From: Bacillales bacterium | GTDB taxonomy: Bacteria; Bacillota_I; Bacilli_A; RF39; UBA660 | DNA length: 45,242 nt | NCBI GenBank assembly: GCA_016288305.1 | Contig: JAEEYW010000042.1 | Span: 1-45,242, forward strand | Reading direction: 5' to 3' | Shown here: piece by piece, positions 1-45,242 of the stretch | How the letters are laid out: each line of letters starts with the position of its first letter | How positions within the stretch are numbered: the stretch's first letter is position 1 | Position numbers and translations under genes: made by a program | Notes under the pieces: generated by a model | What the model saw: only the letters and a program-made list of their open reading frames with translations | Databases searched by the model: none | Told to the model about the DNA's origin: nothing

Positions 1-1032
1 AAATGCTTTTTTTGCATATGTCATGTCTGGTTCAATTATTTTTAATTCAACAAGTTGATCAATAATATTAGAAACTACATTTCTTGAAACACCAGACTGT
101 TCTTCAACTTCCTTTTTTGTGAATATTATTTGCTTCATGATTACTGGCATTATTCTATAAACAGAATTACCATTTATTTGTTTGATTTTTTCCATATCTT
201 TTTTATAAATATTTTTTATGGAATTAATTTTTATAATATAATTATTGCATTGTTCAATTACACATTGCAAAAAGAATTTAATATATCCAAGCATATTTCC
301 TTTTCGACTCTCATTTAAAAATTTATGATAACTAGGTTTGTATATTTCAATTACTTCTGATAAAAATAATATTGGTTCACTATTGCTTAATAATGATAAT
401 TGAATTGGAATAAGTGTTCTACCTAATCGGCCATTACCATCACGATAGGCGTGTATTGTTTCAAATTGAGAATGCGAAATAGCAAGATTGACAAAAATTG
501 GATCGATAAACGCATCATTCATATATTCTAATAAATTAGAAAGATAAAAAGGAATATCTTCTGGAATAGGAGGAATAAAAATTGCTGTCTCCAACGTAGA
601 ACCTTTCCCACCTATCCAATTTTGAGTAGTTCTAATTTTACCAGGTTCTTTTTCACTACCTCTAACACTATTTAATAAAATTTTATGCATATTATTAATT
701 AATTTCAAATCTATTTTATGATTATCATTAAGATATTTAGTAGCATATTCAATAGAATCTTTTAGGTTTTGTATTTCTTTATTATCATCTGTTTGGGGAA
801 GGTATTTAAGATAAAATAATTCATCTTGTGAAATTTGTGTGCCTTCAATTTGGGTTGATTTTAAACTTTCACTTAATAATATTGAATCTAAAAAGTATCT
901 TGAATCAAATTCTAATGTATTAATTAGAGATTTATATTCGCCATATTTTTCGTTAGCTTCAGAGATTAATTTAAGTAAGTCTTTGTCAATATTATATTCT
1001 ATAGGAAGTTTTGCAGGTTTAAATGGTTCCAT
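1..1032 (-). CDS. Fic/DOC family protein (AMPylase-type); the 3' end runs off the window
   Basis: This ORF is absent from the ORF track because it has no stop codon in the window. Manual minus-strand translation from the ATG at 1032-1030 gives MEPFKPAKLPIEYNIDKDLLKLISEANEKYGEY... and stays open to base 1. The Fic motif HAYRDGNGRLGR is encoded at about 418-453. An inhibitory-helix type motif STQIEG ([ST]xxxE[GN]) lies near the N-terminus, and the tail is wHTH-like (KKEVEEQSGVSRNVVSNIIDQLVELKII). Confidence 0.85.
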   Translation of the reverse strand, partial: MEPFKPAKLPIEYNIDKDLLKLISEANEKYGEYKSLINTLEFDSRYFLDSILLSESLKSTQIEGTQISQDELFYLKYLPQTDDNKEIQNLKDSIEYATKYLNDNHKIDLKLINNMHKILLNSVRGSEKEPGKIRTTQNWIGGKGSTLETAIFIPPIPEDIPFYLSNLLEYMNDAFIDPIFVNLAISHSQFETIHAYRDGNGRLGRTLIPIQLSLLSNSEPILFLSEVIEIYKPSYHKFLNESRKGNMLGYIKFFLQCVIEQCNNYIIKINSIKNIYKKDMEKIKQINGNSVYRIMPVIMKQIIFTKKEVEEQSGVSRNVVSNIIDQLVELKIIEPDMTYAKKAF

Positions 1033-1086
1033 ATAAGACCTATGAACTGTCCACATCATATGATATAAAAATACTTTAGTCAATAT

Positions 1087-1121
1087 AAAATGCACTATTT
1101 TTTAAAAAAACAGTGCATTTT
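1087..1121. promoter_or_regulatory. Perfect 10-bp inverted repeat (AAAATGCACT-N15-AGTGCATTTT) just upstream of the Fic start; candidate operator
   Basis: The arms are at 1087-1096 and 1112-1121, and the spacer is a symmetric A/T run. A related TGCACT...GATATCAAAAAAA motif recurs at 1181-1206. No function has been demonstrated. Confidence 0.3.
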
Positions 1122-1199
1122 ATATCAAAAAAAGTTGTATTTTGTCAAAAACTGATATAACTTGTGAATCAGTATATAGCAATGCACTTTTTGATATCA

Positions 1200-1243
1200 A
1201 AAAAATCGAACTATATAAGTTCGACGTTCATTTCAAACGGAGC
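1200..1243. repeat. Distal copy of a 44-bp direct repeat (tRNA-Gly 3' end plus terminator); att-like
   Basis: AAAAAATCGAACTATATAAGTTCGAcGTTcATTTCAAAcGGAGC matches 2729-2772 at 41 of 44 positions. It contains the same TCGAACT-TATA-AGTTCGA hairpin plus T-run on the minus strand, so it also serves as a terminator after the 1302-2609 gene. Confidence 0.7.
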
Positions 1244-1301
1244 GATAGCACAGGCTATTTGAAACTCCTTACATAGTGAAATACTAACAACTAATCCAAT
1301 G

Positions 1302-2609
1302 TCATTTTAGCATATAATGTGTATTTTTACCAGTATCTTCTTTTTTAATTATATTTTTTTCTAACATTTCAGCAATAATTTGATATGCTCTTGTTTTAGA
1401 AACGTTTAATAATTTTTCTGCTTCGTTTCTATTTATTTTATTATATTCTTTTAAATAATTAACAATTATATCTTCTTGTGATAAACTTGGAGAAATATTA
1501 TTTGAGTTATTTGATACTTCCTCATAGTTCATATTTGGAAGTGTAATAGAGAAAGTATTTTCTGTAGCATCAAAAATTGGTTTTTTAGCATATTCTGCAT
1601 AACTATCCATTATTCTTCCAATACCTGTTCCAAATGATTCAACATATCCAAATCTATAAAATATATTTGCTAAATTTGGATTTCTAGATGAAGAAACACC
1701 TTTAAATATTTCTTTCATAGTTATTCCATCAATCAATCCTCCCATAGAAAGTATTTCAAATTTATCATCATAAAGTGTTACAATTATGCTACTATCAAAA
1801 TAATAACTTCTATGTATTATGGCATTCAATAATGCTTCTCTTAATGAGTATTCAGGATAATCGCGTGTATCTATTCTTTTAAGTCCAACAATTTTTCCAC
1901 TAGTTTTATTGAATAATTCAAAATATTCAAAAATGTCATCAACTTGTTTTAAAACTGATCCAGTAAATTCTTTTCTATCGCGAAATTCTATTTTATTTGT
2001 TCCATTAAATATTGCACATTTTATTGTATAAGAACATTGATCAGATAATAATAATCCTAAATTAGTATATTTATTTTCTTCATTAATAATATTTAATAAT
2101 TTATATTTATTTTCATCAAATGATAAATGATTGGCCTTGAATTTTTTTTCTAAATATTCAAAAGTTAAATTTTGATTCTTAGAAATCATTTCTTCAAATC
2201 TTAATGTAGCATGTTCAAATATCATTTTTCTTATAATTTCGTCAGATGCCTGAATAGAAGAAGAACCATGTCTTAAATATACACCACTTGGTTTTAAACC
2301 TTTATCGGCTAAATAATATGGTTTGTTTGGACCACTTTGAATTTCTATAACAATAACATCTAGATTGTTATATTGTTCAATTTTGATTTGTGTATATTCT
2401 ATTAATGATGGCTTTATACCTTCATTTACCATTCCGGTTATTGCTTGTAAATTATTATCAATATTGTCTATTCCTATTATATTGCTATCATCATCTATAC
2501 CAATGTAAATTTTACCACCATTAGTGTTTGCAAATGCAATTATTTCTTTTTTGATATCTTTTGTTAAAATACTTTTTAATTCACAGCACTCATTTTCTAC
2601 GAATTTCAT
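1302..2609 (-). CDS. AlbA_2 (Schlafen-like divergent AAA) / HATPase_c_4 / C-terminal wHTH protein, often annotated as a putative transcriptional regulator or RecG-like
   Basis: The N-terminus ELKSILTKDIKKEIIAFANTNGGKIYIGIDDD is typical of AlbA_2. The mid-region REALLNAIIHRSY is typical of the HATPase_c_4 region. The C-terminal NRNEAEKLLNVSKTRAYQIIAEMLEKNII looks like a wHTH. The ATG at 2609 is preferred because GGGTGA lies 5 nt upstream; the ORF-track GTG at 2618 sits inside the SD sequence. Confidence 0.8.
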   Translation of the reverse strand: MKFVENECCELKSILTKDIKKEIIAFANTNGGKIYIGIDDDSNIIGIDNIDNNLQAITGMVNEGIKPSLIEYTQIKIEQYNNLDVIVIEIQSGPNKPYYLADKGLKPSGVYLRHGSSSIQASDEIIRKMIFEHATLRFEEMISKNQNLTFEYLEKKFKANHLSFDENKYKLLNIINEENKYTNLGLLLSDQCSYTIKCAIFNGTNKIEFRDRKEFTGSVLKQVDDIFEYFELFNKTSGKIVGLKRIDTRDYPEYSLREALLNAIIHRSYYFDSSIIVTLYDDKFEILSMGGLIDGITMKEIFKGVSSSRNPNLANIFYRFGYVESFGTGIGRIMDSYAEYAKKPIFDATENTFSITLPNMNYEEVSNNSNNISPSLSQEDIIVNYLKEYNKINRNEAEKLLNVSKTRAYQIIAEMLEKNIIKKEDTGKNTHYMLK

Positions 2610-2657
2610 TTTTATCACCCAATATTATTATATACGTTTATAAAAATATTATCAACG

Positions 2658-2690
2658 CTTTCGTTCACTTTTCGTTCACTTTTCGTTCAC
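2658..2690. repeat. Three tandem 11-bp units ((C/T)TTTCGTTCAC x3; GTGAACGAAAA on the gene strand) in the promoter region of the AlbA_2 gene
   Basis: The three units are read directly at 2658-2668, 2669-2679 and 2680-2690. The 11-bp period is about one helical turn, and the repeats lie 50-80 nt upstream of the ATG at 2609. Confidence 0.6.
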
Positions 2691-2728
2691 CGAAATTTTT
2701 AAATATTAAAAATAGTTATTTTATAAAG

Positions 2729-2753
2729 AAAAAATCGAACTATATAAGTTCGA
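2729..2753 (-). terminator. Rho-independent terminator of tRNA-Gly; also the proximal copy of the 44-bp repeat (2729-2772)
   Basis: The minus strand reads TCGAACT TATA AGTTCGA followed by TTTTTT, 14 nt after the tRNA CCA end. Confidence 0.75.
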
Positions 2754-2766
2754 TGTTTATTTCAAA

Positions 2767-2841
2767 TGGAGCAAGTGAGGAGAATCGAACTCCCATCTCA
2801 GCCTTGGAAAGGCCGCATACGAACCATTGTACTACACCTGC
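2767..2841 (-). tRNA. tRNA-Gly (anticodon UCC), CCA encoded
   Basis: The minus strand reads GCAGGTGTAGTACAATGGTTCGTATGCGGCCTTTCCAAGGCTGAGATGGGAGTTCGATTCTCCTCACTTGCTCCA. It has a 7-bp acceptor stem, an anticodon stem CGGCC/GGCTG with loop TTTCCAA (anticodon TCC), and a T-loop TTCGATT. Confidence 0.93.
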
Positions 2842-2911
2842 AATTTCAATGACATAATAAATTATACATAATAATTGATAAAAAGTAAATACTTTTAGAT
2901 AAAAAAAAGAA

Positions 2912-4555
2912 TTAAAGTTTAGAAATTCTATCTTTAATTCTTTCCTTACCTAATAATTTCATGATTTCATATAAATCTGGTGTCATTGTTTTTGTTGTTA
3001 AAGCAACTCTTAGAACCATACTTATATCACCAACATGACCTTTATAATTATCTGGATTTTCTTTATAATCTTTAACTTCTCTAGCATAGCCTAAAGAAGA
3101 AGCTAAATCCTTCATCTTATTAAACCATGTTTCTTTATCGTCATTTTCATCAAAATATTTTTCAACATATGTATTTAAAATATTTTTAATTTCATTCATA
3201 TCAGTTATAGTATCCCAGTTATATTCCAAATTAGTAAATAATTCATCATACATATACCAATTTTCTTTTTTAACATCTGAGAACATAGCCAAATCTTTAC
3301 GAGGTTTCTTTTGATTTCTTTCGATATTAAATACATTGATACTATAATCTTTGTATTTAACTAATAAATCATGTAATTCAGAATCATATCTTTCACTATA
3401 TTCTAATGATTTATTATATACTTCTTCAGCTGTTAATAAACTAATATAGTTTTTAGAAATATTAAGTAGTTTTTCAACATCGAATAAAGAACCTGATGAA
3501 CTAATCTTTTTAAATTCTAGTTTAAAATCATCTACTGTTTTATCTTTGTTTTGTAAATACCACATTTCAAAATTAGAGTTAGCTACAGTACATAAATACA
3601 ATAATACAGCCTCTAAAGGAATACCTTTTTCATGATAATATGAAATAGCAGCTTCAGGATCTTTTCTCTTACTTAATTTTCTTCTAATACCATTATCTTC
3701 TTTTAATAATGGAGCTATATGAGCATATTTAGGAGTTTTAAATCCAAATACTTTGAATAATTGTAAATGAATAGGAACAGAAGGTAACCATTCATCACCT
3801 CTTATAATATGTGTTGTACGCATTAAGTGATCATCTACTAAATGTGCGAAGTGATATGTTGGTAGGCCATCACCTTTAATAATAACGATATCCATATCAT
3901 TTTCAGGTAACTCTAATTTACCTTTTACTAAATCATCATATACAACTTTATTTTCAAATTTACCAGGTGATTTTAATCTTATAACATAACTTTCACCTTT
4001 TTCAATTTTACTAATAACTTCTTCTCTTGATAAGTATCTATCTCTTGCCCATTTACCATAGTAACCAATTCTATCCTTAACTGTTTCTTGCTCTTTTCTA
4101 ATATTATCTAAATCTTCCTCAGAACAAAAACATGGATAAGCTAAATCATTTTCAATCAAGTATTTAGCAAATGTCTGATATATTTCTTTTCTTTTACTTT
4201 GAATATATGGTCCATAATTACCAATCCATTCTGACTCTGATGTCATACCTTCATCAATAGTAACGCCATAGTTTTTAAGGTCAGTAATGATACCATTAAC
4301 ACCATTCTCTACTTCTCTTTTTTGATCTGTATCTTCAATTCTTAAATAAAATACACCATTAGTTTGTCTTGCCATTTTACTTTCAATAAAAGCCGCAAAT
4401 AAAGCTCCCATGTGAACAAAACCTGTTGGACTTGGCGCATATCTTGTTACAATAGCACCTTCAGGCAAATTTCTTTCTGGATACATTTTTTCATAATCTT
4501 CAATTGTTTTATCATTACCAGGTAATAAAAAATCAGCATATTCTTTGTTAGTCAT
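2912..4555 (-). CDS. gltX: Glutamate--tRNA ligase (long 547-aa form)
   Basis: Class I aaRS signatures are present: RYAPSPTGFVHMG (HIGH-type) and RRKLSKRK (KMSKS-type). A good SD (GGAAGAGGTG) lies upstream of the ATG. Confidence 0.85.
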   Translation of the reverse strand: MTNKEYADFLLPGNDKTIEDYEKMYPERNLPEGAIVTRYAPSPTGFVHMGALFAAFIESKMARQTNGVFYLRIEDTDQKREVENGVNGIITDLKNYGVTIDEGMTSESEWIGNYGPYIQSKRKEIYQTFAKYLIENDLAYPCFCSEEDLDNIRKEQETVKDRIGYYGKWARDRYLSREEVISKIEKGESYVIRLKSPGKFENKVVYDDLVKGKLELPENDMDIVIIKGDGLPTYHFAHLVDDHLMRTTHIIRGDEWLPSVPIHLQLFKVFGFKTPKYAHIAPLLKEDNGIRRKLSKRKDPEAAISYYHEKGIPLEAVLLYLCTVANSNFEMWYLQNKDKTVDDFKLEFKKISSSGSLFDVEKLLNISKNYISLLTAEEVYNKSLEYSERYDSELHDLLVKYKDYSINVFNIERNQKKPRKDLAMFSDVKKENWYMYDELFTNLEYNWDTITDMNEIKNILNTYVEKYFDENDDKETWFNKMKDLASSLGYAREVKDYKENPDNYKGHVGDISMVLRVALTTKTMTPDLYEIMKLLGKERIKDRISKL

Positions 4556-4605
4556 ATAAACACCTCTTCCTTATTATAACATAAAAAAAGTATATATTAT
4601 ACTTT

Positions 4606-4815
4606 TTACATGAATTTATTCATTGACTTCATCATTTGATTAACTTGTTTTTGACTAGGTGTTCTACCCATTTGCGTCATCATTGCTTTAATCATTTGTT
4701 CATTTATTGGTGGATGCTCTTTTAATTGTTTTTGCATAAGATGTCTAGCTACTAAGAAGCCAGCTACAGCACCTACTACGACACCAATTAATAAATATAA
4801 TAAATTCCATAACAT
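4606..4815 (-). CDS. yneF: YneF/UPF0154 family small membrane protein
   Basis: The product is 69 aa with one N-terminal TM helix followed by HPPINEQMIKAMMTQMGRTPSQKQVNQMM, which is typical of UPF0154. The SD is AAGGAG. Confidence 0.7.
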   Translation of the reverse strand: MLWNLLYLLIGVVVGAVAGFLVARHLMQKQLKEHPPINEQMIKAMMTQMGRTPSQKQVNQMMKSMNKFM

Positions 4816-4874
4816 TCTAATCAGCTCCTTTTAACATTTTACTATTATTTATTCATATTTTCAAGTAAATATAC

Positions 4875-5060
4875 AAAAAAAGTCCAAGATAGCGAGCCCA
4901 TTAACGATAAAAACCTAGTTTTCTACCAGGTGGGTATCACATTGTTAACTTTAGGATCCTTATATTAAAATAAGTTTTCAACACCATTAACAAATTAGAT
5001 TCCCTATTACGTTAATCAGTCGGTTTTTTTATTACAGGCTTTAACCGCATTATCTTAGAC
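4875..5060 (-). ncRNA. Stand-alone structured RNA of about 186 nt; candidate 6S-like RNA (identity unconfirmed)
   Basis: A near-consensus sigma-A promoter (5067-5095) places the transcription start at about 5060 (GTCTAAGATAATGCGG...). The first 10 nt pair with nt 170-179 (TATCTTGGAC), which is directly followed by TTTTTT. The interior can be drawn as an imperfect extended rod. There is no ORF and no local terminator hairpin. Confidence 0.5.
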
Positions 5061-5066
5061 AACTTA

Positions 5067-5095
5067 ATTATATCATAAATGACCTTTTAAGGCAA
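5067..5095 (-). promoter_or_regulatory. Sigma-A type promoter for the 4875-5060 RNA
   Basis: The minus strand reads TTGCCT (5095-5090), a 17-nt spacer, TATAAT (5072-5067), then 6 nt to the G at 5060. Confidence 0.55.
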
Positions 5096-5099
5096 ATTT

Positions 5100-5124
5100 A
5101 AAAGATGTTAGAAACATCTTTTAA
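5100..5124 (-). terminator. Terminator-like hairpin overlapping the stop codon of the YfcC-like gene
   Basis: The minus strand reads AAAAGATGTT-TCT-AACATCTTTT followed by AAATTT. The U-tract is weak. Confidence 0.35.
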
Positions 5125-6530
5125 GCTGCTAATATAAATACTATAGCAATAACTACAGCAAGAATAATTAGTAAATATTTCCAAATGTATTTAACCCAGT
5201 CCTTGTATTCAACATCTAGATAGCTTAAGCCAACTAACAACAATGTACTTGTTGGTGCTATTAACATAACAAGTCCATATATTGCTTGTAATCCGAAAGC
5301 AACAGCGCTAGTTTTAGCTGTATAACTTCCAAGTATTGGAGCAGCAGTTGTTAATAAAGTATAGAAATCAGTATGCGTAAAACTCATGATAGCTGAGCTT
5401 AATACTACTGATATAGCATTAAATCTTTCTGCTTTAGACATAATCGCACCGATCATTGTTACAGAAAAACTACCTTCAACACCTTTGTTAGAATTCAAAA
5501 CAACTACAGCTGTAAAGATAGCAAATGATAAAACAGCATATAATGCTGGAACAATCATTTCTTTACATCCATCGATGAATCCAGACAACATATCATTTAG
5601 TTTAACATTATAAATCCATCCAATAATAAGAGCAGCAATAATTAATACGATCATTACATCATAATTAGTGAAAGCACCAATTGCTGATACACTACCAAAT
5701 AAATTTTGGATAAGATAATAACCGCCTATTTCAAAACCTGTTATAGCATCATGCATACTATCGAATAATGTTGCCTTGAAAGAAAAATTCCAATCATATG
5801 TACCAACTAGTACTAAAACGATAGCAATACAAGAAATAACAACTAAAGGCATAAAACTCTTTTTAGATGTTGCATCCTCATATAAAGGAATTCTTTCTTC
5901 AATTGTTTTCTTGCCTTTTTTAGCAGGATTTGAAGCAATATATTTATTTAATGTTATAACATATAATGCTACAGAAACTGCTAAGAAAATAATTCTTGCC
6001 CAAATAACAGAAGTCATTTTTAAGTTAAATACATAACTTAATAATCCCCAAATATTAAAACCAATAGTTGTACCTATTTGTCCAACTAATATACTACCAA
6101 CTGTAGCTGCTACAGCTGTGAACTTGTTATATCCCATCTTAAGCAATACAGCAATTAAAAATGGACATACAACAAAGAAAGTATAAACATTACCAGCCAT
6201 TGAAGCTAATACTGCCATAACTATAACTGTACATATTAAGAATTTCTTCTTATCTGTTTTAGCAACTTTATCAACCAACTTAGAATATACAGTAGTTTTA
6301 TTTAAAACGCCATAAAAACCACCAATAACTAAGAATAATAAGAAAAATTGAACGAAAGTTGCCATTGTCATGAATGGTAATCTAATGATATCAACAATAC
6401 CAATAGGTGTTGTTGCATCTAATGTTGATACACCACCATTAGAATATGTACCAGCAGGAATACACCAGCTAAATAGCACAATAGCGAATAATGCTATAGC
6501 CAAAGCTTTTAACAAACCATATTTTTTCAT
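5121..6530 (-). CDS. Polytopic membrane protein, YfcC/DcuC-like putative transporter
   Basis: The 469-aa product has more than 10 hydrophobic segments. The layout, recalled from memory, resembles E. coli YfcC: IPAGTY near the N-terminus, VIGGFYGVLNKT, FIDGCKEMIVPAL, and a C-terminal LSYLDVEYKDWVKY. The SD is AAGGAGG. Confidence 0.5.
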   Translation of the reverse strand: MKKYGLLKALAIALFAIVLFSWCIPAGTYSNGGVSTLDATTPIGIVDIIRLPFMTMATFVQFFLLFLVIGGFYGVLNKTTVYSKLVDKVAKTDKKKFLICTVIVMAVLASMAGNVYTFFVVCPFLIAVLLKMGYNKFTAVAATVGSILVGQIGTTIGFNIWGLLSYVFNLKMTSVIWARIIFLAVSVALYVITLNKYIASNPAKKGKKTIEERIPLYEDATSKKSFMPLVVISCIAIVLVLVGTYDWNFSFKATLFDSMHDAITGFEIGGYYLIQNLFGSVSAIGAFTNYDVMIVLIIAALIIGWIYNVKLNDMLSGFIDGCKEMIVPALYAVLSFAIFTAVVVLNSNKGVEGSFSVTMIGAIMSKAERFNAISVVLSSAIMSFTHTDFYTLLTTAAPILGSYTAKTSAVAFGLQAIYGLVMLIAPTSTLLLVGLSYLDVEYKDWVKYIWKYLLIILAVVIAIVFILAA

Positions 6531-6641
6531 CTTTCTTAACCTCCTTTATAATTATAGCAAAAATCTTAAAAGTGATAAAGTAATTTTATAAAATTTCACA
6601 ATATTTTAATAATACATGATATAATCATTTTGGTGATTATT

Positions 6642-7565
6642 ATGTTCAAGTATTCAAACAATAATAAAAGATATCACACACTCGATTATTACTATAAAAA
6701 TAAATTTGGGTGCAAGATAATGAAAATAAGTTTAAATGCAGGTTTTTCTTGTCCCCACTTAAGTAATGGTGGATGCATATATTGTAGTAAATTAGGTAGT
6801 GGAGACTTTGCTGGTAATATAAAAGATGATTTAGTTACACAATTTAATAATGTCAAATCCATCATGAACAAAAAATGGCCTGAAGGAAAATATATAGCCT
6901 ATTTTCAAGCTAGAACAAATACCTATGCGCCTTTAAACATCTTAAAAGAAAAATATGAAACAGTATTAAATATTAAAGATGTTATTGGTATTTCTATTGC
7001 TACTCGTCCTGATTGCATATCTGATGAATGTTTAGATTATTTAGAAGAATTAAATAAAAGAACTTACTTAACTATCGAATTAGGTTTACAAACCATACAT
7101 GAGCAAACATCTAAATTTATTAATCGCGGCCATGATCTAAAATGTTTTACCGATATGGTTAGTAAACTAAGAGAAAGAAATATCAATGTCGTTGTACATA
7201 TTATTAATGGTCTACCTTATGAGACTAAAGACATGATGATAGATACAGTTAAATACTTAAATAACCTTGATATTCAAGGTATTAAAATACATATGTTACA
7301 TGTGCTTGAGCATACCAAACTAGGAGAAATATATAAAGAAAAACCATTCGATATTATATCTAAAGATGAATTCGTCGAAATAGTATGTGAACAATTACAA
7401 TACCTTCGTGAAGAAATTGTTATACACAGATTATCAGGTGACCCTGACGCTAAAGAACTAATAGCGCCTACCTGGTTACTTAAAAAATTCTGTGTTTTAA
7501 ATGATATTGATAAGTACATGGCTAAAAATGATATATATCAAGGTCAAAAAATTGAAAAAAATTAA
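6642..7565 (+). CDS. TIGR01212-family radical SAM protein (YtqA-like)
   Basis: The sequence LNAGFSCPHLSNGGCIYCS is followed by ...ISIATRPDCI...ELGLQT..., matching this family. The ATG at 6642 is preceded by GGTGA; the ORF-track TTG at 6630 was rejected. Confidence 0.8.
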   Translation: MFKYSNNNKRYHTLDYYYKNKFGCKIMKISLNAGFSCPHLSNGGCIYCSKLGSGDFAGNIKDDLVTQFNNVKSIMNKKWPEGKYIAYFQARTNTYAPLNILKEKYETVLNIKDVIGISIATRPDCISDECLDYLEELNKRTYLTIELGLQTIHEQTSKFINRGHDLKCFTDMVSKLRERNINVVVHIINGLPYETKDMMIDTVKYLNNLDIQGIKIHMLHVLEHTKLGEIYKEKPFDIISKDEFVEIVCEQLQYLREEIVIHRLSGDPDAKELIAPTWLLKKFCVLNDIDKYMAKNDIYQGQKIEKN

Positions 7566-7586
7566 AAATTTACAAATTTAATAAAA

Positions 7587-7626
7587 CTGTATAGATTTGA
7601 AAAAAATTGTCTATACAGTTTTTTTA
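7587..7626 (+). terminator. Rho-independent terminator after the radical SAM gene
   Basis: CTGTATAGA ... TCTATACAG stem (7587-7618) followed by a T-run. Confidence 0.7.
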
Positions 7627-7688
7627 TTTTATTATATCAATTTATAAAATTTGTTTTTTTTATCTTACTAATTTGCAATTTCTATCAT

Positions 7689-7717
7689 TTGTATTAATTT
7701 TTTTAATGTTTTATAAT
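7689..7717 (+). promoter_or_regulatory. Putative promoter for the small ORF 7739-7945
   Basis: TTGTAT (7689-7694), a 17-nt spacer, then TATAAT (7712-7717). Confidence 0.35.
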
Positions 7718-7738
7718 CAAAATGAAAGGAGAGATTAT

Positions 7739-7945
7739 ATGCAAAGTTTTATGCAAAAGAAAGCTAAATTAACAGATAAGGAGGTTAATGAATTATTATA
7801 TTATTATAAGCAAGGTATTGATGTTGGCAAAGAAGAAGCAACGTTATCCGTTATTAATAACTTAATTAGTTTAAATATGGATAATGCAACAATATCAAAA
7901 ATAGTTAATCTTGATGAAAATAAAATTGAACAACTAATCGGCTAG
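7739..7945 (+). CDS. Small hypothetical protein (68 aa), HTH-like C-terminus
   Basis: The ATG at 7739 is preceded by AAAGGAGAG. The sequence ...NMDNATISKIVNLDENKIEQLIG resembles short HTH tails seen in Rpn/PD-(D/E)XK-associated proteins. The upstream part of the track ORF (7607-7738) is low-complexity and has no SD. Confidence 0.4.
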   Translation: MQSFMQKKAKLTDKEVNELLYYYKQGIDVGKEEATLSVINNLISLNMDNATISKIVNLDENKIEQLIG

Positions 7946-7961
7946 ATTAGTTTTTTTCTAC

Positions 7962-7983
7962 AAAAAAAGGTTGAAATTCAACC
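7962..7983 (-). terminator. Rho-independent terminator after the M23 peptidase gene
   Basis: The minus strand reads GGTTGAA-T-TTCAACC followed by TTTTTTT. Confidence 0.7.
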
Positions 7984-8056
7984 TAATTAAGAGTTCTATA
8001 ATAAATAGTGTTGGTAACATAAATCACTGACACTATTTGACAAAGATCCTAGTTTC

Positions 8057-9295
8057 TTAGTATCTTGTAGTTCTATTATACCAATCTTGATACTTAACAC
8101 TTGGTACATTAATAAACTTTTCTGGATTTAACCATCCTGAACGATATGACCAGAAATTATTAATATCGAAATTAGCAGTACTCATCTCCAAATGTAAATG
8201 AGCTCCACTTGTCAATGTATCAGGTATACTACATCCTCTTTCGTATACATTACCACCAAGTAAACCAATTTGTGTATACTTAGTAACAACATCACCTTTT
8301 TCAACATCTATACGCCTTAAATGCCAATAAGAACTTATATATAAAGTACCATTAACATTGTGTTGAATATATACTTTTCTACCGCCATCTCCACAAGTAT
8401 CATATACAGCAATAACAACACCATTAGCTATAGAATAAAGTGGTATATCGCTAGAAGTCGCTCCATCAGCTGACATATCAAGTCCATGGTGAACAGCTCC
8501 TGTTCCAGAAATACCAATATCACCTCTATAACCAGACCAGCCTGTAATATATCCAGCTTCAAGTGGTCTTAAGAAGCCATTATCTTGAGGTATCTTGTTT
8601 TTAGCACATTCATCAAGAGTCTCGTTATCTTTACATCCCATTTCCTCAAATGTTGATATCAAATCCTCTGATAATTGTATTTGTGACTCAATACTTAATG
8701 AGTCATCATATAAGTCTTGTAAGTCATTACCTAATTTAACTAAATAAGCATTTAACTCATTTTGTTTAACTTCTAATTCTCTTACTTTAACTAATAATTC
8801 TTCCGTTTTCTTTTTACTAGCTTCTACATCTTTTTTATACTTCTCTACTAAATCATTATTATATGCAGTTAATTGCTCAGATATAGCAGCACGGTAAATA
8901 AAATCAGTAAATGTTTTAGCTCCAAAAGCATACTCTAAATACGCCGATTCACCATTAGAAATTTGATAGAAAGCTAAAATATCCTTAATTTCTTGTTCCT
9001 TAGCGGCAATATTATCATTTAAGATATCTATTTCTTTATATAACTCCGCTATATCATTTTGTGTTTCCATGATATTATCTTCTGTTATTCGAATATTTTC
9101 CTTAGTTGTTTCTCTTTCCTCAGCCGTTAACTCTTGTTGTAGTTTATTATCCTCGTATTGTTGCTTAAAATCAGCTAGCTCCTGCTTAATTTGTCCAAAT
9201 GTTCTATCATCAGTAGCAGCTAAAACATCAGGAACATACATATTAGCAAGCAATATACAAAAAGCTAAAGTAACATATAATAATTTCTTTATCAT
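8057..9295 (-). CDS. M23 family metallopeptidase with an N-terminal coiled coil (EnvC/PcsB-like murein hydrolase or activator)
   Basis: The protein has a signal/anchor sequence, about 200 aa of heptad-rich coiled coil, and then HHGLDM...YWHL...GAHLHLE M23 metal-ligand motifs. The SD is GAGGAG. Confidence 0.85.
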   Translation of the reverse strand: MIKKLLYVTLAFCILLANMYVPDVLAATDDRTFGQIKQELADFKQQYEDNKLQQELTAEERETTKENIRITEDNIMETQNDIAELYKEIDILNDNIAAKEQEIKDILAFYQISNGESAYLEYAFGAKTFTDFIYRAAISEQLTAYNNDLVEKYKKDVEASKKKTEELLVKVRELEVKQNELNAYLVKLGNDLQDLYDDSLSIESQIQLSEDLISTFEEMGCKDNETLDECAKNKIPQDNGFLRPLEAGYITGWSGYRGDIGISGTGAVHHGLDMSADGATSSDIPLYSIANGVVIAVYDTCGDGGRKVYIQHNVNGTLYISSYWHLRRIDVEKGDVVTKYTQIGLLGGNVYERGCSIPDTLTSGAHLHLEMSTANFDINNFWSYRSGWLNPEKFINVPSVKYQDWYNRTTRY

Positions 9296-9345
9296 TTTAA
9301 CCTACTCCTCATATTTTAATTATAGCACATTTTCGACAAAATTAG

Positions 9346-9375
9346 ACAAAAAAATAAGAGCAATAAACTCTTATT
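9346..9375 (-). terminator. Rho-independent terminator overlapping the stop codon of the 1031-aa gene
   Basis: The minus strand reads AATAAGAG-TTTATTG-CTCTTATT followed by TTTTT. Confidence 0.65.
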
Positions 9376-12300
9376 TTGGTTGACAAGTATAATATTTTTT
9401 TCTGCCTTCTTCAATACTTGAAGCAACACACGTACCACTAGCTTTTGTATCACCAACATCACCTGTATTATCACCAATAAGTGTATGTAAGAAATTACTC
9501 ATACATCTTTCACCATTAGCATCACAACTTAAATTAAAATCATCATAACTATTATTCTTGTTATAACCTCGTATTTGCGTTATAATGGTTGGCGTTAATG
9601 TAAATGAATACATTGGTTCTCTTTCATATATATCTTGCTTACTAGTAATTACGCTTTCTACAATACCGCTTAGAAGACCGCATGTGCCATTACCATAATA
9701 ATCACACCAGTTAGCACCAGACGCTCTTTGATTATCTGATTGTCCTGGAAATGGATTTTTCAAATCAATAGTTCTAAAAATAACATTTAAACCACTATCC
9801 GTAACCAATTCATAATCTAAATTAAACTTACATGACCACTCACCATAATTGTTGTAAATATCAGATAAATACTTATCAACTTGTGTTACGCTACTAGTAC
9901 TACTTCTATGGCCTAGTTGACTATAATTTATCTTCAAATAATTGTTGCTATTAGCATTAAAAGATATTGGTAAATAACTCATATTCATTGGAATAGTATT
10001 GCTTTCATAACTTGATTTTAAAGCTACACCATTACCTTTTTTTATTAATTTATAACTATTATCATCACTATCAAGGGTATAATATAGCTTTACCGTTTTA
10101 CTTACTTTTGAAGACTTATGTAATGGAAAAGAAGCTCCTGTTTTTGTACATTTACCACTACCACAATCATTCAATTTCAACGTTTCGTAATTATAACTTT
10201 CACCATCATCATAGGTAACTTCAGATGGCGTTGATTTACCCATCTCATTTCCTTTTAAAGTACCAGCATATGAGTATTTATTTCCATCATAATAAGAAAT
10301 ACTTAAATTTGGTGACAAAGTATAAAGGTTATTGGAATTTAAATTATAACAAGCGTATAAAGTCTCAGATATAAAGTTTTCAGCATTTCTTTTAATTGTT
10401 TGATAGTTACTATACGCAGAGGAAGCATCAGCTGTAGGTGCAGATTTATTAGCGCACCTGCTATAACTCCATGATGCATTTCTATATGTACCATTATCAT
10501 TTACTGAAACGTTAACAGTACCATAATCGTACCATTCGTAAGAACTTGTTTCACTTTTGTTACACGTTGCCTCAAGCACTTTACATGTTGTAGTTGTCGT
10601 CTTTACATTAGTAGTCTCATTCACTGTTGGAGTACCACACACCAAATCATATCTGTTACTTGTATAATCTTTACATCCATCGGTTCTAGAATCAAATTTC
10701 CAATCTCCCATAACAGTTTTATCCTTGCCCGTTTCTTCATCTTTAACAACTTTAGGCACCCTCGTAGCAATTTCCTTGATTTCACATGTTTTACCGTAGT
10801 CGTTATATCCTGCACTAGTACAGCAAGAAAATGAATATTCCTTACTAGTTGAAGCTGAATACTTACAAGGACAATGAATCCAACTTTCATTACTATATTC
10901 ACCATATCCCGTAGTCGAAGCAATTCTTGTTGCTTTAGCTTCTTCCAATAGATAATTCAAATAAGCATCAACAATAGCCCTATTACGATCTTCTATATTG
11001 CTTTTAATTCTGCTTTGATTTACTACTGTATAACAAGTTCTAGAACCCTCAACAAATCCCAAGGCATTATTATAATATCTCGAAAAATCAATATACCTTC
11101 CAGCAACTACTGGCGTACTGCCCGCATTATAAAAGCCATATGTTTGAATGCTTTCATAACAATATACGCTACAATAATTACCCGTCGCATCAGATAAAGT
11201 ATTATCTTTATATTTTGAATTATTCACTATACATTTGTTAATATATTCATCTTCATCATATAGAGCGCCTTTGTCAAAATAATCTGCTGGAGAGTCATTA
11301 TAATTCTCACATTTATTAACAATACTAACACTATCACATATATCCGTAGCTAAATTAGTACAACAATTACTTACATAGTAATCATATACATCATCATGAT
11401 CAGCAGTTGTTACAATGCCTGATACATTTCTAATGAATGAATCAACAACAGTATTAATAGAACTTTTATTTGAACATTTCAATGGATTATTATTATATTG
11501 GCTATATCCCGAATTATTATTTATATATTTACAACTTAAGCCATTTCCCCATCCTGAATCAGGATTTTCCATATTCTTAGTTCTGATATATTCACCATTC
11601 ACTGGTACAGGTTCAGGTGATACTGTTATATATCCCAACTCTTTTTGTATAAATTTTAAACCTACATTAGGACATTTACCTGATGATAGATTAAATGTAC
11701 CATCACTTGTTTTAACAAGCCCTATATTAACACCTTTGTTTAAAGTATATGTATCATTATAAGACATATATTTTTCAGGGAAAGTAACAACTTTTTTAGT
11801 TGTAAAAATATATCTATCGCCTGAAACCATTAACGTTCCATTTATAGCCATTATACTTTGATCAGATGTAGCTGATATAATATTAGCTTTACCTGTATTA
11901 TAACGTCCAAAATTAATAGTAAAATTTAAGCCTAATGGTTCAACAGAATAATCACACTTTAATTCTTCAACAAGTGTTAATGGTAAATAAGATTGATTCG
12001 TTCTTTCTATAGGTTCAAAGGATGCTGTATAATTAGTTGTATTTTCCCGATAAAGATATAAGACAACATCTGTCGGGCAACTATTAGATTCAATTTTAAC
12101 ATTCTTACTACCTGTTTTAGAAATTGTAAATTTAGTATCACGGGGCATTATTATTACATCTTCCATCGTAACTGACGATTGAAACCATGGATTATAGTTC
12201 CATAAATGTTGAAGGCGAAAGTTAGGATCAGCCACCACTTTAAAATCAAAAGTAGTCGCATAATCATTCTCATTAGTTATATCTTCTAATATTGAGTTAT

Positions 12301-12466
12301 CATTAATTTTTACGCCTCTTATTTGGGCAACGGATGAATTTCCAGAAAAAACCACCTCTAAATCAATATCAAAACCTTCTTGATGATATAAGCAATTTAA
12401 AGCATTTACGCTATTAATTCCTATACAGCTTGCAAATATAATTAGCATATACCATAACTTCTTCAT
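9371..12466 (-). CDS. Large secreted Cys-rich protein (1031 aa), function unknown
   Basis: A 3.1-kb ORF with SD AGGGTGA and signal peptide MKKLWYMLIIFASCIGINSVNA. There are about 40 Cys residues, many in CxC/CC/Cx4C clusters, and the composition is rich in N/S/T/Y. No LPXTG, TM anchor or recognisable catalytic motif was found. Confidence 0.8.
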   Translation of the reverse strand: MKKLWYMLIIFASCIGINSVNALNCLYHQEGFDIDLEVVFSGNSSVAQIRGVKINDNSILEDITNENDYATTFDFKVVADPNFRLQHLWNYNPWFQSSVTMEDVIIMPRDTKFTISKTGSKNVKIESNSCPTDVVLYLYRENTTNYTASFEPIERTNQSYLPLTLVEELKCDYSVEPLGLNFTINFGRYNTGKANIISATSDQSIMAINGTLMVSGDRYIFTTKKVVTFPEKYMSYNDTYTLNKGVNIGLVKTSDGTFNLSSGKCPNVGLKFIQKELGYITVSPEPVPVNGEYIRTKNMENPDSGWGNGLSCKYINNNSGYSQYNNNPLKCSNKSSINTVVDSFIRNVSGIVTTADHDDVYDYYVSNCCTNLATDICDSVSIVNKCENYNDSPADYFDKGALYDEDEYINKCIVNNSKYKDNTLSDATGNYCSVYCYESIQTYGFYNAGSTPVVAGRYIDFSRYYNNALGFVEGSRTCYTVVNQSRIKSNIEDRNRAIVDAYLNYLLEEAKATRIASTTGYGEYSNESWIHCPCKYSASTSKEYSFSCCTSAGYNDYGKTCEIKEIATRVPKVVKDEETGKDKTVMGDWKFDSRTDGCKDYTSNRYDLVCGTPTVNETTNVKTTTTTCKVLEATCNKSETSSYEWYDYGTVNVSVNDNGTYRNASWSYSRCANKSAPTADASSAYSNYQTIKRNAENFISETLYACYNLNSNNLYTLSPNLSISYYDGNKYSYAGTLKGNEMGKSTPSEVTYDDGESYNYETLKLNDCGSGKCTKTGASFPLHKSSKVSKTVKLYYTLDSDDNSYKLIKKGNGVALKSSYESNTIPMNMSYLPISFNANSNNYLKINYSQLGHRSSTSSVTQVDKYLSDIYNNYGEWSCKFNLDYELVTDSGLNVIFRTIDLKNPFPGQSDNQRASGANWCDYYGNGTCGLLSGIVESVITSKQDIYEREPMYSFTLTPTIITQIRGYNKNNSYDDFNLSCDANGERCMSNFLHTLIGDNTGDVGDTKASGTCVASSIEEGRKKYYTCQPK

Positions 12467-12548
12467 ATCATCACCCTACTTTACTCTATAAATAATTATA
12501 TATTAATACAAAAAAAAAGTAAATAAACTGCTTTACTTTTTCACAATT

Positions 12549-13007
12549 CTATCTACTTTTACCTGTCTTAGAGATTTCTTCATAAGTATTTGATAATCTC
12601 TCATTAACCATAATACTGTTAATTGCTTTAGTTTTAAAATTACGTTCTAGAATATCTAATTTGTTATTCAACAAAGTAACATATTTACCATCTAAAAATT
12701 TGACATACTTTCTTTGTATAAAAACTTTGTAACGTTGTAAATCACCAAGAGCTCTTCGTGAATCAGAATCATCATCATCGTCAATTAAATAATTAATATA
12801 TTTATCTAATCTATTTCTAATTTTCTTTTGAATAATCTTATTTATTAAATCCCTTTTAATAAATATAATTTCATTAACTTTTATACCATCATATAAAAGA
12901 CCCTTTTTAGGATTTACTTTATATCCCATATTGTCATCAATATTAAGATATACTACATCACCATTAAAACTTTTTTTAGAAATCAAATACTGTTTCAAAC
13001 AAATCAC
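12549..13007 (-). CDS. Hypothetical protein translationally coupled to trmD (about 149-152 aa)
   Basis: The ORF overlaps the trmD stop codon. The likely start is the TTG at 12998, 7 nt after AAGGAG; the track GTG at 13007 overlaps the SD. The protein has an acidic run DDDDDSDS and no recognisable family. A terminator hairpin lies at about 12510-12545. Confidence 0.55.
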   Translation of the reverse strand: MICLKQYLISKKSFNGDVVYLNIDDNMGYKVNPKKGLLYDGIKVNEIIFIKRDLINKIIQKKIRNRLDKYINYLIDDDDDSDSRRALGDLQRYKVFIQRKYVKFLDGKYVTLLNNKLDILERNFKTKAINSIMVNERLSNTYEEISKTGKSR

Positions 13008-13669
13008 TCCTTAAATAAATCAGGTCTGCGTTCCTTTGTCCTTTTTATTCTTTGTTCTAATCTCCATGTTTCAATATTCTTATGGTGACCCGAAAGTAAA
13101 ACTTCAGGTACTTTTAATCCTTTGTAATCAGCTGGATGTGTATATACGGGGTAATCCAACAAATTATCATTAAAAGATTCATTCATATATGATTCTTTAG
13201 TAATAACGCCATCTAACAATCTTATAACGCTATCACATATAGCCATTGAAGCTATTTCACCGCCAGTTAAGATAAAATCACCAATAGAAAGTTCCATATC
13301 TGCTAAAGTACGAATTCTTTCATCAAAACCTTCATAATGTCCACATATTATAATTATATGTTTATATTCTGTTAAAGCAAAGGCTTTTTTTTGGTTATAG
13401 ACTTCACCTTGTGGGGTCATAAGAATAACTAATGAGTCTTCCTTTTTCAAATCAGCTACGGCATCGAATATAGGTTGTGGCATCAAGACCATACCCGCTC
13501 CACCACCAAAGCCATAGTCATCAACTTTTTTATGTGGATCTTTAGAATAAGATCTTATGTCATGAACATTAATTTTTACTTTGCCGCCATCAATAGCTCT
13601 TTTAATTATTGACTCAGATACAAATCCTGTGAACATACCAGGAAATAAAGTTAATATATCAATTGTCAT
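13004..13669 (-). CDS. trmD: tRNA (guanine37-N1)-methyltransferase
   Basis: MTIDILTLFPGMF...GGGAGMVLMPQP...CGHYEGFDERI...SIGDFILTGGE are canonical TrmD motifs. Confidence 0.93.
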   Translation of the reverse strand: MTIDILTLFPGMFTGFVSESIIKRAIDGGKVKINVHDIRSYSKDPHKKVDDYGFGGGAGMVLMPQPIFDAVADLKKEDSLVILMTPQGEVYNQKKAFALTEYKHIIIICGHYEGFDERIRTLADMELSIGDFILTGGEIASMAICDSVIRLLDGVITKESYMNESFNDNLLDYPVYTHPADYKGLKVPEVLLSGHHKNIETWRLEQRIKRTKERRPDLFKE

Positions 13670-14141
13670 TTAATAATCCCTCAATAGCGTTAATATTAAC
13701 TCTTTTATTGTTTAAATCAACTGTGACCAATTCATCCACAAAAGGAATCATATAATTCTTTTCACCATTTCGTATAATCAACAATTCTTGTTTATGTTTT
13801 ATAACATCTTCAACTATACCTACAACTTCATCTTTATCATATGCTGTAAGTCCTATAATATCTTCATCTACGTAACCATCTATATGTAAATCAGATCTTT
13901 CCATATAGACATCATCGCCTTTAAAAGCGATAGCATCATTGATACTTTCAAAACCCACAAATGTTACCATATCAAATGTTTTATGGCGACGATAAGAATT
14001 AATAACAACTTCTTGTTTTCTCTTACCGATATATAGTTTATTTCCTACTTTAAAAGCTTCATCCTTAAATTTAAAATCAGATAGAATTCTTAATTCACCT
14101 TTAATACCATGTGTATTAACTATTTCACCTAAATAAACCAT
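13659..14141 (-). CDS. rimM: 16S rRNA processing protein RimM
   Basis: LGEIVNTHGIKGELRI... and the PRC-barrel tail are present, and the gene sits directly upstream of and overlapping trmD. Confidence 0.88.
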   Translation of the reverse strand: MVYLGEIVNTHGIKGELRILSDFKFKDEAFKVGNKLYIGKRKQEVVINSYRRHKTFDMVTFVGFESINDAIAFKGDDVYMERSDLHIDGYVDEDIIGLTAYDKDEVVGIVEDVIKHKQELLIIRNGEKNYMIPFVDELVTVDLNNKRVNINAIEGLLNDN

Positions 14142-14145
14142 AAAA

Positions 14146-14871
14146 TCACCTACTCATTTCATATAAAATAATACTAGTAGCAACCCCAACATTTAAGCTT
14201 TCACATTTTTCGTTCATATCAATGTAAATGAGTTCATCACATAGCTCGGAACATATCTCGCCCATGCCGTTTCCCTCATTGCCCATTATTATAACAAATT
14301 TTTCGGCTTTTGCAACATTTTTTAAACTTTTTCCATGTGTTACATTAGTTCCGTATATTTTATAACCATTATCTTTAAGATTTGGTAATACTTCATGAGC
14401 TTCCTTTACAATAATATTCATATGAAAAACTAAACCTTGTGTTGCCCTAATAACTTTAGAATTATATATATCCACACAATCTGGACTTAAAATTAATGTA
14501 TCAACATTAAAAGCTACACAACTTCTTATAATAGTACCTAAATTACCTGGATCTTGTATGCAATCCAAATAAACAATTCTATTTCCTTGTAACTGACCTT
14601 CTTTTTTATTGCATACACCAATTATATTTGTTGATGTAGAAAGTTCTGACAAATAATTAGATACGTTATTTGTCATATAACTAGTCATAACATCTAATGG
14701 TAATAATTCATTCTCTTCTAATAATAATTCTTCTAAATATCCTGTTTTATATGCTTCTAAAACTAAATGTCTACCTTCTACTAAAAACATATTCTTTTTA
14801 TCACGATATTTTTTTGTTTGTAACTTCTTTAAATCTTTAATTTTATTATTATCAATAGAACTATATAACAT
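14146..14871 (-). CDS. TrmH/SpoU family RNA 2'-O-methyltransferase
   Basis: DPGNLGTIIRS, GNEGNGM and LNVGVATSIILYE motifs are present. The ATG at 14871 is preceded by AAGGTGG, so the track start at 14916 was rejected. Confidence 0.85.
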   Translation of the reverse strand: MLYSSIDNNKIKDLKKLQTKKYRDKKNMFLVEGRHLVLEAYKTGYLEELLLEENELLPLDVMTSYMTNNVSNYLSELSTSTNIIGVCNKKEGQLQGNRIVYLDCIQDPGNLGTIIRSCVAFNVDTLILSPDCVDIYNSKVIRATQGLVFHMNIIVKEAHEVLPNLKDNGYKIYGTNVTHGKSLKNVAKAEKFVIIMGNEGNGMGEICSELCDELIYIDMNEKCESLNVGVATSIILYEMSR

Positions 14872-14924
14872 AATAACCACCTTATTTATAATATCAAAAT
14901 TTATAAAAAAGGTCAAAGAAATCT

Positions 14925-15539
14925 TTAACCTTTTTCTAAAACATCCCTAACAGGTCCATATGTCTTACGATAACCTTCTATTAAACCATATTTATTGATA
15001 GCTTCAACATGTGCTTTGGTTGGATATCCCTTATGTTTAGAAAAACCATACTGTGGATATTTTTTATCAAGCTCATACATCATTCTATCACGCGTAACTT
15101 TAGCTACAACAGAAGCAGCTGCAATACTTATACTTTTCGCATCACCTTTGATAATACTAGTTGTTGGTATTAAAATATCAAGTGGCATAGCATCTATTAA
15201 AACATGCTGTAAATTAATCTTTTTACTAACCTCATCAATAGCCATAATCATAGCTTTTTTAGTAGCTTCATATATATTTATTTCATCAATAACATCCGCA
15301 TCAACAATACCAATACCATAAGCTAAACAATGATTAATGATATAGTCGTAAAATAAATTTCGTTTTTTCTCACTCAATTGTTTAGAATCCGTTAACCCTT
15401 CTAAGACAAAATCTTTAGGTAGGACAACACATGCTGTTACAACAGGTCCAACCAAAGGACCTCTTCCAACTTCATCTACGCCTCCTATAAATTCTATACC
15501 TTCTTTATACAATTCTTTTTCATATTTATATAAATCCAT
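14925..15539 (-). CDS. rnhB: Ribonuclease HII
   Basis: GVDEVGRGPLVGPVV...DSKQLS...KGD...SIAAASVVAK are present. The ATG at 15539 is preferred (GGTGA 5 nt upstream, right after the stop of the preceding gene). The alternative ATG is at 15557. Confidence 0.9.
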   Translation of the reverse strand: MDLYKYEKELYKEGIEFIGGVDEVGRGPLVGPVVTACVVLPKDFVLEGLTDSKQLSEKKRNLFYDYIINHCLAYGIGIVDADVIDEINIYEATKKAMIMAIDEVSKKINLQHVLIDAMPLDILIPTTSIIKGDAKSISIAAASVVAKVTRDRMMYELDKKYPQYGFSKHKGYPTKAHVEAINKYGLIEGYRKTYGPVRDVLEKG

Positions 15540-15540
15540 A

Positions 15541-16056
15541 TTATTCACCACTAGCATTACTTAATTTTATACGTTTAACTTCTTCCTTTAAAGCACAAAA
15601 GTCACAACTATAAACGCCAATGGCATTTTTATCAAATAATCTATCTTCGATTTTAGCAAAATCATCAACATGCATATATTCACAAAAATCTTCCAAAGCT
15701 TCATTAGCGTTATAAGAAACATATATGTTATCCATATATCTATTCGCCTTAGAAGTTCTAAAATTACTATTGTAACTGTTAAATTTAGAAGCTATTCTTT
15801 TAAGTCTTTGACAAGCGTTATTTCCTCGTACCAAAATAGGAATAATCGAATTTGTAGACATTGTTCTTCGCATTTGTTCACATAAAACTTTATTACCTGT
15901 TTTTTCTAAGAAAAACTGAACATCTGAAAGATCAATATTACAAACATTAATTAAGCTTGTTAAATTATTTTCGTATCCTTCTTTAACCAATTGTTTAATA
16001 ATATCCATATACATGTTACTTCCCTTAGGTGTTATTAAAGCATAGCCGTATTCCAT
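15541..16056 (-). CDS. Hypothetical protein (171 aa), possibly a degenerate NDK-like fold
   Basis: The ORF is tightly packed between lepA and rnhB. It shows a weak pattern resemblance to nucleoside diphosphate kinase (YALITPKG...IIKQLVKEGYE...; NIYVSYNANEAL where NDK has N.vHgSDs.esA). This is not confirmed. Confidence 0.5.
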   Translation of the reverse strand: MEYGYALITPKGSNMYMDIIKQLVKEGYENNLTSLINVCNIDLSDVQFFLEKTGNKVLCEQMRRTMSTNSIIPILVRGNNACQRLKRIASKFNSYNSNFRTSKANRYMDNIYVSYNANEALEDFCEYMHVDDFAKIEDRLFDKNAIGVYSCDFCALKEEVKRIKLSNASGE

Positions 16057-16065
16057 AATATACCT

Positions 16066-17850
16066 CTATTCCTCGTCTACTTTTAATACTGATAAGAAGG
16101 CTTCTTCTGGTATCTCTACTCTACCAACCATCTTCATTCGTTTTTTACCTTCTTTTTGTTTTTCCAATAGTTTTCTTTTTCTTGAAACATCTCCACCATA
16201 ACATTTTGCTAGAACATCTTTTCTAACAGCTTTGATTGTTTCTCTTGCAATAACCTTGTTGCCAATACTTGCTTGAACAGGAACTTCAAATTGTTGCCTT
16301 GGTATTAATTTTCTTAATATTTCAACAATATTTTTACCTCTTGCATAAGCAAAATCTTTATGTACGATAACAGATAAAGCATCGATAGCTTCACCATTTA
16401 ATAAAATATCCATTTTAACTAAATCACTAGATTTATATCCTATCAATTCATAATCAAATGATGCATATCCTTTAGAAATACTTTTCAATCTATCAAAGAA
16501 ATCATATACAATCTCAGATAATGGTATTTCATAATGAATATTTACTCTTGTTTTATCAATATATTCCATTGAAACATAATTGCCGCGCTTATTTTGACAT
16601 AGTTCCATAATAGGTCCTATATATTCTGAAGGCACGAAAATAGATGTACGAATATAAGGCTCTTTAATATCCGCGATTCTTACCTTATCAGGCATTTTAC
16701 TAGGACTATCAATATTTATTATACTACCATCAGTTAATGTTACTTCATATATAACAGATGGTGAAGTAACAATTAAATTAATACCAAATTCTCTTTCAAT
16801 TCTTTCTTTAATTATTTCCATATGTAATAATCCTAAGAAACCACACCTAAATCCAAAACCTAAGGCCTTAGATGTTTCGGGTGTAAACTGTAGCGAAGCA
16901 TCATTTAATTTTAATTTTTCTAAAGCATCCCTTAAATCAGGATATCGTGATGTTTCAATAGGATATATTCCTGAAAAAACCATTGGTTTCATCTCTTTAT
17001 ATCCTGATAATTTACTGTCAGCTGGATTACTATCCAAAGTTATGGTATCACCAACTTGTATATCTGATATGTTTTTTATAGATGCACACAAATAACCAAC
17101 TTGTCCAGGTAATAACACATCTTTTTTAACTTCCTTAGGTGTATTAATACCTAGTTCAATAACCTCTTCAACTTTACCTGTTGACATTAAACGAATTTTA
17201 TCACCTATTTTAATTTTTCCATTAACAACTCTAACTAAAGCTACCACACCACGATATGGATCATAAAAGCTATCAAAAATCAAAGCTTGCAATGGTTTAT
17301 TGACATCACCTTGTGGGGAAGGTATTTTTTCAATAATAGCATCAACTAGTTTATCGATACCAATACCATTTTTAGCTGAAGTTAAAATAATCTCGTTCCT
17401 ATCGAAACCTAGGTTATCTTCTAATTCCTTAGTAACTTTTTCGATATCCGCATTAGGTAAATCTATTTTATTAATTACAGGAATAATCGTCAAATTATTA
17501 TCCAACGCTAAATAAAGATTAGCTAAAGTTTGAGCTTCGATACCTTGAGCAGCATCAACGACTAAAACAGCGCCTTCACAAGCCGCTAAACTTCTTGAAA
17601 CTTCATAATTAAAATCGACGTGACCTGGTGTATCAATTAAATGCAAAAGATGATTCTTATAATTTAATTCAACAGCATTTAATTTAATTGTAATACCACG
17701 TTCACGTTCAATATCCATATTATCCAACAATTGATCTTGTTTTTCTCTTTCTGTTATAGCTCCAGTTAATTCCAATATACGATCAGCCAAAGTACTCTTA
17801 CCATGATCGATATGAGCTATAATTGAAAAGTTGCGAATATTATCTTGCAT
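16066..17850 (-). CDS. lepA: Translation elongation factor 4 (LepA)
   Basis: [20 protein letters not shown]...DTPGHVDF...NKIDL and the LepA C-terminal domain are present. The ATG is at 17850, after GGTGA. Confidence 0.95.
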
Positions 17851-17873
17851 GCACAATCACCAATAATATTATA

Positions 17874-17906
17874 TAAAAAAAAAGTATTATTTTCAATAAT
17901 ACTTTT
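17874..17906 (-). terminator. Rho-independent terminator after the 130-aa pilin-like gene
   Basis: The minus strand reads AAAGTATTATT-GAAA-AATAATACTTT followed by a run of T. Confidence 0.6.
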
Positions 17907-17916
17907 AGAATCTTCA

Positions 17917-18309
17917 TTAATTTGAAGCTTTTGAATAAGTTGATCCATTGAAAGTAATTGTTCTACCATTACTTTTAACAGTAATAGAAGCAACTTTACC
18001 ACCTGTATAACTTACAGCAGTAACTTCAGCTTTTTTCAAATCAACCATTTTTGAAACGTTTGTTGTTTTAACACCTTGAGCAGCAGCACAGTCAACATCT
18101 TCACCACCAAATGTACCCATTTGTTTTTTCATTTCCATAGCTTGGCAGTAGTTTGTAATACCTTCAACGATTCTTTGTGTTTCAGTGTATGCTACTGAAT
18201 CTTTAGCATCATCGATTACATCTACTACGATTGGTGTAGCAATTAAAGCGATAACAGCTAAAATGATAATTACAGCTAATAATTCAACTAATGTAAAACC
18301 TTTTTTCAT
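17917..18309 (-). CDS. Prepilin-type N-terminal cleavage/methylation domain protein (pseudopilin/ComGC-like, 130 aa)
   Basis: MKKG|FTLVELLAVIIILAVIALIA is a class III signal peptide with Glu at +5. The SD is GGGTGGTGA. Confidence 0.85.
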   Translation of the reverse strand: MKKGFTLVELLAVIIILAVIALIATPIVVDVIDDAKDSVAYTETQRIVEGITNYCQAMEMKKQMGTFGGEDVDCAAAQGVKTTNVSKMVDLKKAEVTAVSYTGGKVASITVKSNGRTITFNGSTYSKASN

Positions 18310-18342
18310 ATATTATCACCACCCTACTTTGTAACTATATTT

Positions 18343-18371
18343 AGTATACATTTTTTTTAAAACATAGTCAA
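18343..18371 (-). promoter_or_regulatory. Putative sigma-A promoter of the 130-aa pilin-like gene
   Basis: The minus strand reads TTGACT (18371-18366), a 17-nt spacer, then TATACT (18348-18343). Confidence 0.45.
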
Positions 18372-18406
18372 TACTATTATGGAATTTTTTTACATCTTTA
18401 TACAAA

Positions 18407-18766
18407 CTAGCTACATGTTGTATATTCGTAGGTATGTTGATTGTATGTAGATGTAAATTTTATAAGCACACAACCATCCATTTTCATGTTGTTAATAGGA
18501 TTTATAATTTCGTCATTTTTAATAAAACCACCATTAACTAAATCATCGATACTAACATAAACTTTACCAGTATCATTAACAGGTAGTAAATCAACATTTT
18601 CAACAGACCATTTCTTAGCTGACGCTAAAATAATATCAACTTGTTTTTCGTAAGCTACTTCTTTACTTTTTTTAATACTACTATTGATAATAGGAAATGT
18701 AATTAAACTTATAACGCTTAATACAATAATAACTGCTACCATTTCTACTAAAGAAAAACCCTTCAT
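18407..18766 (-). CDS. Prepilin-type N-terminal cleavage/methylation domain protein (119 aa)
   Basis: MKG|FSLVEMVAVIIVLSVISLITFPII is a class III signal peptide with Glu at +5. Confidence 0.8.
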   Translation of the reverse strand: MKGFSLVEMVAVIIVLSVISLITFPIINSSIKKSKEVAYEKQVDIILASAKKWSVENVDLLPVNDTGKVYVSIDDLVNGGFIKNDEIINPINNMKMDGCVLIKFTSTYNQHTYEYTTCS

Positions 18767-18811
18767 ATCATCACCATCTTCATTATATATATTAAATAAT
18801 ATAGTGTCAAA

Positions 18812-19837
18812 CTATTTTATAAACATGCTATCCCCAAAACTAAAAAATCTATATTCATTTTTAATAGCTTCGTTATAAGCCTTAAAAATAAATTCTTTAC
18901 TTGCAAAAGCACTTACCAACATCATTAAAGTAGATTTAGGTAAATGGAAATTAGTAATCAAAGCATCGATAGCTTTAAATTCATAACCAGGATAAATAAA
19001 AATATCTGTCCATCCACTACACTCTTTAAATGTTCCATATAAACTCATTATCGTTTCTAAAGTACGTGTCGAAGTTGTACCAACAGCAATAATTCTTTTC
19101 TTATGATTATTTAAAATTTCAGCTGTTTGTTTACTCATCATATAATATTCACTATGCATTTTATGATTTGTAACATCTTCAACATTAACAGGTCTAAATG
19201 TTCCAAGACCAACGTGTAACGTTACAGGCGCTATAATAACACCTTTAGCTTTAGCTTTTTCCAATAATTCTTTAGTAAAATGTAACCCAGCTGTAGGAGC
19301 TGCCGCTGAACCGATATTTTTAGCATATACCGTTTGATATCTATCCTTATCACTTAATTGTTCATGAATATATGGAGGTAAAGGCATTGTTCCTAATTCA
19401 TCAAGTATTTCATAAAATATACCATCATATATAAATTTAAATACTCTTATACCTTCATCTTGGACATCAATACATTCAGCTTTTAATTTACCTTCGCCAA
19501 AATCAACTATTGTTCCAACACTAATTCTTTTTGCTGGTTTTACTAAACATTCCCAACAATTATCCTTAGTTTCTTTTAACATCAATATTTCAATTAATGC
19601 TTTAGTTTCCTCTTTAACACCATATAATCTAGCTGGTATTACTTTAGTATCATTAATAACTAAAACATCATCTTTTTCTAAATAATCAATAATATCAGAA
19701 AAATGTTTATGTTCAATATCACCAGTTTGTTTATCAAGTACCAACATCCTTGAATTATCTCTTTTATCCAAAGGTGTTTGAGCTATCAATCTTTCTGGTA
19801 ACTCATAATCAAAATCACTTGTTTTCATTTTATTCAC
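18812..19837 (-). CDS. queA: S-adenosylmethionine:tRNA ribosyltransferase-isomerase
   Basis: [15 protein letters not shown]...MLV...PLPPYI...YQTVYA...[13 protein letters not shown] are present, and ruvAB-queA synteny is conserved. Confidence 0.93.
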
Positions 19838-20834
19838 CTAATTTTCCTTGGTATGGTATTTTAAGATGTTCGTAAGCTTTTTCTGTTACAATTCTTCCCC
19901 TTGAAGTACGTTTTAAAAAACCATTTTGTAACAAATAAGGTTCATATACATCTTCAATCGTAGTTTGTTCCTCACCGATAGAAGAAGCAATAGCCTCAAT
20001 ACCTACAGGACCACCATTAAATTTTTCAATTATCGCCTTAAGTAAATTATAATCCGTTTCATCTAAACCTAACGCATCAACTTTTAATTTATTTAAAGCC
20101 ATATCGGCTATCTCTTTAGTAATAATACCGTCACCTTTTACTAAAGCATAATCCCTAACTCTTTTAAATAATCTATTAGCTATTCTTGGTGTACCTCTAC
20201 TTCTACGCGCTAGTTCTATAGCAGCTTCAGGATCAATAGGACAATCTAAAACTCTACTAGTTCTTTCAATAATAGCTTTCAATTCATCTTCTGTATAATA
20301 ATTTAATTTAGCTATAATACCAAAGCGATCACGTAATGGGCTAGTTAAATCACCTGTTCTTGTTGTTGCTCCTACTAAAGTAAAAGGAGGTAAATCAATC
20401 TTAATATTACGACTAGAAGAATCTGTACCTACAACAATTGTTAAAGTAAAATCCTCCATAGCTGAATATAAAGTTTCCTCAATAAATCTTGGTATTCTAT
20501 GGATTTCGTCAATAAACAATACATCTCCAGGTTCCAAACTAGATAAAACAGCAGCTAAATCACCTGTTTTTTCAATAGCTGGTCCCGATACAACTTTAAT
20601 ATTAGACCCCATCTCATTAGCTATAATATGCGCTAAAGTAGTTTTACCTAATCCTGGAGGACCATATAATAAAACGTGATCTAAAGGTTCTTCACGCATT
20701 AAAGCAGCTTTAATATAAACTTCAATGTTTTCTTTAACTTCACTTTGACCAATGTATTCATTAATACTAATAGGTCTAATTGATTTTTCAAAACTATCTT
20801 CTGTTAATTCTTGACCATCAACAATACGTTCCAT
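19830..20834 (-). CDS. ruvB: Holliday junction DNA helicase RuvB
   Basis: [14 protein letters not shown] (Walker A), LFIDEIHR, and [10 protein letters not shown] are present. Confidence 0.95.
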
Positions 20835-20844
20835 ATTATACCTC

Positions 20845-21390
20845 CTATTTTAATAATAATTTCAAAGCCTCTTTTATTTGATTTTCTAAAGTATCATCTT
20901 TAACTTGCTTTACTATTTTAGCTACATCATTAGCCTTATAACCTAAACCTTTTAAAGCCTCTATTAATTCTGTATTTTCAACAGTAGATACAGGTGTAGA
21001 AACAAGTTTGCCCTTTAAATCTAGTATAATTTGTCTAGCAACCTTATCACCTATTTTAGGAAATTTTTTAAGATATAAAATATTTTCTCTTTCGATAGCA
21101 TCAACGATACCACCTGTAGTACCTAAAGCTAACATTGGTAAAGCCATTTTACATCCTAATCCCTTTACTTCAATAAGTTTTAAAAACAAATCTTTTTCTT
21201 CCTTAGTTTTAAAACCATATAAAGATATTTCATCTTCTTTAACATTTTGATAAACATATACTTTATATTCTTCATCAATATTAAATGAATATGGAGAGGA
21301 AGTATATATTAAATACCCTACACCATTATTATCCAATGTAATATAATTGCTTTCAATATCTGTTACTATTCCTTTTATATAATTATACAT
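20845..21390 (-). CDS. ruvA: Holliday junction branch migration protein RuvA
   Basis: MYNYIKGIV...GVGY...FGF...LI.V.G(I/L)G.K.A and the position upstream of ruvB support the call. Confidence 0.9.
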
Positions 21391-21464
21391 TCTAACACCT
21401 TCTATTTAATTATACCAAACATATTTTTGTTTGTCCACAATAAAAAAATACATTTTACATGTAT

Positions 21465-21767
21465 TTATTTTTTCCAAAATGCTCTTACTAAATAATAATC
21501 AAATATGATATACACAATTAATAATAACCATATCAATACAACGGTAAAGATACCAGAAGTATATGATCTAATTATGCTATCAAAATTATCAGGAAAATAT
21601 GTATTAATAAAATTAGATATGAAACTAACAGGTAAATTGTTAGCTATAAAATCCAATATTCTTAAAAATATATCAACCAAACATATATAGTAAACAAAGC
21701 CATCTATCTTCTTAAATATCATAACAATAGCTGCTAAAACAACTAATATAACTACTATTAAATCCAT
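21465..21767 (-). CDS. Hypothetical membrane protein (100 aa)
   Basis: There are three hydrophobic segments and no recognisable family. Confidence 0.5.
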   Translation of the reverse strand: MDLIVVILVVLAAIVMIFKKIDGFVYYICLVDIFLRILDFIANNLPVSFISNFINTYFPDNFDSIIRSYTSGIFTVVLIWLLLIVYIIFDYYLVRAFWKK

Positions 21768-21771
21768 ACAA

Positions 21772-22167
21772 CTACCTCCTTAAATCAATTGCTATTTCTG
21801 AATCAACATATATAACAACTTTACTATTATCTTTATAAACTTTTATACGAACTGTACCTTCGAAGGTCTCATCCATTATAGCATTATACTTATCAGTATC
21901 AACAATATATGTATCACTTTTCTCAACATAGTTAGTACTTTCCAACTCTGAAGCTAACAATAAATCACGTAATCTTGAAACAGTATATTTTTCGTTAGAA
22001 GATTTATATTCTAATAAATAATCAAACTTAGTTCGATAAATTGTTTTCTTAGGTTGATTTATAAGCAATAATACAAAAGTAAAGAACACGATATATAATA
22101 GTAAGACAACTATAGCACGTGTTCTTTCATTACCCCATAGTGTCTTTAAAACTTCAAGTGCTTTCAT
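21772..22167 (-). CDS. Hypothetical membrane-anchored protein (131 aa)
   Basis: A single N-terminal TM helix; the ORF overlaps the fmt stop codon by 4 nt. Confidence 0.55.
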   Translation of the reverse strand: MKALEVLKTLWGNERTRAIVVLLLYIVFFTFVLLLINQPKKTIYRTKFDYLLEYKSSNEKYTVSRLRDLLLASELESTNYVEKSDTYIVDTDKYNAIMDETFEGTVRIKVYKDNSKVVIYVDSEIAIDLRR

Positions 22168-23120
22168 CGCAATATCGTTCCTACTATATTTTTGCCTTGA
22201 AGACCATTAACAAAGTCTCTAGCATTCATTCTTTTCTTTCCTTCCAATTGAATTGTTTTAAAAACAACTTCACCATTACTTACTTTAACACCAATACCAT
22301 CATTATAAATAGCTGTTATTTGACCATTAAAGCCGGTAGGATAATTATCTGTTATATAACTATCCCATACTTTTAATATTTTATTTTCAAATAAACAATA
22401 AGCCCCTGGGAAAGAATTTAAACCTCTTATTTGATTATATACTTGCTTACTTGTATCATTAAAATTAATCTTTTCATCTTCTCTTTTAATGGTAAAAGCA
22501 TATGTAGCTTGACTATGATCTTGAGGTGTACGGCTATTTGTACCATCAATTATACTTGGTAAAGTTTCTAATAATAATTCCGTACCTAAAGCACTCAACT
22601 TATCATGTAAACTAGAAGCTGTATCAGTATCTAGAATATCAATTTCTTTTTGTGAAATAATATCTCCTTCATCCATCTTAGGATTCATGTACATGATAGT
22701 TACACCTGTTTTCTTATATCCGTCGATAATAGCTTTATGAATAGGCGCCCCACCTCTTAACTTAGGTAGTAAAGAAGCATGAACATTGATGCATCCTAAA
22801 CGAGGACAATCAAGTAAAGCCTTAGGTATAATTTGACCATATGCACAAGTAATAATTAAATCTGGATGTAAATCGATTATTTCTTGATAGTCTTCTCTAA
22901 TTTTTTCAGGTTGAATAACTAACATAGTATTCTCTTTAGCTAGTTTTTTAATAGGAGATTCTGTTAATTGTCCATGATTACCAGGTCTATCAGGTTGTGT
23001 TACGACAGCACGTACCTTATAATTATCAATTAAACCTTGTAATACTGGAACCGCAAAATCAGGTGTTCCCATAAAAACAATTTGTAATTCTTTTGAAACA
23101 TTTATATCTTCTAAATTCAT
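22164..23120 (-). CDS. fmt: Methionyl-tRNA formyltransferase
   Basis: FMGTPDFAVP...VVTQPDRP...NVHASLLPKLRGGAPI is present. Confidence 0.93.
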   Translation of the reverse strand: MNLEDINVSKELQIVFMGTPDFAVPVLQGLIDNYKVRAVVTQPDRPGNHGQLTESPIKKLAKENTMLVIQPEKIREDYQEIIDLHPDLIITCAYGQIIPKALLDCPRLGCINVHASLLPKLRGGAPIHKAIIDGYKKTGVTIMYMNPKMDEGDIISQKEIDILDTDTASSLHDKLSALGTELLLETLPSIIDGTNSRTPQDHSQATYAFTIKREDEKINFNDTSKQVYNQIRGLNSFPGAYCLFENKILKVWDSYITDNYPTGFNGQITAIYNDGIGVKVSNGEVVFKTIQLEGKKRMNARDFVNGLQGKNIVGTILR

Positions 23121-23168
23121 ATCATCACCTATATATTATTTTATCACATAACTAGAAATTATGTAAAA

Positions 23169-25310
23169 TTATATTTTATTTAGGTTAAAATCAATAACAA
23201 CTTTAATATTACTATTTATATACTTATCACTAATATATTTTAAATATGGATATATTTTTTTTGTATCTTTATATTTAATTATAATTTGATAATAATAATT
23301 ATTATTTAATTTAGGCATCAAAGAAGCTGAAGGGCCTAAAATAATATCATCAATATTATCTTTTAAATAAGCATATATTTTAGAACTCTCTTCCTCACAT
23401 TTATTAGCATCTAAACCACTAATTTTAATTAAGCACAAATTATAAAATGGTGGATATTTTAAAGTTTTTCGAATACGCATCTCATCATTATAAAAACCAA
23501 CATAATCATGATTTTTAGCTCTTAAAAAACTATAATGATCCATATTAAATCCTTGAATTATAACTTCACCAGATAAACTACTTCTTCCTGCTCTTCCAGC
23601 TACTTGGCTTATTAAATGATAAGTCCTTTCAGCACTTCTAAAATCTGGTATATTTAACCCTGCATCAGCATTTATAACACCTACTAAAGTAACTAAAGGA
23701 AAATCAAGCCCTTTAGCTATCATTTGCGTACCAACTAAAACATTATAATTACCATCTTCAAATTCTTTAATTATCTTAGCATGAGCTTGCTTAGTAGAAG
23801 TCGTATCAACGTCCATACGAATAACTTTGGCTTTATTAAATTCAGCCTTGATTAATTCTTCCAACTTCTCTGTACCCATACCACGTTCATTAATTCTATC
23901 ACTACCACACTCTGGACATTTATATAATTTATTAGTTTCATAATTACAATAATGACAACGCATTTTTTTAGATTTAAGATGATATGTCAAAGGAATGTCA
24001 CAATTTGGACATTTATGTGTAAAGCCACAATTACCACATGTACTAATAGTTGTATAACCTCTCCTATTAAGTAAAATAATAGCTTGTTCACCTTTATTTA
24101 AACATTCATTTAAACGTTCTTTTAAAATACTTGAAAAAACAAAATTGTGCTTCTTTATTTCATTTTTCATATCAACTAATGTAACTAAAGGAAGATTATT
24201 ATTAACTCTTTTTTTCATTTCTAACAACTCATAAACGCCATTTTTAGCTCTTGTATAACTTTCAATAGTAGGTGTCGCGCTACCTAAAACAACAGGACAG
24301 TTATATGTTTTACCACGATATAAAGCAATATCTATAGCATGATATAAAGGATTGTTTTCCTGCTTATAAGTTGACGAATGTTCCTCATCAATTACAATTA
24401 AACCTAAATCAGTAAAAGGTGCGAAGATAGCACTCCTAGCTCCTATTACAATACTTACTTCTTTTCTTTCAACCTTACGCCATTCATCATATTTTTCACC
24501 GTCACTTAAACGACTATGTAAAATAGCAATAGAAGAACCAAATCTTCTTTTAAACGTAGATACAAGTTGCGGCGTCAAACTGATTTCTGGAACCAAAACA
24601 ATACACTGTTTATTTAAATCCAAAGCTTTCTTAATTAACTGCATATATACTTCTGTCTTACCAGATCCTGTTACACCATGTAGTAAATAAGGCTTAAATG
24701 TATTAAAACTAACACTATTGATAACATTATTTTGTTCATCAGTTAATACTTTAGTATCATCTTTGAATACAATATCATCTGTTAAACGATATACTTCTTT
24801 TTCATATTTTTCTATAATACCATTCTTAATTAATTTATTAACTATATAAGTTGATATACTACTTGCCTCTTTTAAAGATAAATCATTTATTCTTAATTTA
24901 TCAATTAATACTTTTTCCTTTTCATTTGGTTCATAATCTTTAACCAATCTAATGAATAAAGCTTTTTTTATATTAACTTTATTTACCTTTTTAGCTTTTA
25001 AAGCTGTAGGAAGCATATTTTGATAAGCTGACGTTAAAGTACATAAAGTTTTTTTGGAAATATATTTACCCAAATCTAACATTTCACTATTCAATACCGG
25101 ATTAACATCAACTAAAGAAATGATATCTTTTAGTTCATAGTCACAAGTTATACTATCCTGTATATCAACAATAAAGCCTTCTAAAGTTTGACTTCCAAAA
25201 GGCACCATACATCTTATACCTTTTTGAATACTAGATTCTAAAGATGTAGGTACATGATAAGTAAATTCTTTATCTATTTTTCTAACCTCTACTAAAACAC
25301 TTGCAACCAT
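23169..25310 (-). CDS. priA: Primosomal protein N' (replication restart helicase PriA)
   Basis: LLHGVTGSGKTEVY, DEEH, Cys4 zinc clusters (CGNCG...CPNCD...CHYC...CPECG), and GTQMIAKGLDFP are present. Confidence 0.95.
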   Translation of the reverse strand: MVASVLVEVRKIDKEFTYHVPTSLESSIQKGIRCMVPFGSQTLEGFIVDIQDSITCDYELKDIISLVDVNPVLNSEMLDLGKYISKKTLCTLTSAYQNMLPTALKAKKVNKVNIKKALFIRLVKDYEPNEKEKVLIDKLRINDLSLKEASSISTYIVNKLIKNGIIEKYEKEVYRLTDDIVFKDDTKVLTDEQNNVINSVSFNTFKPYLLHGVTGSGKTEVYMQLIKKALDLNKQCIVLVPEISLTPQLVSTFKRRFGSSIAILHSRLSDGEKYDEWRKVERKEVSIVIGARSAIFAPFTDLGLIVIDEEHSSTYKQENNPLYHAIDIALYRGKTYNCPVVLGSATPTIESYTRAKNGVYELLEMKKRVNNNLPLVTLVDMKNEIKKHNFVFSSILKERLNECLNKGEQAIILLNRRGYTTISTCGNCGFTHKCPNCDIPLTYHLKSKKMRCHYCNYETNKLYKCPECGSDRINERGMGTEKLEELIKAEFNKAKVIRMDVDTTSTKQAHAKIIKEFEDGNYNVLVGTQMIAKGLDFPLVTLVGVINADAGLNIPDFRSAERTYHLISQVAGRAGRSSLSGEVIIQGFNMDHYSFLRAKNHDYVGFYNDEMRIRKTLKYPPFYNLCLIKISGLDANKCEEESSKIYAYLKDNIDDIILGPSASLMPKLNNNYYYQIIIKYKDTKKIYPYLKYISDKYINSNIKVVIDFNLNKI

Positions 25311-25344
25311 GATATCACCTAATTAATTCTAACATACCAAACAT

Positions 25345-26220
25345 TTATTTGTCAATTAAAGTATCTATTTTGCTTATTAATAAATTACAGACATCTATAT
25401 CATTAATTAGTGTGATACTAAAAGTTTTATACCCTATTCTATTGATACTTGTCCCACAATGATATATTAAAGTATCATCTAATATAAAATACCTATCATG
25501 AAAGGTATTATTATATATAACTTTAAGATTATGATACTGTTTATTATATTTATTAATATCTTCTTTAGTTAGTAATTTATCTGTTGTTATCAATATAACT
25601 TCTATATCTAATCTTTTAATAATATCTAATACATTATAATCGGCATAGCTATCAATAATTATTAAATTACTTTTAGCTTCACTACATATTTCTAATATTT
25701 TACTTCTAGCATCATATATTTGGCCTTCAAAATATATTTCATTTATTTTTTTCTTCTCTTCAAATTTATCAAGAGCAGCTTCTATCAATTGTATACGATT
25801 ATCATGTTCTAACATTTTTGCTTCAACATTTGATAAACGATATACATTATTATCTATATAATGTCGCATGGCTACAAAAGCATCCATTATTTGAATTGAA
25901 GTTTGTATAGCATAATCACTTTTCAAAATTGTAGCAAGCATAGCTACGCCTTGTTCTGTAAACACTCTTGGGTTTTTATACTTTCCTCCGCGTGTTTCAA
26001 TTTTTTGGTCGAAATTTTCGACCAAAAAACATTTGCTCTCATAATCAGTTAGTTTCCAACAAAATCTCTCAGGAAATTTTTTGTAGTTATTTTTTACCGC
26101 TTCATTTATTCTTTTAGTCTCAACATGATATAGGTTAGCTAAATCTGAATCCAGCATTACTTGTTTACCTCTTATTTCATATATTTTATTTTTGATATCG
26201 TTATCTATAACATCAAGCAT
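25345..26220 (-). CDS. ORF6N (KilA-N-like) domain protein with conserved C-terminal HDR-motif module, copy A (291 aa)
   Basis: IYEIRGKQVMLDSDLANLY...FPERF...FTEQGVAMLA is the ORF6N signature. The C-terminal FEGQIYDA...IIIDSYAD...FHDRYFILDD..YHCGTSINRIGYK matches the long ORF6N family. The SD is AGGAGGTGA. Confidence 0.85.
   Translation of the reverse strand: MLDVIDNDIKNKIYEIRGKQVMLDSDLANLYHVETKRINEAVKNNYKKFPERFCWKLTDYESKCFLVENFDQKIETRGGKYKNPRVFTEQGVAMLATILKSDYAIQTSIQIMDAFVAMRHYIDNNVYRLSNVEAKMLEHDNRIQLIEAALDKFEEKKKINEIYFEGQIYDARSKILEICSEAKSNLIIIDSYADYNVLDIIKRLDIEVILITTDKLLTKEDINKYNKQYHNLKVIYNNTFHDRYFILDDTLIYHCGTSINRIGYKTFSITLINDIDVCNLLISKIDTLIDK
26001..26029. repeat. Perfect palindrome inside copy A (14-bp arms, 1-nt centre)
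   Basis: TTTTTTGGTCGAAA-T-TTTCGACCAAAAAA; it encodes FLVENFDQK. Confidence 0.9.
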
Positions 26221-26291
26221 ATTCTCACCTCCTACTAACTATATACGACAAAAAAAGGTAGATATTTAGTATACCGTCCACGTCCATTCTC

Positions 26292-26314
26292 TAAGGTCAC
26301 AATTTGTGACCTTA
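26292..26314. repeat. Perfect palindrome in pseudogene core C2 (11-bp arms)
   Basis: TAAGGTCACAA-T-TTGTGACCTTA; it encodes LRSQIVTL. Confidence 0.9.
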
Positions 26315-26504
26315 AAGCTGCATATTCTTGTTTAGTTATTTCAAAATAAAAGTCATTAGGAAATCTTAAAGCATTTCTCCTAACAGCTTGATTAATCTCT
26401 TTCGAACCATTTTTACGAAGAGCCGAAGAAAGCATAGCAACACCCTGTTCAGTAAATACGTGAGGTCTATTGTATTTTCCACCACGTTTTTCAATAAATC
26501 TTTT

Positions 26505-26527
26505 TTTGGTTTCAATTTGAAACCAAA
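26505..26527. repeat. Perfect palindrome in pseudogene core C1 (11-bp arms)
   Basis: TTTGGTTTCAA-T-TTGAAACCAAA; it encodes WFQIETK. Confidence 0.9.
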
Positions 26528-26748
26528 TAATTTTGCTTTCTTCTTCTGTTAACTGAAAATAAAAATCTGAAGGAAATCTGTTAATATTTCTTCTAACAGC
26601 TAGATTAATAGATTTGGTTCCATTTTACAATGATAAAGTCTAGCTAAATCAGAATCCAGCATTACTTGTTTACCTCTTATTTTATATATTTTATTCTTTA
26701 TATCTATATCAACCACTTCTTGCATATTTTTACCTCCTACTAACTAAA

Positions 26749-27630
26749 TTAAAAATCCGAAATCTCACTAATACACTTAACAAGCACATTAATCACATCT
26801 ATATCACTAATTAAATTAACACTAAAAGTTTTATACCCTATTCTATTGATACTTGTCCCACAATGATATACTAATGTATCATCTAATATAAAATACCTAT
26901 CATGAAAGGTATTATTATATACTACTTTAAGATTATGATACTGTTTATTATATTTATTAATATCTTCTTTAGTTAATAATTTATCTGTTGTTATTAATAT
27001 AACTTCTATATTTAATCTTTTAATTATATCTAATACATTATAATCGGCATAACTATCGATAATTATTAATTTACTTTTAGCTTCACTACATATTTCTAAT
27101 ATTTTACTTCTCGCATCATATATTTGCCCTTCAAAATATATTTCATTTATTTTTTTCTTTTCTTCAAATTTATTGAATGATTCTTGTAATAGTTTTACAT
27201 CATTATCCAGTTCTAAAACTTTAGTTTCTACATTTGATAATCTATATTCGCTATTACCTATGTAATGTCGCATAACTACAAATGCTCGCATTATAGATAT
27301 TGATACTTCTTCAGCTATTTCGGTATCAATTACTGCTGAAAGCATAGCTACCCCCTGTTCTGTAAATACATATGGCATATAGCGTCTACCACCATAGTTA
27401 CTTAATCTTGAGGTTCCAAATTGGAACCTCAAGTTTTGATACTCAGCAGATGTCAATTGAAAATAAAAATCATTAGGAAATCTATCAATATTTCTCTTAA
27501 CAGCTTTATTAATATCCTTAGTTCCATTTTTACAATGATATAACTTAGCTAAATCACTATCCAACATTACTTGTTTACCTCTTATTTCATATATTTTATT
27601 TTTGATATCGTTATCTATAACATCCATCAT
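26749..27630 (-). CDS. ORF6N (KilA-N-like) domain protein with conserved C-terminal HDR-motif module, copy B (293 aa)
   Basis: The architecture matches copy A. The first 27 aa and aa ~150-270 are nearly identical to copy A, while the middle differs (KNGTKDINKAVKRNIDRFPNDFYFQLTSAEYQNLRFQFGTSRLSNYGGRRYMPYVFTEQGVAMLS). Confidence 0.85.
   Translation of the reverse strand: MMDVIDNDIKNKIYEIRGKQVMLDSDLAKLYHCKNGTKDINKAVKRNIDRFPNDFYFQLTSAEYQNLRFQFGTSRLSNYGGRRYMPYVFTEQGVAMLSAVIDTEIAEEVSISIMRAFVVMRHYIGNSEYRLSNVETKVLELDNDVKLLQESFNKFEEKKKINEIYFEGQIYDARSKILEICSEAKSKLIIIDSYADYNVLDIIKRLNIEVILITTDKLLTKEDINKYNKQYHNLKVVYNNTFHDRYFILDDTLVYHCGTSINRIGYKTFSVNLISDIDVINVLVKCISEISDF
27407..27433. repeat. Perfect palindrome inside copy B (13-bp arms)
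   Basis: CTTGAGGTTCCAA-A-TTGGAACCTCAAG; it encodes LRFQFGTSR. Confidence 0.9.
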
Positions 27631-27708
27631 AATTTCACCTCCTACTAACTATATACGACAAAAATATATCAAATTCCTTCTATTAAACAAAAAAAGTATT
27701 AATTTAAG

Positions 27709-27735
27709 CTTGAAGTTTCAAATTGAAACTTCAAG
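27709..27735. repeat. Perfect palindrome in remnant D (13-bp arms)
   Basis: CTTGAAGTTTCAA-A-TTGAAACTTCAAG. Confidence 0.9.
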
Positions 27736-27896
27736 TAAAGCGTGCATAATAGATATTGAAGTTTCTAATGCCACCTCAGTATGAAGAACCGAAGAAAGCA
27801 TAGCCACCCCCTGTTCTGTGAATACATACGGTAATTTGCGAACGCCTCCATAATTATTATTATATTTTTGATTTCGTTATCTATAACATCCAGCAT
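27709..27896 (-). pseudogene. ORF6N remnant D: leader plus 11 N-terminal codons, internal deletion, FTEQGVAML segment, then an isolated palindrome fragment
   Basis: The ATG at 27896 gives MLDVIDNEIKN. Homology then resumes out of frame as NNYGGVRKLPYVFTEQGVAMLSSVLHTEVALETSISIMHA. This is followed by the 27709-27735 palindrome, which in another frame reads LKFQFETSS. The same leader TCACCTCCTACTAACTATATACGACAAAAA is at 27901-27930. Confidence 0.75.
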
Positions 27897-27953
27897 ATTT
27901 TCACCTCCTACTAACTATATACGACAAAAATATGCAATTTCCTTTTTAAGTAA

Positions 27954-27980
27954 CAAAAAAAAGTTGAAATAAATTCAACT
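27954..27980 (-). terminator. Rho-independent terminator after yqeH
   Basis: The minus strand reads AGTTGAA-TTTAT-TTCAACT followed by TTTTTTTT. Confidence 0.7.
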
Positions 27981-27981
27981 T

Positions 27982-28914
27982 CTATATTAAGCTATTCCTT
28001 GTAAATACATCGACATTATCTAATGTATAAATATTTAAAGTACCTTTACCATTTGCTTTGATAAAGCCTAAACCTTTAATAACTATATCATTGTTATTAA
28101 CTTTAATTGTATGTTTTCCTAAATCTTTATTTATATTATTATCTTTATAGTACCTATCTATTTTTAAACTATTAGATAAATATAACGTTAAGTTTATATC
28201 ACTTGCTTCTATTCTTAAATACTTATCAACAATAATAGTTTGTTTACCTTTAATTTGATATGTAATTGGTTTAATTTTCTTATTTGGAATAATTCTCTTT
28301 AATTCAGCACCACTAACATAATTTGTTATATCACCAATATCAAGTAATCCTGGTGTATCAAATAAAGTTAAATCATCATCCAAATTAACCTCAATTGTAT
28401 TTAAAGTTGTATTAGGAAGTGGACTTGTTGTTATTGAAGAGGTATTAGAAGAATAATTATAAATTAGTTTATTAATCATTGTTGATTTACCAGAATTAGT
28501 ATAACCAACAACATAGACATTATTAGATTTCTTATATTTTCTAATCATATCAATTAATGAATCAAATTGATAATTCTTATTACTACTTATAATTATCTTA
28601 TCAACACATTTAACGCCATAATCATAATTAAGTATTTTATCCTCATAAAAATCAGGTAATAAATCCCTTTTAGTTAATACTAACAATATATCATTATGAA
28701 TATATTTTGTTATTTCACTTAAATTTTTAATATTTAATAAATCAACCACTAATAAAACCAAATCATTAGTCTTATTAATATTCTCTAAAATAGGTATAAA
28801 ATCATTATTATCCTTAACAACAACTTTATATTCATTATAATTTTTAATTCTAAAACATCTTTCACACAATGTTTTATCTTCTATTAAAGCACCACAACCA
28901 ATACATTTATTCAT
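27982..28914 (-). CDS. yqeH: Ribosome biogenesis GTPase YqeH
   Basis: An N-terminal zinc ribbon (CIGCGALIEDKTLCERCFRIKNYNE) and a circularly permuted GTPase (LTKRDLL...GYTNSGKST...DTPGL) are present. The ATG at 28914 follows AAGGAAA and overlaps the yqeG stop; the track TTG at 28932 was rejected. Confidence 0.88.
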   Translation of the reverse strand: MNKCIGCGALIEDKTLCERCFRIKNYNEYKVVVKDNNDFIPILENINKTNDLVLLVVDLLNIKNLSEITKYIHNDILLVLTKRDLLPDFYEDKILNYDYGVKCVDKIIISSNKNYQFDSLIDMIRKYKKSNNVYVVGYTNSGKSTMINKLIYNYSSNTSSITTSPLPNTTLNTIEVNLDDDLTLFDTPGLLDIGDITNYVSGAELKRIIPNKKIKPITYQIKGKQTIIVDKYLRIEASDINLTLYLSNSLKIDRYYKDNNINKDLGKHTIKVNNNDIVIKGLGFIKANGKGTLNIYTLDNVDVFTRNSLI

Positions 28915-29434
28915 AATACTTTCCTTTAGCAAATAAATCTTTATCTCTTAATTTTCTTAAAATTCTTTTTTCAAAATAACGATTAATTTTTGTCGTAAAA
29001 CGTTCTTTAACACCAACTGGATTAACTAAAATAGTTGTTAAGCCCATACGATTACCGCCTTTGATATCTGTTATTAATTGATCACCGATACATGCAATTT
29101 GTGGTTCTTGAAACTCATATAAACTCATAACTTTTTTATATTTTCCTTTAAATGGTTTCAAAGCACTATGTACACCATCAACACCTAAAGCTTCCTTAAA
29201 ACTTTTTACACGTGCCTTAGTACTATTAGAAAAAATAACAATTTTAAAACCTTTGTTTTTTAAATCATTAAATAAATCAATAATCTTTTTATTAGGTTCT
29301 TTCATTGTAATAGGTGCGATAGTATTATCTAAATCAATCAATAAACATCTTATACCTCTAGCATATAAAGAATCATAATTAATTGTTTGTATACTTTTTT
29401 GATAAATATCAGGTACATATATTTCCATATTCAA
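28907..29434 (-). CDS. yqeG: YqeG-family HAD-IIIA phosphatase
   Basis: GIRCLLIDLDNTI...SNS...GDQLITDI are present, and yqeG-yqeH synteny is conserved. Confidence 0.85.
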   Translation of the reverse strand: MNMEIYVPDIYQKSIQTINYDSLYARGIRCLLIDLDNTIAPITMKEPNKKIIDLFNDLKNKGFKIVIFSNSTKARVKSFKEALGVDGVHSALKPFKGKYKKVMSLYEFQEPQIACIGDQLITDIKGGNRMGLTTILVNPVGVKERFTTKINRYFEKRILRKLRDKDLFAKGKYYE

Positions 29435-29483
29435 CAGCTCCTACCTTTAATTATATTATAAAACTGCTGAATTAACAACAGTT

Positions 29484-30179
29484 TTATAGTTTAATATTCT
29501 CATTACTTAATTCATTATAACGCTTGTTATAAGCATCAATCATTTCATCTTCAGCAAACAACTTACCATCATAACCCAATTTAGCAAATAATTGTTTTGT
29601 AAAAAAAGGATTCAAAACTAAGATAGGTCCTAATAAATTAGTACCATAGAAATTATTAACATGAATACCTTCACATGAAGCATTATTAAGTTCTTTAGTA
29701 ACTTTAAATAAACTATCATTGCCAATAGAAGATACGCTACTTTGACATTTATATCCAACAATATCTTTATCTAAGCCATCATATGTTCCTAAAAATAAGC
29801 TATGATAGCGATTATTCTCATCTACCTTAGATGTGATATCAAATATACCTAAACCTAAAGTTGTAGTACCATCATCAAATGTAACACTTTTACCCATAAT
29901 TTCTAAAGCATTACCTGTAAATAAAAACATAACACCATCATCAATCATTTTCTTAATGATATCTTTATAAGGTAATAATTTTTCCATAACTTTTTTTTCA
30001 ATACTAGGTGTCATAGAACCTAAATATACAAAGTCTACTTTATGTTTTACAAAATAAGGCTCATCTAATAAAGTTGTTTTAATAATATTGTGAGAAGATA
30101 AATTTTTCTCAATAACTAATATATTTCCGCTATCACCATATAAATTACATACTTCAGGATATAATATTTCAATTACCAT
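29484..30179 (-). CDS. gatD: Lipid II isoglutaminyl synthase glutaminase subunit GatD (CobB/CobQ-like GATase)
   Basis: ILYPEVCNLYGDSGNI is typical of GatD. The gene lies immediately downstream of and overlapping murT. Confidence 0.8.
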   Translation of the reverse strand: MVIEILYPEVCNLYGDSGNILVIEKNLSSHNIIKTTLLDEPYFVKHKVDFVYLGSMTPSIEKKVMEKLLPYKDIIKKMIDDGVMFLFTGNALEIMGKSVTFDDGTTTLGLGIFDITSKVDENNRYHSLFLGTYDGLDKDIVGYKCQSSVSSIGNDSLFKVTKELNNASCEGIHVNNFYGTNLLGPILVLNPFFTKQLFAKLGYDGKLFAEDEMIDAYNKRYNELSNENIKL

Positions 30180-31513
30180 AACTTCTCACCCATTTCTTTA
30201 ATTTTATCAACAACCATACATGAATGATCATATAAAGTTATATCATGTAATACAAATATCTTATCTACATCTTTATATGGAATAACTGAAGCCATATCCT
30301 CTTCTTTATCCAATACCGATATTTTTTCCTTATCAACACCTGCTAGTAACATTCTTACGTATACATCTTTACTTCTAGCACCACTGATAATAATTCTTTC
30401 GATATCTTTATTATTGAATAATTCAAAATCCGTATCATAATACCATGAAATAGTTTCGGTAGAATCTCTTCTATCCATTACATCATCTAACATTAACAAA
30501 AGACATTTCTTACCATCATGTAAAGTTACATCATTAAAAACAGATGAACAAGCTACAGGATTTTGACCTTTAGCCATATACACAATGATAGGTAAATTAC
30601 CAACTTTACTTTCACGATATCGTGTTTGGATTAGATGAGCACTAGATAAAAATTTACTAATACTATCTTCACTGTATCCTAATTCTAAAATAACTGAAAT
30701 AGCCGCTAAATAATTATAAATATTAAATATACTTGTAGCAGCTAAAGGAAATTGATACTTTTTCCCATTATGTGATACATATAATAACTTTTCTTCTAAA
30801 GAAATAGTAGCATCATAATCTCTTGTAGGATTAGTATAACCACAGTTTAAACATTCAACATTACCTATATGGAAGTATTTAGTATCTTTAACATGCAATT
30901 TAGAACCACATTTTGGACAATATACTAAATCAGAAAATATATGGCTAGCGTAACCATGATCATATTTGGAACTTATACCAAAATAAATATTATCTTTTTT
31001 CTCACCTAAAGCTACCGTATATAAATCATCAGCATTTAAAACTAACTTAGTATGCTGTGGGATAGAATTTTTAATTAAACTCAAATTATAATCTATATTA
31101 CTATTATTCTTCATAGAATCTCTAAACAAATTAGTACATATGTAATATGTTGGCGTAATATATTTAAATAATTTATCTGTTGTTTGTTCATCAATTTCAA
31201 TAATAGCTACATCAGCTCTTCTTTTTTGACTCAAAAACATAGCAGCTATACCTGTTTCAATATTAAAACCTTTATTGTTGATAACATATAAACCTTGTGA
31301 TGTGAAATAATCATTTAAAATACCACATAAAGTTGATTTACCATTCGTACCTGTTACTGCAATAATAGTCTTAGGTTTTTTAACATATTTTAAATAATCT
31401 GGGCATATTTTTAAAGCAATATATCCAGGATAATATGGTATTCTTCTTTTCATTATTTTCAAAGCTAAAGCACTTGCTTTACCTAAAATATTAGCTATAA
31501 AATATCTAAACAT
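30173..31513 (-). CDS. murT: Lipid II isoglutaminyl synthase subunit MurT (Mur ligase family)
   Basis: AVTGTNGKST P-loop, Cys4 ribbon (CPKCGSKL...CLNCGY), and a C-terminal DUF1727-like region are present. Confidence 0.82.
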   Translation of the reverse strand: MFRYFIANILGKASALALKIMKRRIPYYPGYIALKICPDYLKYVKKPKTIIAVTGTNGKSTLCGILNDYFTSQGLYVINNKGFNIETGIAAMFLSQKRRADVAIIEIDEQTTDKLFKYITPTYYICTNLFRDSMKNNSNIDYNLSLIKNSIPQHTKLVLNADDLYTVALGEKKDNIYFGISSKYDHGYASHIFSDLVYCPKCGSKLHVKDTKYFHIGNVECLNCGYTNPTRDYDATISLEEKLLYVSHNGKKYQFPLAATSIFNIYNYLAAISVILELGYSEDSISKFLSSAHLIQTRYRESKVGNLPIIVYMAKGQNPVACSSVFNDVTLHDGKKCLLLMLDDVMDRRDSTETISWYYDTDFELFNNKDIERIIISGARSKDVYVRMLLAGVDKEKISVLDKEEDMASVIPYKDVDKIFVLHDITLYDHSCMVVDKIKEMGEKLW

Positions 31514-31523
31514 AAGTCACCTC

Positions 31524-33158
31524 TTATTTTTTTAAATGTAATTTAACAAGTATTCTATTCATATAATCATTACCAAATAAATCTTCTAAAACTTTTGTTT
31601 TATGTAAAGCTATAAAATATACTAAACCACCTATTAAACTAATAACTGTTATATATAAAATACATTGTATTCTATCATATACATTATATTTGATAATTGA
31701 ACCAATTAAATAAATTACAATTATCATTAAAACATTAGGAATTATTGTTTTTAAAAAGCAATTCATAGCTTTACCATATTTTATACCATAGTCTTTATGT
31801 AATTTTATTAAAGTAATTAATATGCTAACGGAATATCCTAAAGCACTTGCTACACAAGCACCTATATATGGATCATAATTTAAGTTATGACATAATAACA
31901 TAAGTGGTATATCCAAAGAAGCATTAATCACATATCCTAAAACAGTCGTTCCAATAACTAATTTAAACTTATTTAAACTTTGTAATGTCGATGTTGTAAC
32001 CAAATAAAAATTATATAATAAACATAAAGCTGTATAAAAAGCTAAAATAGAAGCCCCTAAATCTAATTGTTCACCGCCATAGAATACATTCCATATTGGT
32101 TTAGATAAAAAGACAAGACCGATAACCATAGGTGTTGAAATAGTAAGAATAATCTGCATTGATTTATTTAATTTATCCTCAACAACATCCCATTTTTTTA
32201 AAGTGAAAGCTTCAACAATATTAGGAATCAAACTAAGTGTTAACCCCATAGCTATAGATGTAATAATCATACCAATCTTACCAGACCAAGTTGTAACAGC
32301 TGAAGTAACAAATTCAACTGTTTCAGCATTATATTTTAAGTACTCCATCGTTCTTGATATAAATACCATATCAATAAAATTATAAAGTGATGCAGCAATA
32401 TTGATAATGATATATGGTATTGCATATTTTAATAATTTCAATGAAATATCTTTATTGGTAATATCTTCATCTTTAGCATGAGACGTAAAAGATATATCCT
32501 TACTCTTTTTAATTTTAATGTAAATATATAATATAGCAGCTAAGCCACCAAAGAAAGCTCCTGATACTGCTATGCCTATAGAATACCTTAAAGCTATATT
32601 AAATATTTTAACACCTATATAACTACCAACAATCATAATTAGTATTCTTACAACTTGTTCAATAACCTGTGATGCACTAGAAGCTCCAAAAATATTATGA
32701 CCTTGTAAATATCCTTTTGTTACACTTAAAAAAGGAACAATCAAAATAGCAAGTGATACACATCTAATAACAAAAGCTACATCTTCAATACTATTACCAC
32801 CTGATAAATCACCTAAGATTAAAGTAGCTATGTTACCAGCAAAAACCATCAAAACAATAAAAAATACTGTGGATAAGAAGAATATAATCGATCTTCCTAT
32901 CTTATAAGCTCTAACTTTAGCATCTTCTTTGCCTAAAGTTTGGTACTCTTTAACTATTTTGGACATAGCCGATGGTACACTAGCTGATGATATATCTAAA
33001 AATATAACATATATGTTGTAGGCATATGCATATAATGCTCCACCTTGAACACCAACGATAGCATAAAAAGGAATTACATACAACATTCCTAATATTTTTG
33101 TAATAACAATAGCCAAAGTTGATATTAATGTTCCTTCTATAAATCCGCTTTTCTTCAT
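31524..33158 (-). CDS. MOP-superfamily flippase (MurJ/YtgP/SpoVB-like)
   Basis: The 544-aa product has about 14 TM segments. The N-terminus GTLISTLAIVITKILGMLYVIPF is typical of polysaccharide/lipid II flippases. Confidence 0.75.
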   Translation of the reverse strand: MKKSGFIEGTLISTLAIVITKILGMLYVIPFYAIVGVQGGALYAYAYNIYVIFLDISSASVPSAMSKIVKEYQTLGKEDAKVRAYKIGRSIIFFLSTVFFIVLMVFAGNIATLILGDLSGGNSIEDVAFVIRCVSLAILIVPFLSVTKGYLQGHNIFGASSASQVIEQVVRILIMIVGSYIGVKIFNIALRYSIGIAVSGAFFGGLAAILYIYIKIKKSKDISFTSHAKDEDITNKDISLKLLKYAIPYIIINIAASLYNFIDMVFISRTMEYLKYNAETVEFVTSAVTTWSGKIGMIITSIAMGLTLSLIPNIVEAFTLKKWDVVEDKLNKSMQIILTISTPMVIGLVFLSKPIWNVFYGGEQLDLGASILAFYTALCLLYNFYLVTTSTLQSLNKFKLVIGTTVLGYVINASLDIPLMLLCHNLNYDPYIGACVASALGYSVSILITLIKLHKDYGIKYGKAMNCFLKTIIPNVLMIIVIYLIGSIIKYNVYDRIQCILYITVISLIGGLVYFIALHKTKVLEDLFGNDYMNRILVKLHLKK

Positions 33159-33237
33159 ATTATTTTCCTACTTCTTTTTAACATATAAATATTATACCAC
33201 ACAAAAGCATTAATTTAAAAGAAAAAAGATATTTATT

Positions 33238-34356
33238 TTAAGTTAAATATCTTTTTAAATATCTGAAATATAATTCAAATATATTAGCTTTTTTAACGTC
33301 CTCTTTGACAGTTAAATTAATCGTATGTCCATCATTAAAAACTATTTTACCAACCACATCCCCTTTTTTAAGAGGAGCTACCATATCATGTAATTCAATA
33401 TCATAATTTACCTCTTTAACGCCTTCAGCTTTTTTATATAAATTGTTAACATTTTCTAAAGGAACAATATCAATATTCTCTTGTTTTCCTTTATATACTT
33501 TAACATTCTTTACTACACTGTTAGTATCAATAATTTTATTTAAACCATATTGTGCATAAACATAATCAAAAATACTACTCACTTCAGCATTTCTTGTCTT
33601 ACTATCAGGTTCACCCATAACAACAGTTATAATACGCATATCATCTATTTTAGCTGTAGCTGTCATACAATATCCAGCTTCAGATGTGTATCCTGTTTTA
33701 AGTCCATCCACACCTTTATAAAATCTAACCAATTTATTAGTATTAACTAACCAAAATACCCTATCGGTATCCTTACGCAAATAATCTTCATATATCGATG
33801 TGAATTCTAAAACCTTTTCATGTTTAACTAACTCTTTAGCCATGATAGCCATATCGTAAGCACTAGAATAATGATTAGCTTCATCTAAACCATGAGGATT
33901 TTTAAAATTAGTATCTTTTAATCCTAATTTTTTAGCTTTTTCATTCATCATATTAACAAATAATTCTTCACTACCAGCTACCTTTTCAGCTAATGCGACA
34001 GCTGCATCATTACCTGAAGCTACAGCTAAGCCTTTAAATAAATCATAAACACTCATTTGTTCATTCGTTTCCAATAAAATTTGACTACCACCCATACTAG
34101 CAGCGTTAGCAGATACTGTAACTATATCATCCCACTTAATTAAATCTTTTTCGATTGCTTCAACTACTAATAACATCGTCATTATCTTCGTCATACTAGC
34201 AGGATGTCTTCTTTCATGAGAATTTCTTTCATATATAATTTCACCTGTAGTTGGTTCCAAAACGATAACACTCGATGCTTCATCAGCTAAAGAAAAAGCA
34301 TTAACAAAAGGCATAGCCAAATAAAATGTTACAAATAAACACAACAATTTTTTCAA
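33238..34356 (-). CDS. D-alanyl-D-alanine carboxypeptidase (S11, PBP5/DacA-like)
   Basis: PASMTKIMT (SxxK), SGND (SxN), KTGYT (KTG), and a C-terminal PBP5_C-like domain are present. The likely TTG start at 34356 gives MKKLLCLFV... after AGGTGA; the track GTG at 34365 lies in the SD. Confidence 0.85.
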   Translation of the reverse strand: MKKLLCLFVTFYLAMPFVNAFSLADEASSVIVLEPTTGEIIYERNSHERRHPASMTKIMTMLLVVEAIEKDLIKWDDIVTVSANAASMGGSQILLETNEQMSVYDLFKGLAVASGNDAAVALAEKVAGSEELFVNMMNEKAKKLGLKDTNFKNPHGLDEANHYSSAYDMAIMAKELVKHEKVLEFTSIYEDYLRKDTDRVFWLVNTNKLVRFYKGVDGLKTGYTSEAGYCMTATAKIDDMRIITVVMGEPDSKTRNAEVSSIFDYVYAQYGLNKIIDTNSVVKNVKVYKGKQENIDIVPLENVNNLYKKAEGVKEVNYDIELHDMVAPLKKGDVVGKIVFNDGHTINLTVKEDVKKANIFELYFRYLKRYLT

Positions 34357-34470
34357 ACATATCACCTATTTAAAAATATGATACCTAAATTTAAATATGA
34401 ATATTTTGTCGATTAGAGTGATAATATATATAAAATTTTAAATATGTGATATAATGATTTTGGTGATGAT

Positions 34471-35373
34471 ATGAAGGAAGAAATTAAAAGAATAATTATA
34501 CTTGTTATCGCTATTATAGCGGTTATTGTTGTTATTAAATTAATTCAAAATAAAGATACAACAATCAAAGATTTACAAAAAAAAGGATATACTGATCAAG
34601 AGATAACAATTCTTTTAGATAATCTTAATGGTGAAGAAATCAAAAATGTTCTTGGTAGTGAATATAATAAATATCTACCTAAATTATTAAGCAATAAATA
34701 TTTCATCAAAGATCATTTACAAAAATATTTAGAATTCTGTAAAAACAACGATAACGTTGATGAAGTAATAAGTATTATCAATGTAGGCGCTGATAAAGAT
34801 TGGTATAAAAATACTAAAGAAGTTGAAAATACTGATTCATTATCAATGCTTGTTAATAAATTTCATTATTTGCCAGCAACATACGCGCCAGATGATATCG
34901 TTCCTATAAAGAACTGGTATGCTTATGATGGTCATTCTATTAAAGATGAGGTATATACACAATTCATTAAAATGTGGGAAGATGCCAAAGATGAGGGATT
35001 AAATTTAATTATCAATTCTTCTTATAGAACATTTGAAGATCAACAAGAAATATATGATAGTTCAAATGATGATTATGCTTCTAAACCAGGTTTTTCAGAA
35101 CATCAAACAGGTTTAGCTTTAGATATTGTTACATATGATAGTATGGATAACGAATTTGAAAAAACAGATGAATTTAGATGGTTACAAAATAATGCTTATA
35201 AATATGGTTTTATCCTAAGATATCCTAAAGGAAAAGAGTTCTTAACAGGATATGCATACGAATCATGGCATTATAGATATTTAGGTGTTGACCTAGCTAC
35301 TAAAGTATATAAGAGCGGTTTAACATATGAAGAATACTATGCTTACTATTGTGAATATAAAAGTGAATGTTAA
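34471..35373 (+). CDS. M15 family D-Ala-D-Ala carboxypeptidase (VanY-like), membrane anchored
   Basis: SYRTFEDQ...SEHQTGLALDI...ESWHYRYLG zinc-ligand motifs and an N-terminal TM helix are present. Confidence 0.85.
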   Translation: MKEEIKRIIILVIAIIAVIVVIKLIQNKDTTIKDLQKKGYTDQEITILLDNLNGEEIKNVLGSEYNKYLPKLLSNKYFIKDHLQKYLEFCKNNDNVDEVISIINVGADKDWYKNTKEVENTDSLSMLVNKFHYLPATYAPDDIVPIKNWYAYDGHSIKDEVYTQFIKMWEDAKDEGLNLIINSSYRTFEDQQEIYDSSNDDYASKPGFSEHQTGLALDIVTYDSMDNEFEKTDEFRWLQNNAYKYGFILRYPKGKEFLTGYAYESWHYRYLGVDLATKVYKSGLTYEEYYAYYCEYKSEC

Positions 35374-35402
35374 AGGGAATCTAAAATTAGATTCCCTTTT
35401 TT
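35374..35402 (+). terminator. Terminator between convergent genes
   Basis: AGGGAATCTA-AAAT-TAGATTCCCT followed by TTTTT. Confidence 0.7.
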
Positions 35403-36657
35403 AATCATTCCATCCATTAATTTTAATTAAACTTGCATATGGATAAACATATGCTGAAACAGGATAATTCTCTAAATCAATCGTATTTGAATTAACTAAT
35501 ATATCAACTACTTTACCATCTTTTTTATAATTATCAACAACAACCATAGCATGTCTTGTTGGGCCAGAAGTACCAACATGAATAACATCACCTGGTTCAG
35601 CATAATACATGTTAACATCTACTTCAGCACATAATCCTGCACCTGTATTATCCTTAGCATATGTATAAAAGTAAGGAACATAAGTCCATGTATATACATA
35701 TCCTTTTTCTTGTTGACTTTCATTATATGTAGCACTATACCATTTCCATTGTAATTGGTCATCAGCAGAACCTGTATAATCCATAGCTATACCACCTGCA
35801 TATATAACTTGTGAAGCAAAGTTTTGGCAATTTGAATCTAAACTAGACCACTCTGGATTTCTTTTGTTAACCCATTTTGAAGCATATGATGAAGCTTTAT
35901 CTCGATCATATTTATGGTCGCATTTCACGCCACTATATTTAGGATTAGCTAAATACTTTTGATAATTAATTCTCTCTTTATTATTTTTAGTATCAATTAA
36001 AGATAAATAATATTCTTTTATCTCATCTAATTCTTCTTGACCACCATTATCATATCGGTCAGTTATCATAATAAAGAAATCTTTTACTTTATCATAATGT
36101 TTAATCTTATATTTACCATTTACTTTAACTAACGTAAAATTATTTTTTAAATTATACTCTTTAGTTTCAATATCATCCATAAAATTAAACTTTATATAAC
36201 TTGTTTCTAATACTTGAATCTTTACCTCATCATCTTCTTCAGATACTTCATTAACTATTATATCATATTTAGCTTCTTTCATTCTTAAATCATTAGGCTT
36301 TGATTTTCTAATATCAATTAACAATGATACAGCCGCTTTATTGATTAAAGCTTCTTCATCATCATCAAAAAATTTTGTCATATCATACTCTTTTAATTCC
36401 TTAGCTGATCTATAATATACATCTAAAAAATCTGTTATTATTTTTAATTGACTAGGTGTGATTCTATCCTCGTTAATAACTTTGTTTAGAAATACAACTT
36501 GTTCAGGTTGTTTAACCTCTGGTTCATTTTCAGGTTGTGGTTCTAAAACAGATTGTGGCTTATTATTTAATACGTTATAACCCCATACAATAGTACATAT
36601 TAAAATAACAATAGTTATTAATCTTTTTACGCTTTTCTTTAATCTTCTCTTTTTCAT
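35401..36657 (-). CDS. Membrane-anchored protein with putative amidase domain (Amidase_6-like)
   Basis: The C-terminal YDRDKASSYASKWVNKRNPEW...DSNCQNFASQVIYAGG...GDVIH pattern matches the putative-amidase (NlpC/P60-like Cys) family. An N-terminal TM helix is present. Confidence 0.65.
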   Translation of the reverse strand: MKKRRLKKSVKRLITIVILICTIVWGYNVLNNKPQSVLEPQPENEPEVKQPEQVVFLNKVINEDRITPSQLKIITDFLDVYYRSAKELKEYDMTKFFDDDEEALINKAAVSLLIDIRKSKPNDLRMKEAKYDIIVNEVSEEDDEVKIQVLETSYIKFNFMDDIETKEYNLKNNFTLVKVNGKYKIKHYDKVKDFFIMITDRYDNGGQEELDEIKEYYLSLIDTKNNKERINYQKYLANPKYSGVKCDHKYDRDKASSYASKWVNKRNPEWSSLDSNCQNFASQVIYAGGIAMDYTGSADDQLQWKWYSATYNESQQEKGYVYTWTYVPYFYTYAKDNTGAGLCAEVDVNMYYAEPGDVIHVGTSGPTRHAMVVVDNYKKDGKVVDILVNSNTIDLENYPVSAYVYPYASLIKINGWND

Positions 36658-36704
36658 ACTCTCACCTATTTTATTATAACAAAAAAGCTGTCTATAAACA
36701 ACAG

Positions 36705-37103
36705 CTAATTTTTCATGAAAACAAATATTTTACTTAATATGTAATTTAAAATAATAACAATAATTTGAACTATTATTTTACTTACCATATCATCTAAATG
36801 TATCAAATTTACTAAAATAAACATCATAACTAATTCACATAATAATGAAGCTACTCTAGCTAAATAAAACTTAATACCTTCCTTGATAACATTTTTACTA
36901 TGAGATTTAAAAACGAATATTTTGTTAGTTACAAAAGCAAATGTAACCGCTAAAATCCAAGATAAAATGTTACTTATATAAATATCAATATGACATAACC
37001 TTGTAAATAAAGCATAAGTTAAGATAGATATGATAGTTGTTAAAACACCAAATATTAAATATTTTATTATTTCCTCATATTTTTTATATAAATTAAAGAT
37101 CAT
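36705..37103 (-). CDS. GtrA family membrane protein
   Basis: The 132-aa product has 4 TM segments, the sequence ...NKIFVFKS..., and overlaps the upstream GT2 gene. Confidence 0.75.
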   Translation of the reverse strand: MIFNLYKKYEEIIKYLIFGVLTTIISILTYALFTRLCHIDIYISNILSWILAVTFAFVTNKIFVFKSHSKNVIKEGIKFYLARVASLLCELVMMFILVNLIHLDDMVSKIIVQIIVIILNYILSKIFVFMKN

Positions 37104-38019
37104 TTTCTGTCTCCTTAATAATATATACAGGTCTATTTTTAACTTCTAAATATGTCTTAGCTAAATATTGACCAATAATACCTAAACAGAACAATTGTAC
37201 ACCACTTACAAAGAAAATGATACATACCAAACTAGGCCATCCTGCTACAGGATCTCCAATCGTTAATGTCTTAGTTATAATAACAATAATCATGATAAAT
37301 GATATCAAACAAAATAATACACCAACTACAGAAGATACTAATAATGGCATAGTTGAGAAACCAATAATACTTTCCATAGAATATGCGAATAACTTCCAAA
37401 AATTCCATTTTGTTGTTCCTGCTACTCTTTCCGTATTTTCAAAAGTAATCCATTTTGTATTAAAACCTACCCATGAAAATATACCTTTAGAATAACGATT
37501 ATATTCCTTTAAAGATAAAATAGCATCAACCATTTTTCTTTTCATCAATCTGAAATCTCTAGCACCATCAACTATTGGTGTTTTACTTATAGTATTAATA
37601 ATTTTATAGTACCATTTAGTAAATATTTTTCTAAAGAAAGAATAACCATTTCTTGAAACACTACGTGTGGCTACACAATCAACATTTTCATCTTGTAAAG
37701 TCTCATACATTTCTTTTAATAGATATGGAGGATCTTGTAAATCAACATCCATCATAGCTACATAATCACCTTTAGCAGCTTCAAAGCCAGCTAAAATACC
37801 AGCTTCTTTACCAAAGTTTCTAGAAAAAGAAATATATCTAACTTTTTTATCTTTCTTAGCTAAACCTCTAAGTATTTCTAAAGTTCTATCTTTAGAACCA
37901 TCATTAACGAAAATAAGCTCAAAAGGAACCTTCATTTCTTTGATAGTTTTATTTATTTCTTTATAAAATAAAGGTATAGCTTCTTCCTCGTTATAACATG
38001 GAATAATAATACTAATCAT
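37093..38019 (-). CDS. Family 2 glycosyltransferase, polyprenyl-phosphate sugar transferase type (GtrB-like)
   Basis: ISIIIPCYNEE...VNDGSKD...MDVDLQDPP are present, followed by two C-terminal TM helices. Confidence 0.85.
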   Translation of the reverse strand: MISIIIPCYNEEEAIPLFYKEINKTIKEMKVPFELIFVNDGSKDRTLEILRGLAKKDKKVRYISFSRNFGKEAGILAGFEAAKGDYVAMMDVDLQDPPYLLKEMYETLQDENVDCVATRSVSRNGYSFFRKIFTKWYYKIINTISKTPIVDGARDFRLMKRKMVDAILSLKEYNRYSKGIFSWVGFNTKWITFENTERVAGTTKWNFWKLFAYSMESIIGFSTMPLLVSSVVGVLFCLISFIMIIVIITKTLTIGDPVAGWPSLVCIIFFVSGVQLFCLGIIGQYLAKTYLEVKNRPVYIIKETENDL

Positions 38020-39614
38020 TTAATCACTTCTTTCTTTAAAACAAATACGCTAAAACATATTAATCCTAGTATACTTAAACACTTACATATGTTGTCTAAA
38101 GTTGTACCGGTATAATCTAAAGAATATATACCAGCTTTTAAATCAGCTTCAATAAAACCATTTTCATTTTCGTATATTTCATATTTATTACCATTTACAT
38201 CTTTTAAAGTGTAACCATAATAATATAATCGTGGGAATTCTATTTTAGCGTCATCAAATAAGGTAAAATCCATCCTAGGAACCTCATCTATATTAACCTC
38301 CACTTTAGCTTTTTTATCTTTAACTATAATATCATGATTTCTATTGTTATAATAATCTATATTCTCATACACTTTAACTGGCAAGTATTCCTGTTGCCAT
38401 CCCATAGCTACTTCATATATACTTTCATCTTCCAATTCAATAAAAGTATAATTATTCCAATTTGTTGTACTGTATGAGAAACAAAGCATTAAAATTATTA
38501 AAATATAATGGGTATTTTGTGATTTAAAACTTTGTGCATATAATGGCGCTAATAAACATATAAACAAAGCTGCAAATGTTTCAAAACGCCATGGATATTG
38601 GAACATTCTAAGGCTTATAGGTAAATAATCCCATGGGAAGATAATTGTCGCCATAATCAAACTCATAGCCCCAAACATAATTATATAATCATATATCTTA
38701 TTACGATATTTTGAATAATTAGCCATAGATAAAACTAATAAAACTAAACATACAATATCAATATAATACTTGATTTTATCCCCACTGCCTGCATCATAGT
38801 TTAAATACTTATATGGTGTTATACCATTTCCCCATGTTCCTTGAACCATAACTGAATCTTGGAAAACACGATATTCACCTAACACTTTATTTTCAATCAT
38901 TGGAACAACAAATGGTGAAATAATTAAAAGTATAAAAACACTGGCCACAATAAAATATTTAATATTTTTTATTGTATCTTTAAATCTCATTGCTAAGAAG
39001 ATTAAAACAAATATCGTAAAATATATCATCATAGTTAAATGTGACAATACACCGCCAATATAACCAATAGTAAATAATAAATAGAATTTCCTTTTATCAC
39101 CTTTAAATAACTCATATATACCTGATAATATCATAGGTAAAAAAACAAATAAATAATTTTCAGCTAAAGCATCTCTTACATAAATATTAGATAGATGATA
39201 TGGGAAAGCCATATACATTATCGAAGAAAGCAAAGCTACTTTATTATTTTTTGAAATTCTTAAAGATAACTTATACATCGTTATTCCTGATAAGACTAAG
39301 CTAATATAATAAACGATTTTAATACTTATTAAAGGATTATTTATACATAAATTAATATAAGCTGCAAAAAGATGTGGCAACATTGGATAAAATATTCCTG
39401 TACCGTAACCAAAATTATTTGCCATCGTTCCATAAACCCTACTTGGGAAGAAAATATTATTTTTTAATTGGTTAGTTAATTCAATGATATTACCTATATG
39501 AAATTTAGAATCATGTCCTACAGTATAACCTCTTAAAAAGAAAACTAACAACATTATGGTAGCTGCAACTAATATTATGAATATATCTTTGTTTTTTAAA
39601 TGTTTTTTCAACAT
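38016..39614 (-). CDS. Polytopic GT-C-like membrane glycosyltransferase (YfhO/PMT-like), identity uncertain
   Basis: The 532-aa product has more than 10 TM segments and a C-terminal extracytoplasmic domain. It is the first gene of the GT-C / GT2 / GtrA block, with overlapping stop and start codons. Confidence 0.55.
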   Translation of the reverse strand: MLKKHLKNKDIFIILVAATIMLLVFFLRGYTVGHDSKFHIGNIIELTNQLKNNIFFPSRVYGTMANNFGYGTGIFYPMLPHLFAAYINLCINNPLISIKIVYYISLVLSGITMYKLSLRISKNNKVALLSSIMYMAFPYHLSNIYVRDALAENYLFVFLPMILSGIYELFKGDKRKFYLLFTIGYIGGVLSHLTMMIYFTIFVLIFLAMRFKDTIKNIKYFIVASVFILLIISPFVVPMIENKVLGEYRVFQDSVMVQGTWGNGITPYKYLNYDAGSGDKIKYYIDIVCLVLLVLSMANYSKYRNKIYDYIIMFGAMSLIMATIIFPWDYLPISLRMFQYPWRFETFAALFICLLAPLYAQSFKSQNTHYILIILMLCFSYSTTNWNNYTFIELEDESIYEVAMGWQQEYLPVKVYENIDYYNNRNHDIIVKDKKAKVEVNIDEVPRMDFTLFDDAKIEFPRLYYYGYTLKDVNGNKYEIYENENGFIEADLKAGIYSLDYTGTTLDNICKCLSILGLICFSVFVLKKEVIK

Positions 39615-39680
39615 AAAACCACCTTTTTAATTATATCACAAAAAACTTTTCTTGCACATATAATGTTTTAGGTGGTTATC

Positions 39681-40307
39681 ATGCATAAAGCAATTTATCT
39701 CATCTTATTTATTCTTGTATGTCTTAGACAAGATAATAAAAACATGTTTTATAAAAATATCAAATTTGTTTCTAATCCTAACGATTATTTAGTACTAGTA
39801 AATAAAAATAATAAACTACCATCATCTTATATACCAAATGATTTAGAAATGGTTGAACAAAAATATTTACGAAAAGCAGCTAAAGAAAAATTTGAAGAAA
39901 TGCGTAAAGATGCTTTCGAACAAGGATACATAATTACCATTGCTTCCGCCTATCGTGATTATGATTATCAAAAAAAACTATTCGCATATTATGTCAAAGA
40001 AAAAGGCTTAGATTATGCGCTTTCCTGTTCTGCTAAAGCAGGTCACTCCGAACATCAAACAGGTTTAGCTGTTGATATAGAAGGAAGTAATAATGACTAT
40101 AATAAGTTTATAGAAACCAAAGAATATGAATGGTTAAAAGATAATGCCCATAAATACGGCTTTATTCTAAGATATCCTAAAGGAAAAGAAAATATTACAG
40201 GTTTTAAATTTGAACCTTGGCACTATCGATATGTTGGTGAAATAGCTACATACATATATCAAAATAAACTTAGTTTAGAAGAATATTTAAGCAAAAGAAA
40301 AAAGTAG
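39681..40307 (+). CDS. M15 family D-Ala-D-Ala carboxypeptidase (VanY-like), second paralogue
   Basis: SAYRDYDYQ...SEHQTGLAVDI...KYGFILRYPKGKE...EPWHYRYVG are present. The ATG at 39681 follows AGGTGG. Confidence 0.85.
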   Translation: MHKAIYLILFILVCLRQDNKNMFYKNIKFVSNPNDYLVLVNKNNKLPSSYIPNDLEMVEQKYLRKAAKEKFEEMRKDAFEQGYIITIASAYRDYDYQKKLFAYYVKEKGLDYALSCSAKAGHSEHQTGLAVDIEGSNNDYNKFIETKEYEWLKDNAHKYGFILRYPKGKENITGFKFEPWHYRYVGEIATYIYQNKLSLEEYLSKRKK

Positions 40308-40319
40308 ATATCTACTTTT
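40300..40319. terminator. Palindromic hairpin shared by convergent genes (VanY-like and CotD-like)
   Basis: AAAAGTAGAT|ATCTACTTTT overlaps both stop codons. Confidence 0.4.
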
Positions 40320-40539
40320 ATCTAAAGTTGCAGCAACTTCCACAATCCTCATTAATAACTTGTGTTTCTTCTGTACATGTATATTGTGGCGTATATGTAT
40401 GTACATAATGAACACGATTAATAGTATGTGTATTTATAGGACATATATGTTGAACTTCTACCGTATAATCCTTTTCCACACAATTATTTATCATAGGTTC
40501 GATAATAGGCTCTTGCCTATTACATCTTTTTCCAAACAT
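40318..40539 (-). CDS. Small Cys/His-rich protein, CotD-like spore coat protein candidate
   Basis: The 73-aa product has a strong SD (AAGGAGG). The pattern ...VQHICPINTHTINRVHYVHTYTPQYT...CGSCC resembles inner spore coat protein D (recalled from memory). Confidence 0.5.
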   Translation of the reverse strand: MFGKRCNRQEPIIEPMINNCVEKDYTVEVQHICPINTHTINRVHYVHTYTPQYTCTEETQVINEDCGSCCNFR

Positions 40540-40595
40540 AAATACCTCCTTTACCTAGTTTATAATATGTTATAAACGTAAAGCGGTATATGCTT

Positions 40596-40778
40596 TTAAC
40601 CAAGTTTTATAGTATTAAATGTTTTAGATAAAATATATAAATATACTAAAGCAACTATAATAACAAAAATCACCGTAATAACTGATGTTATTATTTTAAA
40701 TGTTAATACCCTTTTATTGTGTAATTCTAATGCTTTTACCCTATTTTCTAATTCTATTACTTTTTCATTTAAATCCAT
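40596..40778 (-). CDS. Small membrane protein (60 aa), hypothetical
   Basis: The SD is AGGAGG. The protein has an N-terminal amphipathic/coiled segment followed by one TM helix. Confidence 0.5.
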   Translation of the reverse strand: MDLNEKVIELENRVKALELHNKRVLTFKIITSVITVIFVIIVALVYLYILSKTFNTIKLG

Positions 40779-40787
40779 AATATCCTC

Positions 40788-42092
40788 CTAAAATGGTAGT
40801 TTTAAATTGCCTGATTTAAATTGTTTCATTAATACCTTCATTTGTTCGAATTGTTTTAATAATCTATTAACTTCTTCAACACTTCTAGCAGATCCTTTAG
40901 CTATTCTTATCTTTCTAGATGCTTTTAAACATTCTGGATGTCTTCTTTCATAAGGTGTCATAGATAGGATAATAGCTTCAATATGAGCCATATCCTTAGG
41001 ATCAATTTGAACATTATTTAATCCCATTTTTTTAGCTCCTGGTAACATTTTTATTATATTTTCTAAAGGTCCTAGTTTCTTTATTTGTTTGAATTGAACT
41101 AAGAAATCTTCCAAATCAAATTTACCTTTTTCCATTCTCTTAGCAGATTCTATAGCTTCATCATCCATGATATCTTCAGCTTTTTCAATCATAGACAATA
41201 AATCACCCATATCTAAAATTCTACTTGCCATTCTTTCAGGATAGAACTCTTCTAATCCATCCATTTTTTCAGATACACCAACGAATTTAATTGGAACATT
41301 AGTTAAATGTCTAACTGATAAGGCAACTCCACCTTTAGTATCACCATCTAATTTAGTTAAAATAGCTCCTGTTAATTCTAATTTTTCATTAAATCCTTGA
41401 ATAACGTTAATAGCATCTTGTCCTGTCATAGAATCAATTACTAACAGTATTTCATTTGGATTAGCTATTTCTTTAATATCATTTAACTCATCCATCAAGT
41501 CATTGTCAATATGAAGTCTACCAGCTGTATCAATCAAAATATAATCAAAATGATTGTTTTTAGCATATTCTATAGCATGTTTTACTATTTCTTGTGGTTT
41601 ATTAATACCTTCTGAATATACTTCGATATTTAACTCTTTACCTATTTGTTTTAATTGATCAATGGCAGCAGGTCTATATACATCACATGCAACTAATAAT
41701 GGTTTTTTACTATATTTTTTTCTTAATAATAAACTTAATTTACCAATCGTAGTTGTTTTACCACTTCCCTGTAAACCAACTAACATCAATATACTTGGAT
41801 TACCACTTGTATTTAATGGTGCAGCTTCACCACCTAATAACGTAACTAATTCATCTTTAACTATTTTAATAAATACTTCACTAGGTTTTAAACTGTTACT
41901 AACCTCTTCACCTAAGGCTTTTTCTTTAACATTAGCAATAAATTCTTTAACAACTTGATAGTTAACATCAGCTTCTAGTAAAGCAAGTCTTAATTCTCTT
42001 GTTATGTCGCTTATATTTTCTTCCGTTATTTTACCATAGCCTTTAATTTTATTTACAACAGAAGATAATCTGTCTCCTAAACTTTCAAACAT
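40788..42092 (-). CDS. ffh: Signal recognition particle protein Ffh
   Basis: LVGLQGSGKTTT, DTAGR, TKLDGD and a Met-rich M domain are present. Confidence 0.95.
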   Translation of the reverse strand: MFESLGDRLSSVVNKIKGYGKITEENISDITRELRLALLEADVNYQVVKEFIANVKEKALGEEVSNSLKPSEVFIKIVKDELVTLLGGEAAPLNTSGNPSILMLVGLQGSGKTTTIGKLSLLLRKKYSKKPLLVACDVYRPAAIDQLKQIGKELNIEVYSEGINKPQEIVKHAIEYAKNNHFDYILIDTAGRLHIDNDLMDELNDIKEIANPNEILLVIDSMTGQDAINVIQGFNEKLELTGAILTKLDGDTKGGVALSVRHLTNVPIKFVGVSEKMDGLEEFYPERMASRILDMGDLLSMIEKAEDIMDDEAIESAKRMEKGKFDLEDFLVQFKQIKKLGPLENIIKMLPGAKKMGLNNVQIDPKDMAHIEAIILSMTPYERRHPECLKASRKIRIAKGSARSVEEVNRLLKQFEQMKVLMKQFKSGNLKLPF

Positions 42093-42126
42093 AAATATTC
42101 CTTTCTAAAAAAGTATAGAGTTAACT

Positions 42127-42846
42127 CTATACATTTTCAACATTATGATATACATTAGATACATCTTCAACGTCATCTAACATGGTTAACATTCTTTTAA
42201 ATATTTCTAAATCTTCACCTTGTAATGTTATTTTTTCTTTAGCTAACATTGTAATTTCATCCATATCGAATTCAACTTTTGGTAAAGCTTTACTTATAGC
42301 ATCTTTAATTTTAAATAAATTAGATGGATCAGCATATATTACTATATTTCCTTCATCCTCTTCAATGTCAATAATATCAATATCGTTTTCAATCATTAAA
42401 TTTAAAGTTTGTTCACTATCTAATCCTTTAAAACTTACGATACATAAATTATCATAATTATATGATACACTACCCATATTACCCATTTTAACATGACATT
42501 TATTAACAACTGCTCTTAAGTCACTAACGCTTCTATTAACATTATCTGTTAAACATTCAACAATTAAAGTTGAACCAGCAGGTCCAAACATTTCATATGT
42601 ATTTTTGATATAACTTTCATCCACACCACTATTTACTTTATCAATAGCTCTTTTAATAATATCAGCTGGAACTTGTTCTTTTTTAGCTCTTTCAACTAAT
42701 CTTTTTAAAGCAGAGTTACTTTCCATTTCAACTCCACCGTTTTTAGCCGCTTGATAAATTTCTTTAGCATACATACTATAGATTTTACCTCTAGCTGCTC
42801 CTGTTTTTTGAATACTTGCTTTTCTTACTTCATATGCTCTTCCCAT
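42127..42846 (-). CDS. YebC/PmpR family DNA-binding regulator (YeeN-like subgroup)
   Basis: MGRAYEVRKAS...RLVERAKKEQVP...YEMFGPAGSTLIVECLTDNVNRS...VYHNVE is collinear with B. subtilis YeeN as recalled. Confidence 0.88.
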   Translation of the reverse strand: MGRAYEVRKASIQKTGAARGKIYSMYAKEIYQAAKNGGVEMESNSALKRLVERAKKEQVPADIIKRAIDKVNSGVDESYIKNTYEMFGPAGSTLIVECLTDNVNRSVSDLRAVVNKCHVKMGNMGSVSYNYDNLCIVSFKGLDSEQTLNLMIENDIDIIDIEEDEGNIVIYADPSNLFKIKDAISKALPKVEFDMDEITMLAKEKITLQGEDLEIFKRMLTMLDDVEDVSNVYHNVENV

Positions 42847-42896
42847 TTGTAATCACCTCAATATATTTTACAGTATTTTATTCATTTTAGCAAGAT

Positions 42897-43565
42897 TTAA
42901 TGACGTGCTTTTTTCAATGCGTCACATGCTGCACTTTGTTCTGCTTCTTTTTTACTGTGAGCTACGCCCTCACCATAGATAATATCATCTACTTTAACTA
43001 CTACTCTAAATGTTGGATTATGCGCAGGACCTGTTTCTTCTACTACTACATATTCTAATGATCTTTTATCTGTTTGAATTAGTTCTTGTAGCATTGATTT
43101 ATAATCTGTATCAAACACAATTTCATTATTTTCAATCGTTGTTATAACTATATCATAAATAAAATCTTTAGCTTTTTCAAAACCTTGATCTAAAAATATA
43201 GCACCTATTAAAGCTTCAAAAATATCAGCTACAATAGCTTTTCTATTTCTTCCACCGGTTTCTTCTTCACCAACACCTAATCTTAAATATTTATTTAATT
43301 CTAGTTTTAATGAATAAGCATAGTTTGCATCTTCGCATACATATCTGGCTCTATTTTTTGTCATAACGCCTTCATTATCTGTTGTATTTTGATATAAATA
43401 TTCACTTATAACAACTTCTAATACTGCATCCCCTAAATATTCTAAACGTTCATAACTTTCACAATTGTTTTCATTAGCATAAGATGTATGCGTTAAAGCA
43501 GTTAAATATAAATCTTCATTACTTGTTTTAATACCTAATTTATCTAGTAATTCCACATATATCAC
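42897..43565 (-). CDS. rnc: Ribonuclease III
   Basis: ALTHTSYANE...ERLEYLGDAVLE and a C-terminal dsRBD (GPAHNPTF...GVAHSKKEAEQSAA) are present. The true start is probably the GTG at 43556, after AGGTGA. Confidence 0.92.
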   Translation of the reverse strand: MIYVELLDKLGIKTSNEDLYLTALTHTSYANENNCESYERLEYLGDAVLEVVISEYLYQNTTDNEGVMTKNRARYVCEDANYAYSLKLELNKYLRLGVGEEETGGRNRKAIVADIFEALIGAIFLDQGFEKAKDFIYDIVITTIENNEIVFDTDYKSMLQELIQTDKRSLEYVVVEETGPAHNPTFRVVVKVDDIIYGEGVAHSKKEAEQSAACDALKKARH

Positions 43566-43625
43566 CTAAAATTAATTATACTATAAAATATTTTAAAAAT
43601 AAATAAAAAGATAACTTACGTTATC

Positions 43626-45242
43626 TTAATATTTAATTAAACGAGACCCGACGTTGACATGACTATCACTAGATGAAGTACTCAAAGTCCAAGACCACAA
43701 ACCGGCACCACTAGGACTATCCCAATAACCGCCGAAAAGGGCTATTTTATTGCCTGAATTTTGATAATAATAATCTGTTACAACATTAGTTCCTACTTCC
43801 GTTGGAAAAGCAAATAAGGAATTATTACTGTCGTAGCCTAAAGTTTTAGCATAGCCACTAGTTGTTGCATTAGTATACCCTAAAGCATGATATGTTCCAT
43901 CAAATTTGTCGACTTGATAACTTTTCATATCTGTTGATACATATGCTATATAATCTTTAACATTAATACCATCGACAAATTGGTATATATTTCCGAATAT
44001 ATCTTCCATACCACGATATATCATACTATGCTTGCCATCGTTATTTAATGTTCCTGACTTCATACCTAAACTATCTGTTTGACCTGATTTAGTGGCAGCT
44101 GTTGCTAGAACACTATTTGTTGATATATTAACAGCTGCTCCATCAAAATAAACGGCTGTTCCAGTTACGCCATTCGCACTATAACTTTCTTTTTTCGTTA
44201 TAGTTCTATTAGCTGCTACAGAATTATTCCATACAGAGCCATTTCCTATATTTATTGGCTGACCTACGACAAATTTATCCGCTGATGTCGTATTTATTAT
44301 AATTCTACTTGTATTATTCTCAGCGACCAATGCTTTATCGTCATTGCTCATACGATATTGTGTTATACCATTGCCTAGTTTAGATTGAGAATTATAATCA
44401 GCATATTCTACTAAGTATAGCATTTGAATTAAATTATAATGATAATCCATTTGTCCAAAGTCACTACCTAGTTTATTTGATTCATTCCTAAACCATGTTA
44501 TATTTTTACTTACTTGAGGAAATACGCCACTTTTTGAATGTAATTTACTATCGCTGTATGAAGATGTATATCTTCCAACTGAGAATTCTTCAGATTTTAT
44601 ATATCCTTCTAGTGGATATTTAGATATTGATTGATATTCATATCCATTTTCTTGCCATCTTTTGTAATAAAATTCTGGTATTTTTGTTAATACTTCTCCA
44701 TTACTTCCATCGAATTTGAAATTGCTATCTCCATAATAAGCTGTTATTTGATCATTTTCTGTATCATAATTATAACTTATGATATCTTTCCATGGATATA
44801 AATTATCAAAATCATTTACTACATAAGAACCATCTTTTGCAGCATTAGCTACTTTGCCTACATTGTTATCTACTCTTTCCCAGGCTGATGAAGTTGATGA
44901 TAAATTTCTTCTTACAGTATACTTAACATTAGTATCGCCAGTAGTTATATTATAATCTTTACCATCATAAACAACGGTTCTACCATTTGTTTGAATTACC
45001 AATGAATCAAAGCCATTATTGTAATCAAGACTAACTATAGAAGCACCTTTAGTATCTACCATTAAAGCTAGTTCCTCATTAGTAATACCATCTTTACAAA
45101 TGTTATCAGATCCATCTAATTGATTAATCATACCACTTGTTTGACAATAATTATTAACTGCTTCAACAATTCTTTGTGTTTCAGTATAAGCTACTGAATC
45201 CTTTGAATCATTTATAACATCAATTACTATTGGTGTAGCTAT
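43626..45242 (-). CDS. Large pilin-like protein: prepilin-type N-terminal region fused to a C-terminal domain of about 500 aa; the 5' end runs off the window
   Basis: The frame stays open from the track ATG (45131) to the window edge. The extra 37 codons read IATPIVIDVINDSKDSVAYTETQRIVEAVNNYCQTSG, which is 28/34 identical to residues of the 130-aa pilin-like protein at 17917-18309. The C-terminus ends ...GGYWDSPSGAGLWSWTLSTSSSDSHVNVGSRLIKY. Confidence 0.8.
   Translation of the reverse strand: MATPIVIDVINDSKDSVAYTETQRIVEAVNNYCQTSGMINQLDGSDNICKDGITNEELALMVDTKGASIVSLDYNNGFDSLVIQTNGRTVVYDGKDYNITTGDTNVKYTVRRNLSSTSSAWERVDNNVGKVANAAKDGSYVVNDFDNLYPWKDIISYNYDTENDQITAYYGDSNFKFDGSNGEVLTKIPEFYYKRWQENGYEYQSISKYPLEGYIKSEEFSVGRYTSSYSDSKLHSKSGVFPQVSKNITWFRNESNKLGSDFGQMDYHYNLIQMLYLVEYADYNSQSKLGNGITQYRMSNDDKALVAENNTSRIIINTTSADKFVVGQPINIGNGSVWNNSVAANRTITKKESYSANGVTGTAVYFDGAAVNISTNSVLATAATKSGQTDSLGMKSGTLNNDGKHSMIYRGMEDIFGNIYQFVDGINVKDYIAYVSTDMKSYQVDKFDGTYHALGYTNATTSGYAKTLGYDSNNSLFAFPTEVGTNVVTDYYYQNSGNKIALFGGYWDSPSGAGLWSWTLSTSSSDSHVNVGSRLIKY

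What the first reader, a model, noticed from the sequence alone, without database searches (positions are those of the whole stretch)
26001..27735. Five different perfect palindromes over the same ORF6N protein motif, four at the homologous codon position (compensatory variation)
Five ORF6N core sequences are present in this locus, and each carries a perfect palindrome with 11-14 bp arms and a single central A/T. They are A 26001-26029 TTTTTTGGTCGAAA-T-TTTCGACCAAAAAA; C2 26292-26314 TAAGGTCACAA-T-TTGTGACCTTA; C1 26505-26527 TTTGGTTTCAA-T-TTGAAACCAAA; B 27407-27433 CTTGAGGTTCCAA-A-TTGGAACCTCAAG; and D 27709-27735 CTTGAAGTTTCAA-A-TTGAAACTTCAAG. In A, B, C1 and C2 the palindrome sits at the same place in the protein, between FPxDFxFxLT and GGxxxxPxxFTEQGVAML. 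There it encodes LVENFDQ, LRFQFGTSR, WFQIETK and LRSQIVTL respectively. The arm sequences differ between copies, yet both arms change together: TCAC/GTGA gives S..V, TTCC/GGAA gives F..G, and TTTC/GAAA gives F..E. The amino-acid pairs therefore look dictated by nucleic-acid complementarity. A 22-28 bp perfect palindrome is not expected by chance in 2.6 kb, let alone five of them. In the scrambled remnants the palindrome is what survives, and rearrangement junctions lie close to it. This suggests a DNA cruciform or RNA hairpin element embedded in the DNA-binding-domain coding sequence. Possible roles include a self-operator, a recombination or template-switch hotspot, or an RNA processing site. 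If the pattern is general across the ORF6N family, I believe it has not been described.
Basis: partly seen in the sequence, partly recalled or inferred. Interest (0 to 1): 0.85.

Follow-up and report, generated by a model that had tools for sequence, protein, structure and literature searches.

The report
Conserved DNA palindrome inside ORF6N genes
Nearly every gene for the widespread ORF6N DNA-binding domain carries, at one fixed spot in its coding sequence, a 27-33 bp near-perfect DNA palindrome that is conserved as DNA rather than as protein, most likely the protein's own binding site, and this appears not to have been described.

Summary
The five palindromes are the only ones of their kind in the 45 kb window (chance expectation 0.18).

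**Family-wide.** In 188 non-identical ORF6N domain sequences, retrieved through peptide patterns away from the motif, 186 carry a palindrome at the homologous position. 121 are perfect over 12 pairs. Hosts span several phyla and 23-64% GC.

**Nucleotide-level, not peptide-level.**
- Synonymous shuffles give arms of 5.1 nt against 12.2 observed.
- Rare codons (AGG, CAA, TCA) are fixed there in high-GC hosts.
- 13 of 15 pairs covary.
- The same core is read in two reading frames (LRSKISTS versus LVENFDQ).
- The encoded peptide is a helix end plus a disordered loop.

**DNA rather than RNA.** G·U is no commoner than A·C.

**Sequence-specific.** The core is GGTNNMAAWTTKNNACC, and only k=4,5 follow genome GC.

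**Non-coding copies.** Identical or near-identical copies lie before the gene's ribosome-binding site, in arrays beside ORF6N genes, and alone in viral contigs.

**The proteins.** They match the defence candidate PDC-S05: ORF6N, a coiled coil and a PLD-like domain, with a TrmB-like architecture.

**Best reading (confidence about 0.4).** The palindrome is the dyad-symmetric site of the dimeric ORF6N protein, a gene-embedded self-operator. Hairpin-templated correction would keep it perfect. Binding is untested.

The parts
26749..27630 (-). Gene B: full-length ORF6N + coiled coil + PLD-like protein (293 aa), PADLOC PDC-S05
   Evidence: ORF; Pfam ORF6N E 3e-34; PDC-S05 E 1e-88; AF2 model and fold search giving TrmBL2, NucT, Zucchini
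27407..27433 (.). Palindrome B, CTTGAGGTTCCAA-W-TTGGAACCTCAAG (13-nt arms; 16-nt arms at 94% over 27404-27436). Encodes LRFQFGTSR, the end of helix 61-70 plus a disordered loop. Centre on codon position 1.
   Evidence: (DNA hairpin -12.8 kcal/mol, z -6.8)
25345..26220 (-). Gene A: full-length paralogue (291 aa), PDC-S05
   Evidence: About 97% identical to B over the first ~136 aligned nt (leader plus ~32 codons) and over ~360 nt of the 3' part; about 55% in the central cassette
26001..26029 (.). Palindrome A, TTTTTTGGTCGAAA-W-TTTCGACCAAAAAA (14-nt arms). Core GGTCGAAAWTTTCGACC is read in the alternative frame (FLVENFDQK), with the centre on codon position 2.
   Evidence: The same core is read as LRSKISTS in L078, L060 and L129
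26412..26725 (-). Fragment C1: frameshifted ORF6N remnant (profile positions 1-34 and 35-104)
26505..26527 (.). Palindrome C1, TTTGGTTTCAA-W-TTGAAACCAAA (11-nt arms; WFQIETK)
26256..26414 (-). Fragment C2: ORF6N remnant (profile positions 34-87), truncated where the conserved leader of gene A begins
26292..26314 (.). Palindrome C2, TAAGGTCACAA-W-TTGTGACCTTA (11-nt arms). Centre 83 nt upstream of A's ATG.
27709..27735 (.). Palindrome D, CTTGAAGTTTCAA-W-TTGAAACTTCAAG (13-nt arms). Centre 92 nt upstream of B's ATG. Differs from B's internal palindrome at two pair positions.
27733..27896 (-). Fragment D: scrambled remnant. The first ~12 codons are fused to profile positions 74-119, with the palindrome displaced to the 3' side.
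27171..27534 (-). Variable central cassette of B (aa ~32-155: most of the DNA-binding domain plus the coiled coil). The counterpart in A is ~25767-26124.
   Evidence: pairwise alignment
27631..27660 (-). Conserved leader with ribosome-binding site, TTTTTGTCGTATATAGTTAGTAGGAGGTGA. Also present at 26221-26250 and 27897-27926.

Best explanation
The palindrome is a sequence-specific, dyad-symmetric cis-acting DNA element, which I call the ORF6N box. Its universal core is GGTNNMAAWTTKNNACC and its common form is AAACTTGAGGTNNCAAWTTGNNACCTCAAGTTT. It travels inside the coding sequence of the ORF6N DNA-binding domain.

The most likely function is as the cognate binding site of the dimeric ORF6N protein itself. 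That would make it a self-operator built into the gene. The protein binds its own coding DNA about 215 nt after the start codon and, in some loci, a second copy at the promoter or 5' UTR. Expression is then autoregulated in whatever genomic context the mobile gene lands.

Perfect symmetry, including at the two positions per arm that are free to vary (k=4,5), would be kept by intrastrand hairpin-templated correction, that is, quasipalindrome template switching. A change in one arm is either reverted or copied to the other arm. This produces the 'compensatory' amino-acid pairs F..G, F..E, S..V, S..A and C..G.

Shown:
- The element exists, is family-wide, and is constrained at the DNA level and in sequence.
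- It is independent of reading frame.
- It recurs in non-coding positions next to the genes.

Inferred:
- ORF6N binds it.
- Binding regulates the gene.
- Template switching is the symmetrising force.
For: 1. Family-wide. 186 of 188 non-identical ORF6N sequences have >=9 of 12 Watson-Crick pairs at the same centre, and 121 are perfect. They were retrieved with peptide patterns outside the motif. More distant members at 31-42% identity, on Legionella and Segatella plasmids and in 59-66% GC viral contigs, also have it.

2. Constraint is on nucleotides.
- Synonymous shuffles give 5.1 nt against 12.2 nt observed.
- In loci of >=48% GC, CAA is used 21/21 times inside the palindrome against 30% outside. 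AGG is 21/24 against 9%, and TCA is 22/38 against 8%.
- The same core is translated in two frames, repeatedly and within one subfamily.
- The encoded peptide is a helix end plus a loop with pLDDT around 43.

3. DNA rather than RNA. There are 2146 Watson-Crick pairs, 25 G:T, 35 A:C and 26 other.

4. Sequence-specific, not just structural. Palindrome GC stays at 0.37, 0.42 and 0.41 while the rest of the domain goes 0.30, 0.41, 0.54. Positions k=1,2,6,9,11,12 are always A:T and k=3,7,8,10 are G:C. Only k=4,5 track genome GC.

5. Non-coding copies at regulatory positions.
- L184: 29/29 identical, between an upstream stop codon and the ribosome-binding site.
- L155: 26/26 identical, abutting AAGGAG, in a 57% GC locus.
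- L072: exact inverted copy.
- Upstream versus own internal copy: 10 of 21 differ at <=5 of 26 positions against a null mean of 8.7; no permutation in 5000 reached the observed mean.
- L018: four tandem units upstream of a TTGACA-17-TAAAAT promoter keep the box invariant except for NN and the centre, while the spacers are 50-65% identical.

6. The protein is built like a dimeric DNA-binding regulator. It has ORF6N, a helix spanning residues 104-157, and a PLD-like domain, and its best full-length structural match is TrmBL2/TrmB. The short form is ORF6N plus a ~56-aa coiled coil. In tandem paralogues the variable cassette covers exactly the DNA-binding domain plus the coiled coil, and each paralogue has its own box.

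7. Template switching is documented to homogenise inverted-repeat arms (abstracts of PMC7202029 and PMC8604942, seen). About one third of boxes carry one mismatch, as expected for a mutation-correction equilibrium.
Against: - No binding data exist, and no ORF6N-DNA structure or known ORF6N specificity was found.
- Only about 10-15% of genes have an upstream copy within 150 nt. About half of those are no more similar to the internal copy than random pairs.
- The 3-4 kb Segatella plasmids carry only the internal copy.
- A protein that ignores k=4,5 does not by itself explain why those positions stay complementary. The model needs the additional, untested mutational mechanism or binding to an extruded form.
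- Many orphan copies are demonstrably relics of decayed ORF6N genes, so their presence need not mean function.
- If specificity differs between paralogues, protein and site must co-evolve although the site encodes part of the protein. That is an unusual constraint.
Confidence: 0.4

Rival explanations
1. The box acts as a structure-dependent DNA element. It works as an extruded cruciform, or as a hairpin in single-stranded DNA during conjugative or phage entry or lagging-strand synthesis. A structure-specific factor recognises it, or it serves as a hotspot for deletion, duplication or gene conversion that drives birth and death of ORF6N paralogues. It would not be a duplex operator of ORF6N.
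For: - Strict Watson-Crick complementarity holds even at the sequence-free positions k=4,5, with four pair types.
- The AT-rich centre CAAWTTG and arms of 13-19 nt give DNA hairpins of -9 to -13 kcal/mol.
- Bacteroidota copies sit in ICE-like contexts that transfer as single-stranded DNA.
- One D deletion junction abuts a palindrome.
- The motif is duplicated in-frame in L031, L014 and L089.
- Arrays of relics lie beside genes.
Against: - A purely structural element should drift to GC-rich stems in GC-rich hosts. Instead 10 of 12 stem positions keep a fixed base identity.
- The A/B mosaic boundaries are not at the palindrome.
- No resolvase, HUH or recombinase gene is consistently adjacent. 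The window has none.
- Cruciform extrusion of 13-bp arms in vivo is generally inefficient (own knowledge).
Confidence: 0.2
2. The palindrome has no function and is mutationally self-perpetuating. An ancestral quasi-palindromic coding motif (LRxQ[FI]xTS) was perfected and is kept perfect by template-switch correction. It persists in genes, in alternative frames and in relics simply because correction outpaces decay.
For: - Relics keep perfect palindromes while the flanking coding sequence decays.
- The fraction of perfect copies is similar in intact genes (64%) and in relic arrays.
- Mismatch types look like raw mutational input: 60 transition-type against 26 transversion-type, with no G.U filter.
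- Template-switch homogenisation of inverted-repeat arms is established.
Against: - Under neutral paired evolution the stem should follow genome composition, but only k=4,5 do.
- Rare codons are fixed in high-GC hosts.
- Copies identical to the internal box, without any flanking homology, sit exactly before ribosome-binding sites in unrelated lineages.
- In L018 the box is invariant while adjacent non-coding spacers diverged.
- No other gene in the window has such a palindrome.
Confidence: 0.15
3. The element works as an RNA hairpin in the ORF6N mRNA and in 5' UTRs. It would be a translational operator, an RNase III or stability determinant, or an attenuator, possibly bound by the ORF6N protein.
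For: - The hairpin is stable, and covariation is strong.
- Upstream copies often lie in the likely 5' UTR right next to the Shine-Dalgarno sequence, for example in L155.
- Two identical palindromes in one transcript could also pair with each other. The L072 upstream copy is the exact reverse complement of the internal one.
- On the antisense strand the B, A and C1 hairpins are followed by T runs.
Against: - G.U pairs (25) are no more frequent than A.C (35) among 2232 pair cells. An RNA stem would tolerate G.U preferentially.
- No Rfam family matches.
- There is no U tract on the sense strand, and none at all in high-GC examples.
- In L018 the copies lie upstream of the promoter.
- ORF6N/KilA-N is a DNA-binding fold (Pfam; own knowledge).
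Confidence: 0.1
4. The box is a site-specific recombination site, with ~10-12 bp inverted arms around a 7-bp CAAWTTG crossover region. A tyrosine or serine recombinase would use it to shuffle or invert ORF6N cassettes, as in a shufflon.
For: - The architecture resembles recombinase core sites, and the centre is the most conserved part.
- Tyrosine integrases are adjacent in ~10 loci and on a Legionella plasmid.
- In L072 the two copies are exact inverted repeats flanking the ribosome-binding site and the first ~70 codons.
- Tandem paralogues and fragments occur in several loci.
Against: - No recombinase lies in or near the window locus or in most loci.
- All five window copies are in direct orientation with different arms.
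- Hybrid boxes combining two arm types are rare, and most imperfect boxes have a single mismatch.
- Segments between array palindromes have no coding capacity.
- The A/B cassette boundaries are not at the box.
Confidence: 0.07

Closest known systems
Operators and centromere sites inside coding sequences: lacO2 in lacZ, galOI in galE, the PurR box in purB acting as a roadblock, and parS inside spo0J/parB (own knowledge)
   Same: A dyad-symmetric protein-binding site lies within an ORF. For parS it lies in the gene of the protein that binds it. Such sites can pair with a promoter-proximal copy.
   Different: Those sites are single-locus, imperfect and sequence-conserved without covariation. The ORF6N box is inherited with a whole domain family (25,541 clusters at 50% identity). 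It is near-perfect, covaries at 13 of 15 pairs, and is kept across two reading frames. Binding has not been shown.
Coding palindromes in Nematomorpha mitochondrial genes (PMC6649704)
   Same: Perfect inverted repeats are embedded in functional protein-coding genes, both arms code, and protein and secondary structure are preserved together.
   Different: Those repeats are long (up to 284 bp), numerous per genome and not tied to one protein family or position. The ORF6N box is one 27-33 bp sequence-specific element at a fixed position of one bacterial or mobile-element domain, with non-coding copies nearby.
Quasipalindrome template-switch mutagenesis and homogenisation of inverted-repeat arms (PMC7202029, PMC8604942, PMC13100816; abstracts)
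   Same: It supplies a mechanism that copies a change from one arm to the other. This gives multinucleotide 'compensatory' changes, including in coding DNA and in sites for dimeric transcription factors.
   Different: It is a mutational process, not an element. It has not been reported to maintain a single palindrome across a protein family and several phyla.
Structure-conserved hairpin sites: integron attC, REP elements with RAYT transposases, IS200/IS605 ends (own knowledge)
   Same: Arms covary, and recognition can be of folded single strands. Orphan copies and arrays occur.
   Different: Those are extragenic, imperfect (extrahelical bases matter) and linked to an integrase or HUH enzyme. 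None of that is seen here, and the ORF6N box has a fixed base identity at most stem positions.
PADLOC PDC-S05 phage-defence candidate and TrmB-family regulators
   Same: A and B match PDC-S05 models end to end. One PDC-S05 representative was reported to reduce plating of T7, T5 and T4 (bioRxiv 10.1101/2024.09.26.614923). The domain order of DNA-binding domain, coiled coil and PLD-like domain mirrors TrmBL2/TrmB.
   Different: Nothing in those descriptions mentions a cis element. The tested PDC-S05 protein carried a RhuM annotation and may be a different subfamily. TrmB uses a winged helix, not ORF6N.

Membership tests
ORF6N domain (Pfam PF10543) | Profile match above the gathering score | tested here: met
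   A scores 100.5 bits and B scores 117.6 bits against a cut-off of 27.8. Fragments C2 (47.8) and C1 N-terminus (29.4) also pass.
PADLOC PDC-S05 (single-gene phage-defence candidate) | Full-length match to a PDC-S05 model | tested here: met
   PDLC04869 gives E 3e-85 for A and 1e-88 for B, covering residues 4-287 of 293 in B.
PADLOC PDC-S05 (single-gene phage-defence candidate) | Confers phage resistance | not testable with these tools
   There is only a literature report for one other representative.
PLD/HKD nuclease superfamily (C-terminal domain) | PLD fold | tested here: met
   Foldseek hits to NucT 6ehi (E 3e-6), Zucchini 4ggj (E 7e-6) and Nuc 1byr (E 3e-5). Pfam finds no family for this domain.
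PLD/HKD nuclease superfamily (C-terminal domain) | Catalytic HxK(x)4D(x)6GSxN motif | tested here: inconclusive
   The motif here is H243-D-R245-x4-D250-x7-G258-T-S260-I-N262. H243, R245, D250, G258, S260 and N262 are invariant in 60 homologues. The lysine is replaced by arginine, so activity is unknown.
Autoregulatory operator of a dimeric DNA-binding protein | Dyad symmetry with conserved half-sites | tested here: met
   The half-site is WTTGAGGTNNCAA, with fixed base identity at 10 of 12 positions regardless of host GC.
Autoregulatory operator of a dimeric DNA-binding protein | A copy at the gene's own promoter or 5' UTR | tested here: inconclusive
   A copy is present in 21 distinct gene/site pairs out of ~186 genes. 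Ten are (near-)identical to the internal copy, and no permutation in 5000 reached the observed mean distance. It is absent in most loci and on the small plasmids.
Autoregulatory operator of a dimeric DNA-binding protein | Bound by the gene product, and binding changes expression | not testable with these tools
   Needs EMSA, ChIP or reporter assays.
Structured RNA element or Rfam family | Match to a curated covariance model | tested here: not met
   There is no hit near any gathering score. The best hit at a palindrome is rivX at 13.7 bits against a cut-off of 100.
Structured RNA element or Rfam family | Wobble (G.U) tolerance on the transcribed strand | tested here: not met
   25 G:T against 35 A:C among 2232 pair cells.
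Intrinsic transcription terminator | GC-rich hairpin followed by a U tract on the transcribed strand | tested here: not met
   The sense strand has no T run. T runs occur only on the antisense strand of B, A and C1. High-GC examples have none on either strand.
Site-specific recombination site (shufflon or inverton) | Cognate recombinase encoded nearby and copies in a recombinable arrangement | tested here: not met
   There is no recombinase in the window locus. An integrase is adjacent in only ~10 of ~190 loci. The window copies are direct and non-identical.

The most novel reading that the evidence does not exclude
The ORF6N box and the ORF6N domain form a self-referential recognition module. 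The DNA that encodes part of the DNA-binding domain is that domain's own target, and paralogues diversify protein and site together as specificity cassettes.

In the defence proteins (ORF6N + PLD-like, PDC-S05), box polymorphism would then provide self/non-self discrimination. The protein tolerates or is regulated by its own box. It recognises foreign boxes carried by invading phages, ICEs and plasmids, which carry ORF6N genes, relics and free-standing boxes. Alternatively it recognises the box only when folded as a hairpin in incoming single-stranded DNA.
Probability: 0.15. Interest if true: 0.95.

Novelty: new variant of a known kind. Interest (0 to 1): 0.85.

Why it matters
ORF6N is a very large family. 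It has 25,541 clusters at 50% identity and is found on phages, ICEs, plasmids and defence islands. Part of its Pfam 'protein' signature, L[RK]xQ[FI]xTS, turns out to be the shadow of a DNA element.

- **For annotation.** Conserved residues in this motif should not be read as functional protein positions.
- **For molecular evolution.** This is a clean, family-wide case where DNA symmetry dictates amino-acid pairs and survives frame changes.
- **For gene regulation.** If the self-operator reading is right, it is a portable, promoter-independent autoregulation module. It would also give an immediate handle on the unknown DNA specificity of ORF6N/KilA-N proteins.
- **For phage defence.** It opens a route into the mechanism of the PDC-S05 defence candidates.
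- **For genome surveys.** The orphan boxes offer a marker for decayed ORF6N genes.

Tried and rejected
- **Rfam** at E<=10 over the locus gave nothing relevant.
- **PDB sequence search** with protein B gave nothing.
- **Pfam** on the C-terminal half alone found no family.
- **Terminator reading** was rejected. T runs occur only on the antisense strand and not in general.
- **Palindromes as A/B recombination boundaries** was rejected. The boundaries lie at about aligned columns 136 and 500, and the palindrome at about 237-265.
- **Promoter scan** of the locus was no better than shuffles, 29 sites against 23, so I did not use it.
- **Phage GenBank records** hold the domain in only 5 of 50,697 records, too few to use.
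- **Integrase adjacency** as a general feature was rejected.
- **Literature searches** found no description. I searched ORF6N, KilA-N with palindrome or inverted repeat, 'own coding sequence' with autoregulation, PDC-S05, and six literal box sequences.
- **Peptide-motif explanation** (the palindrome follows from conserved amino acids) was rejected by the shuffle, codon-usage and two-frame results.
- **Assembly artefact** was rejected, because the box is present in complete isolate plasmids and genomes.
- **Not done:** I did not build a covariance model, because a 27-nt hairpin carries too little information to search with.

Full report
**1.

The five palindromes are at the stated coordinates with the stated sequences. 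A scan of the whole 45,242-nt window (27.7% GC) for perfect palindromes with arms >=11 nt and a loop <=1 nt finds exactly these five. Composition-matched random sequences give 0.18 per window.

The genes are on the minus strand.
- A (25345-26220) and B (26749-27630) are full-length proteins with an N-terminal ORF6N domain.
- C1, C2 and D are fragments.
- The locus lies between priA and a YqeH-like GTPase gene.

**2. It is a property of the family, not of this locus**

I fetched relatives using peptide patterns from the N-terminus (IYEIRG, VMLDSDLA). These lie outside the motif, so they cannot bias codon choice at the palindrome.
- 80 loci came from reference genomes.
- About 36 came from IMG/VR.
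- 80 came from metagenomes.

A profile search gave 188 non-identical near-full ORF6N coding sequences.
- In 186 of them, at least 9 of the 12 positions k=2..13 around the same centre are Watson-Crick paired.
- 121 have 12/12 and 48 have 11/12.
- The apparent exceptions are quasi-palindromes with one or two mismatches.

Hosts include Bacilli and RF39-like MAGs, many Bacteroidota, Campylobacterota, Saccharibacteria, Veillonella and Lachnospiraceae, plus soil, freshwater and gut metagenomes of 23-64% GC. More distant members also carry it. These share 31-42% identity and come from Legionella conjugative plasmids, 3-4 kb Segatella copri plasmids and 59-66% GC viral contigs. One 68% GC locus (L174) has lost it. 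The domain family holds 25,541 clusters at 50% identity with E<=1e-3.

**3. The constraint is on nucleotides, not on the peptide**

- *Shuffle test.* Permuting synonymous codons within each gene, with the protein unchanged, gives a mean longest arm of 5.1 nt against 12.2 nt observed. In 76 of 113 genes none of 200 permutations reached the observed value. This null is conservative, because the amino acids have themselves been shaped by the palindrome.
- *Codon usage.* In 23 loci of >=48% GC the palindrome uses CAA for Gln 21/21 times, against 30% elsewhere in the same domains. It uses AGG for Arg 21/24 times against 9%, and TCA for Ser 22/38 times against 8%.
- *Covariation.* On 134 distinct 35-mers, 13 of 15 pairs show changes on both sides. 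There are 374 such cells against 138 in shuffles (0 of 500 reach it). The covariation score is 0.463, against 0.157 for shuffles and 0.04-0.14 when partners are slid by 1-3 columns.
- *Two reading frames.* GGTCGAAAWTTTCGACC encodes RSKISTS in L078, L060 and L129. It encodes LVENFDQ in window gene A, L052 and L053. GGTCGCAAWTTGCGACC encodes RSQIATS or VVANCDH. GGTCAAAAWTTTTGACC encodes RSKFLT or VVKNFDH. Both phases occur within one closely related subfamily.
- *Structure.* In an AlphaFold2 model of B (mean pLDDT 77), the left arm encodes the end of helix 61-70. The right arm encodes a loop, residues 71-81, with pLDDT below 50. This explains why the protein tolerates both the amino-acid pairs and the frame change.

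**4. DNA rather than RNA**

Among 2232 pair cells on the coding strand there are 2146 Watson-Crick pairs, 25 G:T, 35 A:C and 26 others. An RNA stem would tolerate G.U far better than A.C, and here it does not. No Rfam family matches. The hairpins are not followed by a U tract on the sense strand.

**5. The element is sequence-specific, not merely self-complementary**

The GC content of the 27-nt palindrome is 0.37, 0.42 and 0.41 in low-, mid- and high-GC hosts. The rest of the domain goes from 0.30 to 0.41 to 0.54.
- Positions k=1,2,6,9,11,12 are always A:T.
- Positions k=3,7,8,10 are G:C.
- Only k=4,5 follow the genome.

The core common to both frames is GGTNNMAAWTTKNNACC. The centre is A or T in non-coding copies too.

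**6. The same element occurs outside coding sequence**

A scan of all fetched loci (797 kb) found 166 perfect palindromes inside ORF6N domains and 79 elsewhere. Many of the latter are of the same type. They fall into three groups.

*(a) A single copy just upstream of the gene.*
- In L184 a 29-nt copy identical to the internal one lies between the stop codon of an upstream gene and the ribosome-binding site.
- In L155 (57% GC) a 26-nt identical copy abuts AAGGAG.
- In L072 the upstream copy is the exact reverse complement of the internal quasi-palindrome.
- In none of these do the flanks share similarity.
- Over 21 such pairs, 10 differ from their own internal copy at <=5 of 26 positions, against a null mean of 8.7. 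No permutation in 5000 reached the observed mean.
- The other 11 pairs are no more similar than chance, and about 85-90% of genes have no such copy.

*(b) Arrays.*
- L006 has about 11 boxes in 970 bp of non-coding DNA upstream of the gene.
- L007 has 6 boxes downstream.
- L018 has 4 boxes in ~120-bp tandem units upstream of a TTGACA-17-TAAAAT promoter.
- Several keep 50-100 nt of residual similarity to ORF6N coding sequence and are therefore relics.
- In L018 the box is invariant in all four units except for NN and the centre, while the neighbouring non-coding spacer is only 50-65% identical.

*(c) Free-standing copies in viral contigs.* The exact pattern TTGAGGTNNCAANTTGNNACCTCAA occurs 50 times in IMG/VR. 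21 are in ORF6N genes and 29 are outside, mostly in no long ORF.

In the window itself, D and C2 are relics. They sit 92 and 83 nt (centre to ATG) upstream of the start codons of B and A.

**7. What the genes are**

A and B match the PADLOC phage-defence candidate PDC-S05 end to end. A preprint reports that one PDC-S05 representative lowers plating of T7, T5 and T4 by 10- to 1000-fold.

The model shows an ORF6N domain, a long helix (residues 104-157) and a C-terminal domain.
- The C-terminal domain has a PLD fold, matching NucT, Zucchini and Nuc.
- The best full-length matches are the archaeal DNA-binding proteins TrmBL2 and TrmB, which have the same order of DNA-binding domain, coiled coil and PLD-like domain.
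- The HKD-like motif is HxR...D...GTSxN and is invariant in 60 homologues.

A second architecture, ORF6N plus a ~56-residue coiled coil, carries the box equally. Bacteroidota copies lie in ICE-like neighbourhoods with topoisomerase III and a large methylase. About ten loci lie next to a tyrosine integrase.

A and B are about 97% identical over the leader plus the first ~32 codons, and over ~360 nt of the 3' part. They are only about 55% identical in between. The variable cassette is the DNA-binding domain plus the coiled coil, and the palindrome lies inside it, not at its edges.

**8. Most likely mechanism**

The facts call for a DNA-level, sequence-specific, dyad-symmetric element that is tied to a DNA-binding domain likely to act as a dimer. 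The element recurs at the regulatory region of the same gene.

The simplest reading is that it is the domain's own binding site. An operator carried inside the gene would give promoter-independent negative feedback to a gene that is constantly moved between contexts. Established precedents for operators in coding DNA are lacO2, galOI, the PurR roadblock in purB, and parS inside spo0J (own knowledge).

Divergence of exactly the DNA-binding domain, coiled coil and box between tandem paralogues fits insulated specificities. This step is inferred.

Binding alone does not explain why the two free positions per arm stay complementary. For that I invoke quasipalindrome template switching, which is documented to homogenise inverted-repeat arms. 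With 13-19-nt arms and a 1-3-nt loop it would be efficient. The observed share of boxes with one or two mismatches (about one third) is what a mutation-correction balance would give. This step is also inferred.

I put this reading at about 0.4.

**9. Rivals**

- *Purely structural DNA hairpin or cruciform element* (0.2). It fits the strict pairing and the ICE context, but not the fixed base identities.
- *Function-less, self-perpetuating palindrome* (0.15). It fits the relics and the mismatch spectrum. It does not fit the composition independence, the precisely placed identical upstream copies, or L018.
- *RNA hairpin* (0.1). It is disfavoured by the wobble test.
- *Recombination site* (0.07). 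It lacks a recombinase and recombinant products.

**10. Novelty and caveats**

I found no description in Rfam or in the papers searched. That includes searches for the literal sequences.

The nearest analogues are intragenic operators, the coding palindromes of Nematomorpha mitochondria, and template-switch homogenisation of inverted repeats.

Caveats:
- There is no binding or expression evidence.
- Most sampled sequences share >=45% identity with the queries, and deeper branches are represented by about 20 sequences.
- Orphan copies are partly relics.
- Horizontal transfer inflates the counts of identical boxes, for example the Bacteroidota ICE group.

Noticed in passing
window 25345-26220 vs 26749-27630: The two full-length paralogues are mosaics. 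The leader plus the first ~32 codons, and ~360 nt of the PLD-like part, are about 97% identical. The central ~360 nt (DNA-binding domain plus coiled coil) is about 55% identical. This looks like concerted evolution of the ends with a diversified specificity cassette.
   Followed up: partly
L198 8363-9346 (palindrome at 9018) and L215: An ORF6N-type box with one mismatch, TTGAGGTCTCAATTTGCGACCTCAA, lies inside a 328-aa PD-(D/E)XK nuclease gene (Pfam PF12705, DUF3799) of a viral contig. It is read in a third frame as KLEVSICDLKT. It could be a target site, a captured box or chance (roughly 0.1 expected in the collection, my own rough estimate).
   Followed up: partly
L235 (NZ_CP152354.1, 2955 bp) and L236 (NZ_CP152486.1, 4140 bp): Two cryptic Segatella copri plasmids encode only a replication initiator and a short alternative-frame ORF6N protein. 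Each carries a single box, inside the ORF6N gene.
   Followed up: partly
L031 2970-3390, L014 3000-3462, L089 1494-1875; protein P0069: The palindrome-encoding segment is duplicated in-frame within one ORF, for example ...ILRFQSVSLKLNN-QDLRFQIETSNEQ... This suggests local duplication around the hairpin.
   Followed up: no
proteins P0002, P0009, P0012, P0016 and P0121-P0137: Many relatives of 400-470 aa contain two or three ORF6N domains in tandem. I did not check whether each repeat carries its own box.
   Followed up: no
L020-L059 (Bacteroidota genomes): The ORF6N-PLD gene sits in a conserved ICE-like neighbourhood next to topoisomerase III, a DUF3945-like protein and a large N6-methylase or helicase. 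The box there is almost invariant: AAACTTGAGGTTCCAAWTTGGAACCTCAAGTTT.
   Followed up: partly
window 5098-5124, 17880-17906, 35372-35399: Three other perfect palindromes (12-13-nt arms, loops of 2-3 nt) of unrelated sequence. They are probably intergenic terminators. I did not examine them.
   Followed up: no
window 27407-27443, 26001-26039, 26505-26537 (plus strand): On the strand antisense to the genes, the B, A and C1 hairpins are followed by T-rich tails and score as terminator-like. They could stop antisense transcription. This is not a general family feature.
   Followed up: partly
L225 8559-8583 and about 10 related IMG/VR contigs (L190, L193, L194, L218, L219, L228, L234): A free-standing box, TTGAGGTCTCAAWTTGAGACCTCAAG, sits between two same-strand genes. 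It lies just after the stop of a gene whose C-terminus I read by eye as a T9SS (Por) sorting signal, and about 45 nt before the next start. No ORF6N gene lies in the fetched flanks.
   Followed up: partly

Follow-up and report, generated by a model that had tools for sequence, protein, structure and literature searches.

A recombining ORF6N gene family between yqeH and priA and the conserved palindrome within its coding cores

How did several related ORF6N genes, some intact and some broken, come to stand in tandem within a run of core genes, and what accounts for the near-identity of some of their segments beside the deep divergence of others? The question is raised by the minus strand of positions 25345-27980 of the window (by which we mean the whole analysed stretch of 45,242 nucleotides from a Bacillales bacterium), which carries two intact paralogues, A and B, together with the debris of at least four further copies, the units D1, D2, C1 and C2 (Table 1). 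The genes on one flank encode RuvB, RuvA, Fmt and PriA, and those on the other YqeH, YqeG, GatD and MurT; they confirm the accessory insertion between yqeH and priA, in an otherwise core gene run, that the initial annotation had described. Both flanks consist of housekeeping genes, and the locus in the window is thus not part of a defence island. The hairpin found directly after the yqeH stop codon delimits the array at its 5' side and probably serves as terminator of yqeH; it also follows yqeH in two relatives (L165/L166), and in a third (L002) ftsH is followed by an almost identical hairpin, with the same leader downstream of it. We believe that the locus is probably a tandem cluster of paralogous single-gene ORF6N/PLD-like accessory elements, inserted between yqeH and priA. 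All structural claims of the initial annotation were confirmed and the corrections to its numbers are small; its interpretations fared less uniformly, as discussed below.

Table 1. Features of the array (positions in the window; a point in the strand column marks a feature without strand)
Feature	Position	Strand	Basis
Hairpin AGTTGAATTTATTTCAACT, then T-run	27962..27980	-	directly after yqeH stop
Leader 30-mer of unit D, full ~60-nt conserved upstream block	27901..27930	-	exact match, four-leader alignment
Remnant D1	27736..27896	-	other-frame translation, repeat families D3 and D5
Remnant D2, lone perfect palindrome CTTGAAGTTTCAATTTGAAACTTCAAG, 13-nt arms	27709..27735	.	inverted repeat I6
Leader 30-mer of unit B, full conserved upstream block	27635..27664	-	exact match, four-leader alignment
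Intact copy B, 293 aa	26749..27630	-	Pfam ORF6N; PADLOC PDC-S05 E 1e-88; AlphaFold2 and Foldseek
Palindrome of B, CTTGAGGTTCCAA-T-TTGGAACCTCAAG, 13-nt arms	27407..27433	.	RNA fold
C-module block of B	26795..27173	-	alignment with A
Pseudogene C1	26415..26746	-	Pfam match and sequence reading
Palindrome of C1, TTTGGTTTCAA-A-TTGAAACCAAA, 11-nt arms	26505..26527	.	
Pseudogene C2	26255..26414	-	Pfam match; junction also in L164
Palindrome of C2, TAAGGTCACAA-A-TTGTGACCTTA, 11-nt arms	26292..26314	.	
Leader 30-mer of unit A, conserved upstream block missing	26225..26254	-	exact match, four-leader alignment
Intact copy A, 291 aa	25345..26220	-	Pfam ORF6N; PADLOC E 3e-85; architecture as B
Palindrome of A, TTTTTTGGTCGAAA-A-TTTCGACCAAAAAA, 14-nt arms	26001..26029	.	
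C-module block of A	25391..25769	-	alignment with B

The comparison sequences are all short-read metagenome assemblies, and chimeras are possible inside the 95%-identical 380-nt repeat; contig L164, for example, begins at the very position where contig L001 stops. Such repeats are hard for short-read assemblers, and the graph of another assembly breaks at window position 26330, with one branch leaving A within the C-module towards rpsL; it could be proposed, then, that a false tandem array was collapsed or chained from dispersed copies. We consider this very unlikely. A 1406-nt contig of that other assembly (L001) reproduces window 26330-27735 at 100% identity and independently supports part of D, all of B, C1 and part of C2, while the C2-A junction is identical in an independent contig (L164), which supports the stretch from C2 to A. 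An ORF6N gene also stands directly after yqeH in L165/L166, and tandem pairs are common in other MAGs.

The units share a leader, as had been claimed: the 30-mer TTTTTGTCGTATATAGTTAGTAGGAGGTGA has exactly three exact copies, those of D, B and A, and was found in 0 of 100 shuffles; C retains the Shine-Dalgarno part only, in diverged form. Since the conserved upstream block of A is missing, A is probably transcribed together with sequence further upstream. The C-modules of A and B align without indels, in accordance with the initial annotation, but differ by 20 mismatches over 379 nt (94.7% identity) rather than by about 14 in about 350; similarly, their longest identical 5' run is 60 nt and not 64. 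The middle indeed barely aligns (core identity of 37-60% in 30-nt windows), and the gene ends do differ, the last ~50 nt being 33-53% identical.

Sharp switches between identity and divergence had been taken as a signature of recombination, and this is borne out by the profile of synonymous divergence, by the nearest neighbours and by the PHI test. Between A and B, dS is 0.22 in the N-terminus, 1.5 in the core, 0.9 in the middle, 0.21 in the C-module and 3.1 in the tail, i.e., it varies sevenfold along the gene. The nearest neighbours switch along the gene as well: the core of A is 83% identical to a core from another MAG (L025), and B ranks only 165th of 187 among the neighbours of A's core; for the C-module, each of the two stands 2nd to 4th among the neighbours of the other. 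A breakpoint or recombination test, which the initial annotation had proposed, is significant: for five close alleles the observed PHI was 0.174 against 0.257 in permuted data, and 0 of 2000 permutations gave a value as low (p<0.0005). Judged from these comparisons, the mosaic arises through recombination, considering that dS is 0.2 in the ends versus at least 1.5 in the core, that the cores have closer relatives elsewhere, and that PHI is significant. The ORF6N gene family thus undergoes recombination; two of its segments, the leader together with 33 initial codons and the PLD-like module of ~380 nt, are young and common to the lineage, and the ORF6N cores represent allelic types of great age and deep divergence.

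Strong diversifying selection on the core, also put forward initially, is not supported by a core dN/dS of 0.41 at saturated dS. This ratio does exceed the 0.11 of the C-module, as would be expected if the copies had duplicated in situ and their cores had then diversified under selection without recombination. Such a history is contradicted by the heterogeneity of dS, with synonymous sites saturated in the core and not in the ends, and by the significant PHI; moreover, the cores have far closer relatives in other genomes than in the neighbouring copy, and A and B use different frames to read the palindrome described below. We find it hardly credible.

In relatives, both at the yqeH site and elsewhere on the chromosome, the same conserved ends enclose other cores. 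Genes of this type with the same leader are found after ftsH (L002), after pheT (L163), before rpsL (L164) and after yqeH (L165/L166); in the last two contigs YqeH is 92% identical, and the first gene after yqeH is a different one. In a more distant relative, whose YqeH is 80% identical, the interval from yqeH to priA is occupied by other genes and contains no ORF6N gene. Intergenic insertion between conserved genes with presence/absence polymorphism, of the kind known for homing genes, is thus observed, with at least four sites in close relatives and absence from the present site in the more distant one. The neighbours in relatives include an adjoining RhuM-Fic gene, a reverse-transcriptase gene ~3 kb upstream and, in some, a DUF1016-like nuclease.

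What the genes encode can be partly derived from their domains. Pfam ORF6N (PF10543) is matched by A with 100.5 bits and by B with 117.6 bits (cut-off 27.8), and the PADLOC model PDLC04869 of the class PDC-S05 is matched full length (positions 12-301 of 306) by both. B consists of an ORF6N head (residues 11-100), a long helix and a PLD-like C-terminal module. Sequence similarity of the ORF6N-PLD protein to any solved structure was not detectable; the AlphaFold2 model (pLDDT 73) was compared by Foldseek. Its whole chain resembles the regulators TrmBL2/TrmB (E 3e-7), which share the predicted arrangement of a DNA-binding head, a long helix and a PLD-like domain. The C-module matches Zucchini, MITD1, PLD (PLD4) and TDP1 with probability 1.0 and E from 2e-5 to 1e-2, at TM-scores of only 0.3-0.5 and the stated pLDDT of 73. 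Taking HxK(x)4D(x)6GSxN as the HKD catalytic motif, B departs from it: its module reads H243-D-R245-x4-D250-x7-G258-T-S260-x-N262, with arginine for lysine and a spacing one residue longer, the invariant columns being H243, D244, R245, D250, G258, S260 and N262. PLD-family nucleases with a separate DNA-binding domain, such as BfiI, Nuc and Zucchini, are among the closest known systems by predicted fold, with H-x-R here in place of H-x-K.

By BLASTP (E 3e-20), the C-module has a homologue in the C-terminal half of a RhuM-family protein from Bacteroides, although the RhuM model PF13310 is matched neither by A and B nor by the isolated C-module, and no RhuM N-terminal domain is present in them. 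As part of the best explanation, we consider it probable from the domain matches and the predicted model that A and B are of an ORF6N-head/PLD-like-effector type within the candidate defence class PDC-S05, which includes RhuM-family proteins. Besides the full-length match and the homologous module, the likeness to PDC-S05/RhuM extends to the relatives located beside RhuM-Fic and reverse-transcriptase genes and to an analogous coding palindrome in RhuM heads; unlike it, the head here is ORF6N rather than RhuM-N, and the locus lies among housekeeping genes. A RhuM-domain representative of PDC-S05, from a cold-seep genome of another phylum, protected E. coli against T7, T5 and T4 (bioRxiv 10.1101/2024.09.26.614923). 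The experimental tests of PDC-S05 found in the literature concern solely this representative, whereas the genes in the window have the ORF6N head.

The main feature absent from the initial annotation is a conserved coding palindrome inside the "hypervariable core". ORF6N cores contain a perfect palindrome with arms of 10-16 nt and the consensus GGTC[GA]CAA[AT]TTG[CT]GACC, which covaries across 123 unique genes of bacteria, archaea and phages; there is one per head domain, whether in PLD fusions, phage ORF6N proteins, short ORF6N proteins or RhuM heads. In B it is translated as N-L-R-F-Q-F-G-T-S-R (frame class 0) and its RNA fold is predicted at -20.3 kcal/mol (z -4.6); in A the reading is shifted by one frame and gives F-L-V-E-N-F-D-Q-K (frame class 1). 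Conservation of the inner consensus goes beyond pairing to the sequence itself, which does not differ between the two reading frames; on this evidence the palindrome is constrained at the nucleotide level. Within 25200-28100, Rfam covariance models gave no match at the gathering threshold and only chance-level ones (E at least 2), and we found no description of the palindrome in Rfam or the searchable literature.

The remaining units are frameshift and deletion derivatives. In D1, an 11-codon N-terminal stub, MLDVIDNEIKN, is joined out of frame to ...NNNYGGVRKLPYVFTEQGVAMLSSVLHTEVALETSISIMHA, and the palindrome segment is deleted; D2, coding for "LKFQFETSS", lies ~95 nt upstream of the B start codon, and similar stand-alone palindromes occur upstream of intact genes in L012 and L021. 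C1 has a diverged SD/leader and the N-terminus MQEVVDIDIKNKIYKI..., a frameshift by a 1-nt deletion in an A-run (about 26623-26626) and a core that continues through FTEQGVAMLSSALR, the remainder being deleted; an intact gene with the C1-type N-terminus sits after yqeH in L165/L166. C2 is a core fragment (residues ~35-86, KNGSKEINQAV...RSQIVTLENGRGRYTKYLP) fused directly to the truncated leader of A. With Pfam ORF6N matches at 26235-26435 and 26600-26725 (47.8 and 29.4 bits), unit C is two cores head to tail, as had been stated, both of them truncated, and D is scrambled. Similar debris adjoins copies in other genomes: the L002 copy has a microhomology deletion derivative and 5' stubs alongside, and L012 has a stub that retains palindromes.

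The initial annotation had regarded these fragments as silent cassettes for programmed exchange. It is indeed tempting to propose variation of the pilE/pilS or vlsE type, with A and/or B as expression sites, C and D as silent donors copied frequently within a clone, and the coding palindrome as a site that might initiate breaks: promoterless truncated core fragments lie between expressed copies, the variable core is bounded by conserved blocks, the recombination signal is real, and palindromes are known hotspots of breakage and recombination, a perfect one being present in every fragment except D1, which has lost the segment. The fragments are ill suited as donors, however, since, besides having a frameshift and internal deletions, they are devoid of the 3' homology block that a donor would need; C1 retains the 5' block only, and C2 and D2 have neither. 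The palindrome is not confined to arrays, since phage genes and genes present as one copy have it too, and at ~nt 200 of the CDS it does not coincide with the identity breakpoints (~nt 100 and 480). The cores of A and B are not copies of C1, C2 or D, and equivalent debris elsewhere resembles plain deletion. All units are direct repeats, the inverted repeats between them being short and at chance level. The window is without a recombinase, as already noted in the initial annotation; among the 39 larger non-array ORFs scanned, no recombinase, transposase, integrase or reverse transcriptase was found. Programmed variation is thus improbable. Neisseria pilE/pilS and Borrelia vlsE do share with the array the expressed beside promoterless truncated copies, the short shared blocks and a DNA structure located in or close to the variable part; the array differs in its frameshifted fragments devoid of flanking homology, in the absence of any expressed core derived from a fragment, and in the family-wide palindrome.

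Three specific systems were rejected. A diversity-generating retroelement disagrees with the lack of a reverse transcriptase among the window ORFs scanned and with core differences that are not restricted to adenines and comprise indels as well as a change of frame. Programmed inversion, as in shufflons and hsdS switches, disagrees with direct repeats, inverted repeats that are short and only 71-100% complementary, and no recombinase in the scanned ORFs. Cassettes of the pilE/pilS type lack support in that there are no two-sided conserved flanks and the cores of A and B are related to those of C and D at the family level only.

We presume instead that general (RecA-type) homologous recombination and gene conversion would use the two conserved blocks as homology arms, which would move cores between copies and homogenise the ends, and that the truncated units of the tandem array would result from slippage, from deletions at microhomologies and from unequal crossing-over. 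The switch would then be evolutionary, at the population level, rather than programmed within the cell. The protein may be a dimer in which the variable ORF6N head picks the nucleic-acid target and the PLD-like module is the effector; with a variable head on a conserved effector, several heads may broaden the range of recognition. The HsdS subunits of Type I RM systems, whose target-recognition domains are swapped, are similar in their variable recognition segments, conserved recombination arms, mosaic alleles and tandem partial copies, but the array has no inverted repeats, invertase, methyltransferase or restriction partner, and its effector is fused to the head.

The same arrangement may be viewed as that of selfish, free-standing genes resembling homing endonucleases, in which the head would target a sequence close to the insertion site in genomes devoid of the gene, the PLD-like module would cut it and repair would copy the gene in, so that repeated invasion and decay at one site would yield an array. 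The single, co-oriented genes with their own leader in short housekeeping intergenic gaps (at least four sites in close relatives), the intact copies beside decayed ones as in a homing cycle, and the variable DNA-binding head on a conserved nuclease-like module would fit. We nevertheless hold this account, including the repeated invasion, to be rather unlikely: arginine stands in place of the catalytic lysine and the nuclease role is putative, no pair of empty site and target was found among the relatives compared, the same core (in A and P0030) occurs beside different downstream genes, albeit in a contig that may be chimeric, and PADLOC classes the family as defence-island-associated. The T-even seg/mob homing genes are alike in having their own expression signals, in being wedged between conserved genes with variable sites and decayed copies, and in combining a nuclease-type module (putative here) with a variable DNA-binding one; they differ in that the module here is PLD-like rather than GIY-YIG/HNH and the setting is a bacterial chromosome. 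The homing and defence readings are not mutually exclusive.

As to the role of the palindrome, we would think first of a cis site to which the head domain itself binds, and next of a structured mRNA element. We tentatively propose that the palindrome may be the cognate DNA site of its own head domain, a self-operator or cis site co-inherited with the binding domain. One palindrome accompanies each head domain in every architecture, its inner sequence is kept as sequence and is identical in both reading frames, and G:T and A:C mismatches are equally frequent, which implies no strand asymmetry. Degraded copies upstream of intact genes retain perfect palindromes, and those upstream in L012 share arms with the palindrome inside the gene that follows; in the window and in L021, on the contrary, the upstream remnant palindromes are unlike that of the downstream gene. 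The site lies within the CDS and not at a promoter, and its arms, at 13-16 nt, are longer than is usual in operators.

A hairpin in the mRNA, acting on translation, on decay (e.g., by RNase III) or through premature termination of a potentially toxic protein, would account for the stability of the predicted hairpins (-10 to -20 kcal/mol, z -3 to -4.6) and for the non-complementary 3-nt centre in about one quarter of the genes, as expected of a loop; RNase III is encoded in the window, and a terminator scan flags three of the palindromes, on the antisense strand. Against it, G:U is not in excess over A:C after clustering (23 versus 20), the inner arm is conserved beyond the needs of pairing, and the sense strand has no U-tract after the hairpin. 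Quasi-palindrome correction is an established mutational process, and the palindrome might also be its functionless product, formed by template-switch repair; a purely mutational process is insufficient, though, to explain why the element recurs across phyla, in two domain families and in two frames, at a conserved position and with a conserved sequence. The mRNA hairpin and the functionless product, taken jointly, are conceivable, if short of an even chance.

A bolder version, which we regard as doubtful, is that the palindrome is the cognate nucleic-acid site of the ORF6N/RhuM-N head whose coding segment contains it, head and site forming a self-contained, co-inherited specificity cassette. 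If so, the array would comprise mutually orthogonal head/site pairs (GGTCGAAA, GGTTCCAA, GGTTTCAA, GGTCACAA) with one shared effector, the "debris" palindromes upstream of intact copies would be working operators and not junk, and the constraint on the site would be strong enough for homologues to read the same nucleotides in two frames. Cis sites inside the gene of their binder include parS in parB/spo0J, the lambda ori iterons in gene O and the pT181 origin in repC. The likeness is a conserved palindromic element inside the CDS of a DNA-binding protein and co-inherited with it; the difference is that here binding is putative and the element lies in the coding segment of the DNA-binding domain itself, in two frames.

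The mosaic array of ORF6N genes between yqeH and priA that the initial annotation had described is borne out by the ORFs, the leaders, the block identities and a contig of an independent assembly (L001), which is 100% identical to 26330-27735. The table lists its units: two intact paralogues with an ORF6N head and a PLD-like C-terminal module (A and B), and broken copies of the same family (C1, C2, D1 and D2).

Units of the array with the palindrome of each core, and genes with a RhuM head that carry a comparable palindrome (L-numbers are loci or contigs from other genomes or assemblies)
Feature	Position	Strand	Palindrome	Description
Hairpin and T-run	27980-27962	-		directly past the yqeH stop; 5' edge of the array
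Unit D (D1)	between the hairpin and D2	-		conserved leader and 11-codon start, fused out of frame to the GG...FTEQG...SISIM part of the ORF6N core
D2	between D1 and unit B		CTTGAAGTTTCAA-T-TTGAAACTTCAAG	palindrome segment standing alone
Unit B	26749-27630	-	CTTGAGGTTCCAA-T-TTGGAACCTCAAG, within core	intact, 293 aa
Unit C1	upstream of the junction at ~26415	-	TTTGGTTTCAA-A-TTGAAACCAAA, within core	start and core, 1-nt frameshift
Unit C2	from the C1 junction at ~26415	-	TAAGGTCACAA-A-TTGTGACCTTA, within core	second core fragment, residues ~35-86
Unit A	25345-26220	-	TTTTTTGGTCGAAA-A-TTTCGACCAAAAAA, within core	intact, 291 aa
RhuM-head palindrome genes	L171 3497-4366; L003 6381-7325; L172-L251; L253, L254, L256, L257			genes of other loci

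Two of the fragments match Pfam ORF6N, as do A and B. D1 lacks about 170 nt, the palindrome included, and C2 directly abuts the shortened leader of unit A. The 30-nt leader occurs exactly three times (none in 100 shuffles); a consensus scan detected no sigma-70 promoter in it. The priA start lies 35 nt past the end of A. The best sigma-70-like site of the region (25326-25355, minus strand; TTGACA, an 18-nt spacer, TAGAAT and a TG motif) extends over the final codons of A and is directed into priA, so that the priA promoter may be provided or overlapped by the end of the array.

The differences between A and B are distributed very unevenly. The identical run in the 5' block is present, at 60 nt rather than the 64 nt first reported; the C-module is free of indels, as claimed, and has 20 mismatches in 379 positions rather than about 14 in about 350. 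The cores do barely align (37-60% identity), and the tails differ as well (33-53%). By the Nei-Gojobori method, dS between A and B is 0.22 for codons 1-33, 1.5 for the core, 0.9 for the middle, 0.21 for the C-module and 3.1 for the tail, which is so uneven that the parts of one gene have to be of very different age; the core has a dN/dS of 0.41 and the C-module one of 0.11. The sharp switches of identity had been ascribed either to exchange by gene conversion or to diversifying selection on the recognition domain. Selection on amino acids cannot yield such differences in dS between segments of one gene, and it is recombination that is supported by dS, nearest neighbours and PHI. Among 187 family members, the core of A is nearest to that of the related protein P0030 (100%) and of the locus L025 from another metagenome-assembled genome (MAG; 83%), with B ranking 165th; the core of B is nearest to P0107 and others (76%), with A ranking 181st; in the C-module the two rank 2nd to 4th to each other, at 95%. 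A PHI test for recombination on five close alleles is significant (PHI 0.174, permuted mean 0.257, with none of 2000 permutations reaching so low a value), and their nearest neighbour switches along the gene.

The comparison with relatives that had been proposed revealed the conserved ends around other cores in close relatives. They enclose another core in P0005 (contig L002), located after ftsH, with a 110-aa derivative by microhomology deletion and a 5' stub behind it, and in P0003 (L163), located after pheT; P0030 (L164) has the conserved ends and is located before rpsL. In two samples with 92% identical YqeH, the site after yqeH is filled by an intact gene that combines the N-terminus of pseudogene C1 with yet another core; at 80% YqeH identity, a relative has unrelated genes in the yqeH-priA interval. 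An empty yqeH-priA site was not recovered, the closest relatives being occupied by another family member, and none of the 34 related genome loci is syntenic with the window flanks. We infer that homologous recombination between the conserved blocks reshuffles the cores at the population level, alongside a high turnover of copies. The first 980 nt of L164 correspond to window 25415-26330, with 758 nt identical (C2 and the first 648 nt of the A coding sequence); L164 then departs inside the C-module, at window 25572, into a P0004-like 3' end followed by rpsL-rpsG-fusA. Considering this switch inside the C-module, and that L164 starts exactly where L001 ends, it may be a true inter-copy recombinant or a short-read assembly chimera.

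A programmed system, in which the fragments would serve as silent cassettes for the expressed copies, is not supported. All units are direct repeats, and the inverted repeats between them are short and imperfect. C1 is frameshifted and retains the 5' block only, C2 and D2 retain neither conserved block, and no expressed core is derived from a fragment; debris of the same kind adjoins copies elsewhere. Most of the 39 larger ORFs scanned outside the array are housekeeping genes; none encodes a recombinase, transposase, integrase or reverse transcriptase. Nothing points to switching within a clone. The cluster is real, shaped by recombination and set in an unusual housekeeping context, and it is akin to known modular genes, of defence or selfish type, whose recognition heads have been swapped.

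The family itself is abundant, uncharacterised and a candidate for defence. At least 8000 database clusters match B, many at 65-70% identity and mostly from gut metagenomes and "Bacilli bacterium" MAGs; the full-length architecture is also found in Bacteroidota, Verrucomicrobia, Proteobacteria, candidate-phyla-radiation (CPR) bacteria and archaea. Look-ups of the exact proteins A, P0002 and P0004 returned no record. The AlphaFold2 model (pLDDT 73) consists of a strand/helix head (13-124), a long helix (131-157) and an alpha/beta C-terminal domain. Foldseek relates the whole chain to TrmBL2/TrmB (E 3e-7) and the C-domain to Zucchini, MITD1, PLD and TDP1; no solved structure related by sequence was found in single-sequence and profile searches. 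The invariant motif H243-D-R245...D250...G258-T-S260-x-N262 is similar to the HKD motif, but arginine replaces lysine.

A and B match end to end the PADLOC model PDLC04869 of PDC-S05, a candidate single-gene defence class (E 1e-85 and 1e-88, respectively). A Bacteroides thetaiotaomicron "RhuM family protein" has a RhuM head as its N-terminal half, and its C-terminal half is a homologue of the C-module (E 3e-20); thus, the same effector is joined to an ORF6N head in some proteins and to a RhuM-N head in others, which accounts for their common class in PADLOC. In E. coli, a PDC-S05 representative with a RhuM domain made T7 and T5 plate about 1000-fold less well, and T4 about 10-fold less well (bioRxiv 10.1101/2024.09.26.614923), which supports indirectly a defence role of the ORF6N-PLD subfamily. 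In viral contigs the head occurs alone and the PLD-like module was not found; PHROGs also recognises the head alone, labelled "anti-repressor", and among GenBank phages a similar head is present in five metagenomic records only.

A sizeable subfamily carries two ORF6N heads in tandem, in frame, on one PLD-like module (P0002, P0006, P0009 and other matches of ~400-420 aa). Unit C is ruled out as a double-head protein of this kind, its second core being devoid of the first 34 residues. A three-gene set recurs in Candidatus Onthousia-like MAGs (L003 4968-7325, L006 4968-7330): an ORF6N-PLD protein of 298 aa, a short, tightly coupled ORF6N protein of 170-172 aa that lacks the PLD module and has a conserved C-terminus (LEHDKRIKALEDSLKKL), and a RhuM-Fic protein. 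The set has been inserted in L003 with an acetate kinase gene on either side; ~3 kb upstream there is a gene for a reverse transcriptase. The short form is possibly not debris but a functional partner.

The part of the finding that would surprise a specialist is a perfect palindrome located at the same place in each core. Its pattern has 5 matches across the 45-kb window (0.13 expected by chance). No further copies that could be operators were found elsewhere in the window except one match with one mismatch, GGTTTTAAATTTGAACC at 40200-40216 inside a VanY-type gene, which is probably due to chance. Upstream of the FTEQG codons, the longest perfect arm has a mean length of 11.2 nt (87 genes, 80 genome loci), compared with 4.8 nt when the peptides are re-encoded with the codon usage of each gene and 4.8 nt in a control region downstream of these codons. 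Across 123 unique segments, phage genes included, Watson-Crick pairing at positions 2-13 from the centre reaches 92.5%, against 59.8% after column shuffling (maximum 62.4%) and ~30% with the partner slid by one position; all four pair types are seen at position 4.

The inner consensus GGTC[GA]CAA[AT]TTG[CT]GACC is identical in two reading-frame classes: 104 genes, B among them, read it as L-R-S-Q-I-V-T-S, and 19 genes, including A, one frame over as L-V-A-N-C-D-R. Since the same nucleotides are conserved in two frames, the constraint acts on them and not on the peptide, and a protein-level origin is ruled out by the frames together with the synonymous resampling. The encoded peptide covers a helix end and a low-confidence loop in the AlphaFold2 model. 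Rfam has no model for the palindrome, and open-access texts searched by name (ORF6N, PDC-S05, RhuM) and by sequence contain no description of it; as far as we could find, it is an undescribed element.

RhuM-head genes carry the same kind of palindrome with other arms, 46-55 nt upstream of the YNLDxIISVGY codons (mean arm 10.1 nt against 4.8 nt in the control region; 41 unique genes). These palindromes also covary, as in AACTGTCGCAAA-A-TTTGCGACAGTT and GTCAAGGA-A-TCCTTGAC, and they occur in genes on plasmids of Pseudomonas paraeruginosa, Legionella pneumophila and Rhodobacter, all cultured, and of Thiodictyon; the palindrome is weak in one Klebsiella gene and absent from one Ligilactobacillus gene. 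ORF6N-type palindromes also stand alone just upstream of intact family genes. At L012 4795-4967 there is an N-terminal stub with two palindromes, one sharing its arms with the internal palindrome of the downstream gene; at L021 4903-4921 there is a single palindrome with an A/T run, past a DUF1016/YhcG-like nuclease gene. Together with D2, these are degraded upstream copies that keep perfect palindromes, the rest being lost.

As to what the palindrome may do, it is not the recombination junction, since the breakpoints of A/B identity at about nt 100 and 480 of the gene do not coincide with the palindrome at about nt 200. As RNA, the palindromes fold at -10 to -20 kcal/mol (z -3 to -4.6). An early count in cellular genes gave 24 G:T against 7 A:C mismatches, and strand-specific G:U wobble was considered as evidence for an RNA element; it was rejected, the excess being gone with phage genes (35 against 34) or after clustering of related sequences (23 against 20). 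With this parity after clustering, the mismatches give no evidence for the sense transcript as the selected form. Conservation of the inner arm extends to its sequence, more than a hairpin as such would need, and every architecture has one palindrome per head domain. From mismatch parity, inner-arm conservation, the one-per-head rule and the retained degraded copies, we tentatively place first a putative cis site bound by the head itself, as a possibility only; a structured mRNA element is a candidate about as doubtful, ranked after it; and a functionless quasi-palindrome that perpetuates itself by mutation appears improbable, with a sizeable share of the probability assigned to none of the three.

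The locus illustrates cleanly, in nature, how a family of defence candidates that is widespread and uncharacterised (an ORF6N/RhuM head on a PLD-like effector) becomes diverse: ordinary recombination reshuffles old types of head onto an effector homogenised within the lineage, and the copies are dispersed between essential genes of gut Bacilli with small genomes. The palindrome is solid statistically and broad phylogenetically, and it is accessible to experiment. Perfect and covarying over 27-33 bp, it lies inside the coding sequence of a DNA-binding domain, in two frames and two head families, and is conserved in Bacilli, Bacteroidota, Proteobacteria, CPR bacteria, archaea and phages; it is a strong case in which a nucleic-acid element dominates how a protein segment evolves. 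The apparent "hypervariability" of the head segment is partly a by-product of nucleotide-level constraint. RhuM/ORF6N genes are very common in restriction-modification and defence loci, and we predict that they have a regulatory or cis-acting layer that has gone unrecognised.

Some other features of the window deserve mention. Two large ORFs on the minus strand, 9371-12466 (1031 aa) and 43626-45131 (501 aa), have no Pfam match at E 1e-5. A 6S RNA (Rfam RF00013, 54.4 bits) is located upstream of gltX at 4877-5064 (minus strand). The gene at 1302-2618 (minus strand), which adjoins tRNA-Gly (2767-2841), encodes Schlafen AlbA_2 and HATPase_c_4 domains and is possibly another accessory or defence-type gene, at the window edge. 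The RNase III gene is at 42897-43565 (minus strand), which is relevant if the coding hairpins undergo RNA processing.
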